From an uncultured Gammaproteobacteria bacterium (GTDB taxonomy: Bacteria > Pseudomonadota > Gammaproteobacteria > JACCXJ01): DNA of 64,000 nt. Positions within the stretch are counted from its first letter, which is position 1, and each line of letters starts with the position of its first letter. The notes below the pieces were generated by a model that saw only the letters and a list, made by a program, of their open reading frames with translations, had not been told where the DNA came from and made no database searches. The stretch lies in NCBI GenBank assembly GCA_963764725.1, contig CAVXTM010000018.1:544001-608000 (forward strand), given 5' to 3'. The translations under genes were made by a program, and so were the position numbers. Below are positions 1 through 64,000 of the stretch, one piece after another.

Positions 1-205
1 CCTTGCGCCGCGCGATTTCAGGCCTCACCTTCAGTTTGCGGGTAGTAGCAACGAAGTATTCCTGCAGAACCTGTGTGGAGATCACGCCGCTACGCTGGAG
101 CCGTGCCTCCTCGACGAGGTTGAGAGCCGCCGTTTGCTTCTTGGGGGCATCGTGGTCATCCGTGTACACCAGTATGTTGCTATCGAAAAAACTACGAACG
201 CCCAT
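1..205 (-). CDS. vapC: PIN-domain (VapC-like) toxin; 5' part only, runs off window start
   Basis: Manual translation from ATG at 205: MGVRSFFDSNILVYTDD...ISTQVLQEYF; PIN motifs DSNIL and QVLQE; overlaps antitoxin stop. Confidence 0.85.
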   Translation of the reverse strand, partial: MGVRSFFDSNILVYTDDHDAPKKQTAALNLVEEARLQRSGVISTQVLQEYFVATTRKLKVRPEIARRK

Positions 206-419
206 GCAACTCCTCACGGTCGAAGCGCCACCCTCGTGAATGGCCCTTGCTCTTCTGGCTCAAACGGCGCAGCTCCTCCATTTCCTCTTGAGCCTCACTC
301 TGGCGTGTCAGCTGTTCGAGATAGTCGCGCACGAGTTGGTTCAGACTCTTTCCCATGGCTTGGGCAACTTTGCGCGCCTCTTCGGCGACCTTTTCGTCGA
401 TGGACAAGGTGATGTTCAT
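192..419 (-). CDS. DUF6364/CopG-like RHH antitoxin
   Basis: MNITLSIDEKVAEEARKVAQAMGKSLNQLVRDYL...WRFDREELHGR; directly upstream of PIN toxin. Confidence 0.8.
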   Translation of the reverse strand: MNITLSIDEKVAEEARKVAQAMGKSLNQLVRDYLEQLTRQSEAQEEMEELRRLSQKSKGHSRGWRFDREELHGRS

Positions 420-446
420 AGGGGACCTCTCTGCGGTGACAAATAA

Positions 447-479
447 GCACATACTATGTGCGCGCACATTATGCGTCAA
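447..479 (-). promoter_or_regulatory. Sigma70 promoter and palindromic operator of TA operon 1
   Basis: Minus strand TTGACG-17-TAGTAT overlapping palindromes GCACATA-C-TATGTGC and ATGTGCGCGCACAT. Confidence 0.6.
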
Positions 480-553
480 TCATTGGCACTGCGACTTGTT
501 TTTTTTAGTTGCTCTCAGCATGTAACGCAACGAGGGCGCGATTTGGCTTGCGA

Positions 554-785
554 GACTTTTGCGGGACGTCGTTAGACACTGTTAGACACCGTACGACATT
601 CTGTGTGCAACGGGCTCGGGCAACTGTATCGTTAAATCAATGACTTATAGGTAGAGCAGGTGACTGAAAATCCCTGTGTCGGCGGTTCAATTCCGTCCCT
701 GGCCACCAATATAATCAATGGCTTGCAGCATTTCTACCCCGCTCACTTGTCTAATATTTTCGCGTTTTTTCTAATTTGTTAGACA
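554..785 (+). repeat. attP-like junction, copy 1 (arm sites, IHF box, 3' tRNA-Phe fragment, IHF box, arm sites)
   Basis: GTTAGACACT/GTTAGACACC tandem 571-590; AATCAATGACTTA 635-647 and AATCAATGGCTTG 713-725 match IHF WATCAANNNNTTR; TGTCTAA 748-754 and GTTAGACA 778-785; 554-711 repeated at 6638-6795. Confidence 0.8.
650..708 (+). pseudogene. 5'-truncated tRNA-Phe(GAA) fragment (att core)
   Basis: GGTAGAGCAGGTGACTGAAAATCCCTGTGTCGGCGGTTCAATTCCGTCCCTGGCCACCA; no 5' acceptor strand, 5' side of anticodon stem mispairs. Confidence 0.9.
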
Positions 786-914
786 GCAATTATTTTGGAG
801 CTGACGTAAGCCTCGGTTGTTATGAAGGATTACGTACGCAAACAAAAGCGAGCAGGGGACGCTGTTCTCGCGGGTTGCTATAGGGATGCATATCAAAGAT
901 GCAGGACTGGCTGC

Positions 915-1149
915 CGCATCTTTTGCGCATAGTCAACGAGTGGACCTCGTACTACAACACAGTACGTCCGCACCGGTCGCTCGGTCCTGGGATCCCAAGT
1001 CCTCCGGACACCTTACCCGTCGCTGTTACATCGTACCGACTTCCCGGACAAGCGGGACGTTTTCGCACGCCCTTTGCTTGGCGGCCTGCACCACGATTAT
1101 CGGTTGGTGCCAGTCGCGGCATGAGTTCGGAAGATAATTGCGGACGACA
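915..1149 (+). mobile_element. C-terminal fragment and right end of an IS481/IS3-like integrase-core element
   Basis: LLRIVNEWTSYYNTVRPHRSLG; homologous to 5480-5719; ends TTGCGGACGACA. Confidence 0.75.
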
Positions 1150-1252
1150 GTCACTGCCATTGAACAAGTTTTGCTGGATATCGCATTGTCATGGCCTATT
1201 CAAAACACCTGTGGCGGCCTAGACTTGGATTTCGCCTATTACAGGTTCGGCG

Positions 1253-1759
1253 TCAGACGGCTCGACTGTCATATGCCCAATGTAGTAGTGCCTGCCTCTG
1301 CTTCCTTCGGCAACTCACATCCGCCTTTGCGCACCCCTTCTTGATCTGAGCAATATGTCTTGTCATCGCTTTCCATCTCTTGATCTGACGTTCGTCATCG
1401 GGACATCTCCTGCCCATAAAGTACCGGCAGTACCACTGAAACCACCCCCGCGGGTCCTCGCTATAAATCCAACCCTTTTCCTCCCACACAGCCAATGCCT
1501 GGGAGGCGTTGACGCCAAAGCAATTCAGGTCAGGATCGTGGCACCTGTGACAGAGTTTAGCCCCTGCAAACCAATCTCCGGGGAATTCGTCCGTACAGTC
1601 GGTCATGTATTTCCCGCCAAACACACCCAGCTCGAGCATCTGCTTTGGAGTTAGCTCAGGTTTGAAGTCAGCGTGATAGTTCTTGCCCATCGGTTCGGTC
1701 AGGAAATAGACGTAATTGCTTTGCATGAGGTCCTTCACAACTACTCTGCGCTTCTTCAT
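1253..1759 (-). CDS. Conserved hypothetical protein (TPKQMLELGVFGG...DPRGWFQWYCRY...RQALLHWAYD family)
   Basis: Intact 168-aa ORF with family-like Trp/Arg motifs. Confidence 0.8.
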   Translation of the reverse strand: MKKRRVVVKDLMQSNYVYFLTEPMGKNYHADFKPELTPKQMLELGVFGGKYMTDCTDEFPGDWFAGAKLCHRCHDPDLNCFGVNASQALAVWEEKGWIYSEDPRGWFQWYCRYFMGRRCPDDERQIKRWKAMTRHIAQIKKGCAKADVSCRRKQRQALLHWAYDSRAV

Positions 1760-2103
1760 GGCTCGTTTCTACGGTTCAGTCTGCGCGTTTAGCTCTATCA
1801 CGAGATAGCCACAAATGGTGCAGACCGCTGCGGTCCCCGTTGCGCCCAGCTCGCCGCCTCGCGAGCCTCCGTGCGGAAATGGGCGCGTGGCTGTGATGAA
1901 ACTCATGCTCAGGCGTGCTCGGCTTACCTGCCTTCGTTACGATTAAGGTAAGCCAACGATATCTGCGACAGCGTCGCCTCACAAGATGTACGCACTGAGT
2001 ATTTTATGTTTCGGGGATTGAGCCATAAGCGACCAGACTTGCCCGTTTCGATGTCCAACAGAACACAAAAATAAAAAATTAGCACTGTACGGAATGCAAG
2101 GCT

Positions 2104-2166
2104 GAACTAACGTACAGATTAAGCGGCGGCCACGCTTTGTGTTGGCCGTCCGCTTGAACGCTTGGC
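2104..2166. other. Integron attC-like site, one end interrupted
   Basis: GAACTAAC box, then stem AAGCGG-CGGCCA / TGGCCG-T-CCGCTT with one extrahelical T. Confidence 0.6.
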
Positions 2167-2380
2167 GTACGCCCGACATGGGCATGAACTTATGGGGTGA
2201 AAGCCCCCTGTAAGAGTATCGGTAATGTCTATTATAGGACAAATGCAACTACTAGCCGACGGCAAGGGCAATCCCGCGAGGGGTGGTCTGAAGGAAGCCC
2301 GAGCGCAAAGGTGCGAACCGACGGACCGAAATCGCATAGAAGTCTCCGGGCGAGTCAGCACAAGATGACGAAGCCCACCG
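2167..2380 (+). mobile_element. Group IIC (attC-type) intron, 5' domain I fragment, no RT ORF
   Basis: Starts GTACGCCCGACATGGGC...GGGTGAAAGCCCC; contains GCAACTACTAGCCGACGGCAAGGG...GTGGTCTGAAGGAAGCCCGAGCGCAAAGGTGCGAACCGACGGAC, as recalled for IIC-attC introns. Confidence 0.75.
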
Positions 2381-2384
2381 AGGT

Positions 2385-3085
2385 ACAGGTGTCTTGGTAA
2401 TGCCTCCGAGGAGCTGCTGGAGCGCGGAGTCATCAACGATGAGGGGGTCGGTCAGTAGGTAGTGCATCTCCACAAATTGCCGAAGGAACGGGTCGAAAGG
2501 CCCAGGAGACGCAGCATCATCTTGCCGGCAACCCCGTAACGTGGGCGTGCCCCATAGGCCAGCCGTGCGAGTTCAAGCTGAGTCGTGATGCCGTCGCCCC
2601 CAAGGGTTCCACGCCCGTCCGAAGGCCGAAGGAGTGTCCAGGAGCTTTGTCACCACCGGGTCAACGTCGGGTACGAACATGAACTCGTGCGGTCGGTCGA
2701 TCGGACCGATGAGTTCTGCTTTACGATTCTGCTTTGCCGCGACGAAGAGGTCACTGAGCAAACTTCGTTCGACACCCGGCCCGTAGAAATCCGGCAGGCG
2801 CAAGACAGTGGTTCTAATCCTGGCGGTGGTGTGCGCTTCCAGGACACGGTTTTCCTGTTCCTTGCGCTTCCGTCCCTTGAAGGTATGAGGCTCCTTTGGA
2901 TGATCCTCTGTCACACGCGCACTCTGCGGCCGGCCGAAAACGTACAGCGTACCGATAAGGAGCAGGCGGTCAACCTTTTCTGAGATCGCAGCATCGATGA
3001 CGCGGCGCATCAGGAGATGAAAATCCGTGTATCGAACGCCAACCATATAGACGACAGCTGGGACGCCCCTGAGAGCAGCCCTGAT
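2385..3085 (-). pseudogene. NAD-dependent epimerase/dehydratase, frameshifted and truncated
   Basis: GTLYVFG, LRLPDFYGPG, HEFMFVPD; C-terminal MHYLLTDPLIVDDSAL in another frame. Confidence 0.75.
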
Positions 3086-3213
3086 GGACTGTGCTGCGCA
3101 TTTAATCTCCGACCGGGCGTTACTCCGGTTTTTGGCCCGCCGCTAGCTAGCAAGTCGCTGAGAAATCGGTGTAACCTGATCGCATGGGATTCGTTCGTCA
3201 GGCCTTAAATTGT

Positions 3214-4596
3214 GGGTCTTCGTGAAAACGTGTGGGTAATTTTGTTTCCATGATCACGCTGCAAGGCTTGCTCCGCAAGGGATTACGCCCGGTTGAAGGG
3301 ACGGTAATTTCTGGCATGCTGTGGCGATGGCTACCCAACGCAAACGCTCTCGTCGTCTCACCGACACATACGCCTTTGACGGCTTTCGTCCACAAGCAAC
3401 GGTACGCGGGGTTTTCGGGGAACCGAAGGTCCGCATCGTCACGCTCGTACGACGCTCAAAAAAACACGCTGTGGAGTCTGCGGTACGTTGCATCGCGGTT
3501 GGTACGACAAGAAGCTGCGGCAGGTTCGAGATCTCTCCTGCGGGGATACGCACGTGCGGCTGGAGTTGGAGGTCCGGCGTGTGGATTGCCGGCAGTGCGG
3601 CAAGGTGAAGCGCGAGCGTCTGGACTTTCTGGCCGACAACCCTTTCTACACCAAGCGCTTTGCTTTCTACGTCGGGCGGCGCTGCCGCACGAGCACCATC
3701 AAGGCGGTGGCCGATGAGTTGGATCTCGACTGGCAGACGGTCAAGGAGTTGGACAAGCAATACATGGGTGCGCAGCTTGCACGGGCTGGCCGGCCAGGAC
3801 CTGCGGTTATCGGCATCGATGAGATCGCCATCCGCAAAGGTCACACCTATCGCATCGTGGTCAGCGATCTCCTCCGTGGCCGACCGATCTGGTTTGGCGG
3901 GACTGACCGCTCTCAGGCCAGCATGGACGAATTCTTCAAATGGCTGGGGCCGCGTAAAACCAAGGGGGTGCGCTTGGCTGTGATGGATATGTGGAAGCCG
4001 TTTCGCAACAGCACCAGAGAACAAGCGCCCCAGGCGGCTATCCTGTTCGACAAATTTCACGTGACGCGTCATCTGGGCGAAGCGCTCGATAAGGTCCGCA
4101 AGGGGGAGTACGCCCGACTCAGCGGCGAGAAACGTACCTACATCAAGGGCCAAAAATATACCCTGCTCTCCCGGCGGGAGAATCTGACCCTCGATGGTCG
4201 AGCTGCCTTGAAGAGGCTCCTCGCCGCCAACAAGCGGCTGAACACTGCTTATCTGCTCAAGGAATCTTTCGGCCAATTGTGGAGCTACGAGCGTGAAGCG
4301 TGGGCGCGACGTTTCTTCGAGAACTGGCGTAACGCGCTTAAATGGCAGCGTCTGAAACCGTACGAGAAATTCGCCGAGATGATCGAGCGCCATTGGGATG
4401 GGATCGCTGCTTATTGCAAACCAGAGAACAAGATCTCTCTCGGATTCGTCGAAGGACTCAACAACAAGATCCGCGTCATCCAGCGCCGCGCCTACGGACT
4501 CCGCGACGAGGATTACCTGCGCCTCAAGGTGCTTACCTGCATGCTGCCGGTACTGTGAAAACACCATTTTCTACCCACTCACTTTCACGATGAGCC
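3214..4596 (+). mobile_element. ISL3-family insertion sequence, complete
   Basis: Imperfect IRs GGGTCTTCGTGAAA / TTTCACGATGAGCC; perfect 8-bp TSD TAAATTGT (3206-3213, 4597-4604). Confidence 0.92.
3327..4558 (+). CDS. ISL3 transposase (short orfA plus -1 frame orfB joined at an A7 tract near 3459-3465)
   Basis: Zn finger, GIDE, MDMW, FDKFHV, EGLNNKIRVIQRRAYG motifs. Confidence 0.9.
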
Positions 4597-5693
4597 TAAA
4601 TTGTTTTGTCGACCTCGTTGCGCTTAGCCGCACGCTCGTCGCAAACGGCCTACGCTTTCTAGCCCTCTGCATGAAGAGCCGCCCGACGCTCGCGGCGGAG
4701 ATTCTCTTTCTTCGAAAACAGCTGGCGTTCTATCAAGAACGGAAACTGGTTCCACGACGCTTTGACAACGCTTCGCGCTATCTCCTCGTGCTGCTCTCGC
4801 GTTGCTTTGACTGGAAGGAGGCTCTCGTCAATGTCACCCCGAAGACATTAATCGGGTGGCACCGCGTCGGGTTTCGACTGTTCTGGCGTTGGAAATGCCG
4901 GCGTGGACGACCTCGGATCCCCGTAGAACTTCGCGCGCTGATCCGCCAGATGGCTCGCGATAATATAAGTTGGGGAGAAGAACGCATTGCTAACGAACTC
5001 TTACTCAAACTCGGGATCCACCTCTCCCCGCGTACCGTTCGTAAATACATGCCGCAACCTCCACCGGATCGAGCGCGAGGTGATCAACGCTGGTTAACCT
5101 TCATACACAATCACGCCAACGCGATTGTGGCCTGCGATTTCCTAACCGTCGTTACCGCGTCTTTCAAATGTCTCTATGTCTTTGTGATCATTGATCTCGG
5201 AACCCGAAAGCTGTTGCACATCCATGTGACCGATCACCCGACCGCTAACTGGACACTACAACAGTTGAGAGAAGCTATGCCCTCTGACCATCCGTATCGA
5301 TACCTGCTGCATGACCGGGATAACATCTTCTCCGCCGATCTGGACGCGTCCATCAAGAAATTCGGTTTGCGTGTTTTGAAAACTCCCTACCGCAGTCCCA
5401 TGGCAAATTCGTTCTGCGAACGCGTGATCGGAAGCCTACGCCGAGAATGCCTGGATTTCTTGATCCCATTAACCAAAGGGCATTTACTGCGAGTCGTACA
5501 AGAGTGGTCCACCTACTACAACACGGCACGAGCCCACATGTCGCTCGGTCCCGGGATCCCAAGCCCACCCGAAGCATTATCCGTAGCACTCGGAGAACAC
5601 CGACACCAGCCTCCCCAGAGCCAGCAGGTTTGGGCGCGCCCTGTTCTGTGTGGGTTGCATCATGATTACGTGCTGATGCCTGTACCTGCGTGA
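4597..5693 (+). pseudogene. rve integrase-core transposase, first ~10 codons separated by ISL3
   Basis: GRPRIP, WGEERIANEL, ACDFLTV, LHDRD, ERVIGSLRRECLD. Confidence 0.85.
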
Positions 5694-5721
5694 GTCCGGA
5701 AAGATTCTTGCGGAGGACAAT

Positions 5722-5845
5722 TGACCTCTTTCGGTGTGAATCGATTTTGCTGCACAGCTATTGGGTCATGGTGGTCATCGATGTGTTTAGCCGACGGCTC
5801 ATCGGGCTCGCTGTCGAGCGCGGACACCTGGATGGAATCGCGTGG
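5722..5845 (+). pseudogene. Short integrase-core fragment
   Basis: DLFRCESILLHSYWVMVVIDVFSRRLIG. Confidence 0.6.
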
Positions 5846-5911
5846 TATACAAAAACTCGATCGAGCCTGATGCACCAGGATCTTACCTCGACTGAAGGGG
5901 AACGAGTTCCG

Positions 5912-6304
5912 CTAATCAGTGCGAAGGTGGACGGAATTTATCCGTAGCCATGCCGCAAAGGCCTCTTCGGAAAGGCTACCGTCTGCCAGGCTGACCATCG
6001 TCCTTACGCAGGCCGCATTGTCAGCTATAAGCTCGTACCCGTTCAGGGCCAGAAAGAGCTCTGTCACCACAAAGGCTGTTCGCTTGTTACCATCCACGAA
6101 GGGATGATTACGTGCGATCCCGAATCCATAGGCGGCTGCGATAGCAGGAATGTCGGGGTCGGCGTAGGCTACGGTGTTTCTGAGTCGTGCGAGCGCGGAC
6201 TGCAGCAACCCGAGGTCGCGCACACCGGTGGGACCGCCGTGCTCGGCAAGGTGCTCTTCATGTAGGGCAAGAACGATAGACTCCTCGAGCCATACGATCG
6301 ACAT
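5912..6304 (-). CDS. doc: Death-on-curing (Fic/Doc) toxin
   Basis: HGGPTGVRDLGLLQSAL and HPFVDGNKRTA Fic motif. Confidence 0.95.
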   Translation of the reverse strand: MSIVWLEESIVLALHEEHLAEHGGPTGVRDLGLLQSALARLRNTVAYADPDIPAIAAAYGFGIARNHPFVDGNKRTAFVVTELFLALNGYELIADNAACVRTMVSLADGSLSEEAFAAWLRINSVHLRTD

Positions 6305-6528
6305 TACTTCGCCAGCTTACGCAGAACATCACGGCGCTTTTTCATGATTTGCCGGGCGATGGTCATCTGGATCTCGAACTCCGGGCTATAAGGTGTTAGG
6401 CGGTAGCCGTCTGGGGATTCGGTCAAGAACACCGTGTCACCTTTCTCGAGCTTGAGCTTGGTCAGGACCTCTTTTGGCAGCACCATACCGATCGAATTTC
6501 CAATGGCGGTAAGTTTGAGGGTCGGCAT
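6304..6528 (-). CDS. AbrB/MazE-family antitoxin
   Basis: MPTLKLTAIGNSIGMVLPKEVL...LEKGDTVFL; coupled to doc. Confidence 0.92.
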   Translation of the reverse strand: MPTLKLTAIGNSIGMVLPKEVLTKLKLEKGDTVFLTESPDGYRLTPYSPEFEIQMTIARQIMKKRRDVLRKLAK

Positions 6529-6541
6529 GAGAGGATCTCGC

Positions 6542-6586
6542 GTTATTACTTGTGTAATAACATAGTGTAGACCCCGAGAGTTGTCC
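6542..6586 (-). promoter_or_regulatory. Promoter and operator of TA operon 2
   Basis: Perfect inverted repeat GTTATTAC-TTGT-GTAATAAC (6542-6561); minus strand TGGACA-17-TATGTT. Confidence 0.65.
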
Positions 6587-6637
6587 AGAGAGAAATCGGG
6601 CACCTGGCTAGGAAATGCTTGTCAATTCGGCCAGCGG

Positions 6638-6867
6638 GACTTTTGCGTGACGTCGTTAGACACTGTTAGACACCGTACGACATTCTGTGTGCAACGGGCG
6701 CGGGATACTGTATTGTTAAATCAATAACTTATAGGTCGAGCAGGTGACTGAAAATCCCTGTGTCGGCGGTTCAATTCCGTCCCTGGCCACCAATAGAAAC
6801 AATAGCATGTGTGCCATTATTCACTTACATGTGGTCCGCAATTTTCTAAACGAACTGCCTTAGACAC
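6638..6867 (+). repeat. attP-like junction, copy 2, with 3' tRNA-Phe fragment (ends 6792)
   Basis: 6638-6795 aligns without gaps to 554-711 with 7 substitutions; right arm diverged but keeps TCACTT, TTTTCTAA and TTAGACA. Confidence 0.8.
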
Positions 6868-7009
6868 TCTTACTTTGTGGGGTCTACCTTGTCCCTGTCT
6901 GTGGCGAATCATCAATTGTACCGAGAAATTCGAACTCAATTCAGCCTTGTATATCCGTGCGTAACGGGTAAGGTAAGTGGATGCGAGAAGCTTTCGTCCT
7001 CCTTGCTTA

Positions 7010-7150
7010 TCTTCACGACGCTGGTAAAGCGGCATCGGATTCCGCTGGCGGCCTTCGCCTATATCGGTAACGACGTGAACGATATCCCGGCCGTCGCGCT
7101 GACCGGTCTCTCGGCTTGTCCGAGCGATGCCGTGGTAGAGGTCCGGCCAG
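7010..7150 (+). pseudogene. KdsC-like HAD phosphatase fragment
   Basis: AYIGNDVNDIPAVALTGLSACPSDAVVEVR. Confidence 0.65.
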
Positions 7151-7193
7151 CGGGTGCGGGAGGAAAAGCAATAGCGCTCGACAGCGTGCGGCG

Positions 7194-7895
7194 ATGCGCA
7201 TGAACGCCCTCCGGTTCTTGATCGGCACGACACGAGCCCGCTGTCTCGCTTTGGCGAGCAGTTTGGCATGGGCAAGCCTCGCTGGGTGCGCGGACACGTC
7301 TCCCGAATGCCGGGACCTCCTCGCGCAGGCCCACGAGCGGGCCGAGAGGGGGAACCTCGATGCGCAGTTTAAGCTTGGACAGATGTACGAACACGGGGGG
7401 AAATGTGTCGCCGTGGATATGCAGGCGGCTGCGAAATGGTACCGCCAAGCCGCGGACAGTGGGCATGCCGGTGCGCAAAAGGTCTTGGGTTTCATGTATG
7501 CGGGCGGCGTCGGCCTGGAGGAAGACACGAAGCAGGCTGTCTATTGGTTTCGCAAGGCCGCCGAACAAGGCCACCCCGAGGCCCAGGTCGGTTTAGGCAT
7601 CGCATATCTGCGCGGGGTCGGGGTCCCCCAGGACCTCGATGAGGCCACAAAGTGGCTGCGGCGATCGGCCGAGCAAGGTTTCGCACGGGGTCAATTCAAC
7701 CTCGGTCATTCCTACGAAACCGGACAGGGAGTGCCGCAAGATTATGTGCAAGCGTATATGTGGTACAAACTGGCCGCTGGCCGGTACCCGAAAGCCGACA
7801 GGGCCCTCAAGCGTCTGGCAGAAACAATGACGCCGCAGGCGGTCGAAAAAGGAAACCGTTTAGCCAAAGATTGGAACGAAGCAGCGGTCGATTGA
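7194..7895 (+). CDS. Sel1-repeat lipoprotein
   Basis: Lipobox LAGC; about 4 Sel1 repeats (AQFKLGQMY, AAEQG). Confidence 0.9.
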   Translation: MRMNALRFLIGTTRARCLALASSLAWASLAGCADTSPECRDLLAQAHERAERGNLDAQFKLGQMYEHGGKCVAVDMQAAAKWYRQAADSGHAGAQKVLGFMYAGGVGLEEDTKQAVYWFRKAAEQGHPEAQVGLGIAYLRGVGVPQDLDEATKWLRRSAEQGFARGQFNLGHSYETGQGVPQDYVQAYMWYKLAAGRYPKADRALKRLAETMTPQAVEKGNRLAKDWNEAAVD

Positions 7896-8084
7896 CGACA
7901 TCACCTCGATGTTAGATACCTCGACGACGGTGCCGACGGCCACCCGGCTCCAGTTCTCGGCAGCACGATAAAGCAGTCGGCCGCGCTCATCGAGGTCAGC
8001 AGGGCCGAACCCTGAGGCCCGGCGCTAGCCCGGATTTCTCGTGCGCCGTGCAAAGGCACGGTCTTTCAGCGGGTGCGAACCCGC

Positions 8085-8285
8085 CCGGTAACTCAGTGAG
8101 GCAATCTCACTTCTTCGATGAGCGACTGTGCACGCGATGGCGAAAGCGCTCGCCATAAATCGTATCTCGATCGCGTAGCAATAGCGGGGTGCCGTATCCC
8201 AGGGGAAGGCCCGACGATTTGTTGGGCTACCCATGTTGCAGCCGATGAGTAGATGGGCCAGAAGGACGAAGAGTTCTCGCGTGCC
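8085..8285 (-). pseudogene. Degraded integrase-core fragment
   Basis: AFPWDTAPRY followed by RDRDTIYG in another frame. Confidence 0.6.
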
Positions 8286-8387
8286 CCTACCTTACCAACC
8301 CGGCATGCCTAGACAAGACGACGATTAGCAGGAATTTTCCCTCGAATTAGCGGTTCGCCACACACAGGTAACGACCGAGGCAGAACA

Positions 8388-9743
8388 ATGCTCACTGGCA
8401 GCTTTACCGGCAAGGTGCCCCCCGGCCCGCAGGGCATCCGATTACTTACCCTGTTATTCGCGATGCGGAAAAATCCGCTCCGGTTTCTCACCGAGGCTGC
8501 GCACCGCTACGGAGAGGTGGTTTTTCTCGGCTGGGGTGCCAAACGAGTCTATTTTCTCAATTATCCAAGTTACATAAAACAGGTTCATTCGGATAAGCCA
8601 GCAAACTACGCCAAGGACCCGCGAGTCGCGCGGATCAAGCCACTTTTCGGGGACGGTCTGACGACGAGTGAAGGCGCTCTTTGGAGGCGCCAGCATCAGA
8701 TGATTCAGCCCTTCTTCCACCTAAAGAGGATCGCGGCCTTGGCGCCCCTCATCACCGCGGTGACTGCCAAGAGGCTGGAGCACTGGCAAAGAGCGGCTGC
8801 GGCTGGGGATCGGCTCGATATCGAACTGGAAATGAGGGAGCTCACGCAGGCCATCATCCTCCGGGTGCTCTTCGGCCAAGACCTCCCCGATTCCAAGGCC
8901 AAAGCGATCGGACAGGCATTGCGATTCGCCCTTAACCATATTAACCATCGCGTGTGGGCGCTTTTTGACTTTTCTTCCTTACCCACCCGAAAAAATCGCC
9001 TTTTCCTTCACCACCTACGCACGCTCGATCGATTTGTCTACCACAACATCACTGAGCACTGGCGCAACCCGGCCGTCTCGGATGACCTGCTCGCGCTGCT
9101 TATCGGCGCCCAGGCTGGGGAGCATGGGGAGGCGATGAGCGATCCTCAGCTGCGCGACGAAGCCATGACACTCTTCGTCGCGGGCCACACGACCATGGCG
9201 GCCGGGCTCGCATGGACCTGGTATCTTCTTGCAAAGCACCCGGCGGTGGAAAAGAGGCTTGTCAAGGAACTCGAAGGCGTGCTCGGCGGTCGCGACCCAA
9301 CCTTTGAGGACCTTGCGACCCTGCCTTTGACGCGTAGGGTGATCGAAGAGGCGCTACGGCTCTATCCTCCCACGTGGATCATATCCCGTTATTCGCTTTC
9401 GGATGATGAGATCGGCGGTTACCCCGTCAGGGCACATTCTGCAGTTTTGATCAGCCCTTATGTGCTCCACAGAAACCCGACATTTTGGGACCATCCCGAG
9501 GAGTTTGATCCCGAGCGTTTTACTCCTGAACGCTCGGCCAACCGTCCGAGTTACTCGTACTTGCCCTTCGGAGGCGGGCCACGGGTATGCCTAGGTAAAG
9601 CCTGGGCGCTTATGCAAATGCAGTTGATCTTGGCGATGGTCGCGCAGCGGTACCGGTTGAAGCTAGCGCCTGGATGCCTGGTGAGACCAGAGACCGGCAT
9701 CATGCTTTGCCCTCAGGGTGGGCTAATGATGACGGTCCATTAG
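8388..9743 (+). CDS. Cytochrome P450
   Basis: EALR K-helix, FDPERF, FGGGPRVCLG heme cysteine. Confidence 0.95.
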   Translation: MLTGSFTGKVPPGPQGIRLLTLLFAMRKNPLRFLTEAAHRYGEVVFLGWGAKRVYFLNYPSYIKQVHSDKPANYAKDPRVARIKPLFGDGLTTSEGALWRRQHQMIQPFFHLKRIAALAPLITAVTAKRLEHWQRAAAAGDRLDIELEMRELTQAIILRVLFGQDLPDSKAKAIGQALRFALNHINHRVWALFDFSSLPTRKNRLFLHHLRTLDRFVYHNITEHWRNPAVSDDLLALLIGAQAGEHGEAMSDPQLRDEAMTLFVAGHTTMAAGLAWTWYLLAKHPAVEKRLVKELEGVLGGRDPTFEDLATLPLTRRVIEEALRLYPPTWIISRYSLSDDEIGGYPVRAHSAVLISPYVLHRNPTFWDHPEEFDPERFTPERSANRPSYSYLPFGGGPRVCLGKAWALMQMQLILAMVAQRYRLKLAPGCLVRPETGIMLCPQGGLMMTVH

Positions 9744-10207
9744 CAACCCTAAAGCTCTCGGACCATGCGTCGTCATGCGATCCTTGGTCATCGCGTAATG
9801 TCCAAACATACGATTGCGCATGGTATCAATCCTTCCGCGCCTTGGTAGACCACCGGACTACAGCAGGTACGCCCTTGGGAAATGCAGCCAGGGAGGCTCG
9901 GACATTCCGCAACCCAATAATTGTCCTCCCCACGGGATATGACGACCTGTCGCATGGTTTAACCCTAGACAATCGAATACGAACAATTATATTCCGCCGC
10001 TGGTTGTACCGACATATCGGAGAAACTGCAACGAGTACTCGCCAACCGCCGCGGACATCACCGAAAGATGGCCGGACGCGATTAAGTCGAAGAGGTTGGG
10101 GTCTCTCGTTAGACAGGCTGTTTACGCAGCACGCCCCCTCGTATGCCGGAGTGTAACGTTAGTGCCGGGGATCTTGGTCCGCGCGATTCGGGGGGGCGTT
10201 GCTATGA

Positions 10208-10503
<296 letters not shown>

Positions 10504-10504
<1 letters not shown>

Positions 10505-10940
10505 TGGTTTATTTGGACACCAGCATCGTCGCGCCCTTGCTCCTACCGGAGGCCACGAGCGATGAGGTGGAGCGGTATCTTCAGAACTTCTCTGCAGGCG
10601 AGCTTCGACGAGCGCTTGGACCAAAGAGAGTTCGGCTGATCTCTCGCAAGCGGAAGATGAGCGAACTCGACAAGCGACAGCTGATGAAGTGGGGCCGAGC
10701 TACGATCGCATGCTGCCGAATCTCGAGTACTGTTACCGAGCAGCGGACTACGAGCTCGCGCCGAGCTTCTCAAGACCGCAAAACTGGCTGCGCTGGAGAT
10801 CGGCTGCACCTGCTGTGGCCCACAACCAGGGTGCTGACAACGTCCTTTCGCTCGATGCGGGCCTGATCAAGGCAGCGAAGCAACTAGGAATACCTGCTGA
10901 CACTGGCATTAAACGACCCGAGGCCGGTAATCCCCATAGG
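10504..10940 (+). pseudogene. vapC: PIN/VapC toxin, frameshifted
   Basis: MVYLDTS start; LR-AGD-LHLL and LSLDAGLIKAAKQLG in different frames. Confidence 0.75.
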
Positions 10941-11074
10941 CGACGATTAACCAACCGGTTACGGGGGCACGTCGGCCTATGGAAAAACCGAGCACATCGC
11001 GCATGAAAACGGTGAGCCACGACAAGGACGTCAACGTACGGCGCCAACGGCATGCGATAGCGTCGGTGAGATTT

Positions 11075-11088
11075 ATGATCTAGATCAG
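11075..11088. promoter_or_regulatory. Near-consensus FNR/FixK box upstream of DUF3141 operon
   Basis: ATGATCTAGATCAG versus TTGAT-N4-ATCAA. Confidence 0.5.
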
Positions 11089-11247
11089 GTTGTCGGGCCT
11101 TTGATATAGTAAACTGAACCGCTGAATACCGTGCTTCCAGTCCGCGGTATTTGCAAGAAAAGATCGCCGGCTGCGCCAATGCGTCGGTCAGCGATTCGTG
11201 AATTTCTTCCAGCAATCTCTCACGGCAATCTATGGAGGGGGAAGAAA

Positions 11248-13401
11248 ATGAAAATCAAGGGGCGTGATACCGAACGGGGCGACTATTCTCTTCCTTTTCT
11301 GGCTCCCATTCCGCTAGCCCAAGCCTGGGATTACCTGATCGATGCCGGCCAGCGCACGATCCTGTTCCTCGATATCTTGCGGGAGCGCGGCAATCAATAC
11401 CTCCAACAGGCAGCGGAGACTGTACCTCACGCGCTCGACTACGAGTTCGAGCTCATTATGGATGGCCGCTCGCTCAAGCGGCCCGTCAACTATGGTCTCA
11501 TACAGATCAAGCCGCCAGCGGGCAAGAAGGTGGATCCGAAAAACCGTCCGGTGGTCGTCATCGACCCGCGCGCTGGCCACGGTCCTGGCATCGGCGGGTT
11601 CAAGGCGCAGAGCGAGATCGGCATGGCCCTCGAGGCCGGTTACCCGACCTACTTCATCGGCTTCGCGCCCGAGCCTATCCCCGGCCAGACCATCGAGGAT
11701 ATCGCCGAGGCCGAGGCGCAGTTCCTTGAGAAGGTCATCGAGCTCCATCCCGGGGCCGATGGCAAACCCTTCGTCATCGGCAACTGTCAGGCCGGCTGGG
11801 CAGTGATGCTCGTGGCGGCGGAGCGTCCCGAGCTGTTCGGGCCGATGCTCCTGGCCGGCTCACCGCTCTCCTACTGGGCGGGCGTGCGCGGCAAGAACGC
11901 GATGCGCTACTCAGGCGGCCTGCTTGGGGGGAGCTGGTTGACTGCGCTCGCCAGCGACCTTGGCAACGGGAGGTTCGACGGCTCTCACCTCGTTGCCAAC
12001 TTCGAAAACCTTAACCCCGCCAACACGCTCTGGACCAAGCAATACGATGTCTGGGCCAAGGTCGACACCGAGGCGCCGCGCTACCTCGGCTTCGAGAAGT
12101 GGTGGAATGCGCACCCCCTCCTCAATGGCGAGGAGATGCAGTATATCGTCGATAACCTCTTTGTCGGGAACAAGCTCGCCACCGCCGAGATCGTGACCTC
12201 GGACGGGAAGCGCCTCGATCCGCGCAGAATTAAGTCCCCCATCATCTGCTTCTGTTCCTGGGGCGACGATATCACCCCACCGCCGCAGGCACTCGACTGG
12301 ATCCTCGATCTCTATGAAGACGTCAACGATATCCGCGCGCACGGTCAGACCATCGTCTACTGCGTCCACGAATCGGCTGGGCATCTCGGCATTTTTGTTT
12401 CGGGCAAGGTGGCGGTCAAGGAGTATCAGGAATTCGCCCACAACATCGATATGATCGACTGCCTGCCGCCCGGTCTCTACGAGGCGGTGATCCGGCCGAA
12501 GACCAAGCAGGATGCGAACGTCGATCTCGCGACGGGCGACTTTATCGTCCGCTTCGAGATGCGCACGCTCGACGACATCCGCGCACTCGGGTACAACAGT
12601 GTCATGGATGAGCGCAAGTTCGCCACGGTGGCCCGGCTCTCCGAGATCAATTTGGGGCTCTACCGCACCTTTCTCCAGCCCTGGGTCAAGATGATGGTCA
12701 ACGAGCAGACCGCGGAGTGGCTGCACAAGACTCACCCTCTGCGTCTGCAATACACACTGTTTGCTGACACCATTCCCTTCATACGGCCGGTGGCACAGCT
12801 GGCCGAACAGGTTCACGCCCAGCGCCGCCCGGCCTCGCCCGACAACCCGCTGCTGCTCCTCCAGGAGCAAGCCTCAAAGACGATCATCTACCTGCTCGAT
12901 GCCTACCGCGACCTGCGCGACCAGAGTTTGGAGGCGATCTTCCATGCCATTTATGGAGCACCGCAGGTACAGGCGCTGCTTGGCCTCAAGGCTACCGATG
13001 AGCCACCGCGCCGCCGGCCAGGTCTCGAGCCCGAGGAGCGCGCTTTCATCAACCAAAAGATTGCGGAACTTAAGGCCCGGATCTCGGAAGGAGGACTGCG
13101 CGAGGCGGGGATCCGCTCCATCGTCTATATCGGTCTCGCAGACGCCTTCGCCGATGAGCGCAACTTCGCGGTCATCCGGCGCCTGCGCGCGGAGCCGGAG
13201 TACAGCCTGCCGCTTGCTGAGTTCAAGCAGAAGCTGCGCGAGCAGTTCTTCATGCTGCTGCTCGACGAGGAGAACGCGGTTCGTGCAATCCCGGCCATGC
13301 TGCCTGAGGACCGTGACCAGCGGGAGCAGGCCTACGCGATAGTGCGGGAGATCATGCTCGCCGGCAGGCGAGCCGAGCGAAGAGAGGCGCCGCCGCCTTG
13401 A
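11248..13401 (+). CDS. DUF3141 protein (PHA-synthase-like alpha/beta hydrolase); probable frameshift near C-terminus
   Basis: DPRAGHGPGIGGFK, GNCQAGW nucleophile elbow, GDDITPPPQAL, GHLGIF. Confidence 0.9.
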   Translation: MKIKGRDTERGDYSLPFLAPIPLAQAWDYLIDAGQRTILFLDILRERGNQYLQQAAETVPHALDYEFELIMDGRSLKRPVNYGLIQIKPPAGKKVDPKNRPVVVIDPRAGHGPGIGGFKAQSEIGMALEAGYPTYFIGFAPEPIPGQTIEDIAEAEAQFLEKVIELHPGADGKPFVIGNCQAGWAVMLVAAERPELFGPMLLAGSPLSYWAGVRGKNAMRYSGGLLGGSWLTALASDLGNGRFDGSHLVANFENLNPANTLWTKQYDVWAKVDTEAPRYLGFEKWWNAHPLLNGEEMQYIVDNLFVGNKLATAEIVTSDGKRLDPRRIKSPIICFCSWGDDITPPPQALDWILDLYEDVNDIRAHGQTIVYCVHESAGHLGIFVSGKVAVKEYQEFAHNIDMIDCLPPGLYEAVIRPKTKQDANVDLATGDFIVRFEMRTLDDIRALGYNSVMDERKFATVARLSEINLGLYRTFLQPWVKMMVNEQTAEWLHKTHPLRLQYTLFADTIPFIRPVAQLAEQVHAQRRPASPDNPLLLLQEQASKTIIYLLDAYRDLRDQSLEAIFHAIYGAPQVQALLGLKATDEPPRRRPGLEPEERAFINQKIAELKARISEGGLREAGIRSIVYIGLADAFADERNFAVIRRLRAEPEYSLPLAEFKQKLREQFFMLLLDEENAVRAIPAMLPEDRDQREQAYAIVREIMLAGRRAERREAPPP

Positions 13402-13612
13402 CCATGTCGCCACACTCTTCGGTCTTGGAGTGACAGAAAGAAGGAGCAAGAAGGTCGCTGCGGTAAAGAAGGTTAAATCGTGACTGAAACCGTTAAAAAC
13501 CGAACGCTGAGACAACCTGTTCATCGAGGCTAGGTTACCGGGGGCAGTCATGCGGCAAGCCAAGCCGAAAGGGCAGTCATCGATGCTGCCGTTGACCTAT
13601 TTCTCGAAGGGT

Positions 13613-15052
13613 ATGGCCATGGCACCTAGGCAATTTTGGATAGGCACCTTGGTAGTCTTGGCGGGATGTGCAGTAGGTCCCGATTATCGGGAACCCGTGC
13701 CCACTGTCCCGGATCGCTGGCAAGCCGAAAACGCGACTGGCTTGAAACCCATCGACCCGGAGACCCTGAAAAACTGGTGGAAAAGCTTCGGCGACGCCCG
13801 CCTGGACCGCCTGATGGATCAGGCGCTCTCCGGCAATCTGGACCTCAAGATCGCGCTGACCCGCATCGACCAGGCCCGCGCCCAGCGCCGCGGCACCCGA
13901 GCCGAGCTGTTTCCAGAGGTCAACGCCTCGGCGAACGCGGGAAGGTTCGACAATCCCTTGCCAGGCATCGTGCCCACCAGCACCCGCTTCAACCTGTTCG
14001 AGCTGGGTTTCGACGCCTTTTGGGAAGTCGATCTGTTCGGCCGCTTGCGGCGCCGGGTGGAGGCGGCGACCGCCGATCTCGGCGCGGCGGCGGAGGACTA
14101 TGCCCAGACGCTCGTGACGCTGACGGCCGATCTGGCGCGCGCCTATGTCGAATACCGGAGCCTTCAGGACCAGCTGCGCATCACACGCTCGAACCTGGAT
14201 ACGCAGCAGCACACCCTGAGACTGACGGAAAGGCTGTTCGAGGTAGGCGCCGGCACACGGCACGATGTGGTGCGGGCGCGGGCCCAGACCGAGACCACGG
14301 CGGCCCAGATTCCCGCCCTCGAGGCCGGGCTCGTCGCCACGCTTCGGCAACTGGACGTGCTGGTGGGGCGGCAGCCCGGTGCGCTGACGGCCGACCTGGA
14401 CGCGCCCGGGCCCGTGCCGGCGGCGCCGGGCCGGGAGCTCCTGGCCTCCCCGGCGGCCACGATCCGCCATCGCCCCGATCTCCGCGTCGCCGAGCGCCGG
14501 CTCGCGGCCGCCACCGCCCTGCAGGGCGCCGCGATCGCCGAGTGGTTCCCGAAACTGTCACTGGCGACCTTCTTGGGCTTCCGCAACACCGATCTCGAAG
14601 ACTTGTTCAAGTCGTCGTCCTTCTCCTACGGCGTTATCGGCAACCTCCTGCAGCCGCTGGTCAATTTCGGCCGCATCCAGGCCGGCATCGACTTGGCCGA
14701 CGCGCAGCAAAAGGAAGCCTATCTGGCTTTCGAGAAGGCGGTGCTGGAAGCCCTGCGGGAGACGGAAACCGCCCTGACCCGCTATCTGCTGGAGGAGGTG
14801 CGGCGGCAGACCCTGGCCCGCTCGGTGGCGGACCAGCGTGAATCCGTGAGGCTGTCGCAACTTCGCTATCAAGAGGGTGTCATCTCGTTCCTGGACGTGC
14901 TGGACGCCCAGCGCGCCCTCTACGCCGCCGAACTCGAGCTCGCCCGGTCCCAAGCGGCGGTCTCCACCAATCTGATCGCCGTGTACAAATCGCTGGGCGG
15001 CGGCGCGAACGCCGGGCCGCATCAACCGGAATCCATTCAGGGGAAATCATGA
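13613..15052 (+). CDS. NodT/OprM-family outer membrane efflux lipoprotein
   Basis: [33 protein letters not shown]. Confidence 0.93.
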
Positions 15053-16119
15053 GCAAGAGAATGAAATCGGCGCTGATTCTTGTCGGGGTCGTCGTGGCCG
15101 TCGCTGTGCTCTGGTGGGTCATGCGTCCCAAAGGTCTCCCTCCCGGCATCGCTGCCGGCAACGGCCGTATCGAGGCGACCGAAATCGACATCGCCGCGAA
15201 AATTCCCGGCCGCATCGTCGAGGTCCTGGCGCGGGAAGGCGACTTCGTGCAGCCCGGCGAGGTGGTTGCGCGCATGGACACGCTCACGCTGCGCGCCCAA
15301 CGGGCCGAAGCCCAGGCCCAAGTCCGCCAGGCCGAGGATGCCTATCGGACGGCGCAATCCACCGTGGCCCAACGCCAGAGCGAACTGGCCACCGCGGAGG
15401 CGGTCGTGGCCCAGCGCCGCGCCGAGCTCGATGCCATCGGCAAACATCTAAAACGCTCCCAGGCGCTCGTCGGCGAGGGGGCCGCGTCGCAGCAACAACT
15501 CGATGACGACCGCGCCCAGACGCTGGCCGCCCAAGCCGCAGTCAGCGCGGCGCAGGCGCAGGTGGCGGCGGCACGGGCGGCCATCGAGGCGGCGAAATCG
15601 CAGGTCGTGGAAGCGCGGTCGGCGATCGACGCGGCCAAGGCGACGGTCGAGCGCCTGCAGGCGGACATCGACGACAGCGAACTGAAGTCACCGGTCCTCG
15701 CCCGCGTGCAGTACCGCATCGCCGAGCCGGGTGAAGTGCTGGGTGCCGGCGGCCGGGTGCTCAACCTGATGGACCTCACCGACGTCTACATGACCTTCTT
15801 TTTACCTACCGAGGAGGCTGGCAAGGTCGCCCTCGGCAGCGACATCCGCCTGGTGCTCGATTTCATACCGAACTACGTGATTCCGGCCAAGGCCAGCTTC
15901 GTGGCCAGCGTCGCCCAGTTCACCCCGAAAACGGTGGAGACCGAGAGCGAACGCCTCAAGCTGATGTTCCGGGTGAAAGCGAATGTCGCTCCCGAGTTGT
16001 TGAAACAGTATCTCGAGGGGGTCAAGACCGGCTTGCCCGGCGTGGCTTACGTCAAGATCGATCCGGCCGCGTCTTGGCCCGCCTCGCTCGAGGTCCGACT
16101 GCCGCCGCTACGGCCATGA
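15049..16119 (+). CDS. yhiI: HlyD-family membrane fusion protein
   Basis: [32 protein letters not shown]. Confidence 0.9.
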
Positions 16120-18884
16120 GCCCCGCTTCCGTGACCACCGTCATTTGCATTCAGGACGTAACCCTCCGCTATGGCGAGACACTCGCCCTGGCCGACCTCA
16201 GCCTGGATATTCCCGCCAATCGCATGGTGGGCCTGATCGGCCCCGACGGCGTAGGCAAATCCAGCCTGATGTCTCTCCTCACCGGCGCCCGGGCGATGCA
16301 GCAGGGCCGCATCGAGGTGCTGGGCGGCGACATCGCCGACGCCGCCCATCGCCGCGCCGTCTACCCGCGCATCGCCTACATGCCGCAAGGGCTCGGCAAG
16401 AACCTCTATCCCACCCTGTCGGTGTTCGAGAACGTGGATTTCTTCGGCCGCCTGTTCGGCCAGGATCGGGCCGAACGCGACGCGCGGATTGCGGAACTTT
16501 TGGAAAGCACCGGCCTCGCGCCCTTCCGCGATCGTCCGGCGGGGAAGCTTTCGGGTGGCATGAAGCAGAAGCTGGGGCTGTGCTGCTCACTGATCCACGA
16601 CCCCGACCTCCTAGTGCTGGACGAACCGACCACCGGCGTCGATCCCTTGTCGCGCGCCCAGTTCTGGGAACTCATCGATCGCCTCCGCGCGCGCCGTGCA
16701 GGCATGAGCGTGCTGGTCTCCACGGCCTACATGGACGAGGCGGGGCGCTTCGACTGGCTGGTGGCGATGGATGCGGGCCGGGTCCTCGCCACCGACACCG
16801 CGTCCGAACTGCGCGCCCGCACCGGCGCCGACACCCTGGAAGCGGCCTTCATCCGGCTGCTGCCGGAGGAAAAGCGCAAGGGCCACCGGGACGTGGTGAT
16901 TCCGCCCCGCGCGACCTCCGGCGCGCCGGAAATCGCCATCGAGGCCCACGATCTCACCATGCGCTTCGGCGATTTCGTCGCCGTCGATCATGTCAGCCTG
17001 CGGATCGAGCGGGGCGAGATCTTCGGCTTTCTAGGCTCCAACGGTTGCGGCAAATCGACCACCATGAAAATGCTCACCGGCCTCCTGCCGCCGAGCGAAG
17101 GCGTGGCGCGGCTGTTCGGCCAAGTCCTCGACGCCGGCAATCTGGCCACCCGCCGGCGCGTCGGCTACATGACGCAGGCCTTCTCCCTTTATTCCGAGCT
17201 GACCGTACGGCAAAACCTGGAACTGCACGCCAAGCTGTTCCATCTCCCCAATGCCGAGATCCCCGCCCGCGTCGCCGAGCTGACGGAGCGCTTCCAGCTC
17301 GGTCCGGTCATGGACACCCTGCCCGACGCCGTGCCGCTGGGCGTGCGCCAGCGCCTGTCGCTGGCGGTGGCGGTGATCCACCGGCCGGACCTCCTGATTC
17401 TCGACGAGCCGACCTCCGGCGTCGATCCGGTGGCGCGGGACGGCTTCTGGGAGCTGATCATCGACCTCGCGCGCCGCGACCGGGTCACCATCTTCATTAC
17501 CACCCACTTCATGAACGAGGCCGAGCGCTGCGACCGCATCTCGCTGATGCATGCGGGCAAGGTGCTCGCCAGCGACAGCCCCGCCGCGCTGGTCGAGAAA
17601 AGAGGCTGTGCCACGCTGGAGGAAGCCTTCATGGATTATCTGAAGGAAGCGAGCGGCCTGGCTGACGAACCGGCGGGCGCGGGCCCAACCCAGGCCGCCG
17701 GCACGCCCGTCCAGACCTCGGCCCCGGCGCGCGGCCATTCCGTCCAACCCAGCGCCCGCTTCAGCCTACAGCGCCTGTTCAGCTACACCCTGCGCGAAAC
17801 GCTGGAACTGCGCCGCGATCCCATACGTGGGTCAATCGCCCTGCTCGGCACGCTGTTTCTGATGGTCACCTTCAGTTACGGCATCAATTTGGACATCGAG
17901 AATCTGCGCTTTGCCGTGCTCGACCGCGACCAGACCCTGCTCAGTCAGAACTACGCCCTCGAAGTCAGCGGCTCGCGCTACTTCATCGAGCAGTCGCCGA
18001 TCACCGACTACGACGACCTCGATCGCCGCATGCGCAGCGGCGAACTGAGCCTGGCGCTGGAAATGCCGCCCAACTTCGGGCGCAATGTCGAACGCGGCGA
18101 CGCGGTCAAAATCGGTACCTGGATCGACGGCGCCATGCCTTTCCGCGCCGAGACCTTGCGCGGCTATGTAAATACCATGCACCAGGGCTGGCTGCTGGAG
18201 CAAGCGCGGCGTCGTGCGACGAGCGGTGTGCCTGCCGGGCTGATCAATATCGAAACGCGCTACCGCTACAACCCCGACGTCAAAAGCCTCCCGGCCATCG
18301 TGCCGGCCGTGATCCCGATGCTGCTGATGATGATCCTGGCCATGCTCAGCGCGCTTAGCGTGGTGCGCGAAAAGGAGATGGGCTCCATCCTCAATCTGTA
18401 CACCACCCCGGTGAGCAAGACGGAGTTTATCCTCGGCAAGCAGCTGCCCTATATCGCCATCGGCATGATCAACTTCTTCCTCGTGTGCGCCATGGCGGTG
18501 TTCGTTTTCGGTGTGCCGCACAAGGGCGACTTCCTGTTCCTGACCTTGGCCGCGCTGCTCTACGTGGTCACCTGCACCGGCATCGGGATGTTGGTCTCGG
18601 TCTTCACCCGCACCCAGGTCGCCGCCATCTACGCCAGCTTCCTCGGCAGTTACATCCCGTCCGCACGCTTTTCCGGGATGATCGATCCGGTGGCGTCTCT
18701 GGAGGGCGGTGCCCGCTTCACCGGGGAGATCTTTCCCGGTACGTATTTCATGACCATCTGCCGCGGTACCTTTTCCAAGGCACTGGGTTTCGCCGAGCTC
18801 AGTCCCACCTTGCTGCCGCTCGCCCTCGCCATTCCGGTGATCCTGGGCTTGAGCATCGCGCTGCTGAAGAAACAGGAGCGTTGA
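16116..18884 (+). CDS. rbbA: RbbA: two ABC domains fused to an ABC-2 permease
   Basis: GPDGVGKS and GSNGCGKS Walker A motifs; C-terminal TM domain ending LLKKQER. Confidence 0.93.
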
Positions 18885-18938
18885 GTCTGCAGAAAAACCA
18901 ACGGATTTTCCATTTCCATAACATAAGAAGTACCTGCA

Positions 18939-19385
18939 ATGGATCAGTCAATCATCAGTGGCCTTGCGGCTGTTCTCGGGTCTTTGGTCGGGGGGGCTTC
19001 TTCCATCGCGACCGCGTGGTTTACTCAAAGAGCTCAAAGCCACCGTTTATCGGTCAATGCTGAAATTCGACGGCGCGAACTGGTCTATACCGAGTTCATC
19101 AATGAATGTTCCAAGTTGGCGATTGATGCCTTCGATCACACACTCAATGATCCTGGAAGACTGATGGCTGCCTATGCGCTTCTGAACCGTATGAGGCTTA
19201 TTTCGTCGGGTTCGGTCGTTGATGCCGCGGACCAAACTTTAAAGGATATCGTGAAGCAGTATTTTGAACCCCATGTATCCATAGAAGAACTGCCCAAAAT
19301 GGCGGCTTCGGGACGCGCAGACCCTCTGAAAGAGTTCAGTACCGTCGCCCGACAGGAACTGCTTAGACTGAATCGTGAGATCTAA
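18939..19385 (+). CDS. Hypothetical protein with N-terminal TM helix, inserted in the efflux operon
   Basis: Intact 148-aa ORF, visibly lower GC than flanking genes. Confidence 0.7.
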   Translation: MDQSIISGLAAVLGSLVGGASSIATAWFTQRAQSHRLSVNAEIRRRELVYTEFINECSKLAIDAFDHTLNDPGRLMAAYALLNRMRLISSGSVVDAADQTLKDIVKQYFEPHVSIEELPKMAASGRADPLKEFSTVARQELLRLNREI

Positions 19386-19502
19386 GCTCCCGGATCCTAG
19401 GTTCCGAGTTTGGAAAATCCCGAGACCAAGGCATTCCCGCATGTATAACCCCATCATTCACGCTGGGCGATCTGACCGAACGCCTAGCGGCTTCTGAGCT
19501 CC

Positions 19503-20627
19503 ATGCACACCCTGCTCAACATTTTCCATCTCGGGGTCAAGGAGCTGCGCAGCCTCGGCCGCGACACCATGATGTTGATCATCATCGCCTTCGCGTTCAG
19601 CGGCCAGATCTATGTGGTCGCCACAGGCATCCCCGAATCGCTGCACAAGGCACCCATCGCCATCGTCGACGAAGACCGCTCGCAACTGTCGCAACGCATC
19701 GTCAATGCCTTCTATCCGCCCCGTTTCCTGACACCGGCCATCATCGACCCATCCGCCACCGACCCCGGCATGGATGAAGGGCTCTACACCTTCGTCCTCG
19801 ACATCCCGCCCGATTTCCAGCGGGACGTCTTGGCTGGGCGCCAACCGACGATCCAGGTCAACGTCGACGCCACGCGCATGACGCAGGCTTTCCTCGGCAA
19901 CGGCTATATCCATGTCATCGTCAACAGCGAGGTGACGGCCTTCGTCCAGCATCATCGCGCTGACGCCATCCTGCCGGTCGAACCGGAAGTGCGCGTGCTC
20001 TTCAATCCGAATCTGAGCAATGTGTGGTTCGGTTCGGTGATGGAGCTGATCAACAGCATCACCGCGCTGTCCCTCATCCTCACCGGCGCGGCGCTGATCC
20101 GCGAGCGCGAGCACGGCACCATCGAGCATTTGCTGGTGATGCCGCTGACCCCGTTCGAAATCATGATGGCCAAGGTATGGTCCATGGGCCTGGTGGTGGT
20201 CCTCATGGCGACGGCGTCGCTCGTCTTCGTCGTGCAGGGCTGGCTCGAAGTGCCCATCCAGGGCTCGATCGCCCTGTTCGTCCTGGGGATGGCGCTGCAC
20301 CTGTTCGCCACCACTTCGCTGGGCATCTTGCTGGGCACCGTGGCGCGCTCGATGCCGCAACTGGGACTGATGATGGTCATCACCCTGCTGCCGCTGCAGA
20401 TGCTGTCCGGCGGCATGACTCCGTTCGAGAGCATGCCCGATTGGGTGCAGAAGATCATGCAGGTGGCGCCGACCACCCATTTCGTCTCGCTCTCCCAGGC
20501 CATTCTCTACCGCGGGGCCGACATCACGATCGTCTGGCCGCAGTGCCTTACCCTGCTGGCCATCGGCAGCGTTTTTTTCGGGCTGGCGCTGAGCCGCTTC
20601 CGCAAGACCATCGGTACGATGGCCTGA
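19503..20627 (+). CDS. yhhJ: ABC-2 permease
   Basis: LGVKELRSL, ALIREREHGTIEHLLVMP. Confidence 0.9.
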   Translation: MHTLLNIFHLGVKELRSLGRDTMMLIIIAFAFSGQIYVVATGIPESLHKAPIAIVDEDRSQLSQRIVNAFYPPRFLTPAIIDPSATDPGMDEGLYTFVLDIPPDFQRDVLAGRQPTIQVNVDATRMTQAFLGNGYIHVIVNSEVTAFVQHHRADAILPVEPEVRVLFNPNLSNVWFGSVMELINSITALSLILTGAALIREREHGTIEHLLVMPLTPFEIMMAKVWSMGLVVVLMATASLVFVVQGWLEVPIQGSIALFVLGMALHLFATTSLGILLGTVARSMPQLGLMMVITLLPLQMLSGGMTPFESMPDWVQKIMQVAPTTHFVSLSQAILYRGADITIVWPQCLTLLAIGSVFFGLALSRFRKTIGTMA

Positions 20628-20629
20628 TA

Positions 20630-20790
20630 GGCGATGGTGAGCTGGCCGAGTGGTTCTCGATCGCGGGGCTGTTCGGCGAGGCCCTGGCCAAACACGCGAA
20701 GGGTGAGATGATCGCCGTGTCCGGCAAGCTCACCAAGTCGGTTTGGACGGACAAGAACGGCGTGGAGGGCTTCGGATTCTCGGTTGCGAG
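20630..20790 (+). pseudogene. SSB-like OB-fold fragment
   Basis: EWFSI...KGEMIAVSGKLTKSVWTDKNG. Confidence 0.55.
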
Positions 20791-20922
20791 GCAGTCTCGA
20801 ACGCTCTGGCAACGGTACCGGCCGCTCAAGTAGCCGGCTTCCAGGCCGGAGCCCGCCTCGGCGACGGACGGCGACCGAAGCATGCGCCACTGGTTGGACG
20901 AAAGCGCGTTTGAGTACCGCGT

Positions 20923-22367
20923 CTACCGAGCCGAGGGGGCAGCAGAAGGTTCGCGAACAATCGTTAGCCGCGCGTCTTTGAGAAGCCGCTGAAACTCCGG
21001 CGACGAAAGAATGATCGCTCCCGCCGCGGCGCGCAGGCGATCGACGGCCTCGTTTGGGAGGGCAAAGGACGTGGGCAGCTGATTCAGATACTCGCGTTCG
21101 GCCCTGTCCTTGAGCTCCGGGAACGACACATCGATCAGGTGGATGTCGATGTCCGGCACATTGAGCGCCTCTGCCCCCCCGGATCCTCGCTGCGTGCAAG
21201 TGCACCTGACTGGCGGAGCCGGCGCATCGCCCGCCAACGCGCTGCGGTGTCCTTCAGCAGCTCGACGGCCTCGTAGGAATAGTGATCGATCGGCACACCG
21301 GCGGCCTTGACAAGAATGCTCAAGCTTCCGGGCGGCTGCTCCGACTCGTCCCAGGTGGTCTTGGGCGAGGACAACGAGTTCACGACGAAGACGATGACCC
21401 TGCGCACTTGGTCGAACGGCGTGGGTTGGTGCGCCGAGCGCAACGCTTCGATGATCTCGATCGGTTCGAGCACGCTGCGCATGCCCAGGTTGTCCGACAC
21501 ACCGCCATCGACGAGATGGATGTAGGGTCGATGGGCTCCGTCCTCGTAGGACAACACTGACTGCAGGCTGCGCAGCGCGCGGGCCGCGGGCCGCGTCCGC
21601 TTCGCCGGGTCGGTGAACGGCTGAAGCCACGGCTCGAGGGCAAAGTTGCAGGTGCCGCCATAGTTGTTGATCGTGACGGGCGAGAGGACGACGGGTACCG
21701 CCGAAGATGCCGCGGCGGCGCGGGATAGCCGCATAGCACTCAGATCCGAGCACAGGATGTCGAAGGTGCCCTGTTCGAACCGCAGGCGCGCGCCGGTCGA
21801 GATGTCGGTCGCGGTCGTGATGATGAACGGGCCGCCGCCTCGCTCCAGATCGGCAAACGTCGCGCCATTGAACAGGATCTCGTCGTACAACTCGGCCGCC
21901 AGCTCGGAACGGCCCCAGCCGGTCGACCACAGGTTCCCCCAGTAAGTCGGATTCAGAAAGCGCGCAATGAGTTCGCCCTGCACATCGCGCTTCAGGAAGC
22001 GCTGCTCATACACATCGAAGAGTCTGTCGCCGTACAGGCCGTAAGCCAGTGCGGTGAAACTGCCGCCCGAGACGCCCGTGACGATGCTGACCGCGTCGAG
22101 CAGTCGAGCCTTGCGGCCGTCTGGTGCCGCAACCTGGGTGCGCTCGAGAAACTCGAGGACCCCATACGAAAATGCGGCCGCCCGTGTGCCCCCGCCCGAA
22201 AAAGCAAGGATGACGAGGTTCTCCGAGTCTTTGGCGCGCTGCTGGCGGAAGAACCGATACCCGGTGCTCGGTTCAACCTGCGTGATCGGCGGGTTGACGG
22301 GGCGGCTGGCGCAAGCGCCCAGCAGAAGCGCGAGAGCTAGTAGCGGGATGAATGCGAATCGCGGCAC
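20923..22367 (-). CDS. Patatin-like phospholipase lipoprotein, one frameshift near 21175 (C7 run)
   Basis: Lipobox LGAC, GGGTRA, GVSGG, DGG; C-terminus (LPTSFAL) in second frame. Confidence 0.85.
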
Positions 22368-22459
22368 GCAAATGCGTCCCTGGTTCAGTGCACTGTATCG
22401 CCATCGAACATGGAAATGTATCCACCAACGTCCCGTCCGAGAATGACACCAGTTCGCAG

Positions 22460-22980
22460 CCGAGCTTTAGCAGTTCAGGAAGTTGACCAGCTTCGGAATG
22501 ACCTTTCCAGGAGCCTCTTCCATCAACCAATGCCCGGCTCCCGTCACCACGACGCCTTCGGCGTTGGTGTTCACGAGCTTGCCCTGGTCGATCAGGACTT
22601 TCCGCCTGCCTTCTCTCAGGAGAGCACGAGCATCGGCATCGTAAGCGGCGTTTTCGCGAACTGCGCGAAGTCCTTCGCATCCTATTCGAACGCCCGGAAA
22701 GTTTCCATCCCCGCCTTGATGTGGCCGGGTTTCGCGTATTCGTTCGCGATAACTTGCGATCGGCTTCCGGGATGGACTTCGACGCGTCCGCCGCGAAGTC
22801 GTTCCAGAAATGATCGAGGTAGATGCGCTCGCGGCCGGTCACCAGAGCGAGCGGCGTCTTGCCGTAGAAATGGACATGCCAGAGGTCGCGCAGCCGCCAG
22901 ACCATCGTCCAGTCGCCCACGCCGGGAAGGAACGCGTCCATCAGAGCGATGCGCTTCACTTCGGCCGGGTATTCTCGCAC
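22460..22980 (-). pseudogene. Alpha/beta hydrolase C-terminal half, frameshifted
   Basis: MDAFLPGVGDW, WHVHFYG; GSGHWLMEE in another frame. Confidence 0.75.
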
Positions 22981-23185
22981 TCCCGTGCAACACTAAAACG
23001 CCCCGAAACGCGGCGCCTCGGGCCAGTCAATAACTCGACAATTTCCCGGTTCTGGGCGAAGAACTCGCGTCATTGACAGCTGATAGGTTCAGCAGTAGCT
23101 TTCCTTACCAGAAAAGAGCGCGTTTCAAATTCCTACTCAGGAGTGAAAGGTCAGGAGTAAGGGGTAAAGAGAAAAGAGGTGAACC

Positions 23186-24097
23186 GTGAACAACAAAGAA
23201 ATGAAAAACCTGATCAATAGGGCGCGCAAATTGGCGAAGCCTTTCCGCGTAACTGACGACAGTTTTCGCCTGAAGGACATCGATCCCGGCGATACCCTGC
23301 AATTTACCTCCGAGGACAAACCTCGCGCTAAGGAAGCGCTTGCGATGGGCGTCAACCTGCTCTCCGAGCTGCAAGACATGCTGTATGCGCAGGACCGTTG
23401 GGCGGTACTGTTGATGTTTCAAGCAATGGATGCCGCGGGAAAGGACGGCGCGATCAAGCACGTCATGTCCGGTGTCAACCCACAGGGCTGCCAGGTGTAT
23501 TCTTTTAAGGCTCCGTCCCCCGAGGATCTCGACCACGATTTTCTCTGGCGTTGCATCAAGTGTATGCCCGAGCGCGGCCGCATCGGCATCTTCAATCGCA
23601 GCTATTACGAGGAGACCCTGGTCGTGCGGGTGCATCGGGAGTTTTTGGAGAAGCAAAAACTGCCGCCCGAGCTGGTCACGAAAGACATCTGGAAGGAACG
23701 TTTCCAGGACATCTGCAGCTTCGAGCGCTACCTGACACGCAACGGCGTTGTCATTCGCAAGTTCTTTCTGCACGTGTCCAACAAAGAGCAAAAGAAGCGA
23801 TTCCTCGAGCGCATTCAGGAGCCCGAGAAAAACTGGAAGTTCTCAGCCAATGACGCCAAGGAGCGCGGGCATTGGGATGATTACATGGAAGCTTACGAAG
23901 ACATGATCCGGAACACAGCGACCAAGAATGCGCCATGGTACGTGGTGCCGGCCGACAATAAGTGGTTTACGCGCGTAGTTGTCGCTGCAGCGGTTATCGA
24001 AGCGCTGTCTTCGCTGGACTTACATTATCCAAAAGTAAGCGACGAAAAGCTAAAGGAGCTGGCGGCGGCAAAGCGAGCGTTACAGGCCGGCAAGTGA
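23186..24097 (+). CDS. ppk2: Polyphosphate kinase 2 family protein
   Basis: QAMDAAGKDG, FNRSYYE, PWYVVPADNKW. Confidence 0.95.
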   Translation: MNNKEMKNLINRARKLAKPFRVTDDSFRLKDIDPGDTLQFTSEDKPRAKEALAMGVNLLSELQDMLYAQDRWAVLLMFQAMDAAGKDGAIKHVMSGVNPQGCQVYSFKAPSPEDLDHDFLWRCIKCMPERGRIGIFNRSYYEETLVVRVHREFLEKQKLPPELVTKDIWKERFQDICSFERYLTRNGVVIRKFFLHVSNKEQKKRFLERIQEPEKNWKFSANDAKERGHWDDYMEAYEDMIRNTATKNAPWYVVPADNKWFTRVVVAAAVIEALSSLDLHYPKVSDEKLKELAAAKRALQAGK

Positions 24098-24127
24098 GCA
24101 TCGTCGCGAGATTCTAGCCAAACATAT

Positions 24128-24372
24128 TTGAACCGAGGAAAAGTGATAGCTAACCGCCAGCGCCACAGCTCCTTCCCGATACTGGATTGGTTAATCGGTT
24201 ACCAGAAGGAGTGGTTGCGGTGGGACCTGATCGCTGGCTCGATAACGGCTGCGGTCGTGATTCCAAAGGCGATGGCCTACGCCACAATCGCCGGGCTGCC
24301 GGTACAGGTGGGGCTCTACACCGCGCTGGTGCCGATGGTGATCTACGCAGTGGTCGGGACGTCTCGGCCGCT
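24128..24372 (+). pseudogene. SulP anion transporter, N-terminal fragment
   Basis: DLIAG...IPKAMAYATIAGLP..GLY...GTSRPLS, then abrupt break. Confidence 0.85.
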
Positions 24373-24412
24373 CAGCGGCCGCGGACGATTCGCCGAGCCC
24401 AACCTCGAGAAC

Positions 24413-27144
24413 TCAAACCGACAGAAGTTGGCGCAGGACCATCTGCAGGATGCCACCGTTGCAGGAAGTACTCGACCTCGGCGGGAGCATCGATCCTCAC
24501 CGTCGTTTCGAAGTGTCACTCGAGAGCCGTCCTGCCGGAGTCACCGAAACGCTGGCGTTCTGCCGCGGTGTGATGCCCGTCACCGATTCCAGTGATGGAA
24601 AATGTCTCGAAGCCGGTCAGGCCCAAAGACTGCGCCGATTCTCCTTCTTCGAATTGCAAGGGCAGGACGCCCATGCAGACGAGATTGCTGCGGTGGATGC
24701 GCTCGTAGGTCTGGGCGATGACTGCTTTGATGCCCAGCAACGCTGAGCCCTTTGCTGCCCAATCGCGCGAGCTTCCTGAGCCGTATTCTTTGCCGGCGAT
24801 CACGACCAGGGGCGTGCCTTCCTGCTGGTACCGCAGAGCGGCGTCGTAGATGCTCATCCTGTCGCCGCTGGGAACGTGGATGGTCCAGGGGCCCTCGACT
24901 CCGGGCACCATCAGATTGCGCAGGCGAATGTTGCCGAAGGTCCCGCGCATCATGACTTCGTGATTGCCCCGCCGGGACCCAAAACTGTTGAACTCCGCCG
25001 GCGGCACGGAATGCTCCACGAGATACTTTCCTGCAGGTGAATTGACGGTGATGGCCCCGGCGGGCGAGATGTGATCGGTAGTGATCGAGTCGCCAAAGCA
25101 GTGCAAGTACTCTTGCACTCGTGACGTCGGCGGGCGGTGCCGGAACGCCTGCAAATTCGATGAAATAGGGCGGCTCGCGAACGTAGGTCGAATCGCCGTC
25201 CCAGTCGAACAAAGTGCCGGTGGGCGCCGGCATGCTCTTCCACTTCTCATCGCCTTCGAATATGCGGCCGTATTCGAGGTCGAACTGATCCGATGACACC
25301 GAGGAGGCGACCAGGGATTCAACTTCCTCGGCAGTGGGCCAGATGTCCCTCAGGTAGACGGGCTTGCCGTCTCGATCGGTCCCCAAGCGGATCCACGGTC
25401 AAGTCGCACATGACCGTTCCGGCCAGCGCGTACGCGACACACAACGGCGGCGACGCCAGGTAACTCGCCTTCACCTGGCCGTGAATGCGTCCCTCGAAAT
25501 TTCGATTGCCCGACAGAACTGCAACCACCGCCAGGTCTTTGCTCGTCGACGACTTCGGCGATCTCTTCGGGCAACGGGCCGGAGTTACCGATGCAAGTCG
25601 TGCATCCGTAACCCACCAGGTTGAAACCCAACTTCTCCAGGTACGGCGTGAGGCCCGCCTTGTCGAGGTACTGGGTAACGACGCGCGAACCCGGCGCCAG
25701 AGAGGTCTTCACCCAGGGCCGGCACTGCAGGCCTGCCTCCACCGCCTTTCGGGCCAACAGACCGGCCGCGATCATGACTGACGGGTTAGACGTATTGGTG
25801 CAGCTCGTGATTGCAGCGATGACGACGGATCCATCGGTCACGGATGCTGCTGCGCGCGGCTGTCCCGATGGGCTCCGGCGGAGCTTCGAGAACCTCGCCC
25901 GCAGGAGAGCCTCCTTCGCCCACGAGCCGGGCAATGTCCTTGCCGTCCACTGGAGCTTCGACCCCGTCGAATGCTGCCTTGAAGGACTTCCGAACTCCCG
26001 GCAAGGGGACGCGATCCTGAGGCCGCTTTGGTCCGGCGACGCTCGGCTCGACCTTTCCCAGGTCCAGATCGAGCACCTCGTTGAAGAGCGGCTCGGGGTC
26101 TTCGTCAGTTCTGAACAGACCCTGCTCTCGCGTGTACCGCTCGACCAGACTCGACGAGCGCGCCGCCGGCCCGTCAGATTCAGATATCTCAGAGTGTTCG
26201 AGTCGACCGGGAAGAGTGTTGATGTGGCGCCGAACTCCGGCGACATGTTCGACAGCGTGGCGCGGTCGGCGATGCTGAGAGCGCTCAAGCCTGGTCCGAA
26301 GAATTCGACGAACTTGCCGACGACGCCGTGTGCTCTCAGCATTTGGGTCAGGGTCAGGACGAGATCGGTGGCCGTCGTACCGGTCGGGAGCGTTCCTCGG
26401 GTCCTGACTCCAAGTACGATCGGCTTCGGGCAGAAACATCGGCTGGCCGAGCATGGCGGCTTCGGCCTCGATGCCGCCGACTCCCCACCCCAGCACGCCG
26501 AGGCCGTTGATCATCGGGGTGTGCGAGTCGGTCCCGACCAAAGTGTCGGGAAAGACCCATCCGCCGCGCGATGAAACGACTCGTCCCAAATGCTCGAGGT
26601 TGACCTGATGGCAGATCCCCATCCCGGGAGGCACAACTCGGAAGCCCTCGAATGCTTGCTGCGCCCAGTTGAGCAAAGCGTAGCGTTCGCGGTTGCGACG
26701 GTACTCCCACTGCAGGTTGGCGGCATAAGCGTCGGTGCTGCCAAAACGATCGACCTGGACAGAGTGATCGATGACCAGGTCGACAGGAATGAAGGGATTG
26801 ACCCGCTTGGGATCTCCGCCTGATCGGACGACCGCGCTTCTCAAGGCTGCGAGGTCCACGACTGCTGGAACCCCGGTGAAGTCCTGCATCAGCACTCGTG
26901 CGGGCATGAATGCGATGGACGCACCGGCGCCGTTCGGCCACCGGGCAAGCGCCACGACATCCGCTTCGGACACGTCCCGGCCCCCGGCCCTTCGAGCGAT
27001 GTTCTCGAGGAGGATCTTGACGGTGTGCGGAAGCCGTGCCACATCCGCGCCGGTCTTCGCGGCCAACTTCGCGAGGCTCACGTAGGAGGCCGTTCCCGAA
27101 TCGGTTATAAGCCTTGCCGTGACGCCTAGTGGATCGTTTGGCAT
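24413..27144 (-). pseudogene. acnA: Aconitate hydratase A split by multiple frameshifts
   Basis: [70 protein letters not shown] spread over several frames. Confidence 0.93.
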
Positions 27145-27198
27145 GATGCGCCGCCTCGTACCGGGAAATTTCGTGTCGATTTCGAAAGATAATTGTAC

Positions 27199-27350
27199 GA
27201 TGCCCGAGCCAAAATATCCTACGCTCGAAGCGTTGTTGGCGGCCGTGCGCCGTGCGTGCGAAGCGCATCTGCCATTTGGTCGGCGCCCGGTGCTGCGCGC
27301 CGCTGTAACGGCCCGGATCCTTATCGTAGGCCGGGCGCCCGGCGTGTGTG
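27199..27350 (+). pseudogene. Uracil-DNA glycosylase family N-terminal fragment
   Basis: LLAAVR..C..HLP.G.RPVL...ARILIVG.APG. Confidence 0.6.
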
Positions 27351-27409
27351 CAGCTTTATGGGTGCCTTATCCGTGCCCTTCATGGAAGCGCCCTTTCTCG
27401 AGCTCATCG

Positions 27410-28267
27410 CTAGGTGTCGGGCCCGCCCAGGATAAGGATCGGGCAGGGCGCGCGCTCGAGTGCGGCGCGCAGGATCAGTGCTCGTCCAGCCTGGAGACGG
27501 CTGCGGCGTACCAGCACGATCGCGTCGCACGCATGCTCGACGCTAAAACGCGCTATCTCCGTGGCTATGTCGCCCTGGGCGAGATACATCTGCACCGGGA
27601 CTTCGGGCGGGCACTGGGCGCAAGCATGCGCTAAACGCCCCTTCACCTCACCAGCCCAGTCGGGCCATTCGTGCTGCTTCTGATCGACGTACCGGGGCGC
27701 GCCGATACTACCGCGCTCTACCGGTCTGGAGCGGCCCTCCCCGGCTACATAAAGGAGGTCGATCGACGCGCCAAGCCGGCTGGCGAGCTCGGTGGCTGGT
27801 TGCAGAGCGACGGCGGTCTTCGGCGTCCCGTCCAGAGGCAGAAGGAGTCGCCTCAGCTGGCGTCCCGGATGCAAAGTCCCGGGCCGCACCAGGATAACCG
27901 GCTTCTCCGAATCGGCGATTACCGCTTGCGCCACGCTTCCGAGGCGGCGTCGGATCGAGGTGGAGCCTCCGTGCGTCGTCATGACTACGAAACCAACATC
28001 TTGGTCCGTTGCGGCCGAGAGTATCGTCTCTGCAGGCCTGCCGGTTTCAATCCGAAGACGAGACTCGCTGAGGCCGTCCAAGCCTACCTCACGGACTGCC
28101 TTGGCTATGTCATTCTGGTCTGCTCCCTCTCCAAGGACGTGAAGAATCTCGACCTCCGCTCCGAGCTGAAGCGCGAGGGCGCTGGCCGTGGAAAAGCTCT
28201 CTGAAGAAGCGCGGGAGCCATCCCAGGCGACGATGATCGCCGTTCGGGTCGCTGCGCTCGATGTCAC
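27410..28267 (-). CDS. Tandem-domain universal stress protein
   Basis: IIVAWDGS, MTTHG, LGSVA, LLPLDG; GTG start overlaps GH65 stop. Confidence 0.88.
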   Translation of the reverse strand: MTSSAATRTAIIVAWDGSRASSESFSTASALALQLGAEVEILHVLGEGADQNDIAKAVREVGLDGLSESRLRIETGRPAETILSAATDQDVGFVVMTTHGGSTSIRRRLGSVAQAVIADSEKPVILVRPGTLHPGRQLRRLLLPLDGTPKTAVALQPATELASRLGASIDLLYVAGEGRSRPVERGSIGAPRYVDQKQHEWPDWAGEVKGRLAHACAQCPPEVPVQMYLAQGDIATEIARFSVEHACDAIVLVRRSRLQAGRALILRAALERAPCPILILGGPDT

Positions 28268-30573
28268 GTGAGGGCCTCCTGCCACTCTCCCTGAAGATTC
28301 CTGGCGCACCGCCAAGTCTCGTCTCGGCGAAGGCGGTGCTCCAGGCTGCCGGCGTAGATCGACATCGGGGCGCCGCCCTCCAAACGCACGACAACCTCAT
28401 GGGGTTCGCCGATTATCTCGACCTTGACCCTACGGCGCCGCCAACGGATGGAGAAGCTGAGCCGGCGCCAGCCTTCGGGCAGATGTGGCTCGAACCGCAG
28501 GCCAGAATGCTCGAGTTGCAGCCCGGCGAAGCCGAACGTCGCCGTCTGCCAGAGTCCGCCCATCGCCCCGATATGGACTCCGCCCGCTGCGTTTCCCATG
28601 GTGTCGTCCAGATCGATGGCAGCAGTCTCATCGAAGAACTTTTTCGCCAGAGAGACGTCTCCTAGACGGGCAGCGACCACTGCGTGCGCCGCTGGACTGA
28701 GAGAGCTGCCATGAGCGGTGCGCGCCTCGTAGTAGCGAAAGTTGGCTTCCCGCACAAGGTGATCGTACCGCTCGCCGAGCAGCGCGAGCAGCATGATGAC
28801 GTCAGCTTGCTTGACAACTTGCGAACGCCTGGTTCGCTCGGGGCCCAGGATGACGTCCATAGGTGCCGTTCGTTCCGCGTAAGCCTTCAGATCGATATCC
28901 TCGAGGCGGAAGAACCCGGCGAACTGCTCAAAAAGACCGGTGCCGGGGTCGAAGCCTGTGAGGAGCTTCTCCCGTATCTCTTCCCAGAGGGACGTCTCTT
29001 GCGTAGAAAGCGAAAGCTTCTCGCCCAGGGCCGCCCAGTGGGTGGGCCACCGCCGCTGAAGTAGTTTCACAACCTCCAAGCCGAGCTCGATGTTGAAGGC
29101 GGCCATGACGTTGGTGTAGGCATTGTCGTCGACGCCTTCGTGGTACTCATCAGGACCGATAACTCCACGTATGTGGTAGCGACCATCGCTTTCCAGCTCC
29201 ACCCGACTGGCCCAGAAGCGAGTCGTTTCCAGAAGAATCTCGGCGCCGGCCTTAAGCATGAAACGGTTGTCGCCGGTCGCCCGCCAGTATTGCCATACAG
29301 CGTAGGCGATATCGGCGCTAATGTGGTGTTCTTGGACTCCCGAAAGGATAGGGATCACTTGCTGTTGAGGCCCGAGGGCGAACGGTGGCGTAGTCTCCTC
29401 TCCGCTATCCGCGGATTCCCAGGCGTAAAGAGCACCTCTATATCCGAGGCGCTTTGCTTTCGCGAGGGCAGCCGGCAGCGTGTGAAAGCGATACATAAGC
29501 ATGGCGCGGGCAGCCTCTGGCCAGGTGAACGTGTAGAAGGGCAGAAGGAAAATCTCGGTGTCCCAGAAGACGTGACCCTTGTAGGCATCACCTGTTAGCG
29601 CCCTCGCCCCGATGGAGACGTGCGCATCCTCCGGGTTGGCGCCGCTGATCAGGTGGTAGATAGCAAAGCGGAGGCGGTTCTGGTCGGCGTCATTGCCTTC
29701 AATAGAGATATCGCTGCTGGGCCAGCGGCGTTTCCATGCCGCGACATGGTTTGTATACAACCGCCGATAGGCAGACGGAGCACCCGACACCATCTTTTGA
29801 GCGCGGCCCCGGGCTTCCTCCTCTGCCTCTCCGCGGGCAAAGCCGATCATCCGGCAGAGCTGCACCGTATCGCGCGGGGTCGCGTCCCATGCCCACAGAA
29901 CACTCCCTGGTTGTTCGACCGCCGTAGCCAAGCGCCGCCCGTTCAGCCTCAGCGAAGACTGGGACGCGATCGCCAGCAAGACGGGTCGTTGCCGGACGCG
30001 GAAGACGCTGATGCTGGGCGAGTGCCGGACGATCTCCAGCGCAGGGGAACCTGGTCCCAGTCCAACTTCCAGCTGCAGCGTCGACGGCTGGTCCACCTCG
30101 ATTGAGACTATCTGAGCGGCGACGCCACGGGTCGAGAGCGCGGCGAAGCGCATCGCTTCGAGACGCACAGAAACGCCTGACCCGGCCTTCTGCCTCAAGC
30201 TGCTATGGAGAACCCCTCGTTGAAAATCAAGGCTGCGGTTGTGCTCGAGTATCTCGCCCTTCTCCAGAGAGATCTCTTCGCCGTCGACGAGTAGACATAG
30301 GCGAAGCCACTCCGGCGCAGACACCAATGAGGGGACAGGTGGACTCGTTTCGGGGAAGTCGAATAGGCCGGCTACATAGGTTCGGGGACGGGACGCCGGC
30401 GTTGGCTGCTCGAGCGACCCCCGCACGCCGAGGAAGCCGTTGCCGACTGCGAAGCGCGACTCAACCTCGTGCTCCAGCGCCGGCTCATAACCGTTCTCCA
30501 CGAGCATCCACGCAGGATCGGACCGCGCAGATAAGGCGTTCTGCCAGAAATCAACGAGGGCAATGCTAGACAT
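28264..30573 (-). CDS. GH65 glycoside hydrolase/phosphorylase
   Basis: GNGFLGVRG, YKGHVFWD, GPDEYH, KQADV, HGSSLS. Confidence 0.92.
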   Translation of the reverse strand: MSSIALVDFWQNALSARSDPAWMLVENGYEPALEHEVESRFAVGNGFLGVRGSLEQPTPASRPRTYVAGLFDFPETSPPVPSLVSAPEWLRLCLLVDGEEISLEKGEILEHNRSLDFQRGVLHSSLRQKAGSGVSVRLEAMRFAALSTRGVAAQIVSIEVDQPSTLQLEVGLGPGSPALEIVRHSPSISVFRVRQRPVLLAIASQSSLRLNGRRLATAVEQPGSVLWAWDATPRDTVQLCRMIGFARGEAEEEARGRAQKMVSGAPSAYRRLYTNHVAAWKRRWPSSDISIEGNDADQNRLRFAIYHLISGANPEDAHVSIGARALTGDAYKGHVFWDTEIFLLPFYTFTWPEAARAMLMYRFHTLPAALAKAKRLGYRGALYAWESADSGEETTPPFALGPQQQVIPILSGVQEHHISADIAYAVWQYWRATGDNRFMLKAGAEILLETTRFWASRVELESDGRYHIRGVIGPDEYHEGVDDNAYTNVMAAFNIELGLEVVKLLQRRWPTHWAALGEKLSLSTQETSLWEEIREKLLTGFDPGTGLFEQFAGFFRLEDIDLKAYAERTAPMDVILGPERTRRSQVVKQADVIMLLALLGERYDHLVREANFRYYEARTAHGSSLSPAAHAVVAARLGDVSLAKKFFDETAAIDLDDTMGNAAGGVHIGAMGGLWQTATFGFAGLQLEHSGLRFEPHLPEGWRRLSFSIRWRRRRVKVEIIGEPHEVVVRLEGGAPMSIYAGSLEHRLRRDETWRCARNLQGEWQEALT

Positions 30574-30672
30574 GGCATCTCCGCCGAAAATTGCAGTTCC
30601 TTTCGCGGCTCCGCGACCGGAACGCTGGGAGCCGTCTGTCGACTGCGAGCGCGTCTCAACCTGGGAGCTCAG

Positions 30673-30793
30673 CGATGCCGTCGGCAGGAGGTCATATTCG
30701 TGAAGTCGCAACGATTTCGGAGTGCGGGCCACGAGCTCAGCGCTGGTCTGTGAGTCGCCGCTGGCGAAGAGGATCACCAGGTGACGTCTCTTA
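30673..30793 (-). repeat. 121-bp diverged copy of the GT4 gene 5' region (36678-36798)
   Basis: Ungapped alignment, 9 mismatches by hand count. Confidence 0.9.
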
Positions 30794-31031
30794 CCTAGTG
30801 TAGCTCTTCGCAATCAATGGAGCTTATCATAGGCGGGTGGGTGATTCTCTCATGCTCGCCCTTGGCCTTGCGGTGAGTTTAACGCGCCTCGTCGTGCTCA
30901 GAGGAGAAGAAGGCCATGGATCGCTGGGCGCCAGCACGCTCTTTGCGGTCGGGACCGCGTTTCGAGGGCTACACGAGGCTATCGCATGGTGTATGCTCGG
31001 AGTGACGGCGGCGTTGTCGATCGCGTAACCG

Positions 31032-33518
31032 ATGCGCAGACGCCTTCCCGTCGCTAGGCTCGGCGAGCTTCTCGCTTCCGAGCGCGGGCTGACGACGGCA
31101 GAGGCGGAAGAGCGTCAACGCATATACGGCCGGAACGACGTCGTCGAGACACCGTCCGCGAGCTGGCGAGGCGTTCTACGGGACACGGCGACGGACCCCA
31201 TGCTCTGGTTCTTGGTGGGAACCGGGGCGCTCTATTCCTTTCTCGAAGAATACGCAGAGGCCCTGGTCTTGCTCGCGGCGATCGTGCCTCTGATCGGGAT
31301 GGACGCCTTTCTGCACCGCCGGACGCAGGCTTCGACCCAGGGTTTGAGGAGCCGGCTCGCCGCCCGCGCGACCGTCGTTCGCGACGATAATGCCATCACG
31401 GTTGTAGCCGCCGAGCTCGTGCCGGGAGACCTCGTCGTCGCGACGCCCGGCGAGCCGTTCCCGGCCGACGGGATCGTCGTCGCCGGCGAGGGCCTGCAGG
31501 TCGATGAATCCGCCCTGACCGGGGAATCCTACCCGGTCCGCAAGCAAGCGCTGCGGCCCCTGTCCCTGACAAGCGGTGAGCCTGCCGTCGATGCGTGCCA
31601 CTGGGGATTCGCGGGCACGCGGCTCTTGACCGGCGAAGCCCGGCTGCGAATCGCGTATACCGGCGCCGAGACGATCTATGGCGAGATCGTCCAGAGCGCG
31701 CTGAGCGGGCGGCACACCCGTACCCCCTTGCAACGGGCGATCGCCCGTCTTGTCACCGCGCTTGTGGTGGTCGCCTCCGTGGTCTGCTTGCTGCTTGCCT
31801 GGATCCGCATGCGGCAAGGCCACGGCCTCGTGGATGCGCTATTGAGCGCCGTGACGCTGGCCGTCGCCGCGTTGCCCGAGGAATTCCCGGTGGTCTTTAC
31901 CTTCTACCTAGGGGTGGGGGTGTATCGTCTGGCAAGGCGTCAGGCGCTCGTGCGCCGGGCCGCGGTGGTCGAGAACATAGGACGCGTGTCCTGCATCTGC
32001 TCGGACAAGACCGGCACGATCACCGAAGGAAGGCTGCGTCTGACCCATTCTTACCCTGCACCTGTCTTGGACCGCGAACGGTTGCTGGCGATCGCGGCCT
32101 ACGCGTCTCGATTCGAAAGCGGAGACCCTCTCGACCTCGCTATCCTCGAGGCGGCAGCCCCTGCGACAGACCTGCTGGAACGGCTCGCGACCTTCCCTTT
32201 CACAGAGGATCGCGGATGCGAAACCGCCATCGTGCGTAGCAAGAACGGACAGCTCGTGGCCGCGGTTAAAGGCGTCCCCGAGAAACTTCTGTCGATGTCG
32301 TCTTTGACACCTGGCCAACACGACGCATGGGTAGGGCTCGTCGAGAAGCTCGCCGCGAGCGGCCATAAGGTCATCGCTTGCGCATGGCGGGACCTGGAGC
32401 CCAGTGCCCGAGTTGAGGAGGAACCGGATGGAGGGTTCATCTTCGCGGGGCTGCTCGCCTGCGAAGATCCGCCACGCGAGGGGGTGGCAGAGGCCGTCGC
32501 TGATTGTCGCAGAGCGGGCATCCGTATTTTTATGGTCACCGGTGATCATCCCGCGACGGCGCGCGCTATTGCGCGGGAGGTAGGTTTGGGGGGCCGCGCC
32601 CCTAAGGTCGTACGCGCCGACGACTTCTGCCGACAGCTCACGGCGGGTAGCGAGGCGCTGAAAGGCATCGACGTGATCGCTCGTGCCCTGCCCTCGCAAA
32701 AGCTGGCGCTCATTCGCGCCTTGCAGTCGCAGGGGGAGATCGTGGCGGTGACGGGGGACGGCGTCAACGATGTCCCCGCGCTGCAGGCCGCGGACGTCGG
32801 TATCGCGATGGGCGAGCGCGGCACGCGCAGCGCGCGCGAGGTATCGGCGATCGTGCTGCTCGACGACAATTTTCGCACGATCGTGCAGGCGATCGGAGAG
32901 GGGCGTCAGCTCTTTGCCAATCTGCGCCTGAGCTTCGCCTATCTCCTCATGATCCATATTCCGCTCGTGCTTACCGCGGCGCTCATCCCGTTCGCTGGTT
33001 TCCCGCTCCTGTACCTGCCTTTGCACATCGTGTGGCTTGAGCTCATCATCCACCCAACCGCCCTCCTCGTATTCCAGGGGCTGCCGGGTAGAGACCGGCT
33101 CTGGGCTATTCGGGAGCGACACCGCTTGCGTTTTTTCGGTCCTAAGGAATGGTGCATCATCGGAGCGGTCGGCGTGCTCCTCACCTTTATGGTGGCAGGA
33201 GGATATGAGCGCAGCCTCGGCATGGGGCGCGATGTCGAGCATGCACGGGCGATGGCGCTCGCCGTCCTCACGGTGGCGAGCGCGATGCTGACCGCAAGCC
33301 TGAGCCGACTGCAAAGCGCTACCGCGTGGCTTACGGTGGCGATAACGCTCGCGATCTCGATCCTTCTGGTCCAGACGCCAGCATTTGCGACGCGCTTGCA
33401 CCTCGTCCCGCTGCATCTCGACGATTGGGCCACTGCCATGCTCGGCGGCCTGCTTGCCGCTGCGCTACCCTTTTTCGCCTGGGATCGATCACCACGCAAG
33501 CGGTCGCCTTGTGATTAG
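31032..33518 (+). CDS. Cation-transporting P-type ATPase (type II-like)
   Basis: TGES, PEEFP, DKTGT, TGD, GDGVND. Confidence 0.95.
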   Translation: MRRRLPVARLGELLASERGLTTAEAEERQRIYGRNDVVETPSASWRGVLRDTATDPMLWFLVGTGALYSFLEEYAEALVLLAAIVPLIGMDAFLHRRTQASTQGLRSRLAARATVVRDDNAITVVAAELVPGDLVVATPGEPFPADGIVVAGEGLQVDESALTGESYPVRKQALRPLSLTSGEPAVDACHWGFAGTRLLTGEARLRIAYTGAETIYGEIVQSALSGRHTRTPLQRAIARLVTALVVVASVVCLLLAWIRMRQGHGLVDALLSAVTLAVAALPEEFPVVFTFYLGVGVYRLARRQALVRRAAVVENIGRVSCICSDKTGTITEGRLRLTHSYPAPVLDRERLLAIAAYASRFESGDPLDLAILEAAAPATDLLERLATFPFTEDRGCETAIVRSKNGQLVAAVKGVPEKLLSMSSLTPGQHDAWVGLVEKLAASGHKVIACAWRDLEPSARVEEEPDGGFIFAGLLACEDPPREGVAEAVADCRRAGIRIFMVTGDHPATARAIAREVGLGGRAPKVVRADDFCRQLTAGSEALKGIDVIARALPSQKLALIRALQSQGEIVAVTGDGVNDVPALQAADVGIAMGERGTRSAREVSAIVLLDDNFRTIVQAIGEGRQLFANLRLSFAYLLMIHIPLVLTAALIPFAGFPLLYLPLHIVWLELIIHPTALLVFQGLPGRDRLWAIRERHRLRFFGPKEWCIIGAVGVLLTFMVAGGYERSLGMGRDVEHARAMALAVLTVASAMLTASLSRLQSATAWLTVAITLAISILLVQTPAFATRLHLVPLHLDDWATAMLGGLLAAALPFFAWDRSPRKRSPCD

Positions 33519-34171
33519 AGAGGTTGCCGGGGGCCTCGGGTGGATCTTCCTCTATGAAGGACAGCGAAGATTCAGCATAACACCTTGAATGTTTGAGCAC
33601 TAATCGCGGGTTGACGGAAACGGTTTACTGCCTAGGCCGCACGATTGAGAAGGAGATCCCGCGACGTGAGCCAGGATTAATTTAGAACGCATCGCGGCAC
33701 TGCGTTGGCGGCCTAGACCGAGCAGCAAAGCTGTAAGGGCTCCAGCGTTTTGAAATCAACTCATGCACGGGATGATCTGCGACGACTTCCATCGACATGT
33801 TTCCTTCCCCTTCCCCTGTTTATAGTTCAATCTGAGGCCGCGGCCATAAGGACCGCGCCAGACGGCGAAGCGGTTGGTGTCGGCTGCAGCAAGCGCTAGC
33901 TCCGCGGGCCGCGCGCACAATACTCCGGTTACGCGCCGTCTTCAAACCAAATACTTCCCCCCGCGTCGATATCGGGGATCAGCCTCAGATCGTCTGGAGT
34001 GGTGTCTGGCCGCCCCTCCGGCACGTTCGCCACGATGATGCCGATGAACGGCTTACGCGGCCCGAATGGTGAAACGGAGAAACCTAACGGTAATGGCCAG
34101 AAGACCCGAAGAACCAGCAAGCGGCCGCCGGAGTCTCTGAGGCCCCAGGCTCATACCAGCAGCTTCACCCC

Positions 34172-34957
34172 CTAAATGTCCTTCCAGAACCTAAAATCGT
34201 TGGTCTCGATGTCGTGCAACGTCGGCATAGGAAAGTAACGGTACTTGTCCTGGCTCGTGAACATGAACCCATGCCGGATCATCTTGAACGAAATCTGATC
34301 CAACGGGCAGAACAACGCCAACCCCTTTGTCTTCTGCTCGGGCTTGCTCTTCATGTGCAGGATCGCGTCGCGCAGCTTTGAAGGATGCAGGAACGGGAAT
34401 GGCGCCTGTCTGAAGGGATTCTTCTCGAAGTTGTCGATGAACTCATCCACGTTGAGATCGATCTGGGTGTAGAACAGCTTGGGGCAGCCCTTGGGATTGC
34501 CGGGCTGGGTGATGAACTTGCCGAACTCGACCATGTCGTAGGGACTCATGACGAGCATGGACAGGGGCGCGATCTCGGCGAAGGTTCGCAGGAAGCCGGT
34601 ATGGAGGACCTTGTCGTATTCCTTGGGTTTGATCTCGAGGACATGGGCTTCCGCGGTCGAGAGATAGAGGGCCTTGATGCAGTCGAAATCCATATGCTCC
34701 GTCACGCGGTAGGAGCAGATGAACTTGGTATGCTTGGGCGTGCCGTCCTCGTGGGGAATCAGGCGCTCCAGGCTGCCGTCGATGTCAAAATAGGGATGGC
34801 GGAAATTGATGTCGATATCGGCAAACACCAGCTTACCCGAATAATGCCGGATAGAGCCGATCAGGTAGTGGCGCGCGAAGGCCTCCGGCGCCAATTGGGA
34901 GGCGACGAGGGCCTCGTTGGGATATAGGATCTGGTAGAGCCGGTTTTCGTATTGCAT
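34172..34957 (-). CDS. Conserved hypothetical protein
   Basis: Intact 261-aa ORF with strong GC3 bias, directly after hppA stop. Confidence 0.8.
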
Positions 34958-34959
34958 GA

Positions 34960-35190
34960 TCAGAGACCCCAGAAGAGTTTCAGCGTGGGGGCGATGACCA
35001 CCGACATAACGCCCATCAGCTTGATCAGGATGTTCAAGGAAGGCCCGGCGGTGTCCTTGAAGAGATCGCCCACCGTGTCTCCGACAACCGCGGCCTTGTG
35101 GGCGTCCGAGCCCTTACCCCGCCGACTCCGCTTTCGATGGTCTTCTTAGCGTTGTCCCAGGCACCGCCGGTGTTGCTCATGAATATAGCG
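34960..35190 (-). pseudogene. hppA: Membrane H+/Na+ pyrophosphatase C-terminal fragment
   Basis: [38 protein letters not shown]. Confidence 0.9.
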
Positions 35191-35267
35191 AATGCCACGC
35201 CGGACGGAGAATACGAATTTTAATAGCCCTCCTCGGGAGCGAAAGATACGACTGAACCTGTCAGGTG

Positions 35268-35640
35268 TCAAACACGTGTATTCGGCCAATACATTCTGCA
35301 CTGTGTATGTGGAAGAGATGATGCCACAACCGATGCGGGAGTGTTCAGTCCCAGGGCATGATGAGGGCGTTGGGTGTTGTACCAGAGCAGCCAGTCAAAG
35401 AGTTTGTCGTTGAATGCCTTGAGATCGGTGAACAGGAGCTCTTCGTGGTAGTCGAGAAACTCATCTTGCAGCGTGCGATTGAAGCGCTCACAGCGCGCGT
35501 TCATTTTGGGTGTTCTCGGGAACGTATGCCATTGGGGGATCCCTGCGGCGTGGGCGGCCTTGGCGAACTGTCCGGCGAACTACGAGCCGTTATCATGAAG
35601 TGCGTGCTCGATACGCATCGGCAACACCGCAATGGTCTTG
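35268..35640 (-). mobile_element. IS481-family transposase C-terminal remnant
   Basis: NARCERFNRTLQDEF, YNTQRPHHALG. Confidence 0.8.
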
Positions 35641-35756
35641 CTCATGTGGCGGCCAGGTACAAAGCCGCCCTGCGCATCTTCGCCGAGACTTGCAGTTCCT
35701 TTCCGACGGCTACGCTGAGCCTGTGTGCCCGCCAAACCAGCGGTCGTCGTCAACGG

Positions 35757-36896
35757 CTAGGCTGATGCCAGCTCACGGCGAAACCCCACTGACTCAGCAA
35801 CTCGGCTCATGGGAAGGGCGGCGCTCCAGACTGTAGACGGGAGCGGCAATTGTGCCGTCGTGGCGCCGTCTGCAGACAAGAGGCGAGCGTAGGCCTCCTC
35901 GTACGCGTCCGTCATGGCCTCGGCGGAGAAATAGCGTTCCACCCTGAAGCGACAGTCTGCGCGGTTCAGGCGAGCGACGTCCTGAACGGCCCTCACCATC
36001 TCATCCACATTGTCGCAAACGAACCCCGTCAAGCCGTGCTCGATGACCTCGGGAACTGACCCAGCGCGCAATGCTATGACGGGCGTCCCGGTCGCCATTG
36101 CTTCGACCATGGTCAACCCGAAGGGCTCCGGCCAATCTATGGGAAACAGGTAGGCGTAGGCGTGTCCGAGCAGTTCATCCTTCTGCTTCTCATCTACTTC
36201 ACCGACGTATTCGACCCAGGGCGAGCGACGAATCAGCGGCTCGATTTCCGTCATGTAGTAGTCGCGGTCAACCGGGTCGACCTTCGCGGCGATAACGAGT
36301 CTCATTCCGGCGCGGCCAGCGACCTCGATTGCTCGGTCTGGGCGCTTCTCCGGGTTAATTCGTCCGAGGAAGACGAGGTAGTCTCCAGGCCGCTCACGGA
36401 ACCGGAAGTGATCCAGCGCGATGCCGTTATAGACGGTGGAAAGCCAGTGAGCGACGGGAAAATAGGCCTGCTGAGCCGCGCTGATCGAGATGAGCGGCTG
36501 TTCGGGGAAACGCGTGTAGGTGGCGCGAATCTCGGCCAAGTCCAGGCGCCCATGAGTCGTAGAAAGGGTCGGGGTGGACGAAATGCGGGCAAACGGAAAG
36601 GCGAGCCAGTCGACGTGGTTGTGGATGAGATCGAAATCATCGGCCTTCTCATAGACCTGGGCCAGCTCGAGCAGTACCGATGCCGTCGGCAGGAGGTCAT
36701 CTCCATGAAGTCGCAACGATTTCGGAGTGCAGGCCACAAGCTCAGCGCTGGTCTGTGAGTCGCCGCTCGCGAAGAGAGTCACCAGGTGACCTCTCTTAAC
36801 CAGCTCCTCCGTCAAGACTGAGACAACTCGTTCCGTGCCGCCGTAGCGCTGCGGCGGAACCGCCTCGACCAATGGTGCAATCATCGCAATCTTCAT
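35757..36896 (-). CDS. GT4 glycosyltransferase
   Basis: VPPQRYGGTERV, LGRINPEK, EPFGLTMVEAMATGTPV. Confidence 0.95.
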   Translation of the reverse strand: MKIAMIAPLVEAVPPQRYGGTERVVSVLTEELVKRGHLVTLFASGDSQTSAELVACTPKSLRLHGDDLLPTASVLLELAQVYEKADDFDLIHNHVDWLAFPFARISSTPTLSTTHGRLDLAEIRATYTRFPEQPLISISAAQQAYFPVAHWLSTVYNGIALDHFRFRERPGDYLVFLGRINPEKRPDRAIEVAGRAGMRLVIAAKVDPVDRDYYMTEIEPLIRRSPWVEYVGEVDEKQKDELLGHAYAYLFPIDWPEPFGLTMVEAMATGTPVIALRAGSVPEVIEHGLTGFVCDNVDEMVRAVQDVARLNRADCRFRVERYFSAEAMTDAYEEAYARLLSADGATTAQLPLPSTVWSAALPMSRVAESVGFRRELASA

Positions 36897-37110
36897 TAAC
36901 CTCTCTGCCTCCCTGCGCCTCTAACGCGCACTCTACGAACCGAATTTTGCTGGACCACACAGTCCTCGTCAGGTCTCTTCTCGAGTGGTGCAAGGCTGGA
37001 TTGCCAATTGTGTGATAAGCCCAAACCCAACGACCGAAATTCAATTCTCGGCGTTCCCCGCCCGGAATTGGGCAGGGAACACCCTAAGCTCGCCTACCCT
37101 CGAACCCAAA

Positions 37111-37764
37111 TCATGCCTCGACGCGAATATTATCGACAACCTTTATGACGCCAGGAGCCGACCACGCCGCCTCTTCAACTGCGTCGCGCTCGTACCACGT
37201 ATGTACTCGCCCGGATAGCGTAACTGTGGTGTCGCTTGACGTGACCTCGATGTGGGATGCTTCGAGTTCGGCGTTGCGTTTCAGTGCCTGCTCTATCTTC
37301 TGTTTCACTTCGAACGGCTTGACGCTGGGCTTGATCGCGATGTTGTTAAGCACCGAGCGGACACCCAGGATCGCGCGGGCGTTCCGTTCGGCCAGATCCT
37401 TCTGATATTGCCAGTCAACGTCGCCGTATACGGCCACCTGTCCCTTCTCGACTTCGACCTTGAGACGGTCAAACGGCAGCCCCGCAGTCCATCGAAAGGT
37501 ATTCAGAATGCTCGCTGCAATATCTGCGTCTGACCGTTCAGCCGATGACGGAAGCTTGACCTCAACCTCCTGAACAATTGCGTGCACGCCCTTCACCCGC
37601 CGCGTTGCCACCTCGGCAGCATGCTTCTCCATAAAACTGCTTACGTGCCCGCTGAGAGTCACAATGCCATTCTCAACTGCGACGCCGATGTGCGCGGCTT
37701 TTACGCTTGGTGCCCACTCGAGTTCGGCAAGGACATCTTTCTGGAGCTGCTTGTCGTCTTTCAT
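37111..37764 (-). CDS. Triple BON-domain (OsmY-like) protein
   Basis: Three BON repeats (VTLSGHV, GDVDWQYQK, WSAPGV). Confidence 0.93.
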   Translation of the reverse strand: MKDDKQLQKDVLAELEWAPSVKAAHIGVAVENGIVTLSGHVSSFMEKHAAEVATRRVKGVHAIVQEVEVKLPSSAERSDADIAASILNTFRWTAGLPFDRLKVEVEKGQVAVYGDVDWQYQKDLAERNARAILGVRSVLNNIAIKPSVKPFEVKQKIEQALKRNAELEASHIEVTSSDTTVTLSGRVHTWYERDAVEEAAWSAPGVIKVVDNIRVEA

Positions 37765-37819
37765 AAAAACCTCCTAATTATCAATTCGCAAAGAATGGCA
37801 CTCGGGGCGGTACGACATA

Positions 37820-37833
37820 TTGATCTAGATCAA
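37820..37833. promoter_or_regulatory. Perfect FNR/FixK/Anr box
   Basis: TTGATCTAGATCAA, 56 bp upstream of the BON start. Confidence 0.8.
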
Positions 37834-38059
37834 ACAACAAGCGCATGACTGTGTGGAAGCACACGCATGCACCTCTAACTCGTGTAGAGTGCAAGAAGTC
37901 TCCGATGCGCCTCTTGCCCGGGTTCAAATCCTTGTTGCTCTGCCGCAAAATAGGCCGCCCCAGCTCGCACCGTACGCGTATGACTAAGGGGCACACAAAA
38001 ATCAGACCGCCGGCCCTAATCGAAGTTTGACGCATCGCCCCTGCGCCGCTCATGCGAAC

Positions 38060-41000
38060 TCATTTTCCGGAAGTACCGAGCTTGAAAACACGCGTGCTGC
38101 CGCCGGCGAATTCGTGCACCTCGTCGCTCAATCCCAGACGGATTGGCGCGGCCGCGCGTTCGCGTCCGCGCACCGTGAGCGTGTCGCGCGTGAGCCGCAG
38201 CTCGAGAGAGTGCCCGCGATAGCGGATGCGCATGTCGAGGCGCTTCATCTCCTCCGGCAATTGCGGATTGAGCCGCAGGACATCCCCGGTTACTTCGATA
38301 CCCGTCGATACCCGCTTCACCAGATCGACCGTTCCCGCCATTGCGCCGAGATGCACGCCCTCGGCAGTGGTGCCCTGCTGAATGTCGCTCACATCGCTTT
38401 GCAGCGCCTCGGCGAAGAATTTCATCGAGCGCGGCCGATCCGAGCGTGCCAATACCCACGCATGTACCACACGTGACAGCGTGGATCCGTGCGACGAGCG
38501 GCCGTCGTAGTAGGCAACGTTCCGCGAAATGGTCTCGGGTTCGAATGGATATTCCAGATGCTTGAACAATTCGCCGAGCTCCTCGGCGGAAAACAGATAG
38601 AACAGCATCAGCACGTCGGCCTGCTTCGTCAGCTTGTAGCGGTTCGCGCTATCGTTCTCCGCTTCGAGTATGAGGTCCAGGCGCTGGATGTTGCCGTAGC
38701 GCATCCGGTAATCCTCCCAATTCAGCTCGGCGAGCTTCTCGAAGCCCTCGAACTGGCTGATGATCCCGTCGCAATGAAACGGCACGAACATTCTGCGGCT
38801 GATATCGTCCCAGCGCGCGGTCTCTTCCGCCGACAATCGAAGCCGCGTCATGAGGTCGGCGCGGCGTATATCGGGGAGCACGTCCAGCACCTCCAGCGCC
38901 CGGCGCAGCACCCAAACGGCCATGATGTTGGTGTAGGCGTTGTTATCGAGGCCGGGCGCCGGTGCATCGGGATAGCGCTCGTGAAACTCGTCGGGGCCCA
39001 TCACTCCGCGGATCTCGTAGCGCCCCCGTTCGTCATTGAAGCTAGCGATGCTCGACCAGAAGCGGGCGATATCGAGGATCAGCTCGGCACCGTAGAACTG
39101 CATGAATTCGACGTCGTTGGTGACCTGGAAGTATTGCCAAACGTTGTAGGCGACGGCGCTGCCTACGTGACGCTGCAGGTAAGAATTGTCGGGCACCCAG
39201 CGCTGCGAGCGATCGTTCAGGTTGAGCTCCTGCGTTTCCTCCTGTCCATCACTGCCGCTTTGCCACGGAAACATGGCGCCCTGGAACCCGGCGCTGCGTG
39301 CTGCGGCGCGCGCCTCGCCGAGGCGCCGGTAGCGATACATGAGCAGCGACCGGGTGATCTCGGGCATCCGATAATTGAGAAACGGAAAGATGAAAAGCTC
39401 ATCCCAGAAGATATGGCCCTGGTAGGCCTCCCCGGTCCAACCGCGCGCGGGCACGCCGATATCGAGCCCGATCGAATTGGGCGATACCGCCTGCAGCAGA
39501 TGAAACATGTTTAACCGGAGCAGCATGGGCACATTCAGCTCGAATCCGGGACCTGCAGGCTGCATGTGCACGTCGAAGCGGCGCCACAGGTGCTTCCAGG
39601 CAAGGACATGTTCCGCCATCACGGCTTCGAAGGATCGTACGCTCGCGATCGCCTTGCGCGCCGCGAGCCCGCATTCGGAGATTGCGCGATCGCGCGAGGT
39701 ATGGAAAGAGGCTACTCTTCTCCAGCACCAGCGTTTCGCCTTGCGCGAGCTCGACGCCGAGCTCCTGCCCGATGTATCCCGGTTCGTCGATAATCCGGCG
39801 CGAAGTCTCGCGCAACTCGCCTTTGACGAACACTTGCGTTCGCGCCGCTTGCGCGACATGAACATTCGATTGGCAGGTGCGCACCAGCAGATACACGCCG
39901 TCCTCGCCGACCGCCTCGCCCGCAAGCGGCACCAGGTGCTCATTGTTGAATTTCCGATAGAGCTTCGCGCCCGCGTTGACGATGCGCCCATCGATTGCCG
40001 AGCGGACCGTGACGGGTGCGGACCAGTTTTCGGCGCTCAGCGTCAATTCCAGCGCGCAAAGGTGCATGTCGGCCATCGAGACCAGCCGCCGCTCCCGGAG
40101 CGTACTACGCCGCCCCTTGCCGTCTTCGAATCCGACCATCCGCAACAGCAGGCCGCGGCGCAGATCGAGCTCCTGGCGGTAGGACAGGATCCTGACCGCA
40201 CGTTCATCGAACCAGTCCTCGTCCGCGATGCGAAACGCGAGCGCGAGCCAGTTCGGAAAGTTCACGAGGTCTTCGTTCTCAACCATCCGGCCGGCAATAT
40301 CGGTGCGCAGCCGGTTGTAACCACCGGCTAGGTAGGTGCCGGGATAGTGGATGTCGTCGGCCCGCGCCCAGGCGGCTGCCCCGCGCGTTTCGAAATAACC
40401 GTTTCCGAGCGCGCAGAGCGCTTCGCGCATGCCTTCGCGCGCGCAGTCGAAGTTCTCGTACACCAATGACCATGCGGACGGCGGCTCCGCTGCCAAGCGG
40501 ACCTGCGCGAGGCTGGTCACCACCACATCGGCGCCGGCCTCGCGCAAGGCCTGCGATTGACCGCCGCGATCGACACCGATGACGCAGCCAAACCGGCCCG
40601 CGCGTCCTGCTTCGACACCGGCGATCGCGTCCTCCACGACCACCGCGCGCGACGGCTCTGCATTGACGCGCCGCGCACCCTCGAGGAACGCATCCGGCGC
40701 AGGCTTTCCCTCAAGACCCAGGCGGGTGATGTCCTTGCCGTCCACACGCGCGTCGAACAGATGGGAAATGCCGGCCGCCTCGAGCACCGCTGCGCAGTTG
40801 TTGCTGGAGGACACGACCGCAGTCCGGATCTCCTGCTCCTTGAGCGTACGGACCAGCGCGATCGAAGCTTCATAAGGCTCGATGCCATGCTGCTCAAGGT
40901 GTTGCCGGAAATACCCGTCCTTTAGCTTGCCCAGCGCATGCACACTCTGCGCGTCCGGACCGTCTTCAGGTGTGCCGAGCGGCAATGCAATCCCGCGCGC

Positions 41001-41250
41001 TTCGAGGAAGGCTGCCACGCCATCGTAGCGAGGCTTGCCGTCGAACATAGCGCCGGTAGTCAACATCGATGTCGAAGGGGATGAACGGTTCGCCGGTGTC
41101 GCTCGCGCGCTGCTCGAGGAAAGCGTCGAAGAGCTTCTTCCAGGCGGCCGCATGCACGCTCGCGGTTTTGGTCAATACGCCGTCGAGGTCGAACAACACT
41201 GCGTCGTAATCCCGCGGCGAGAGCGTGACGACCGCGCCTGTGCCGCTCAT
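38060..41250 (-). CDS. Beta-phosphoglucomutase-like HAD fused to GH65; two frameshifts (near 41045 and 39720)
   Basis: [20 protein letters not shown]; [31 protein letters not shown]. Confidence 0.88.
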
Positions 41251-41669
41251 GGCCGACCGGTAGCCTGCTCTGCGCCGATCAGGTGCATCTTTCGCAACGT
41301 TAGCTCGCCGAATGGCAGCATGCGACATGCCTCAAATGGGATGATCGGAAAAATGCGAGGGCTGCACAGCCTTACCATAACATCTACCCTCCTGATCGTC
41401 AGCGATCCGAGGGTATAAATTCTTTCACCGTGGACTTCTTTGCATTTAGCAAAGAAGTTTCGTCTGCCATTTGGTTGCGGCCGGAGGGCGCGCTAGGAAA
41501 AATAAGAGCCCTTTTTCGCCGACAAGAAAAGTACTGCTGGGCTAGGGAGGTGTCAAAGAGGCAAGTCCTCGGTGTCTTTCCCGAATATCCGTATCCAGAC
41601 GAGCAATCGATCGTTAAATACATCGTGAAGGGCAAAGTAAACAAGCTGTTTTTCGACGGATCTGGCCTC

Positions 41670-42010
41670 CGAAGAGAATGCAGTGTGTTTTATCGAAGCC
41701 TTTGTCGAGCGGTTGCCATTAGGCACAGTCGGATTGATTCGCGGGGGCTGGCAGCGACGGAGCGTCCCGGTTATCATCCGGGGATGCTACTGAAGCGGTA
41801 CATCTATGGATATCTCAATCGGGTGTGTTCCAGTCGACTATTGGAGCGAGAGAGTTACTGAAACGGCTGGCCCCCGACTTTAAGACCATTGCGGAGTTCC
41901 GGTGGGCGAATAGCACTGCGATCGTGGGAGCACGTCGGGGGTTCATGCTGTTGTGTCGTGAGCTTGACCCATTTGGCGGTGAGTTAGCCGTCATTGACGG
42001 CAGCAAGTAA
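41670..42010 (+). mobile_element. IS1182-family transposase remnant
   Basis: RPGYHP, YIYGYLN, SSRLLERE, PDFKTIAEFR, IDGSK. Confidence 0.8.
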
Positions 42011-42021
42011 TAAGGCACGGA

Positions 42022-43203
42022 ATGGCAGAAAAAAATAACACGCTAGCATTGGCCGCCAGCGGTGGAGGCGCTAGGGCCGCGTATCAAGTAGGATTTCTGC
42101 GGTGGCTCGGGGAACATTACCCCGATCTCGATATACCGATCTTGACTGGGGTCTCGGCCGGGGCTATCAACACGGCCTATCTGGCCAATCACCAAGGGAC
42201 GTTCGGAGAGAAGGTCAAACACCTAGCGGCGGTCTGGGAGGCGCTTACCATAGATCACGTTTTTCGAGTCAACGCCGGGTCTATTGCAGGTCACGTCGCC
42301 CGTTGGAGCATGCGCCTGCTGATGGGGAAGGCTTCGCAACTCATGGAGACCCGTAGCCTGGTCAACGCGTCTCCGTTGCAGGCTTTATTGGAGCAGGTAT
42401 TGAAGCCGGTGTCGGGTGTGATGGTGGGCATTCGCGAGAATCTTTTAGAGGGCCGCCTGCGTGCGGTTGCCATTACGGCATCGAATTATTCTACCGGCCA
42501 GGCAGTAACTTGGGTGCAGGGGATAAATTTAGTGCCCTGGACACGCGCCCACCGTAAGGGCATCCCCTGCACGCTATGCTTAGATCATGTGTTAGCCTCT
42601 GCCTCGGCACCGCTTTTCTTCCCGGCCGTGAATATCGGCGGATGCTGGTACGGTGATGGGGGCATCAGAATGACTGCACCGCTGTCGCCGGCGGTGCACC
42701 TGGGTGCCGATCGCATTTTGGCAATTTCGACAAAATATGCGCCGTCCAGCGAGGAAGCCGATTGTCCCACTATCAACGGCTATCCACCTCCCGTGCAAGT
42801 GATCGGTGCCCTGTATAATGCGCTCTTCCTCGATGTTTTTGATTACGATGCCTTGCGTATCGAACGTATCAACTCGCTGGTGAAGCAGGTACCCCTCGAC
42901 AAGCGGGGTGGTTTGCGTTGTGTGGACCTGTTGCTACTGAGGCCCTCACACGATCTGGGTAAGCTTGCGAATACCTACGAGTCCGAGCTTCCAAGGGCCT
43001 TCCGTTTCATGACCCGAGGTTTGGGCACGCAAAAGACCCGATCGAACGATATCTTAAGCGTATTGATGTTTCAGCCAGATTACCTGAGACGGTTACTGGA
43101 CTTGGGATATGCGGATGCGGAGACGCGCCGCGAGGAAATCGCCGCGTTCTTTGCGAAAAGCTCGTTGTGCCCAGATCCGGCAACTAATCATGAGAGGATC
43201 TAG
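42022..43203 (+). CDS. Patatin-like phospholipase
   Basis: GGGARAAYQVG, GVSAG, DGG. Confidence 0.92.
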   Translation: MAEKNNTLALAASGGGARAAYQVGFLRWLGEHYPDLDIPILTGVSAGAINTAYLANHQGTFGEKVKHLAAVWEALTIDHVFRVNAGSIAGHVARWSMRLLMGKASQLMETRSLVNASPLQALLEQVLKPVSGVMVGIRENLLEGRLRAVAITASNYSTGQAVTWVQGINLVPWTRAHRKGIPCTLCLDHVLASASAPLFFPAVNIGGCWYGDGGIRMTAPLSPAVHLGADRILAISTKYAPSSEEADCPTINGYPPPVQVIGALYNALFLDVFDYDALRIERINSLVKQVPLDKRGGLRCVDLLLLRPSHDLGKLANTYESELPRAFRFMTRGLGTQKTRSNDILSVLMFQPDYLRRLLDLGYADAETRREEIAAFFAKSSLCPDPATNHERI

Positions 43204-43235
43204 TCTATTCGTGACCTAACCATGGAGTAATCCTC

Positions 43236-45668
43236 GTGCCCCACCACTTCAAGTACGTCCGATTCTTCAGTGAGCTTGACCTTGACGACGTGCCACTGGT
43301 CGGCGGGAAGAATGCCTCGCTCGCGGAGTTGTATCGCGCGCTGAGGCCGCAGGGCTTTCGGGTACCGAACGGCTTCGCGATCACCGCCGAAGCCTACCGC
43401 TACGTGCTGGATCGAGCCAATGCCTGGGGCCCGCTGCGCGAGGCGCTGGATGGCCTAAGCCCAAACGATGTGACCGATCTCGCCCGCCGCGGGGCGCGTG
43501 CGCGCGAGATCGTATACGGCGCGTCGCTACCCGCAGACTTAGAGGGGGAACTACTTCACGCGTACGCCCTGTTGCGAGAGGAATACGGGCCCGAGCTCAG
43601 CGTCGCGGTGCGCAGCTCCGCGACGGCGGAAGACCTGCCGGGCGCGAGTTTCGCCGGGCAGCACGATACCTACCTCAATATCCATGGCCAAAGCCGCTTG
43701 GTGGACGCCTGTAAGCGCTGCTTTGCCAGTTTGTTTACCGATCGCGCGATTCACTATCGCATCGACCAGGGCTTCGACCACTTCAAGGTCTTGCTTTCGG
43801 TGGGAATCATGAAGATGGTGCGTTCCGATCTCGGTGCGGCGGGCGTGATGTTTTCTTTGGACACGGAAACGGGTTTCCGTGACGTTGTGTTCGTCACCGG
43901 CGCTTACGGGCTGGGGGAGAATGTCGTGCAAGGGACGGTAGACCCCGATGAGTTCTATGTATTTAAACCGACCTTCACGATCGGAAAACGTGTGGTCTTG
44001 CGCCGCGCGCTCGGCAGCAAGAAAATAAAGATGGTGTATGCCGCTGGCGGCACGCGCGAGGCGACGCGCAACATACCCACGTCTTTGAACGAGCGCGACC
44101 GTTTTTGCATTACCGATCAGGACGTGCTCACCCTCGCCGATGGCGCCATCAAGATCGAGGAGCATTACAGCGCCAAAGCCGGTGTGCCGCGTCCCATGGA
44201 CATGGAATGGGCGAAAGACGGCATTGACGGTGAGATCTATATGGTGCAAGCACGCCCGGAAACGGTCGCTTCCCAAAAGAAGCCCGGGATCTTGGAGGAG
44301 TACACGCTCAAGGGTTCCGGCAAGGTGCTCGCAAAAGGCCGCGCGGTCGGGGCCAAGATCGGTTCGGGAAAGGCCCGCGTGATCCATAACCTCGCACAAC
44401 TCTCCGAGTTCCGGCCGGACGAGGTCTTAGTGGCCGACATTACAACCCCCGATTGGGGCACGGTTATGAAAACAGCCGCCGCCATCGTCACCAATCGTGG
44501 CGGGCGCACCTGTCACGCCGCCATCGTCGCGCGCGAACTAGGGATCCCTGCCATCGTCGGCAGCGACTCGGCCACGCAGGTAATCGCCTCGGGGGCGGAG
44601 ATTACCGTCTCCTGCGGGCAGGGCGATGTGGGGATCGTCTACGACGGCGCCGTGCCGTTCGAAGTTCGGCAAACCGATCTCGACACCCTGGCCCGGCCCC
44701 AGACCCGCATCATGATCAACGTCGGCAATCCCGACATCGCTTTTCGCACCAGTTTCCTTCCCAACGATGGGGTCGGTCTGGCGCGCATGGAATTCATCAT
44801 CACCGAATCGATTAAGGCGCACCCGATGGCCCTGCTGCACCCGGACAAGGTCGAAGATCCGAGCGAGCGGGAAGCGCTGGAGAGACTCGCAGCTCAGCAC
44901 ACGAGCCCCGCCGAGTTTTTTATCCAGCGGCTCGCCGAAGGCGTGGGCACGATCGCTGCGGCCTTCTATCCCAAGCCAGTCGTGGTACGCATGTCCGACT
45001 TCAAGACTAACGAGTATGCGAGCCTCCTGGGTGGCCGCTGGTTCGAGCCGGTCGAGGCTAATCCAATGCTCGGTTTCCGCGGCGCGTCGCGCTATACGCA
45101 CCCGGCCTACGCCGAAGGTTTTGCGTTGGAATGCGCGGCGATGAAACGGGTGCGTGACGACATGGGGTTCACCAACGTGACGCTCATGATCCCGTTTTGC
45201 CGGCGCGTCGAGGAAGGCGAAAAAGTGGTGCAACGCATGGCTGAGCTCGGATTGAGACGCGGCGAGAACGGGCTTGAAATCTATGTCATGTGCGAGATCC
45301 CGAACAATGTACTGCTCATCGATCAATTCAGCCGGCACTTCGACGGCTTCTCGATCGGTTCCAACGATCTCACCCAGCTCACTCTAGGCGTGGATCGGGA
45401 CTCGGAGCTGGTCGCGTTTGACTATGAGGAACGCGATGAGGGCGTGAAGGAGATGATCCGTCTCGCGATAGAAGGCTGTAAGCGCAATGGCCGCCACTCG
45501 GGGATCTGCGGTCAGGCGCCCAGCGACTACCCGGAAATGGCGGAATACCTGGTACGTTTGGGGATCGACTCGATGAGCCTCAACCCCGATACCGTGTTCC
45601 AGACCACGCTTCGCGTGTTGGATTTGGAAAAACAATTGGGACGCGAGCCGGAGAAGAAAAATGCGTAA
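43236..45668 (+). CDS. ppsA: Phosphoenolpyruvate synthase
   Basis: VGGKNASL, GGRTCHAAI phospho-His, FSIGSNDLTQ, GICGQ. Confidence 0.97.
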   Translation: MPHHFKYVRFFSELDLDDVPLVGGKNASLAELYRALRPQGFRVPNGFAITAEAYRYVLDRANAWGPLREALDGLSPNDVTDLARRGARAREIVYGASLPADLEGELLHAYALLREEYGPELSVAVRSSATAEDLPGASFAGQHDTYLNIHGQSRLVDACKRCFASLFTDRAIHYRIDQGFDHFKVLLSVGIMKMVRSDLGAAGVMFSLDTETGFRDVVFVTGAYGLGENVVQGTVDPDEFYVFKPTFTIGKRVVLRRALGSKKIKMVYAAGGTREATRNIPTSLNERDRFCITDQDVLTLADGAIKIEEHYSAKAGVPRPMDMEWAKDGIDGEIYMVQARPETVASQKKPGILEEYTLKGSGKVLAKGRAVGAKIGSGKARVIHNLAQLSEFRPDEVLVADITTPDWGTVMKTAAAIVTNRGGRTCHAAIVARELGIPAIVGSDSATQVIASGAEITVSCGQGDVGIVYDGAVPFEVRQTDLDTLARPQTRIMINVGNPDIAFRTSFLPNDGVGLARMEFIITESIKAHPMALLHPDKVEDPSEREALERLAAQHTSPAEFFIQRLAEGVGTIAAAFYPKPVVVRMSDFKTNEYASLLGGRWFEPVEANPMLGFRGASRYTHPAYAEGFALECAAMKRVRDDMGFTNVTLMIPFCRRVEEGEKVVQRMAELGLRRGENGLEIYVMCEIPNNVLLIDQFSRHFDGFSIGSNDLTQLTLGVDRDSELVAFDYEERDEGVKEMIRLAIEGCKRNGRHSGICGQAPSDYPEMAEYLVRLGIDSMSLNPDTVFQTTLRVLDLEKQLGREPEKKNA

Positions 45669-45771
45669 CCGAGAAGAAAACAGGATTAGATAGAAATAAA
45701 CTGAGCAGAGCCTTCAGCGCCTGTTTATAAGCCGTGCACCGTACTTACATCTGTAGAGGGGGACGATCATT

Positions 45772-46200
45772 GTGTCAAGACTTTGGGTAGTGGCCGCAGA
45801 CAGCCGTCGGGCCAGGATTTTTGAAACGGATACTCCCATGGGGAGCTTGCAGGAGATCGAGGATCTCCTTCATCCGGCCGCGCGCACCCATGCGCGAGAT
45901 CTGACCTCCGACCGGCCGGGTCGCAGCTTCGACAGCGCCGGCCAAGGCCGCCATGCGATGGAGCCCGAGACAGATGCGAAGCGCCATGAGGCCGAGGTCT
46001 TTGCTAGGCAGGTTGCCGAACGGATCGAGCGTGCACGCATGGAGGGTGAGTTCGATAAGCTTGTCCTCATTGCAGCTCCTGAGTTCCTCGGGCTGCTGCG
46101 CAAGAGCTTGAGCCCGACGACGAGCGGGCTCGTTGCTAAGGCGGTGGATAAAAGCGTCGCTGGTCTTAACGCAACGGCGATCCGAGAGTACCTTTTGTGA
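45772..46200 (+). CDS. Host attachment protein (baeRF12-like)
   Basis: WVVAADSRRARIF, DRPGR, LIAAPEFLGLLR. Confidence 0.9.
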   Translation: MSRLWVVAADSRRARIFETDTPMGSLQEIEDLLHPAARTHARDLTSDRPGRSFDSAGQGRHAMEPETDAKRHEAEVFARQVAERIERARMEGEFDKLVLIAAPEFLGLLRKSLSPTTSGLVAKAVDKSVAGLNATAIREYLL

Positions 46201-46833
46201 GAACAGTGGTGCTGGAGCGATAAATTCACGTGCCCCCGCGCGTATTGAGGCCGGCAAAGCCAAGGCACGGGAGGCTCGACTTGCGGGAAATCGAGCAGCC
46301 TACCAATTAACCCTCAACCAGCCATCCACCGCACGCACAGAGTTGCAGCGCGTAGAGGACTATCTTAACAAGGCGATGGCTCAAACGAGTGGACCCGATA
46401 AGAGAATGCACGATCTGAATCCGTAGACGGTATGATGGCCGACATTGATAAGAAGCAATCAAAGACGGATCGGCCTGCCACCGAAGCGCGTTATCAAGCG
46501 TTGGAAACCGAATAGAGAATTTGCTCAAATAGGCTATAGACGACGGTTAAGGTATAAAAAAGCCTCGTCTCGCTCCTGCAGGCGGGGAGTCCAGGAGCTG
46601 CGAACCGCTCGCTAAATGTTGATGTTCACTATGGCTTCGGCTATACATATCAACTGGGAGAATTAATCGCCCTTCTGTTCTCAGTGACGCCGTAGCAATA
46701 TGGCCCAGCAAGTATGGGCCCCGCCGATGCCAGGTATAGTGCGTCCATCGCTGGTCACACACTGCCATCGGGTCTTACAGAAGGCGATGTGGACCACGCC
46801 TGGTTTGACCGTACAGTTACCAGGAGGAAAAAG

Positions 46834-47235
46834 ATGAATCGAGAGGTTTCTGCTTGGAGCTTGGTGCTCGCACTCGCGTTGGCCTTTCTGATGGGAGGCT
46901 GTGCGGCGATGCGGCAGGACGAGGCGCGGAATACAGACGCTCTGCTCGCCGAGGCGGGATTCAAGGTGCGGCCGGCCGACACCCCTGAAAAGCTAGCTCA
47001 TCTCAAGGCCATGCAGCCGCTCAAGGTGTCAGTGCGGACGAAGGACGGCCAGGTTATCTACAGCTATGCCGATCCCTATAACTGCCAATGTGTCTATGTC
47101 GGTGGGCCTGAAGAGTTCGCACAGTTCAAACGCCTTGCCCTAAGGCAACAGGTGGCAGCCGAGAGGCTATACGATGCGGAGATGGCGAACGATGCGGCGA
47201 TGGACTGGGGCATGTGGGGGCCGTACTGGTGGTAA
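46834..47235 (+). CDS. Hypothetical lipoprotein
   Basis: RBS AGGAGG, lipobox MGGC, YADP..C.CVYVG. Confidence 0.8.
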   Translation: MNREVSAWSLVLALALAFLMGGCAAMRQDEARNTDALLAEAGFKVRPADTPEKLAHLKAMQPLKVSVRTKDGQVIYSYADPYNCQCVYVGGPEEFAQFKRLALRQQVAAERLYDAEMANDAAMDWGMWGPYWW

Positions 47236-47734
47236 ACGCAATCGCCTGACTCGGCTAATACCACCCGCGCATGCGGAGCCGTCCGCGGCGCCGAGGTACC
47301 GAGCCGTCGTCTCGCTCGCCCTCGCGCTGACGGCATGCAAGCACGGTGGTTGACAAAATACCTCGAGCAGAGTTGTGCGCTGCCGCAGCTGTTGGGTAGT
47401 GTCCTAATTTGCCGTGGATAAGTTATTATGCTGACCGACCGGATTTATAATCAGCAACGATAGCTGCGCGGACCGCAGCTTGGGCGGAATCTTCAAGACC
47501 GCATAGAAACGCTTCTTGTCTGAGCCTTCAATCGTGGAGGACCAGGAATAGCATGTAGAAGCTTGTTTATCGCCTTCAATCCCCGAGGACGTGGACAACA
47601 CCATCCCAGACAACCTGACCGCCGTATTCTTCTCTAACTTGGACAGTATCGCGAAATATAGCGGAGCAGTTATGGAGATTTTCCGTAGCTAATCGAAGCT
47701 CTTCAGCTTGGGCGGAAAACACGATAGTCTAATT

Positions 47735-48493
47735 TTAAAAATCCTTAGCAGTCTTGGATGGATCTAGAATCATCATGCGCAGACGTATATATGCTTCAAG
47801 GAACTTGTATTGATCATACGACGGCGTATCACTAAACTGCAATAGTATAGCTCCATCTGGACCAGTGATACGCTCAACTAGCGGCCTCCTATCAGGAAAT
47901 GTTTTTCTATCTTCTTGATCTTTAAAAGATCCGCTTTCAGGTTCCACGAATAACTCACCCTCTTCTTCCGCTTCTTCTAGGGCTCCTATTTTAGCAGAAT
48001 TGTCAAGGTTTGCAAATTTAAGGGTGCTCTTATAATCGTCTAAAAATCCCTTAACCGCGCCTTCATTAAATCCACGTTCCAAGACCATATACGCGCACAC
48101 CTCTTTGTCTGGCGGCATATTTGGCCCCCACTTTTCCCACAGTTCTTTGTATATCTTTGGGTTTAGTGCCGAGTCTTTGATGGCCTTTTTCCATTCAGGC
48201 GAGTCTTCATGATCAACAAGGATTCGCATGGCGCGCTGACTCAATCGAATTTTCCGGTCGTCTCCGCTACCTATGGCATCGACAAGGCCGAAGCTGGAAA
48301 GCGCGGCCACCATTTTCATACCGTTGCTGCTGGAAGACTTATAACCCCAATGTTCCAAAACAAACTTTATTGTAACTGGGTGCTGCCCCCCGAATTCCTT
48401 AAACTGTTTTGCTCGTCCGATCGCTTCTTTGAGATCGGCCGCCGGGTATGAAGGACTCCGTATGCGAGCCTTCTTGTGATTATCTGATCCCAT
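47735..48493 (-). CDS. Hypothetical protein, probable winged-helix DNA-binding (DUF5343-like)
   Basis: Low-GC intact 252-aa ORF; RSPSYP..DLKEAI, ALSSFGLV; own TTGACC-17-TAGTAT promoter. Confidence 0.75.
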   Translation of the reverse strand: MGSDNHKKARIRSPSYPAADLKEAIGRAKQFKEFGGQHPVTIKFVLEHWGYKSSSSNGMKMVAALSSFGLVDAIGSGDDRKIRLSQRAMRILVDHEDSPEWKKAIKDSALNPKIYKELWEKWGPNMPPDKEVCAYMVLERGFNEGAVKGFLDDYKSTLKFANLDNSAKIGALEEAEEEGELFVEPESGSFKDQEDRKTFPDRRPLVERITGPDGAILLQFSDTPSYDQYKFLEAYIRLRMMILDPSKTAKDF

Positions 48494-48500
48494 ATATCAC

Positions 48501-48614
48501 CGCTAGCAATGATTAGTGTCATTTATACTAGCCTAGATGGCGTCTACGGTCAAGCGAATAGAGACGCTAGCAGTGAAGCTATAATGTGACAGACTAGCAC
48601 ACGTACGATAAAAT
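48501..48614. promoter_or_regulatory. Divergent sigma70 promoters with repeated CGCTAGCARTGA sites
   Basis: Minus TTGACC-17-TAGTAT (48553-48525); plus GTGACA-17-TAAAAT (48586-48614); repeats at 48501 and 48565. Confidence 0.6.
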
Positions 48615-48763
48615 GGGCATACTAGAGGAAGACGAGGTGATCTATGACCAGAAGAGTAGTGGCCCCTAGTGCTCTAGCCTACCGAGGCTAGGGGCCAAAA
48701 TGACAAGGCCCATCAAGTGTTTGCAGCGGTTCGACCTTCACTTGATGAGCCGTGGTAGACGAT

Positions 48764-48834
48764 GGGGCGGGCTTGGTGCGGTCCGGGCCTTTACATTCCG
48801 AAGACCAAGGGTTCAATTCCCTTCCGCTCCACCA
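48764..48834 (+). ncRNA. tRNA-like RNA: Ala-type acceptor stem, T-arm, CCA, no D-stem
   Basis: GGGGCGG/CCGCTCC-A-CCA with G3:U70; AAGGG-TTCAATT-CCCTT; only 36 nt between acceptor and T stem. Confidence 0.7.
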
Positions 48835-49124
48835 CTTTACGTTTGCAGTATAGCAAAATAGGAAAGATTAATCTATGAATAACTTAAGGACAGAAAAGCA
48901 GGCGGCGCGAGCCCTTTAAGAAGCTCCAAGAGCAGCAAGCTCTTGCAGTAGCGTTGGATCCTCAGTGCTAGCTTAGACATGACCTACCCTCTGCGTCGAT
49001 GGTGCTCGTGAACCGCCGACATTTTTGCGGGATCCTAAACGCCTTGACCCGACCGAGATCAGCGCAACTTCCGAAACACCCGCAATCGCTCACGGCCACG
49101 ACCCGTTTGGCAACCGGGATCATT

Positions 49125-49345
49125 TTATTTACCCGGCCGAATCAGCCCGCCGAGGCCCGCCTGTTCGAGCTCGCTGTTCAGCATCTGGCGGATATCCCGG
49201 GCGTTGTCCATCTGCAGCGCCTCCCGGAGAACCGCTTTCGCCTGCCTGCGGGTAATACTGCGGATCGCCCATTTAATCCGTGGGATACTCCCTGCGCTCA
49301 TACTGAACGTATCAATGCCCATCCCGAGCAGCAAGATCATGATAA
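49125..49345 (-). pseudogene. ptsP: PTS enzyme I-Ntr C-terminal fragment
   Basis: LLGMGIDTFSMS..SIPRIKWAIR...GLGGLIRPGK. Confidence 0.75.
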
Positions 49346-49437
49346 TTAGAATTCGCGACAGACACCTCGCCCGGCGAGGTCCTCGATATCGCTTGAAGCT
49401 GAGCGTGCACGAATGCCTGCCAATTTGCAGAGTCCCC

Positions 49438-49737
49438 TTAGCTACCAATGCGCTTATCCCAATAACCTGGACGTCGCTTCTGATGAGCCACGGCTACGAT
49501 CAGAATTCCATCGGGTTCTTCGGAATAGATCAGCGAGAACGGAAATCGACGAAGTAACGCTCGTCTTATCCCAGGGCCTATTGCTTGACCAAGCTTTGGG
49601 TACTCCCGCAAAGCGTCAACAACGCGCTGTACGTCGTCGAGGAACTCGAAACCCAGACCCGCTGACTCTAACTCGTAAAAAAGGGATGCCTCGGCCATTT
49701 CTTCCTCCGCCGGAGGAAGATACCGATACCCGATCAT
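49438..49737 (-). CDS. RelE/ParE-family toxin
   Basis: AEEEMAEASLFYE...GLG.EF, RRFPFSLIY, AVAHQKRRPGYW. Confidence 0.9.
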   Translation of the reverse strand: MIGYRYLPPAEEEMAEASLFYELESAGLGFEFLDDVQRVVDALREYPKLGQAIGPGIRRALLRRFPFSLIYSEEPDGILIVAVAHQKRRPGYWDKRIGS

Positions 49738-49964
49738 CTGAGGCGGCTACGAACCCTATGCATTACCTCGTCACCGGGGAGGGCCTGAAGTTCACCCCTT
49801 ATGAAGGCGTTGTAACGCCGTTGAGCTTCTTCAATCCACAGTTCTTCGGCGTCGGCGTCAACCGAGGTATCTAGCTCATCAATGAGAATGCGTGCAAGTG
49901 CCGCTTTCTCTTTCGGGCTCAACGCTCGGGCTTGCTTTTCCAGCTCTTCAAAGGTAGTACCCAT
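49734..49964 (-). CDS. Addiction-module antitoxin (TIGR02574-like)
   Basis: ALSPKEKAALARILIDEL...WIEEAQRR. Confidence 0.88.
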   Translation of the reverse strand: MGTTFEELEKQARALSPKEKAALARILIDELDTSVDADAEELWIEEAQRRYNAFIRGELQALPGDEVMHRVRSRLR

Positions 49965-49989
49965 GATTCAAATTATATCCGTAGCCCTC

Positions 49990-50264
49990 TGGTCCGCAAA
50001 ACCGATGTGGTACGAGCCGAAACAAGGCGTTACGAGGCGATATTTAACGATATTGCGGACCGGTCTTCGATAGATAAGGCGCCTCGCCGCCCAAACACCT
50101 ACATCATCAGACGTGGCGATACGTTGAGCGCCATCGCCACTCGCGTTTACGGGGACGGATCTCAGTGGTCGATCATCGGCGAGGCGAACCCGGACCTGGA
50201 TCCCAAGCGCTTACCGGTCGGCCACGCGCTCATGCTGCCCAATCGCCCCGCCCGCTCGCCATAG
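49990..50264 (+). pseudogene. LysM-domain C-terminal fragment
   Basis: YIIRRGDTLSAIATRVYG...W..I.EAN; no credible start. Confidence 0.7.
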
Positions 50265-50308
50265 GTCGCTCACGAGTTAAGCCCTCGGTAAAGCGTTTCC
50301 GCCACACC

Positions 50309-51466
50309 TCAGCGCACCACGAGCACCGGGCAGTGCGCGTGGGTCAGGACCTGCTTAGACACCGAGCCTACCAACAGGCGTTCGAAGAAACTCCTGCCGC
50401 GGTGACCCACCACGATGAGATCCACACCATTTTGCTCGGCCCGGTAAACGATCTGGTTGGCCGGGTGACCGGCGACGATCTCAAAGCGCGGGATTAGTCC
50501 CTGGGAGGCGGCTTGCGTTTTGAGGGCGTCGAAAAGCTCTTGGTAATGTGCCTCGGCGTTTTCCAGGATAGCCTCGGTCTCGACGTCTTCGGGAGGTTCG
50601 GGCGGACGCGCCACGGCGAGCACGCACCACGCGCGGCGATGACCGCCGCGACCAGAAACGAATATTGCGCCTGGTCGATGACCTGGTGACCCAAGCCGTA
50701 GAGCGCGGAAATGGTGCCGAACGTCAACCCCGCGGACATCACGAGCGTGGTAGACGTTGCCTCCTGAGCGGGGGCGCGGTAGAGATTTGCCCCGGGGCGT
50801 CTCGATCCTCTGCGCGTGCCCGTAGGACAGTGCGCTGTGGCGCGAGGCATTGGCGTGGATCTTCGTCCCATCCAGCGCAATCGTCCCGAGCTTCAGCAGC
50901 TTCATTTGCTTGGCGATGCGCAGGACCTCGACGAACAGCCGCTCGATTTCGGGCAGGAACCGCTTGCGGAATGCGCACAGCGTGTCGTGATCGGGATGGG
51001 TATTGGCGGCGATGTAGCGAAACGCGACCGAGTCATGGGAGGCCTGCTCGATGCGCCGGCTACCGAAGGTGCCGGTGGCATAGCCGTAGATCAGCAGCGC
51101 CAACAACACCCCCGGGTGATACGCCGCCGAGCCTGCGCCGCGATACTGGCGGATCAGCGCCGACAGGTCCAACTGCTCGACAATGTCCACCACAAAGCGC
51201 GCCAGATGGTCCTTGGGCAACCATTCATCCATCGATGGCGGCAGAAGATACTGGGTATCGCGATCACTTTGACGGAAGTGGCTCATCGATTTTCGCTCAT
51301 CGAGACGTTTGTCGATCTGATCGATCCGAATATCAAAAGTTCAACGTTAAGTCCGACAGGCTGCTAGGAGATCGGCGCCGTATCGCTTTGCCAAGTCCAG
51401 GGCGAAGCGGTAGGCCTTGTCCGCTGGCGCCGAACCGTCGTAGGCGGCGAGGATTTTGTTGATCAT
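50309..51466 (-). pseudogene. Universal stress protein split by an insertion (N-term 51368-51466, C-term 50309-50630)
   Basis: MINKILAAYDGS...YGADL and VLAVARPPEPPEDVETEA...GSVSKQV...PVLVVR. Confidence 0.85.
50790..51367 (-). mobile_element. IS1182-family element, left end and truncated transposase (ATG 51286)
   Basis: LLPPSMDEWLP, YHP, PDHDT, LDGTKIHANAS; left end CTAGCAGCCTGTCGGACTT. Confidence 0.85.
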
Positions 51467-51479
51467 GGAATTACTCCTC

Positions 51480-51716
51480 TCAGCTCGATTTTGAAGAAGA
51501 ATTGACCTTAGGGTCTGTCATCGAGGGCTGCTCGGTGGGCGGTGCTGGGGATGCGGCAGGCTGCGCTAAGAGGTGGTAGGGCAAGAAAAAGGCGTTGGCG
51601 ATGAGCGTCGGCACCACCGCGGAAAGCGCTGTGGCAATGCGCAGCCACACCGAGAACAGCGCGGCGATCAACGCCAAGCCCAACCACACGGCAGCAAGCA
51701 TCCAAGTTTCGGTCAT
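51480..51716 (-). pseudogene. Cation:proton antiporter with large in-frame internal deletion
   Basis: N-term WLGLALIAAL..WLRIATALS fused to C-term AVVPTLIANAFFLP; adjacent missing piece lies at 50640-50770. Confidence 0.75.
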
Positions 51717-52012
51717 CACTGCCTTCCTACGGGTAAGCGTGCGGACCAGTGGAACCGATAGACAGAAAGAAACGTATTTTCATCGTCACCTTCAAGAGGT
51801 CGCTTGGCGCCCAGCTGGGCCCTGCGGCCGAAAAAAGAATCGCAATCACGTTTTCTAATACGGCCGCGGTCCGGACATGACGAAACGAAGGCCTCCTTTG
51901 AATCTCTACCAACGGTAATCCATCGGGCCCGGTAAGCAGGGAGTGGGCTAGGCGCTAGCTCGAATGTGTGAGGAGGCTTTTCGTCTGCCCACACCTTCCC
52001 TGCTTCCGGGAA

Positions 52013-52074
52013 CATGTAGGCATCATCAGCCGTAACGGCGGTTATTTTTCAGGAGGCATGCCATCTCCTGTAAT
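52013..52074 (-). ncRNA. Fluoride (crcB) riboswitch
   Basis: GGAGATGGCATGCCTCC...AACCGCC-GTTAC-GGCTGATGATGCCTAC; TATACT -10 upstream. Confidence 0.92.
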
Positions 52075-52389
52075 GCTTTCGCACGGAAAGTATAGGAGCA
52101 CCCAAGAAAGCGCGCAATGAAAAATCCCGAAAGCCTACGCCGGCCGGGTGTTCATCGCGCCCCGTCCATGGTCTAAATCTCCAATCCGCTCGATCCGTTG
52201 CTGGTCTGAGGCAACGAAGCCTTGGCCAGCAGAAAACGCCGGCGCGCGGTCCGGCGTTTGGTACGATATGAGGGATTCCAGCAGTACGTAGGATGAAATT
52301 CGACCCTCACGTCTCATCGGTTCTTGGATTGCAATCGAGATGTTGGCGAGGCGTAAGCGGCGCGCCACATCCAAAACCGTCACCACCGC

Positions 52390-52573
52390 TTGATGTGTGG
52401 ATCGCCTTCTCGCGATTACTCTCCTCGTTGGTCGGTGCCTCGGGTAAGGTTAACGACAGTTGAGATTTCGCCACAAAGGTCGTCAACGCCATGAAGAAGA
52501 TGACGAGAAACAGCAGTACATCAATTAACGAGATGAGATTGATTTCAACGCCATCTTGGCGCAGACGTTTCAA
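52390..52573 (-). pseudogene. exbD: ExbD N-terminal fragment
   Basis: EINLISLIDVLLFLVIFFM...LTLPEA. Confidence 0.8.
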
Positions 52574-52632
52574 CTGCCCACTTGAGTGCGCATCGCCTTC
52601 GGCTTCGGTGGGCCGGTGAGGCCGCCCTTCGT

Positions 52633-52646
52633 TTGACCCAGATCAA
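52633..52646. promoter_or_regulatory. FNR-like box
   Basis: TTGACCCAGATCAA, one mismatch to consensus. Confidence 0.55.
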
Positions 52647-52883
52647 CTTCGCGTGCGGCGTTTTGAGTATGATTTGAAATAATGCTGAGGCCGACTATGC
52701 CAGGTCCTCGACCGCTGCGCAAAGGCATTGCTCGTCAAGGAAACGCTTGACGAGGCGGCCATCGCCGAGCTGACCCGCGATCTCGGCCGATCGCCCGCCG
52801 CGGCGGTGCGGGAGGCGCGACTGGGGTAGACCTTTGGCGATTTCCTGGAAATTGTTCGAGACGAGGTAAACGGGAGGATATAC

Positions 52884-54038
52884 ATGCATAAATGTTATCG
52901 AGGGGCAGCCGTCGTTCTGCTCAGCGTACTGACTTTCCCTGCCGGTGCCGCCGAGACGAGTACCCGAGAGATCATGCACGATGTCTTTCAGTCGCTGCGC
53001 TATCTGCTCGGTTTTACCCTAGCCGAGGAGCGCTTCAACCGCCCGTCTGAGCGCCAGAGCGCTCGCGCGAAGCTGGATACCCTGCAGCGAGCAGCCGACC
53101 AGCTCCAAGCGCATGCGAGCGGCAAGGATGTCGGCTTCCAACTTCTGAGCGGCTCTCTTGTGGCTTCCGTCAACGAATTCAGTTACTTCTTCGACGAAAG
53201 CCATCAGGACGAGGCCCAGTATTTCTTGGTCGATATGATCCAAAATTGCGTGGCGTGTCACTCGCGGTTGCCGCGAGCGCGAGACTTTCCTCTGGGACAA
53301 CGGCTTTTCGATGGGTTGGACACGGGTTCCTTCTCCTTGCAGGACCGGGCGCTGCTCGAGGTCGCGGCGCGCCGATTCGATGATGCGCTGAGTACCTGGG
53401 AACAGCTGTTCCGGGATCCGGAGGTCGATCCCGTCGATCTGGATGTGGAAGGTAACCTCTTGGATTATCTGGTGACCGCCGTTCGCATATCGGATGACCT
53501 GGAACGCCCGCGCAACACCTTGGAGAGACTGATCTCGAGGCCCGACGTCCCATTCTTCATGCGCCATTACCTCCGTGCCTGGGCCGATGATCTGCGCAGC
53601 TTGGCGCCCGATCTCAAGGGCGAGGCCAGGTTGGAGAAGGCCCTGAGGCTGTTTCGGCGGGCGGGCCTCAAGGCCATCTTCCCAGGGAGCCGCGAGCAAA
53701 CAATCTACGACCTCGTCGCCTCGGCATTACTTTATCGATACCTCGGGGATTCGGGCCAACGCGCCGGTCCGGATCTCGCACAGGCGTATTACACGCTGGG
53801 CGTCATCGAGGCACGGAGCCTGGAGCGCGCCTGGCCAGCGCCGAAGGTCGAGCTGCACTTCGAAGCGGCGGTCCGCAGCGCGCCCTCGGGTCCGCTTGCG
53901 TTGAAGTCCTACGCGAATGTCGAGGAATACGTCCTCGAGGGCTTCGGATCGCCGGAGACACTCAAACGCCTGGAGGAACTCCGCCGGCTCCTCCACATAG
54001 GCGCGGATAAGAAGGATGCGTCCCGCCTGCAGATCTAG
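52884..54038 (+). CDS. Exported helical c-type cytochrome, single CxxCH, TPR-like tail
   Basis: Signal peptide ending AGA-AE; CVACH. Confidence 0.75.
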   Translation: MHKCYRGAAVVLLSVLTFPAGAAETSTREIMHDVFQSLRYLLGFTLAEERFNRPSERQSARAKLDTLQRAADQLQAHASGKDVGFQLLSGSLVASVNEFSYFFDESHQDEAQYFLVDMIQNCVACHSRLPRARDFPLGQRLFDGLDTGSFSLQDRALLEVAARRFDDALSTWEQLFRDPEVDPVDLDVEGNLLDYLVTAVRISDDLERPRNTLERLISRPDVPFFMRHYLRAWADDLRSLAPDLKGEARLEKALRLFRRAGLKAIFPGSREQTIYDLVASALLYRYLGDSGQRAGPDLAQAYYTLGVIEARSLERAWPAPKVELHFEAAVRSAPSGPLALKSYANVEEYVLEGFGSPETLKRLEELRRLLHIGADKKDASRLQI

Positions 54039-54386
54039 TGAACGACAGAGTGGCCGCGTCTCCACTTAAAGATAATCCACATGGGTCCATCGTCCGCTCG
54101 CAATCGCAATGCCGGCAGACTTAAATTGCGCCTGATCGCGATCGACGTCCCCCGCGGACGGGGTCGTGGAATTATGATACTGATCGGATGTGACGGCTCC
54201 GTCCGCCCCGGCCCTCTTATGCCACGAGATAGAAGGAGTAGCCGCGCGCCGAACCCGATAGTTAATGCGTTGCCCTAAGCGGGCGCGATGGCGGGCCTCT
54301 TTCGATACATCATGAAGTAGTAATAGCCGGCCGCCGCCAAGAAAACCGCGACCAGAAATATCACTAGCCAGTTGGTTTCCGCTGGA

Positions 54387-55979
54387 ATGCCACGGTCTGA
54401 GAACACGAAGGTCTACCTGGTCGGCAGCGGCGTCGGGAGTCTGGCCGCAGCCGTGTTTCTGGTCCGCGATGCTGGTGTACGCGGGGAAAACATCCACGTG
54501 CTGGAGCAGATGTCGATCGCCGGCGGTTCAATGGACGGTGCACCCGCGCCGACACCCGAGGGCGGCTACGTGACCCGCGGCGGCCGGATGTTCGAGGAGC
54601 TTCACTACGTCTGCCTGTGGGACCTGTTGGCGACGATCCCCAGCCTGGAGAATCCTGCCGTCTCGGTGCTCGACGAGATCCGCGCATTCAACAAGGCACA
54701 CGCGACCTACTCCAAGGCGCGGATCATTCTGAAGGACCGGTCCATCCCGGACGCCTCGAAGCTCGGCCTCGACGCGCGTGACGGGGCCGACATGACCCGG
54801 CTACTTGTTCTCCCGGAACGCATCATCGGTGCGCGCCGCATCGACGACTTCTTCCAGCCGCACTTTTTCGAGACCAACTTTTGGTGTATGTGGCGCACGA
54901 CTTTCGCGTTTCAGACCTGGCACTCTGCGATCGAGCTCAAGCGCTACTTCCGGTGCTTCATCCACATGTTCGACCAGATCCACACCCTTTCCCCCGTGCG
55001 CCGCAGCAAGTACAACCAATACGATTCGGTGATCCGGCCCATCCAGGCATGGCTGGAAAGCCACGGGGTGCATACCGAGTTCGGGGTGACCGTCACGGAC
55101 ATTCACTTCACGGGCTCGGGGGCGCGGCGGGTGTCGCGACTCCACCTAGACCGCGGCGACGACCGGTCCGAGGTCGTCAACCTCGGCACCGACGACTACG
55201 CGTTCATCACCATCGGGTCGATGACTGCCGACACGACCTATGGCGACAGCCGCATCGTCCCGCCGATCATCCGCGACAAGCGCGACGGTTCGTGGCGGCT
55301 GTGGGAGTCGATCGCCAAAAAAGCCGACGACTTCGGGCGCCCATACGCCTTCTGCGGAAACATCGAGGAAACGAAGTGGGAGTCGTTCACTCTCACGATG
55401 ACCGGCCGGACCCTCCTGGACCGCATCCAAGCGTACACCGGCAATGTCCCCGGCGAGGGCGCGCTTATGACCTGGAAGGACTCGCGATGGTTGCTGTCGA
55501 TCGTGGTCCCGGCGCAGCCGCACTTCGCGCACCAGCAGGACAACACCTACACCCTGTGGGGCTACGCGCTGTTCGGTGACGTGCCGGGCGACTACGTCGC
55601 TAAGAAGATGGACGATTGCACCGGCGCGGAGGTCCTGGACGAACTGCTCGGCCACCTCGGCTTCGACGACATTGCCGTCGAGGTCCGCCGGACCACGAAG
55701 GTCACCACCGTACAGATGCCGTACATCGACTCCCAGTTCCAGCGCCGGATCGTCACCGACCGCCCGCTCGTCGTACCCCAGGGCGCCGAAAACTTCGCCT
55801 TCCTCGGGCAGTTTGTCGAGATCCCCGCTGGCGTCGTCTTCACCGTCGAGTACTCGGTCCGCGGCGCGATGATGGCCGTCTACCACCACTTCGGCGTTGA
55901 CCGGAAGATCCCGCCGATCTACCACGGGCTTGCCGATCCGAAGATCGCCTGGTCGGCCCTGAAGACCGTCTTCGCCTGA
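54387..55979 (+). CDS. ohyA: Oleate hydratase (MCRA family)
   Basis: GSGVGSLAAA FAD motif, GYVTRGGRM, YNQYDS, FTVEYSVR. Confidence 0.93.
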   Translation: MPRSENTKVYLVGSGVGSLAAAVFLVRDAGVRGENIHVLEQMSIAGGSMDGAPAPTPEGGYVTRGGRMFEELHYVCLWDLLATIPSLENPAVSVLDEIRAFNKAHATYSKARIILKDRSIPDASKLGLDARDGADMTRLLVLPERIIGARRIDDFFQPHFFETNFWCMWRTTFAFQTWHSAIELKRYFRCFIHMFDQIHTLSPVRRSKYNQYDSVIRPIQAWLESHGVHTEFGVTVTDIHFTGSGARRVSRLHLDRGDDRSEVVNLGTDDYAFITIGSMTADTTYGDSRIVPPIIRDKRDGSWRLWESIAKKADDFGRPYAFCGNIEETKWESFTLTMTGRTLLDRIQAYTGNVPGEGALMTWKDSRWLLSIVVPAQPHFAHQQDNTYTLWGYALFGDVPGDYVAKKMDDCTGAEVLDELLGHLGFDDIAVEVRRTTKVTTVQMPYIDSQFQRRIVTDRPLVVPQGAENFAFLGQFVEIPAGVVFTVEYSVRGAMMAVYHHFGVDRKIPPIYHGLADPKIAWSALKTVFA

Positions 55980-56202
55980 AGGACAGCCGGTCCCGATGAT
56001 GTCGAAATTCTGATACACGGCATCCGCGGTGCATACCAAGAGGAAGTCTCGCTGCTGTGCGGGGAAAAGTTCGATGAACTCGCCGAATTCGGGACGGCCC
56101 AACCCCGCTCAATGTGCCGGGTCAAGGAGTGCGAGACCCGGCATGGCCTCTGCGCGTGATAGCCGTCCCGCCACCTCAGGACGAAAAGGCGCGCTAGGCC
56201 GG

Positions 56203-57522
56203 CTAGAAACCCGTGACTCCGGCAGCTTCCCGCCCGCGGCGCTCGTTGACGGTAGCAAGCAAGGCGAGGCCCGCAATAAAAAAGAACGTTGTTGCGAGAA
56301 GCGCGAGCCGGTGATTCCCGCGGGAGGCGTGCGTGATCACACCGTAGGTGAGAGGGCCAATGATCGCCGCGAGCTTCCCGGCAAGGCCCCATAAGCCAAA
56401 GAACTCCGCAGCGCGCGCGGGAGGCGAGAACTGTCCGATGAGCGCGCGGCCGGCCGATTGACTCGATCCCAATGCGATGCCGATGAGATTCGCCACCACC
56501 CAAAAACCCGTGCGCTCCTCGATCCAAAAAGCAAGCACCAACGCGGCGATCCACACGAGCAAGGTCACCGCGAGCGTCCGTACCGATCCAAACCGATCTT
56601 GCACGAGACCGAAACCGAATGCGCCGACCGCCGCCGTGATATTGACCACCAGCACCATCACAATCGTTTCCTGAACGCCAAAGCCCATGACCTCTTGTGC
56701 GTATATCGCGGCCAGGACGACCACCGTGTTGATTCCACAATAGTAGACAGAGAGTGTCGCGAGAAAGCGGAAGAGATCGCGAAAGTGGTGAGCTTGCGAA
56801 AGCGTGAGCCGCACGCGCTTGAAGCCGGTACGCATATAGCTTTCAGAGGGCAAACGGGTCTGGGGCCGTGCGCGCTCATGTAACCAAAGAAACGTCGGGA
56901 TGGCGGCCGCGGCGAATGCTCCGGCCGTGATCCACATGCATACCGGGACGTACTGCGCCGGCATTTGGCCTTGGGCTTCCGCCCAACCAACGTAAAGCAG
57001 GCATAACCCGAGGACCAAGAGCCCCCCGAGGTAACCGAGCGCCCAACTGTAGCCTGAGATCTTTCCCATGATATCCTGGCGGGCGATCTCCGGGAGAAAG
57101 GCGGAGATCAAATTCTCACCCGTCGCGAACATGAAGCCCGAGAGGATCACAAGACCCATCCCGAGCTCCACCTCGCCCTTGCCGACGAGTCCTAGCATCG
57201 CGGTGAAAAGCGCGCAACCCACCGTGCTCAGCGCGAGGAAGCGCTTCTTACAGGCTCTGAAATCGGCCACGGCGCCGAGCACGGGTGCGCTCAGGAGCAC
57301 GAGGAGATTGGTCACACCCATAGCGATCGTCCAGAGCAGCGTCCCCTCCCCGGGAGCGTAACCTGCTCTCGTGGCCACTGTCGAGACAAAGTAGGCGTTG
57401 AAGATCGCGGTGAGCACCACGGTCGTATATCCCGAATTGGCGAAGTCATACATCGCCCAGGCGAAAATCTCGCGTCGACTGGCGGTAGGCGCCGGATCAA
57501 CCAATGGCAATTCTCGCATCAT
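56203..57522 (-). CDS. MFS transporter (UMF1/ATG22-like)
   Basis: WAMYDFANS, PVLGAVAD, AEFFGLW; about 12 TM segments. Confidence 0.92.
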   Translation of the reverse strand: MMRELPLVDPAPTASRREIFAWAMYDFANSGYTTVVLTAIFNAYFVSTVATRAGYAPGEGTLLWTIAMGVTNLLVLLSAPVLGAVADFRACKKRFLALSTVGCALFTAMLGLVGKGEVELGMGLVILSGFMFATGENLISAFLPEIARQDIMGKISGYSWALGYLGGLLVLGLCLLYVGWAEAQGQMPAQYVPVCMWITAGAFAAAAIPTFLWLHERARPQTRLPSESYMRTGFKRVRLTLSQAHHFRDLFRFLATLSVYYCGINTVVVLAAIYAQEVMGFGVQETIVMVLVVNITAAVGAFGFGLVQDRFGSVRTLAVTLLVWIAALVLAFWIEERTGFWVVANLIGIALGSSQSAGRALIGQFSPPARAAEFFGLWGLAGKLAAIIGPLTYGVITHASRGNHRLALLATTFFFIAGLALLATVNERRGREAAGVTGF

Positions 57523-57801
57523 CAGACCGTTGGGTGCGGCCGGTGAAATCGCATTTCGAGCAGTGGGGCCAGAGTCGCAACGACCAAGGCACAAGCCAAT
57601 GATCGGCGACGACGCCGGCGGCGATCAAGACTGTGAACATAAAATCAGCGAATTGCCCCGGGTAACGGGTTGTACCTATTGCTCATAGCATCCATCAAGC
57701 TGTTGGAGATTCCGGAACGATCTCAAAATCGCCATGCTAAAGTAAACGCTTCAGTAGTTCGGTCGCATTGCTTTAACGTAATCAATAAAGCCAGTCGAGC
57801 C

Positions 57802-59544
57802 ATGCCCGAGTACACCCATGTTCCGCACTTAAGGGAGATCATCCTCTTCCTGGCATTATCCGGGATCCTCATACCGCTGCTACAGAGATACCGCTTCAGT
57901 CAATCACTCGGTTTTCTTACAGCAGGGGTGTTGTTTGGCCCCTTTGGCCTCGGACTTTTCACCCAGGAGATCCCATGGCTGCAATATCTTACTTTTCCGC
58001 GGGTTGAGGAAGTACGTGTCCTCGCCGATCTGGGAGTGGTTTTCCTGCTTTTCACCATCGGGCTCGAGCTCTCCACTGAACGGTTGTGGGCATTGCGCCG
58101 CTGGGTGTTCGGCGCCGGATTGCTGCAGGTGTCTTTTACCGCCGCGCTGATCGGCGGCATCGCTTATGGTTTTGGCAACTCTTGGGAAGCGGCGCTAATC
58201 CTTGGCCTTGTCTTCTCGCTCTCGTCAACGGCGATGGTCACGCAATTGCTCGTGGAGCGCAAGGAAATGGGGTCTCCCCTCGGCCGGGCAAGCCTCGCGA
58301 TCCTGCTGCTTCAGGACTTGGCGGTGGTTCCCTTGTTGGTCCTGCTCAACATCCTTGGTACCCGAGAGGACGGGAGTTTTCTGGCGCTGCTAGGCCTGGC
58401 CCTGTTCAAGACCACACTGGCAATGACGGGGATTGTCTTACTAGGGCGCCTGCTTTTACGCCCTCTGTTCCATCACGTCTCGGCGACGCGCCAGCCGGAC
58501 ACCTTCATGGCGGTGACCATGCTGGCTACGCTCGGCACAGCCAGCTTGACCTCGGCGGCAGGACTTTCGATGGGGTTAGGTGCGTTCCTGGCCGGGCTGT
58601 TGCTCGCCGAAACCGAGTATCGCCATGAGGTTCAAGTCACGATCGAGCCCTTCAAGGGGCTGTTCATGGGGCTTTTCTTCATGTCGGTCGGCATGGGCGT
58701 CAACCTGCGCGCGCTGCTCGCCGCGCCGGTGCTTATTCCGCTGTCCGTGCTCGGCATGTTTTTGGTCAAAGCGCCTGTGATTGCATTTCTTTGTAGTCGC
58801 TTTGGTCTTTCGCCGGGTCGATCGGTGGAGGCCGCCCTATTGCTCGGGCAAGGCGGCGAGTTTGGTTTTATCGCGCTCGGCATGGCCATGAGCTACGATC
58901 TGCTCGCGCCGGACGTGGGGCAATTCATGCTATTGGTAATAGCGTTCAGCATGATAGCCACGCCCCTGTTTGCGAAGGTCGGACGGATACTCGGGCAACG
59001 TATAGACGCCAGACGAGCGTCTCAGACCACATTGCCCGGGGAAGAAGCGCCTGCGGAGCTGGAGGGCCACATCGTTCTTGCCGGCTTTGGCCGGGTCGGG
59101 CAATTGCTGGGACAATTGTTCGAGCAGCAGAACATCCCTCATCTCGCGTTTGAACGGGACGCCAAGGTGGTTGCGGAGATGCGCGCACAGCGCCTGCCAG
59201 TGTATTACGGTGATGCAAGCCGCCCGGACCTGTGGCGGCGCGTCGCGCTAGAGCGCGCGCAAGCCGTAGTCATTACCATGGACCAAGCGGCCCCCGCCTT
59301 ACATGCCGTATCCGCCATCCGTAGAGAGTATCCTGACATCAAGATCTACGCCCGGGCACGGGATGAAAAACATGCGTTAATCCTCAAACAAGCCGGGGCC
59401 ACCGCCGTGATTCCGGAGACACTCGAATCGGGTCTGCAACTCGCCTCTTTCGTGCTCTCCGGGCTTGGAATACCCGAAGAAGCCTGCACCCTCGTGATCC
59501 AACAGGAGCGGGAAAGGCGTATCCTTTCATTCCGCAACGAGTGA
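57802..59544 (+). CDS. CPA2 (KefB/KefC-like) antiporter with TrkA-N domain
   Basis: LFTIGLELS, LLQD, GAFLAG, GFGRVG, YYGDA. Confidence 0.93.
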   Translation: MPEYTHVPHLREIILFLALSGILIPLLQRYRFSQSLGFLTAGVLFGPFGLGLFTQEIPWLQYLTFPRVEEVRVLADLGVVFLLFTIGLELSTERLWALRRWVFGAGLLQVSFTAALIGGIAYGFGNSWEAALILGLVFSLSSTAMVTQLLVERKEMGSPLGRASLAILLLQDLAVVPLLVLLNILGTREDGSFLALLGLALFKTTLAMTGIVLLGRLLLRPLFHHVSATRQPDTFMAVTMLATLGTASLTSAAGLSMGLGAFLAGLLLAETEYRHEVQVTIEPFKGLFMGLFFMSVGMGVNLRALLAAPVLIPLSVLGMFLVKAPVIAFLCSRFGLSPGRSVEAALLLGQGGEFGFIALGMAMSYDLLAPDVGQFMLLVIAFSMIATPLFAKVGRILGQRIDARRASQTTLPGEEAPAELEGHIVLAGFGRVGQLLGQLFEQQNIPHLAFERDAKVVAEMRAQRLPVYYGDASRPDLWRRVALERAQAVVITMDQAAPALHAVSAIRREYPDIKIYARARDEKHALILKQAGATAVIPETLESGLQLASFVLSGLGIPEEACTLVIQQERERRILSFRNE

Positions 59545-59939
59545 GCCGGTAATCGACACCTCAAGGTCGCCCTTGGCGACCTTTCGCCATTTCATGGCGG
59601 AACACAACCATCAAAGGCATCGAAAACAGAATAATCCAGCTTTCCAACATTGTTGCCTTTACCGATACGTCGATTAGTGTCGCGATGGGCTCGGCGGCAT
59701 GTTGAAGTATTACTATCGGGAGGCAGCTTGAATTAGCAAGCACGATCCTGAATTTGGACCATACGGGTTTGACACCCCTCAGGTTCAGCAGTACTTTCAC
59801 TTCTTAAAAAAAAGAGCGTTTTAAAAAATCCTATACGTCGCGCCGTCGTCGTTTGTGACGTACGACGTGACAGCTTTCGTCACGCCTGGCGAAACGTCGA
59901 AACGTGCGGCGAGGACAGGCACAGCGGCAATAGACCCTG

Positions 59940-60983
59940 ATGACAGAACAGAAGAGCAATTCCGCGGAAGCACGTTGTCTGGCTCTTATTGTGGCGTTTC
60001 TCAGCGCCCTGGTGTTGGATGTCGCCATGGCGCAGGAGGACGAGGGGCAGGTCCCCGGAAAACCGCGACAGGAGGGTCCTAACCCACCCGTCACTGTTAA
60101 GCTTCGGGGGAACCTCTTAAGCGTCAGGCTGCGTAATGCGGCCTGGGAAACTGTACTAATGAAGCTTCAGCGCCAGACGGGGATTGTAATCGAGACGAAT
60201 GGCAAGCTGAGCGGAGCAATGACTGCCGAGTTTGAGAATCGGCCTTTGGAGGAAGCGATCGAAGGTCTTTTCCGTGATTTCAATCGGGTGTCGTTCTATG
60301 CGGAAGGAGCGGCAGGAGAGGCCTTCCGGGGAAGGTTGACTCATGTGCTGTTACTTCCTAAAACCGGAGCCTCAGCCACAACACAAGCGTCTAACCCGTC
60401 TGCAGAAGTGGCTCCGGTGAAATCGCCGTGGGATCCTGAGATGGACCGCGCGGCTCGGCTCCAGCGTCTGGATGAGCCCTCGATCGCAGGGGATAGCGAA
60501 GCATTACAGGAAGCCCTCGCTGATCCCGACCGAGACGTTCAGGCGAAGGCCCTGGAGATTCTGCTCGCCCGGGAGGGGCCGGGCGCGCTCGATCGGCTGG
60601 TCGCGCTCACCAAGAGTGACGATAGCGCAATCCAACTCCAGGCGCTTACTCTCTTGAACGAGAGCGGCCACGTTGACGAGGTGACAGCCTTGTCGGCTCT
60701 GGGTAACGCAGTGAGCAACACCGAGCGGAACGTCAAGGAATATGCAATCGAGTCCCTCGCGCGGCGTTCGGACTCCCAGGCGCTAGAATATCTCAGCCAA
60801 GTGTCTTTTGACCCGGATCCGAATGTCCGCATGACTGTTCTTGAGAATGTTGCTCAATACGGCGGGCGGACAGCTCTCCTTCAACAGGCGCTCTCGGATG
60901 AGGACGAAAAAGTGCGCACCTTAGCTGCTTTCTTGCTGAAACAGCTCACAAAAGCAAGGCAATCTCCGTTTAACAACCCATGA
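59940..60983 (+). CDS. Exported protein with secretin-N/STN-like domain and HEAT repeats
   Basis: Signal peptide ending AMA-Q; LSVRLRNA..VL..L...TGI; repeats ALADPDRDVQ, DPDPNVR, ALSDEDEKVR. Confidence 0.75.
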   Translation: MTEQKSNSAEARCLALIVAFLSALVLDVAMAQEDEGQVPGKPRQEGPNPPVTVKLRGNLLSVRLRNAAWETVLMKLQRQTGIVIETNGKLSGAMTAEFENRPLEEAIEGLFRDFNRVSFYAEGAAGEAFRGRLTHVLLLPKTGASATTQASNPSAEVAPVKSPWDPEMDRAARLQRLDEPSIAGDSEALQEALADPDRDVQAKALEILLAREGPGALDRLVALTKSDDSAIQLQALTLLNESGHVDEVTALSALGNAVSNTERNVKEYAIESLARRSDSQALEYLSQVSFDPDPNVRMTVLENVAQYGGRTALLQQALSDEDEKVRTLAAFLLKQLTKARQSPFNNP

Positions 60984-61025
60984 TAGTGGTGATTTAACCC
61001 TAACCCAAATAAGGAAGGAGAGCTC

Positions 61026-61499
61026 ATGAGAAGCAGATCCAAGATTTGGCTTATGAACGTTGTAGCGACATGTGTGTCGTTGTTGCTAGGCACGACACCT
61101 GTTGTGTTGGCCGCCGTAGTACACGAGTCTGTGGGAATGTCGATCAATGCCGTGGACGTGTGGTTCCTTACCTGCACCGATGCAACCATCGGCACCACGG
61201 TGAGGGCAAGCGTCACTGACACTGGGGGAGTCGATGGAACGCGTATTTATCTACACATGGCCAATACCGCCACCAGCAGTGCCCTTCACCAAACACGCAA
61301 AACGACTGCTCCTGACGGGGGGACGTCAACTACGGTCATCGTTAAAACCGTTGAAACGGGGTCTTTTCGTCCAGCCCACATTAGCGTTAGCAGGCACGTT
61401 GGCAGCTCAACATCTGAGGCTTATACCCTCAATGCCCGTTGTACGAATTTTTCGGGAGCAACTGCCCCGCACACTCTAACCCTGATCCGGGACCAGTAG
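61026..61499 (+). CDS. Secreted Thr/Ser-rich beta protein
   Basis: RBS AAGGAG, signal peptide, two Cys in mature part. Confidence 0.7.
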   Translation: MRSRSKIWLMNVVATCVSLLLGTTPVVLAAVVHESVGMSINAVDVWFLTCTDATIGTTVRASVTDTGGVDGTRIYLHMANTATSSALHQTRKTTAPDGGTSTTVIVKTVETGSFRPAHISVSRHVGSSTSEAYTLNARCTNFSGATAPHTLTLIRDQ

Positions 61500-61680
61500 T
61501 TTTAGGAGGTCTCCAGTCCTTTCGTCTGCCGCTAACCTCAAACGCTTAAAGATCCCCACAAATTTCATGTGTCATTTGCGGTAGAAATGAGGGTATTAAC
61601 AGCAGTTAAAGTCGCGACGGTATCGTAGCGGCTGCAGACACTCGCGACGGCGTGGTCGCGAACTGCGACGAGACAGATAA

Positions 61681-62241
61681 GTGGAAATGAATGACATGCA
61701 AAAAAAATGGGCCGATTTGAAACGGACAATTGTCCACGAACTAATCGAGTACTGGATCAATTTCGGGTATCTGGCTTTTTTCCTGGTTGCGTTTATCTGG
61801 TATCGCCGCTTGGTCCTGGCCGAATATCAGGTCCAATACACGGATTACTGGTTTCCCCTGATCGAGGCGGCAGTCTTGGCCAAAGTGATCATGATAGGAG
61901 ATTACCTGCGAGTAGGTCGGGGGCTGGAGCAAAAGCCGCTGATCCTGCCCACACTTTACCGGACGGTTATGTTCAGCGTGTGGGTGGGGATTTTTAGCGT
62001 GCTGGAGGAAACCGTCCGAGGGCTGCTCCACGGGAACGGACTAGCGAGCGGCGTTGAGGAGATAGCGAGCAGAGGCTGGTACGAATTACTCTCGCGATGC
62101 ATTGTGATTTTTGTGGCCTTCATTCCCTTCTTCTCGTTCAAGGAATTGGAACGGGTGCTGGGCCCGGAACAACTCCGAGCGCTTTTCTGGAGGCGAGGAG
62201 CGCCAGGTATTGTCCCGAAGACACCGTCCTTTACCAAGTAG
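61681..62241 (+). CDS. Hypothetical 4-TM membrane protein; 3' end runs into IS91 remnant
   Basis: LAKVIMIG, FVAFIPFFSFKEL.RVLG. Confidence 0.75.
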   Translation: MEMNDMQKKWADLKRTIVHELIEYWINFGYLAFFLVAFIWYRRLVLAEYQVQYTDYWFPLIEAAVLAKVIMIGDYLRVGRGLEQKPLILPTLYRTVMFSVWVGIFSVLEETVRGLLHGNGLASGVEEIASRGWYELLSRCIVIFVAFIPFFSFKELERVLGPEQLRALFWRRGAPGIVPKTPSFTK

Positions 62242-63050
62242 TCCAAGAGCACCTCGACAGCTTTTGGCCCAAGTCGAAGCCGAGACCGGATCGAGCCTAC
62301 CCGAGTTTGTCGCGGCGGAATTCGATGCCTTTCTGGAATGCGGCATCCTTGCCCATGGCTTTCTACGCCTACGCTGCGCCGACTGTGCCCATGAAAAGCT
62401 CGTCGCTTTTTCGTGTAAGGAGCGGGGCTTCTGCCCGAGCTGTGGCGCCCCGGCGTATGGTGGAAACCGTCGCCCACCTGGTCGATCACATCATCCCCCC
62501 GGGTACCGGTGCGGCAATGGGTGCTCTCGTTTCCCATCCCGCTGCACTTGCTGTTCGCTGCTCACCCCGAGCTGCTCACACCGGTCTTGCAGATAGTCCA
62601 CCGGGTGATTTCCACGTTTCTGATCCAACAAGCGGGACTCAAGCGCGCCGAAGCCCAGAGCGGCGCCGTCACGCTGATACAACGCTTCGGATCGACGGCC
62701 AATTTAAACATACATTCACACTGCCTAGTCCTTGATGGAGTTTATTGCACCCCGTGCGTGCTACCCCACGACCGGAAAACTGCAGAGCTTACTCAATCAG
62801 ATCATACGGCGCCTCATGCGCTTACTGACCCGCCAAGGCTATCTCGTAGAAGAGCAGGGAATACCGACCTAGCCGACCCCGATCCCGATAGCGCCTTGAC
62901 GCCCCTGCAAGCGGCGGCCTGCACCTACCGTATCGCCTTCGGGCTGCGCGCGGGGCAAAAAGTACTGACCTTGCAGAGCGTTCCGAACCGAATGACGCCG
63001 GTCGGACCGCGCGGCTCGCTACCTGGCGCAGTGGCACCTCACGGGTTTTG
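62195..63050 (+). mobile_element. IS91-family transposase pseudogene
   Basis: ECGILAHGFLRLRC..C, SCKERGFCPSC, RQWVLSFP, QRFGS..NLNIHSHCLVLDG; frameshifted. Confidence 0.88.
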
Positions 63051-63147
63051 GTATTGACACTCACTCGCAGAAGAATTACCGTGTGATTCGTGCCAGTTTG
63101 GTGTACGGAGAGCGGGAGGGGAGAACATTGCAATAAGGAGAGTAAAA

Positions 63148-63495
63148 ATGAAACGACCGCTATTCCCTATCGCTCTCAGCCTCAGCCTCGCTACTGTCCC
63201 CACCTTTGCTCAGAGGAAGCCGTGGCGGCCAACGCCGCCGGCAAAACTGTTCACTTGCATGGTTTTGCTCCTTTTACTATTCTCCTCTGAAACTGTGCTA
63301 GCAGATAGCTTCGTATGTGGCACGAAGATCATTCAGAGTGGGTTGAGGGTCGCACTTACCGAGTTTGAGGTGACCAGAGATTGTGGGGGCCCTGTTGCTG
63401 TGAGAGGGAATCAATGGATTTACGTGCAACCTGACAAGAGTTTAGTCATACTTGTGTTTAATGATGCGGGACTGACGGCCATTTTCAAGCGCTAA
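63148..63495 (+). CDS. Small exported protein, DUF2845-like C-terminal part
   Basis: RBS AAGGAG; ADSFVCG..II..G...EV...CG.P...WIY. Confidence 0.55.
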   Translation: MKRPLFPIALSLSLATVPTFAQRKPWRPTPPAKLFTCMVLLLLLFSSETVLADSFVCGTKIIQSGLRVALTEFEVTRDCGGPVAVRGNQWIYVQPDKSLVILVFNDAGLTAIFKR

Positions 63496-64000
63496 CTGTG
63501 GGTGCGGTTTTGGGGGACACCGCGCGTCAGGGTGAAAGGTGGACGTGATCGACCGGTATCGAGCTTGCGCGCCTAGATCGTTTCGTCCGCTTATCGATAT
63601 TTCGCTCGCCAACAGAAAGTGGAACCCAGCGACACAGCAATCATCCGGACCGTGACGTTTCGCTCTTGGGGTCCGCAATGAGCGCACTCCTCGCAGCTGC
63701 TCCAGCTTGGCTCATTCCGGCCTTTGGTGGCCACTCCGGCACACGGAGAGCTTGCTTGCCCACCGGTTCCGCGAAGTCCTGCTAGGCCAAGCCCTTGGCG
63801 CGTCGTTCGGGGAAGCACGTTGGGCAGAACTCCGAAGGTTTCTCCCCGTGGCGCGGCTCGATGTATTCGCCGCCACCGCACCGACCGCAAATGAAGTCTG
63901 TTAGCCACCCCCAGCCTCGATCGCTTGACCTTCTCCCACCAATGGCTGAAGCTATGGGGCCGGCCCGCTGCGCTGAGATGTTCCGGCAGGTAGGTGAGTT

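Follow-up and report, generated by a model that had tools for sequence, protein, structure and literature searches.

Near the start of a 64,000-nucleotide stretch of DNA from an uncultured gammaproteobacterium (the window), two nearly identical sequences enclose about 6 kb. As an earlier note on this sequence had reported, they are direct repeats (554-711 and 6638-6795) with 7 mismatches over 158 positions, free of indels, at a spacing of 6084 bp. That note had also recognized in each a displaced 3' copy of tRNA-Phe (650-708 and 6734-6792, forward strand); the copies have GGTGA in place of the GGGGA of the gene, and ARAGORN predicts no tRNA within the window. Upstream, where the earlier note had advised looking for a tRNA-Phe gene and further units, lie the sole tRNA-Phe gene of the genome (C18:478929, its 3' end altered) and three additional junctions, and the two repeats are thus junctions 4 and 5 of a 72-kb array of five. 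All five 3' copies are co-oriented, at spacings of 5.0, 18.8, 39.3, 2.6, and 6.1 kb behind the gene. At every junction unbroken identity to the gene begins within the 5' side of the anticodon stem, and a probable 7-nt overlap, CTGAAAA, lies at 664-670 in junction 4. The proposed lambda-type crossover is upheld by the linked gene and the additional junctions, which support a tandem array of tyrosine-integrase att junctions with crossover in the anticodon loop. The pair are genuine scars of insertion, the final two in a series of five that remained after mobile islands stacked behind one tRNA gene and later decayed.

That the pair represents an assembly duplication or a chance repeat is highly improbable. 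The abnormal 3' end of the tRNA-Phe gene is absent from relatives, so that a local assembly error is possible at the gene itself. The repeat copies, however, have diverged by 4% within unrelated flanks, the same end types recur in other genomes and in metagenome contigs, and contigs from other runs carry each of the adjacent toxin-antitoxin (TA) operons joined into the repeat. Duplication was rejected on these grounds.

The ends of the units fall into several families. The right (attR) end of unit 4, of family A, begins with a doublet of the form (TT)GCG[A/G]GAC-TTTT-GCGGGAC (548-567, forward strand), and conservation among 27 ends starts at this doublet. Family-A left ends carry the same doublet on their integrase-proximal side, and it also occurs in viral contigs beside integrases 49-62% identical. 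Both unit-4 ends, as well as the phage attP L121, contain GCGGGAC doublets, which are predicted from sequence to be the integrase arm sites. The earlier note had assigned this role to GTTAGACAC, which is found at 571, 581, 6655, and 6665; that assignment was abandoned as the primary reading because the phage attP L121 has GCGGGA doublets on both sides and no sites of the GTTAGACAC type. Two copies of GTTAGACAC and one of GTACGACA form three 10-bp direct repeats (568-598, forward strand) that are probable excisionase (RDF) sites, judging from their placement. In the viral right ends L112, L120, and L121 this position is taken by 10-bp tandem repeats that differ in sequence (0 of 2000 shuffles for each), and such repeats are absent from that position in the viral right ends L106, L108, L114, and L115. 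Boxes that match the IHF consensus perfectly (WATCAANNNNTTR) occur at 635 (635-647, forward strand), 713, and 6719, including the second box to the right of copy 1, just as the earlier note had them. The right end of unit 5 (6634-6731, forward strand) is likewise of family A, with its arm doublet at 6634-6651, 10-bp repeats at 6652-6682, and the IHF box at 6719. Damage is evident in 5 of 29 right ends (L007, L029, L030, L036, L047).

The left end of unit 5 (709-914, forward strand) belongs to family B and comprises the IHF box at 713, TGTCTAATA at 748, GTTAGACA at 778, and a half-core-like GAGCAGGGGA at 850, with no integrase behind it. It matches the unit 3 left end (C18:502720) at 95% identity over 260 nt, and it is present in G007 and L057 as well. 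To the right of copy 2 lies the left end of a sixth, decayed unit of family C (6793-6893, forward strand; GGTCCGCAATT), which has lost its integrase and one of two motif copies; the homologous end in G005 (contig C60) is followed by an intact gene for a 338-aa integrase and then by a DUF4224 gene. The TTAGACA sites described to the right of both tRNA fragments are only partly retained. Those at copy 1 stand, although they belong to an end family different from that on the left side of copy 1, but the site at 6860 was rejected as functional since it is not conserved and reads TTAAATA in G005. Across genomes the att ends are about 90% conserved, even with no adjacent integrase.

As the earlier note had observed, no tyrosine recombinase lies between the repeats. 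The search for an integrase upstream was successful in part: a broken cognate integrase lies 1.9 kb to the left of the window within unit 4, corresponding to residues 146-360 of an intact 362-aa relative (92.6% identical) and cut at a 62-nt IS end, but the assembly has no intact cognate. This lambda-type remnant is the only PF00589 match in the array, with none in units 1, 2, 3, and 5. No intact A- or C-type integrase is found in the 97%-complete assembly, in which tblastn returns only two A remnants (C18 and C12) and a 32% C relative at a tRNA-Arg. Relatives retain what has been lost here. In G002 an intact A integrase, an HTH_17-like ORF, and an S24 repressor directly follow an intact tRNA-Phe gene, and in G005 an intact C integrase occupies that position; the A and C integrases have no significant overall similarity. 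Family-B1 left ends were never seen with an integrase (C18 twice, C5, L031, L057), and searches for a B1 integrase identified none, two viral and two class-level matches being probably due to chance. Beside a related B2 left end lies an integrase remnant, the frameshifted 3' end, with 32% similarity to the C type and none to the A type. IntI-like frames, recognized by eye, occur on other contigs outside the array.

Both TA operons postulated from the sequence are real. The last operon of unit 4 encodes an RHH antitoxin (192-422, reverse strand; DUF6364/RHH_1 in Pfam) and a PIN (VapC-like) toxin whose 5' part occupies 1-217 (reverse strand), the 143-codon frame continuing to C18:543789, left of the window (Pfam PIN, E 1.8e-8 on the full frame); a promoter-like site is found at 479-451 and a palindrome at 447-461. 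The last operon of unit 5 encodes an AbrB/MazE-fold antitoxin (6304-6528, reverse strand; TIGR02609) and a Doc toxin of the Fic family (5912-6304, reverse strand; TIGR01550), both above cut-off, with a promoter-like site at 6587-6559. The operons start 132 bp (RHH-PIN) and 110 bp (AbrB-Doc) from the repeats and read away from them. The remainder of unit 5 is an IS-riddled mosaic between ends of two families. It includes the 3' remnant of an rve-type (IS3/IS481-like) element (915-1149, forward strand; rve_3), 70% similar to 5502-5719; a 168-aa cargo ORF with no Pfam or NCBIfam match (1253-1759, reverse strand); the 5' fragment of a group II intron (2145-2421, forward strand; RF02001, 67 bits), the only Rfam hit, with related copies on four other contigs; and a cargo fragment with a profile match to NAD-dependent epimerases (2573-3046, reverse strand). 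An rve-type IS3/IS481-like element with TGT..ACA-type ends (3090-5719, forward strand; rve/rve_3, the IS3 and IS481 models scoring below cut-off) is split by an ISL3 (3214-4596, forward strand), a recent insertion with an 8-bp target duplication (TAAATTGT). Three ISL3 copies lying farther up in the array match it at 98.8-99.9% identity, and a 1391-nt skip joint is present in three of four read runs.

The earlier proposal of interchangeable TA modules proved correct across the family: related islands in this bacterial group usually carry an exchangeable TA pair just inside the far end. TA matches lie inside 18 of 28 A-type right ends and on the outer side, behind left ends, in 1 of 27; counted by independent modules the figure is 12 of 19, and in this array alone it is four of five inside against none of five outside. 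The background is 1.1% genome-wide and 7.7% within the array, and enrichment is lower at other end types (3/8) and at other tRNAs of the genome (2/12). Searching the TA-negative ends with NCBIfam models gained nothing beyond an AbrB partner for L049. The A-type attR family occurs at five or more tRNA types, and its slot is filled by at least 12 TA modules unrelated to one another. Such a distribution could arise by survivor bias, in which TA operons resist deletion as islands erode and come to rest beside whatever end remains, with no designed placement at attR. The heavy IS load and erosion of the array, TA remnants at the ends L007, L036, and L056 and at 9788-9955 of the window, and the described streamlining of islands to TA-only islets (PMC13617665) are all compatible with this account, but we consider it quite unlikely: random erosion would not be expected to yield such polarity, TacA-TacT is found at a right end adjoining an open-frame integrase (L018, contig-truncated), and TAs do not keep their neighborhoods for long (PMC13617665). 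The polarity of the slot offers a clean test of placement for post-excision stabilization against erosion survival. Because the modules occupy one slot of one attR family and are almost absent across the junction, this positional rule is also a handle for mining, small operons just inside these attR arms being candidate TA or defense genes. Literature searches, with most subscription journals outside their range, returned no account of a family-wide TA slot at attR and none of islands in this lineage.

Taken together, we favor, with a probability of about 0.7, a tandem-accretion array of tRNA-Phe genomic islands that decayed in place to leave remnants resembling CIMEs, and not an integron. Unrelated tyrosine integrases (end types A, B, C, and others) would each cross over in the tRNA-Phe anticodon loop. 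Each newcomer would insert at the tRNA gene and displace earlier arrivals outward, so that a tRNA 3' copy remains between neighbors; the anatomy is observed and the order of events conjectured from it. An intact element would be arranged as attL, convergent integrase, excisionase, cargo, TA operon, and attR. The two halves of this plan are each present in relatives, and no single contig holds the complete element. After arrival, IS-linked deletion and recombination would remove integrases and some junctions, producing integrase-less or hybrid units. In unit 4, which has matched A ends, the loss of the integrase is shown, and relatives have an S24 repressor or ArdC beside the integrase; for unit 5, which pairs a B1 left end with an A right end, we infer a hybrid origin. 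Both units keep their att ends and lack functional genes for recombination and, apparently, for transfer. The attR-proximal slot appears to be a hotspot for many different TA operons, an association that is observed, and by analogy with GI21 the most likely effect of these operons is to kill cells from which the element has been lost upon excision. Remobilization would probably occur only when an incoming cognate integrase pairs two ends of the same family, for example those of unit 4 alone or of units 4 and 5 together. Counting against accretion and decay, the most decayed units show no clear order by distance from the tRNA-Phe gene, and the conservation of ends that lack integrases suggests recent arrival or continued use.

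The earlier note had instead viewed the 6-kb segment as a non-autonomous element. Unit 5 and its like would then be selected minimal att-bounded cassettes, excised, re-inserted, and reordered singly by one helper integrase that reads both ends, with the TA as stabilizer. The comparison of relatives unit by unit does bear out shuffling: 15 internal junctions comprise 14 right-by-left end combinations, so junctions shuffle freely. A-right by B1-left junctions were seen at copy 1 and in L057, and their TAs differ; other tRNAs have att copies inside foreign arrays, and ends are highly conserved where integrases are missing. Since no B1 left end had an integrase, B1 units may spread as integrase-less forms, and since GTTAGACA in the B1 left end is identical to repeats in the A right end, the ends of unit 5 could be cognate after all. 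We nevertheless regard the cassette as rather unlikely. Ends are matched in only one of four fully bounded units, unit 5 is not found whole elsewhere in its own genome or among 14 relatives, all of them from other species and in fragmented form, the neighboring unit 4 lost its integrase in place, and the assembly offers no intact A- or C-type helper. In viral relatives, moreover, the corresponding position has 10-bp repeats that differ in sequence. The best read runs hold at most 34% of sampled words and therefore none derives from this strain; four runs contain no credible excision joint, those from 6540 to 12748 (23-nt side) and from 4170 to 12665 (22-nt side, 11 foreign letters) having been rejected as shared repeat sequence.

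A bolder version, also rather improbable, holds that att ends persist as functional integrase-free platforms. The A right end would be dual-specific, its GCGGGAC arms serving one integrase family and GTTAGACA another, for which reason units like 709-6792 would be true cassettes excised and re-inserted by visiting integrases, with the TA slot at attR swapped at the arm boundary and the locus a multi-integrase, integron-like array. If so, visiting integrases would operate tRNA loci as cassette arrays open to reshuffling. Integrons have attC hairpins as boundaries and an intI/attI/Pc platform. No such head was found at this array, where the sole PF00589 match is the lambda-type remnant, and the boundaries are tRNA 3' copies with five right-end and seven left-end types and do not look like attC hairpins of one family, so that by these features the integron-like array of the earlier note is not borne out.

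Under the favored reading of accretion followed by decay, the array offers a deep example of an established process, and the positional TA rule is the more useful result. With arm sites, excisionase sites, and integrases predicted, the system could be reconstituted even though its host is uncultured. CIMEs and tandem accretion have been described for streptococcal ICE and IME derivatives, in arrays of two or three (PMC7563491). As there, att ends are kept without recombination genes, units stand in tandem at one target gene, and chimeric att sites form between unrelated elements; unlike the streptococcal CIMEs, the present array has five junctions, at least four right-end families, parents that look prophage- or IME-like, and the TA slot at attR. 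The islands mapped by Islander (PMC4383910) and the tycheposon islands of Prochlorococcus (10.1101/2020.12.28.424599) likewise consist of a tRNA gene followed by displaced 3' fragments with an anticodon-centered crossover, old elements being pushed outward by new ones and leaving fragmented integrases and partial tRNAs as remnants. Islander counts only units with their own integrase, and the word "toxin" is absent from the main text of the tycheposon account. Integrons with TA cassettes (PMC13108822) resemble the array as ordered series of variable units holding self-promoted TA operons, and differ from it in that the present units, mosaics of 2.6-39 kb, are bounded by double-stranded lambda-type att sites of several families. 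A likeness in gene order is seen in Shewanella GI21/CGI48 (PMC8978831), where an integrase and excisionase lie beside attL and a TA pair that prevents island loss after excision lies beside attR, a published case of a TA in that position. GI21 is one island with one TA (HipAB), at yicC or inside another island, whereas here one end family holds at least 12 independent TA modules at several tRNA targets.

The assembly holds a single tRNA-Phe gene (ARAGORN; C18:478928-479005, on the contig whose positions 544001-608000 form the window and on the strand of the window's repeats), and its anticodon-arm core recurs at C18:483967, 502729, 542062, 544666, and 550750. These five junctions delimit five stacked units of 5.0, 18.8, 39.3, 2.6, and 6.1 kb. 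An earlier note, made from the window alone, had proposed looking upstream for the gene and further repeats; the gene and three further junctions are indeed present there. Its description of the window's direct repeats at 554-711 and 6638-6795 (copies 1 and 2, here junctions 4 and 5) holds: 158 nt with seven substitutions and zero indels, each copy containing two GTTAGACAC, an IHF-consensus box, and the last 59 nt of tRNA-Phe, in which the anticodon stem cannot pair. Two toxin-antitoxin (TA) operons lie beside the copies, and there is no tyrosine recombinase in between. At all five junctions unbroken identity to the gene begins within the 5' strand of the anticodon stem, which fits the expectation for an anticodon-centered crossover (site class A in PMC4383910). 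The 3' end of the gene itself is abnormal, its last 13 or so bases being replaced and CCA lacking (C18:478928-479005; L074:2928-3005). Twelve intact-looking relatives have a normal 3' end and the altered joint is absent from all 14 relatives compared; it is either a real local deletion or an assembly error. Unit 1 has no left att end.

The att ends fall into several families (A, B1, and C among them), and their junctions are shuffled. When tRNA-Phe junctions in this genome, its relatives, and two contigs found by pattern were clustered by their flanks (a sixteenth junction, without upstream sequence, was excluded), 15 internal junctions gave 14 different right-by-left combinations, built from five right (attR-side) and seven left (attL-side) types. 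Directly behind the intact tRNA-Phe gene, five left types occur across seven same-genus genomes. Of these, two junctions and one genome are from unpublished G001; without them the pattern is unchanged. Copies of other tRNAs also occur: an inverted 3' copy of tRNA-Lys(CTT) lies within unit 3 (C18:537200-537255, minus strand; L001), no intact tRNA-Lys(CTT) being called in the assembly, and at C5:134021-135055 (L005) a CAT-anticodon copy and an Arg(ACG) copy, separated by 1 kb, are flanked by two Arg(TCG) copies. The presence of such att copies within foreign arrays suggests that parts of other tRNA arrays have been captured.

Family-A ends have the order GCGGGAC-TTTT-GCGGGAC, three 10-bp repeats, an IHF box, and the tRNA copy, and are found with Phe, Lys, Arg, and two CAT-anticodon tRNAs. 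The pattern was found in 13 GTDB records, 12 of them Gammaproteobacteria/Chromatiales MAGs (one labelled USCg) and one Pyrinomonadaceae. At C18:542151 and in several relatives, the GCGGGAC doublet also follows the tRNA copy, where it overlaps a convergent tyrosine integrase gene at its 3' end. Among 13 viral contigs retrieved by the doublet alone, five have an adjoining integrase 49-53% identical to the family-A enzyme; in a phage attP retrieved by protein (L121; integrase 62% identical), doublets flank the tRNA-Phe core on both sides. Because they co-occur with the integrase, the doublets are predicted to be its arm sites. The earlier assignment of that role to GTTAGACAC is not supported, as GTTAGACAC is absent from this attP. 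The 10-bp repeats lie between arms and core, and at that position three of seven viral right ends have 10-bp tandem repeats of another sequence (0/2000 shuffles each) and four have none. A small ORF upstream of the intact integrase has as its best Atlas match a "DNA-binding protein" (0.96) and matches an HTH_17 cluster at 0.91, the family being carried by 15% of members; its resemblance to HTH_17 proteins is a lead only. HTH_17-type excisionases are described as head-to-tail oligomers when bound (PMC11963761). Together, the viral repeats, this ORF, and such binding point to the 10-bp repeats as putative excisionase sites.

Just inside family-A right ends lies a TA slot. ORFs within about 0.75-0.9 kb were scanned against Pfam (138 of 153 candidates, the other 15 overlapping arms or known genes or being duplicates). 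Once a duplicate and two ends whose flank spanned only about 100 nt had been set aside, 28 ends were informative; a TA gene was found inside 18 of them, 16/26 without both window copies, and 17/26 without two unpublished G001 ends. Since the genomes are kin these counts are not independent events; grouped by inner flank, the ends form 19 independent clusters, 12 with TA: RHH-PIN (two), AbrB-Doc, HicBA (two), TacA-TacT, Phd-PIN (two), ParE, AbrB-PIN_3, and FitA-PIN (two). The interchangeability of TA modules claimed earlier is supported across the family. Across 27 ends conservation is 20-50%, climbing to about 90% at the arm doublet. The slot is polarized: on the outer side, across the junction, a TA gene occurs in 1/27 (ORFs of 62-200 aa; some flanks short), and in the array itself TA is inside 4/5 and outside 0/5. 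A random 900-nt window contains a match to one of five TA families in 1.1% of cases genome-wide and in 7.7% inside the array; as the search covered fewer families, these rates are lower bounds. Weighing against generality, TA was found at 3/8 ends of other types beside tRNA-Phe in relatives (G001 supplying two of these ends) and in 2/12 fragments of other tRNAs in this genome. Visible damage affects five of 29 right ends. Survivor bias is an unlikely source of the TA position; that the window's repeats are an artefact, such as an assembly duplication, is highly improbable. Window 9788-10866 carries a HicB remnant, with 90% identity to the module inside a family-A right end on C12, and a Phd gene with an apparently broken PIN-like partner; this may be what is left of the right end of a sixth unit that has lost its att copy. 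A CAT-anticodon tRNA on C12 is the site of a second family-A element in decay, about 21 kb long (C12:109242-130593; L007, L008), which contains an integrase stub, SNF2/DUF1156 restriction-like genes, a HicB remnant, and a truncated right end.

Unit 4 is a decayed autonomous element, both of its ends being family A. What remains of its integrase corresponds to residues 146-360 of an enzyme that is whole in the relative G002 (362 aa; 92.6% identical). The remnant is truncated at a 62-nt piece that matches the termini of IS copies at other places in the array; from the look of its protein, this IS is a putative IS5. Unit 5, the DNA between the window repeats, has unlike ends, A on the right and B1 on the left, the latter 95% identical to the unit-3 left end over 260 nt. 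Within it lie gene fragments, an IS remnant, part of a group II intron, and an rve-type IS that a recently inserted ISL3 interrupts; as a whole the unit was found in none of 14 relatives. A third kind of left end flanks copy 2 on its right; in G005 this end leads into an intact 338-aa integrase, a gene missing beside copy 2. The assembly has 16 PF00589 matches, with no intact tRNA-Phe integrase of type A or C among them, and searches for a B1 integrase identified no enzyme. That such units are cassettes mobilized in trans gains some support from GTTAGACA in B1 left ends, owing to which the A right end may have a dual use; this account is unlikely.

The tRNA half-core GAGCAGGGGA recurs within left ends (window 850-859, C18:502914, C18:484033). 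At C18:484030-484061 it forms a perfect inverted repeat whose arms are 7 nt apart, resembling an additional, symmetric core site. Ends of rve-type IS-like elements (window 1139-1149, 3090-3100, 5709-5719, 6830-6840) look like the TCCGCA-type motif found in family-C left ends. Elements of this sort often follow a left end directly, at the expected integrase position (e.g., L094). A 168-aa ORF (window 1253-1759, minus strand) of protein-like composition has no match in Pfam or NCBIfam. After junction 5, window 7116-9743 holds a Sel1-repeat protein, a MoeA C-terminal fragment, and a cytochrome P450 gene among IS-end fragments.

Stacking of islands at tRNA-Phe, their decay to hybrid units, and a TA slot at attR probably explain the locus (about 0.7). 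Islands would insert sequentially at the gene and deletions would yield hybrid units; TA would act after excision, and re-mobilization would proceed only through end pairs of the same family, on arrival of the cognate integrase.

The integron-like array proposed earlier is not supported, the features tested not being those of an integron; four integron-integrase-like frames recognized by eye, two apparently whole, are unlinked to the array (C7:100016, C15:164741, C13:53278, C12:400997). Mostly, the locus is of a known kind, a deep, decaying array of tandem islands. By definition, CIMEs are decayed elements that retain att sites and move by accretion-mobilization (PMC7563491), partial tRNAs separate elements in tycheposon islands, which include degenerate remnants (10.1101/2020.12.28.424599), and Islander counts 125 tandems of at least two (PMC4383910). 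Literature searches at the level of main texts found no description of an exchangeable TA slot shared by a whole attR family. In GI21, the integrase and excisionase lie by attL and HipAB by attR, and HipAB prevents loss after excision (PMC8978831). In M. abscessus prophages TA is reported as att-proximal in two cases only, polymorphic toxin cassettes being att-proximal (PMC8092301), and Photorhabdus TAs are described as only weakly associated with integrases, in neighborhoods that are not conserved (PMC13617665). What is new here is a quantified, polarized TA slot at one conserved attR family.

What the first reader, a model, noticed from the sequence alone, without database searches (positions are those of the whole stretch)
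48764..48834. Minimal tRNA-like RNA: alanine identity, CCA end, no D-stem, non-alanine anticodon
Seen: 7-bp acceptor stem GGGGCGG/CCGCTCC with G3:U70 and A73, encoded CCA, and a perfect T-arm AAGGG-TTCAATT-CCCTT, total 71 nt. The D region is a short GG-containing loop (GCTTGGTGC). The central hairpin CGGG/TCCG (plus a C-T mismatch) closes CTTTACA, which reads UUA (ochre) in the standard register or UAC (Val, one change from Ala UGC) if shifted by one. GGTC/GACC can extend this helix into a fold resembling the tmRNA tRNA-like domain. Known: G3:U70 suffices for AlaRS charging. Inference: intact pairing of both top-half stems argues for selection rather than a simple att remnant. It could be an alanyl donor, a missense or nonsense suppressor, a nuclease decoy, or an RNase P processing signal carried by a mobile element.
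Basis: partly seen in the sequence, partly recalled or inferred. Interest (0 to 1): 0.75.

Follow-up and report, generated by a model that had tools for sequence, protein, structure and literature searches.

The report
Phage-type alanine tRNA-like mini-RNA gene
This is a real, strongly conserved 71-base gene for an RNA that keeps only the alanine-accepting top half of a tRNA or of the ribosome-rescue RNA tmRNA; relatives sit on phage DNA, and it is a shorter variant of a kind already known from one mycobacteriophage.

Summary
The element is there exactly as described (48764-48834, + strand). Standard detectors miss it: ARAGORN finds nothing, the Rfam tRNA model does not hit it, and the tmRNA model gives 32.2 bits against a cut-off of 47.

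It is not an att remnant. It differs from the host tRNA-Ala genes and from the genus ssrA 3' end.

It is under selection. A metagenome homologue is identical at 67 of 67 core positions, while the non-coding flanks differ at 75 of 346. Four viral-contig homologues, one of them beside terminase genes, change both sides of 9 of 18 tested base pairs. G3:U70 is invariant.

The encoded CCA is present in only 1 of 6 copies, and the 'anticodon' triplet varies, so the ochre/Val suppressor idea loses support.

The closest known thing is the 'TLD-only' tmRNA of mycobacteriophage DS6A. This 71-72-nt subgroup, however, lacks the UCGAC/GGAC joint that DS6A, normal tmRNAs and the 76-83-nt phage minis share.

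In the window the element follows a conserved structured leader. It lies between an orphan 252-aa gene and a truncated IS1-family transposase gene, in decayed mobile DNA.

Its function is inferred: a processed, alanine-chargeable decoy or competitor RNA.

This scan has reported TLD-only mini-tmRNAs before, on other DNA, mostly phage. Verdict: a new variant of a known kind, of moderate interest.

The parts
48764..48834 (+). tRNA-like / tmRNA-TLD-like RNA gene, 71 nt. It comprises acceptor stem 48764-48770 with 48824-48830 (G3:U70), D-loop analogue 48771-48779, central helix 48780-48806, T-arm 48807-48823, and discriminator A plus CCA at 48831-48834.
   Evidence: Sequence and fold. RF00023 gives 32.2 bits end to end. 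The core is 67 of 67 identical in L027. Covariation is seen with viral homologues L073, L074, L111 and L085.
48634..48763 (+). Conserved structured leader upstream of the element. It comprises SD-like GAGGTG (48634-48639), a mini-ORF (48644-48691, 15 codons, length not conserved), hairpin 1 (about 48660-48697), hairpin 2 (48707-48751) and the motif GTGGTAGACGAT (48752-48763).
   Evidence: The same layout occurs in L027, in L029 (G367, without the tRNA-like element) and in viral contig L073. RNAalifold predicts 22 pairs, 8 with compensatory changes. No Rfam family matches it at E <= 10.
48586..48614 (+). Sigma-70-like promoter candidate (GTGACA-17-TAAAAT) that would drive the leader plus tRNA-like transcript.
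   Evidence: Consensus scan only: 2 sites found against 0.8 expected from shuffles. This is a consensus match, not evidence of function.
47735..48493 (-). Divergent orphan 252-aa gene. It is under purifying selection but is not a constant partner of the RNA.
   Evidence: No Pfam, PHROG, NCBIfam or PADLOC match. Six homologues were found. dN/dS against L027 is 0.22. The AlphaFold2 model is poor, pLDDT 50. The gene neighbouring the element in viral L073 is unrelated.
48875..48906 (+). First about 10 codons of an IS1-family transposase gene (MNNLRTEKQAA...), cut off at 48906.
   Evidence: L027 continues the frame, with a frameshift, into a stretch 91% identical to IS1-family transposases, two of which carry PF03400. 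A cave-metagenome contig continues past 48906 in the same way (record 6). G000 holds no other copy.
48905..49341 (.). Repeat fragment that truncates the module. It is a 98.9% copy of C1:47092-46656.
   Evidence: blastn of the window against its own genome. A high-depth contig starts at 48912 (record 7).

Best explanation
The element is a functional gene for a small tRNA-like RNA. It keeps the acceptor stem with the alanine determinant G3:U70, the T-arm, and a GG-containing D-loop analogue. The D-stem and anticodon arm are replaced by one variable helix. It belongs to a 71-72-nt subgroup, found on viral (phage) contigs, of the 'tRNA-like-domain-only' mini-tmRNA kind known from mycobacteriophage DS6A. 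Here it survives in a decayed patch of mobile DNA in an uncultured methanotroph-type gammaproteobacterium.

Shown: purifying selection, base-pair covariation, relatives on viral contigs, and that it is not derived from the host ssrA or tRNA-Ala genes.

Inferred mechanism:
1. It is transcribed behind a structured leader.
2. RNase P cuts it free at G1.
3. Its 3' end is trimmed, and CCA is added where it is not encoded.
4. AlaRS charges it through G3:U70.
5. It then acts in trans as a competitor or decoy for factors that handle tRNA-Ala and tmRNA (AlaRS, EF-Tu, possibly SmpB, or a tRNA-targeting nuclease). Interference with trans-translation is the role published for a DS6A-like molecule.

I put the identity claim at about 0.8 and the decoy/competitor mechanism at about 0.35.
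For: - Structure and detection.
- Not a host fragment. Its T-arm and acceptor differ from the three host tRNA-Ala genes and from the genus tmRNA 3' end. It is single-copy in G000. A covariance model built from it finds only ordinary tRNAs in the 14 other genomes of the order.
- Selection. The core has 0 of 67 differences, against 75 of 346 in non-coding flanks and a dS of 0.27 in the neighbouring gene. Cave-metagenome variants keep it while their flanks diverge.
- Covariation with four viral-contig homologues scoring 51-63 bits. Across 18 pairs, 9 change on both sides and G3:U70 holds in 6 of 6. None of 500 shuffles reaches this.
- Phage link. L073 carries large and small terminase genes 2-4 kb from its copy.
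- Same kind of Rfam hit as DS6A. The DS6A TLD-only element (JN698994 28478-28560) also matches RF00023 end to end below the cut-off, at 43.2 bits.
- Literature, read as passages. [quoted passage not shown] PMC11915505 says the same and adds ~65-bp plastid forms.
- The primary sequence is far better conserved than in the leader hairpins (0 of 67 against 24 of 143 differences). This fits an RNA with several trans-acting partners.
Against: - No expression data exist. No RNA run was listed. The promoter is a consensus match only.
- The subgroup lacks the UCGAC...GGAC joint that normal tmRNAs, DS6A and about 38 distinct 76-83-nt phage minis share. SmpB binding is therefore doubtful.
- CCA is encoded in only 1 of 6 copies, and the discriminator is G in L027.
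- One low-depth cave contig has 4 adjacent changes that weaken the central helix (record 4).
- The host assembly shows no smpB or ssrA to compete with. A whole housekeeping block is missing with them, so this is probably an assembly gap.
- The copy lies in decayed DNA beside a truncated IS, so this particular copy may no longer be in use.
- Folding energy is not exceptional.
- Ancestry is ambiguous. The acceptor and T-arm are as close to some gammaproteobacterial tRNA-Ala(CGC) genes (2 of 26 mismatches) as to tmRNAs (3 of 26).
Confidence: 0.45

Rival explanations
1. It is a cis-acting processing signal. The tRNA-like fold sits inside a longer transcript (leader, then element, then downstream gene). 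Its role would be to attract RNase P and RNase Z so that the leader RNA and the downstream mRNA are cut apart. This would be tRNA-type punctuation, as with mascRNA on MALAT1. The released mini-RNA would have no role of its own.
For: - The element lies between a promoter-like site plus conserved leader and a downstream start codon 41 nt after the CCA, with no terminator called between them.
- The leader-plus-element layout recurs in L027 and viral L073.
- The Rfam mascRNA-menRNA model gives the second-best match, 25.8 bits.
- The variable 3' tails and the variable central helix fit a role that needs only the top half.
Against: - Three of the 4 viral copies lack this leader, and one follows a terminator-like hairpin as a stand-alone gene.
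- The leader occurs without the element in L029.
- Every loop base is identical between the window and L027, whereas the structured leader differs at 24 of 143 positions. That exceeds what a shape-only signal needs.
- G3:U70 is invariant in 6 of 6 copies, and RNase P does not require it.
Confidence: 0.25
2. It is a non-functional relic: a decayed tRNA-Ala or internally deleted ssrA copy carried along in junk mobile DNA. Its conservation would be an accident of recent common descent.
For: - The surrounding region is a mosaic of repeat fragments with lower G+C.
- The IS gene next to it is truncated here and frameshifted in L027.
- This genome holds many pseudogenes according to earlier notes.
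- Plain tRNA and ssrA fragments are common in these genomes.
Against: - The core has 0 of 67 differences beside 21.7% divergence in non-coding flanks (p < 1e-6).
- Compensatory changes occur in all four helices across viral homologues.
- Both acceptor strands are present, unlike the 3'-only fragments of ssrA and tRNA-Phe in these genomes.
Confidence: 0.07
3. It is a DNA-level site: an attachment or target site for an integrase or for the neighbouring IS1-family element. In that case recombination, not RNA function, would keep it constant.
For: - An IS1-family gene starts 41 nt downstream.
- One cave contig shares the element's 3' part plus 8 nt and then diverges at 48842, which may be an IS-free version (record 5).
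- In G012 (unpublished genome) another aberrant tRNA-like sequence lies between a 252-family gene and an IS1 remnant.
- An earlier scan note reports a mini-tmRNA gene used as a landing site.
Against: - The conserved block matches the RNA's helix boundaries exactly, from G1 to C72.
- Compensatory base changes preserve pairing rather than sequence.
- Distant IS1-family loci have no tRNA-like element: 0 of 5 searched.
- The 4 viral copies have other neighbours.
Confidence: 0.1
4. It is a decoding tRNA without a D-arm that inserts alanine at UAA (anticodon UUA), or at other codons in its relatives.
For: - All 5 distinct sequences have a 7-nt loop of the form C-U-N-N-N-[C/A]-A, which is the tRNA pattern of C32, U33 and A38 around a variable triplet.
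- The alanine identity set is intact.
Against: - There is no D-stem and no variable loop, and the loop-closing stem is mismatched or irregular in most members.
- Position 37 is a pyrimidine in 3 of 5 sequences.
- The Rfam tRNA model and ARAGORN both reject it.
- The triplet differs in every member, with no sign of matching codon usage.
Confidence: 0.04

Closest known systems
'TLD-only' (CDS-less) tmRNA of Mycobacterium phage DS6A (JN698994 28478-28560; listed in Hudson, Lau and Williams 2014, PMC4131195; mentioned in Nawrocki, Petrov and Williams 2025, PMC11915505)
   Same: - Both are small RNA genes on phage or mobile DNA.
- Both have a complete 7-bp acceptor stem with G3:U70 and discriminator A, a canonical T-arm, and a D-loop analogue with UGGUG and no D-stem.
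- In both, one closed helix takes the place of the whole mRNA-like domain.
- Both give an end-to-end RF00023 match below the gathering score: 43.2 bits for DS6A against 32.2 here.
- DS6A also has no encoded CCA; its tail is ACTA.
   Different: - This element is 71 nt against 83 nt for DS6A.
- It lacks the UCGAC...GGCA/GGAC joint at the base of helix 2a and the small GC hairpin inside it. DS6A and the 76-83-nt phage minis share both features.
- Sequence similarity is only generic: my model scores DS6A at 28.3 bits, below the host tRNA-Ala at 36.1 bits.
- It lies in a gammaproteobacterial chromosome, behind a structured leader.
Standard bacterial tmRNA (ssrA, Rfam RF00023), tRNA-like domain
   Same: - The acceptor stem begins GGGGC and carries G3:U70.
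- A73 and CCA are present in this copy.
- The T-loop is TTCAATT, as in some gammaproteobacterial tmRNAs.
- The 5' region can be aligned as YUGGU, a few nt, G(A/U)C, then (C/G)NGGG.
   Different: - It has no tag reading frame and no pseudoknots: 31 nt stand in place of 328 model positions.
- It scores below the gathering score.
- The conserved UUCGAC/GGAC joint is absent.
- It is not next to smpB, whereas the genus ssrA lies about 100 nt after smpB.
Reduced organellar tmRNAs: jakobid mitochondrial mt-tmRNA (RF02544; PMC3590771, abstract seen in a search listing) and the ~65-bp plastid forms of Mallomonadaceae (PMC11915505)
   Same: The natural tmRNA is reduced to a tRNA-like domain with no message.
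   Different: These are organellar, vertically inherited descendants of ssrA that work with SmpB. RF02544 gave no match here, but that search rang in no control genome either, so it is uninformative.
Gammaproteobacterial tRNA-Ala (CGC and UGC isoacceptors)
   Same: - The acceptor stem GGGGCGG/CCGCTCC is identical to that of tRNA-Ala(CGC) in genomes G126 and G386, and the 3' 26 nt differ at 2 positions.
- The loop contains UUUACA, one change from the UUUGCA of the host tRNA-Ala(UGC).
   Different: There is no D-stem, no 5-bp anticodon stem and no variable loop. The element is not reported by RF00005 at E <= 0.001, whereas the 40 tRNA matches it lists score 48-78 bits.
att-site tRNA or ssrA 3' fragments left by integrating islands
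   Same: They share a T-arm, a 3' acceptor strand and CCA next to mobile DNA.
   Different: True fragments in these genomes are 3'-only copies of the resident gene. Examples are the genus ssrA pieces in G005 and G012 (both unpublished genomes) and the tRNA-Phe pieces at window 613-708 and 6697-6792. The element instead has its own 5' strand, matches no resident gene, and covaries.

Membership tests
tmRNA (Rfam RF00023) | Covariance-model score at or above the gathering score of 47 bits | tested here: not met
   32.2 bits, model positions 1-374 matched end to end with the middle skipped.
tmRNA (Rfam RF00023) | tRNA-like domain: 7-bp acceptor with G3:U70, discriminator A, T-arm, D-loop analogue without a D-stem | tested here: met
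   G3:U70 holds in 6 of 6 family members and discriminator A in 5 of 6.
tmRNA (Rfam RF00023) | mRNA-like domain with a tag reading frame and pseudoknots | tested here: not met
   Only 31 nt lie between the 5' part and the T-arm. ARAGORN calls no tmRNA.
tmRNA (Rfam RF00023) | Conserved UUCGAC ... GGAC joint at the base of helix 2a, as in the Rfam consensus. That SmpB grips this joint is recalled knowledge and comes from no call. | tested here: not met
   The window has GCGGUC ... AGACC forming plain Watson-Crick pairs. The joint is present in genus and other gammaproteobacterial tmRNAs, in DS6A, and in the 76-83-nt phage minis.
tmRNA (Rfam RF00023) | SmpB partner encoded in the same genome | tested here: inconclusive
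   PF01668 was not found in G000. It was found in 27 of the 30 relatives searched, that is 27 of 31 genomes counting G000; some of those genomes are unpublished. The whole fur-bamE-rnfH-ratA-smpB-ssrA block of a genus relative has no counterpart in G000, so an assembly gap is likely.
TLD-only mini-tmRNA (DS6A type) | A 60-90-nt gene with both acceptor strands, alanine identity, a T-arm and no message, carried by phage or mobile DNA | tested here: met
TLD-only mini-tmRNA (DS6A type) | Inhibits trans-translation or binds SmpB (reported for a similar molecule, per PMC4131195) | not testable with these tools
   This needs a bench assay. The missing joint lowers the expectation.
Canonical tRNA (Rfam RF00005 / ARAGORN) | Cloverleaf with D-arm, 5-bp anticodon stem, 7-nt loop and variable region | tested here: not met
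   ARAGORN found 0 genes in the window. RF00005 does not report the element at E <= 0.001, while the 40 tRNA matches it lists score 48-78 bits. In L027 the tRNA model reaches 22.4 bits with a shifted alignment.
att-site duplicate of the host tRNA-Ala or ssrA | 3' part identical to a resident tRNA or tmRNA gene, with a second copy bounding an island | tested here: not met
   It differs from the host tRNA-Ala genes and the genus ssrA. No second copy exists in G000. The nearest 3' ends in 400 class genomes have 2-3 mismatches in 26.
mt-tmRNA (Rfam RF02544) | Match to the covariance model | tested here: inconclusive
   There was no match, but the same search rang in none of the 14 control genomes.

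The most novel reading that the evidence does not exclude
The 71-72-nt subgroup may not be a crippled tmRNA at all. It could be a separate class of phage- and mobile-element-borne, D-armless, alanine-accepting RNAs. They lack the joint conserved in tmRNAs (recalled to be the SmpB grip) but keep a tRNA-style loop, C-U-NNN-[C/A]-A, whose middle triplet differs in every member (UUA here).

If that loop is read as an anticodon, these would be alanine-inserting nonsense or missense decoders, used by phages to recode or to sabotage host translation. In three members the RNA is fused to a conserved leader with a ribosome-binding site and a mini-ORF. That could couple release of the RNA to translation.
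Probability: 0.06. Interest if true: 0.85.

Novelty: new variant of a known kind. Interest (0 to 1): 0.45.

Why it matters
Message-less tmRNA heads are in print for one mycobacteriophage and a few organelles.

This work places a shorter, differently built version in a gammaproteobacterial chromosome and on several viral contigs. Real covariation supports its fold.

In the same viral collection there are about 38 distinct 76-83-nt DS6A-like minis. tRNA and tmRNA finders miss at least the copies tested here, so they go unannotated.

If these RNAs interfere with ribosome rescue, with alanine charging, or with tRNA-directed defence nucleases, they would be a widespread and overlooked phage tool.

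The subgroup without the conserved helix-2a joint asks a sharp and testable question: what does an alanine-accepting tRNA top half do without that joint, which is recalled to be where SmpB binds?

The conserved leader motif is a further uncharacterised structured RNA.

Tried and rejected
- **Replacement for host tmRNA.** I considered this because G000 shows no ssrA, no permuted ssrA and no smpB. I rejected it as unsupported. The whole neighbouring block (fur, bamE, rnfH, ratA) of a genus relative is also missing, which points to an unassembled piece. The element also lies in mobile junk.
- **G005 and G012 'minis'** (unpublished genomes). These looked like further examples but are plain 3' fragments of the genus ssrA.
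- **Exact 28-mer of the 3' end.** No match in viral contigs or genome contigs.
- **blastn of 48600-48906 against plasmids and phages.** No match.
- **The 252-aa protein as a handle:**
  - One metagenome locus; none in genome contigs or viral contigs.
  - Two of 400 class genomes; two further weak loci in the order.
  - One weak tblastn hit in a Tistrella plasmid.
  - The structure model was too poor to search (pLDDT 50).
  - The ESM Atlas gave only a DUF5343 lead.
- **Is the tRNA-like element part of the IS1-family element?** Five distant IS1-family loci have none, and G000 has no other copy of that IS. The question is unresolved for close relatives.
- **Expression.** No RNA holder was listed, and only DNA contigs could be laid. 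Parts without cover say nothing.
- **5' 17-base pattern in viral contigs.** It gave 10 stretches, and none contains the element, so they look like chance matches.
- **Wide pattern in viral contigs.** Of 78 stretches, 24 lie inside ordinary phage tRNA genes with a GTC anticodon loop, and a few others do not close an acceptor stem. I left these out of the family description.
- **mt-tmRNA model.** Uninformative.
- **Papers.** Mao et al. 2009 is not held in the library. I cite it only through the passages of PMC4131195 and PMC11915505. My three paper searches found no description of this 71-72-nt subgroup or of the leader. That shows only that those searches did not find it.

Full report
**What is there.** Window 48764-48834 (+) reads as a 71-nt tRNA-like sequence.
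- It has a 7-bp acceptor stem, GGGGCGG with CCGCTCC, that includes G3:U70.
- A 9-nt D region with GG follows, without a D-stem.
- One central helix of 4+4 pairs carries an AA bulge and a 9-nt loop.
- The T-arm, AAGGG-TTCAATT-CCCTT, is perfect.
- The 3' end is ACCA.
The minimum-energy fold gives this layout, though its energy is not exceptional: z = -1.2, and 28 of 200 shuffles fold as well.

**How detectors see it.**
- ARAGORN finds no tRNA or tmRNA in the window.
- Rfam at gathering thresholds finds nothing at this place.
- With E-value thresholds the tmRNA model matches end to end at 32.2 bits (cut-off 47). Thirty-one nt stand in place of 328 model positions.
- In the whole genome this is the only match of 30 bits or more that is not a tRNA-Ala gene.
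- The tRNA model lists 40 tRNA matches at 48-78 bits, but not this element.

**Not a host fragment.**
- The genome is 4.21 Mb in 19 contigs, 96.9% complete. Earlier notes of this scan, which I did not check, call it an uncultured USC-gamma or cave-type methanotroph relative with many pseudogenes and MITEs.
- Its three tRNA-Ala genes and the tmRNA of six genus relatives have other acceptor and T-stem sequences.
- Two apparent 'mini' hits in relatives G005 and G012 are simply 3' pieces of the genus ssrA. These claims rest on unpublished genomes.
- The element is single-copy in G000.
- It is not found in the 14 other genomes of the order, by BLAST or by a covariance model built from it.
- In 400 genomes of the class, the nearest 3' ends are tRNA-Ala(CGC) genes (2 of 26 mismatches) and tmRNAs (3 of 26).
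- True att-type fragments in this genome look different. A series of tRNA-Phe 3' pieces runs from C18:478947 to 550809, including window 613-708 and 6697-6792.

**The missing host tmRNA.**
- G000 shows no ssrA, no permuted ssrA and no smpB.
- Among the 30 relatives, 27 have smpB and 26 have a full tmRNA (31 genomes were searched, counting G000). The two genes usually lie next to each other. Several of these genomes are unpublished.
- The whole block around smpB in a genus relative (PAP2, AurF-like, Fur, BamE, RnfH, RatA, SmpB, GDPD) finds no counterpart in G000 by tblastn at E <= 0.01. RnfH is also absent by profile, and BamE and Fur give only weak or partial profile matches elsewhere in G000.
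- I read this as an unassembled piece, not as a biological loss. I do not read the element as a substitute for tmRNA.

**Selection.**
- A JGI metagenome contig (L027) shares window 47741-48906 at 88% identity.
- Differences by segment:

| Segment | Differences |
|---|---|
| 252-aa gene | 69 of 753 |
| Promoter region | 36 of 127 |
| Leader | 24 of 143 |
| Downstream | 13 of 72 |
| Element core (48764-48830) | 0 of 67 |

- The Fisher test of the core against the non-coding flanks gives p = 8.6e-7. The longest identical run of the alignment, 71 nt, ends at the last acceptor base.
- The neighbouring gene has dS 0.27 and dN/dS 0.22.
- The discriminator and tail do differ: ACCA here, GCCT in L027.
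- Contigs of a cave metagenome run add three observations. One is a 96% variant with no change in the element. A second is a divergent variant whose flanks no longer align, with 4 adjacent changes on the 3' strand of the central helix and the tail ACTTTTTT. A third continues the downstream gene past 48906.

**Viral relatives and covariation.**
- Patterns taken from the element found four IMG/VR contigs with clear homologues:

| Contig | Position | Score (bits) |
|---|---|---|
| L074 | 1024-1095 | 62.5 |
| L111 | 3669-3739 | 55.3 |
| L073 | 12713-12783 | 53.6 |
| L085 | 924-994 (-) | 51.5 |

- L073 carries large and small terminase genes 2-4 kb away.
- I tested 18 pairs on the six sequences: acceptor, mini D-hairpin, base of the central helix, and T-stem. 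Of the cells, 95.4% pair, and 9 pairs change on both sides. None of 500 shuffles reaches either value, and slid controls give 45-59% paired.
- G3:U70 is invariant.
- The six sequences are few and related, so this is good support rather than proof.
- CCA is encoded only in the window copy, and the discriminator is A in 5 of 6.
- The central loop has the form C-U-NNN-[C/A]-A in all 5 distinct sequences, with a different triplet in each. The stems that close it are irregular.

**The wider family.**
- A looser pattern matched 78 viral stretches, 48 of them distinct.
- Twenty-four stretches lie inside ordinary phage tRNA genes, and a few others do not close an acceptor stem.
- About 38 distinct sequences of 76-83 nt are message-less tmRNA heads with the UCGAC...GGAC joint and a small GC hairpin, like phage DS6A.
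- I located the DS6A element at JN698994 28478-28560. It gives the same kind of sub-threshold, end-to-end tmRNA match, at 43.2 bits.
- Passages of PMC4131195 list DS6A as 'TLD only' and say that a similar molecule strongly inhibits tmRNA, perhaps by titrating SmpB. PMC11915505 repeats this and adds ~65-bp plastid forms.
- The window element belongs to a shorter subgroup: 4 viral members plus the window and L027. This subgroup lacks that joint.
- This scan has reported TLD-only mini-tmRNAs before on other DNA, mostly phage. Those notes are leads. I repeated the DS6A comparison myself.

**Surroundings.**
- Upstream, on the same strand, lie a promoter-like site and a conserved leader.
- The leader holds an SD-like GAGGTG, an ATG opening a mini-ORF of variable length (15, 19, 4 and 4 codons in the four sequences), two hairpins, and a GTGGTAG-type motif.
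- The leader recurs in L027, in viral L073, and in genome G367 (L029). In L029 it ends where the element would begin.
- RNAalifold predicts 22 pairs in it, 8 with compensatory changes. No Rfam family matches.
- The other three viral copies have other upstream sequence. One follows a terminator-like hairpin.
- The divergent 252-aa gene has no family assignment and is not a constant partner.
- Downstream, 41 nt after the CCA, start the first codons of an IS1-family transposase gene. A repeat fragment cuts it at 48906.
- In G012 (unpublished genome) a distant 252-family gene, another aberrant tRNA-like sequence (tRNA-Sec model, 24 bits) and an IS1 remnant lie in the same order. I cannot tell whether this is chance.

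**Reading.**
- The identity is well supported. This is a selected tRNA-like RNA gene of a phage-borne kind, with alanine identity, related in build to TLD-only mini-tmRNAs.
- The mechanism is inferred: release by RNase P and 3' trimming, CCA addition where needed, charging by AlaRS, and action as a competitor or decoy. The missing joint makes SmpB titration less certain for this subgroup.
- The main rival is a cis-acting processing signal. That reading fits the leader-element-gene layout. It does not fit the stand-alone viral copies, the invariant G3:U70, or the complete conservation of loop bases.
- A neutral relic, a DNA-only site and a decoding suppressor tRNA are each unlikely, for the reasons given under the rivals.

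Noticed in passing
window 48634-48763 (+); also L027 948-1082 (-), L029 1201-1326 (-), L073 12582-12712 (+): A conserved structured leader RNA with no Rfam match. It has an SD-like site, an ATG mini-ORF of variable length, two hairpins with compensatory changes (8 of 22 predicted pairs), and a GTGGTAG-type 3' motif. It occurs with the tRNA-like element (window, L027, viral L073) and without it (G367).
   Followed up: partly
window 613-708 and 6697-6792 (+); G000 C18:478947-550809: Two direct repeats, 96% alike, each hold a tRNA-Phe 3' portion. Further such fragments lie at C18:483957, 502720 and 542058 behind the tRNA-Phe gene at 478928. This looks like a roughly 72-kb series of islands integrated one after another at tRNA-Phe. 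The group II intron domain at 2270-2421 lies inside it.
   Followed up: partly
G000 whole assembly: No ssrA, smpB or rnfH, and no close fur, bamE or ratA counterparts, although genus relatives carry them as one block. In relatives the smpB-ssrA pair often sits at contig ends. This is probably an assembly gap, but a real loss was not excluded.
   Followed up: partly
window 45772-46200 (+): A 142-aa ORF matches Host_attach (PF10116, E = 7e-47) and bacterial archaeo-eukaryotic release factor family 12 (PF18856, E = 3e-35). This release-factor-like protein lies 2.5 kb from the tRNA-like element. No link between the two was shown.
   Followed up: no
L042 1118-1212 (-) (G012:C20, unpublished genome): A 95-nt aberrant tRNA-like sequence has a 9-bp acceptor stem, a T-arm and CCA. 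It scores only 24.4 bits on the tRNA-Sec model and ARAGORN does not call it. It lies between a distant homologue of the 252-aa gene and a decayed IS1-family transposase gene, the same gene order as in the window.
   Followed up: partly
IMG/VR loci L075-L150: About 38 distinct 76-83-nt message-less tmRNA heads on viral contigs carry the UCGAC...GGAC joint and a shared small GC hairpin, as in phage DS6A. Their 3' tails are mostly not CCA. This is a sizeable family.
   Followed up: partly
window 52010-52077 (-) and 2270-2421 (+): A fluoride riboswitch (55.2 bits) and a group II intron D1-D4 domain (67.1 bits) both score above Rfam gathering scores.
   Followed up: no
window 50309-51286 (-): One 325-aa reading frame joins a DUF772 transposase domain to a universal stress protein domain. 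Part of it (50797-51368) is a 98.8% copy of C10:263606-263035. This is probably an IS fragment fused to a Usp gene.
   Followed up: no
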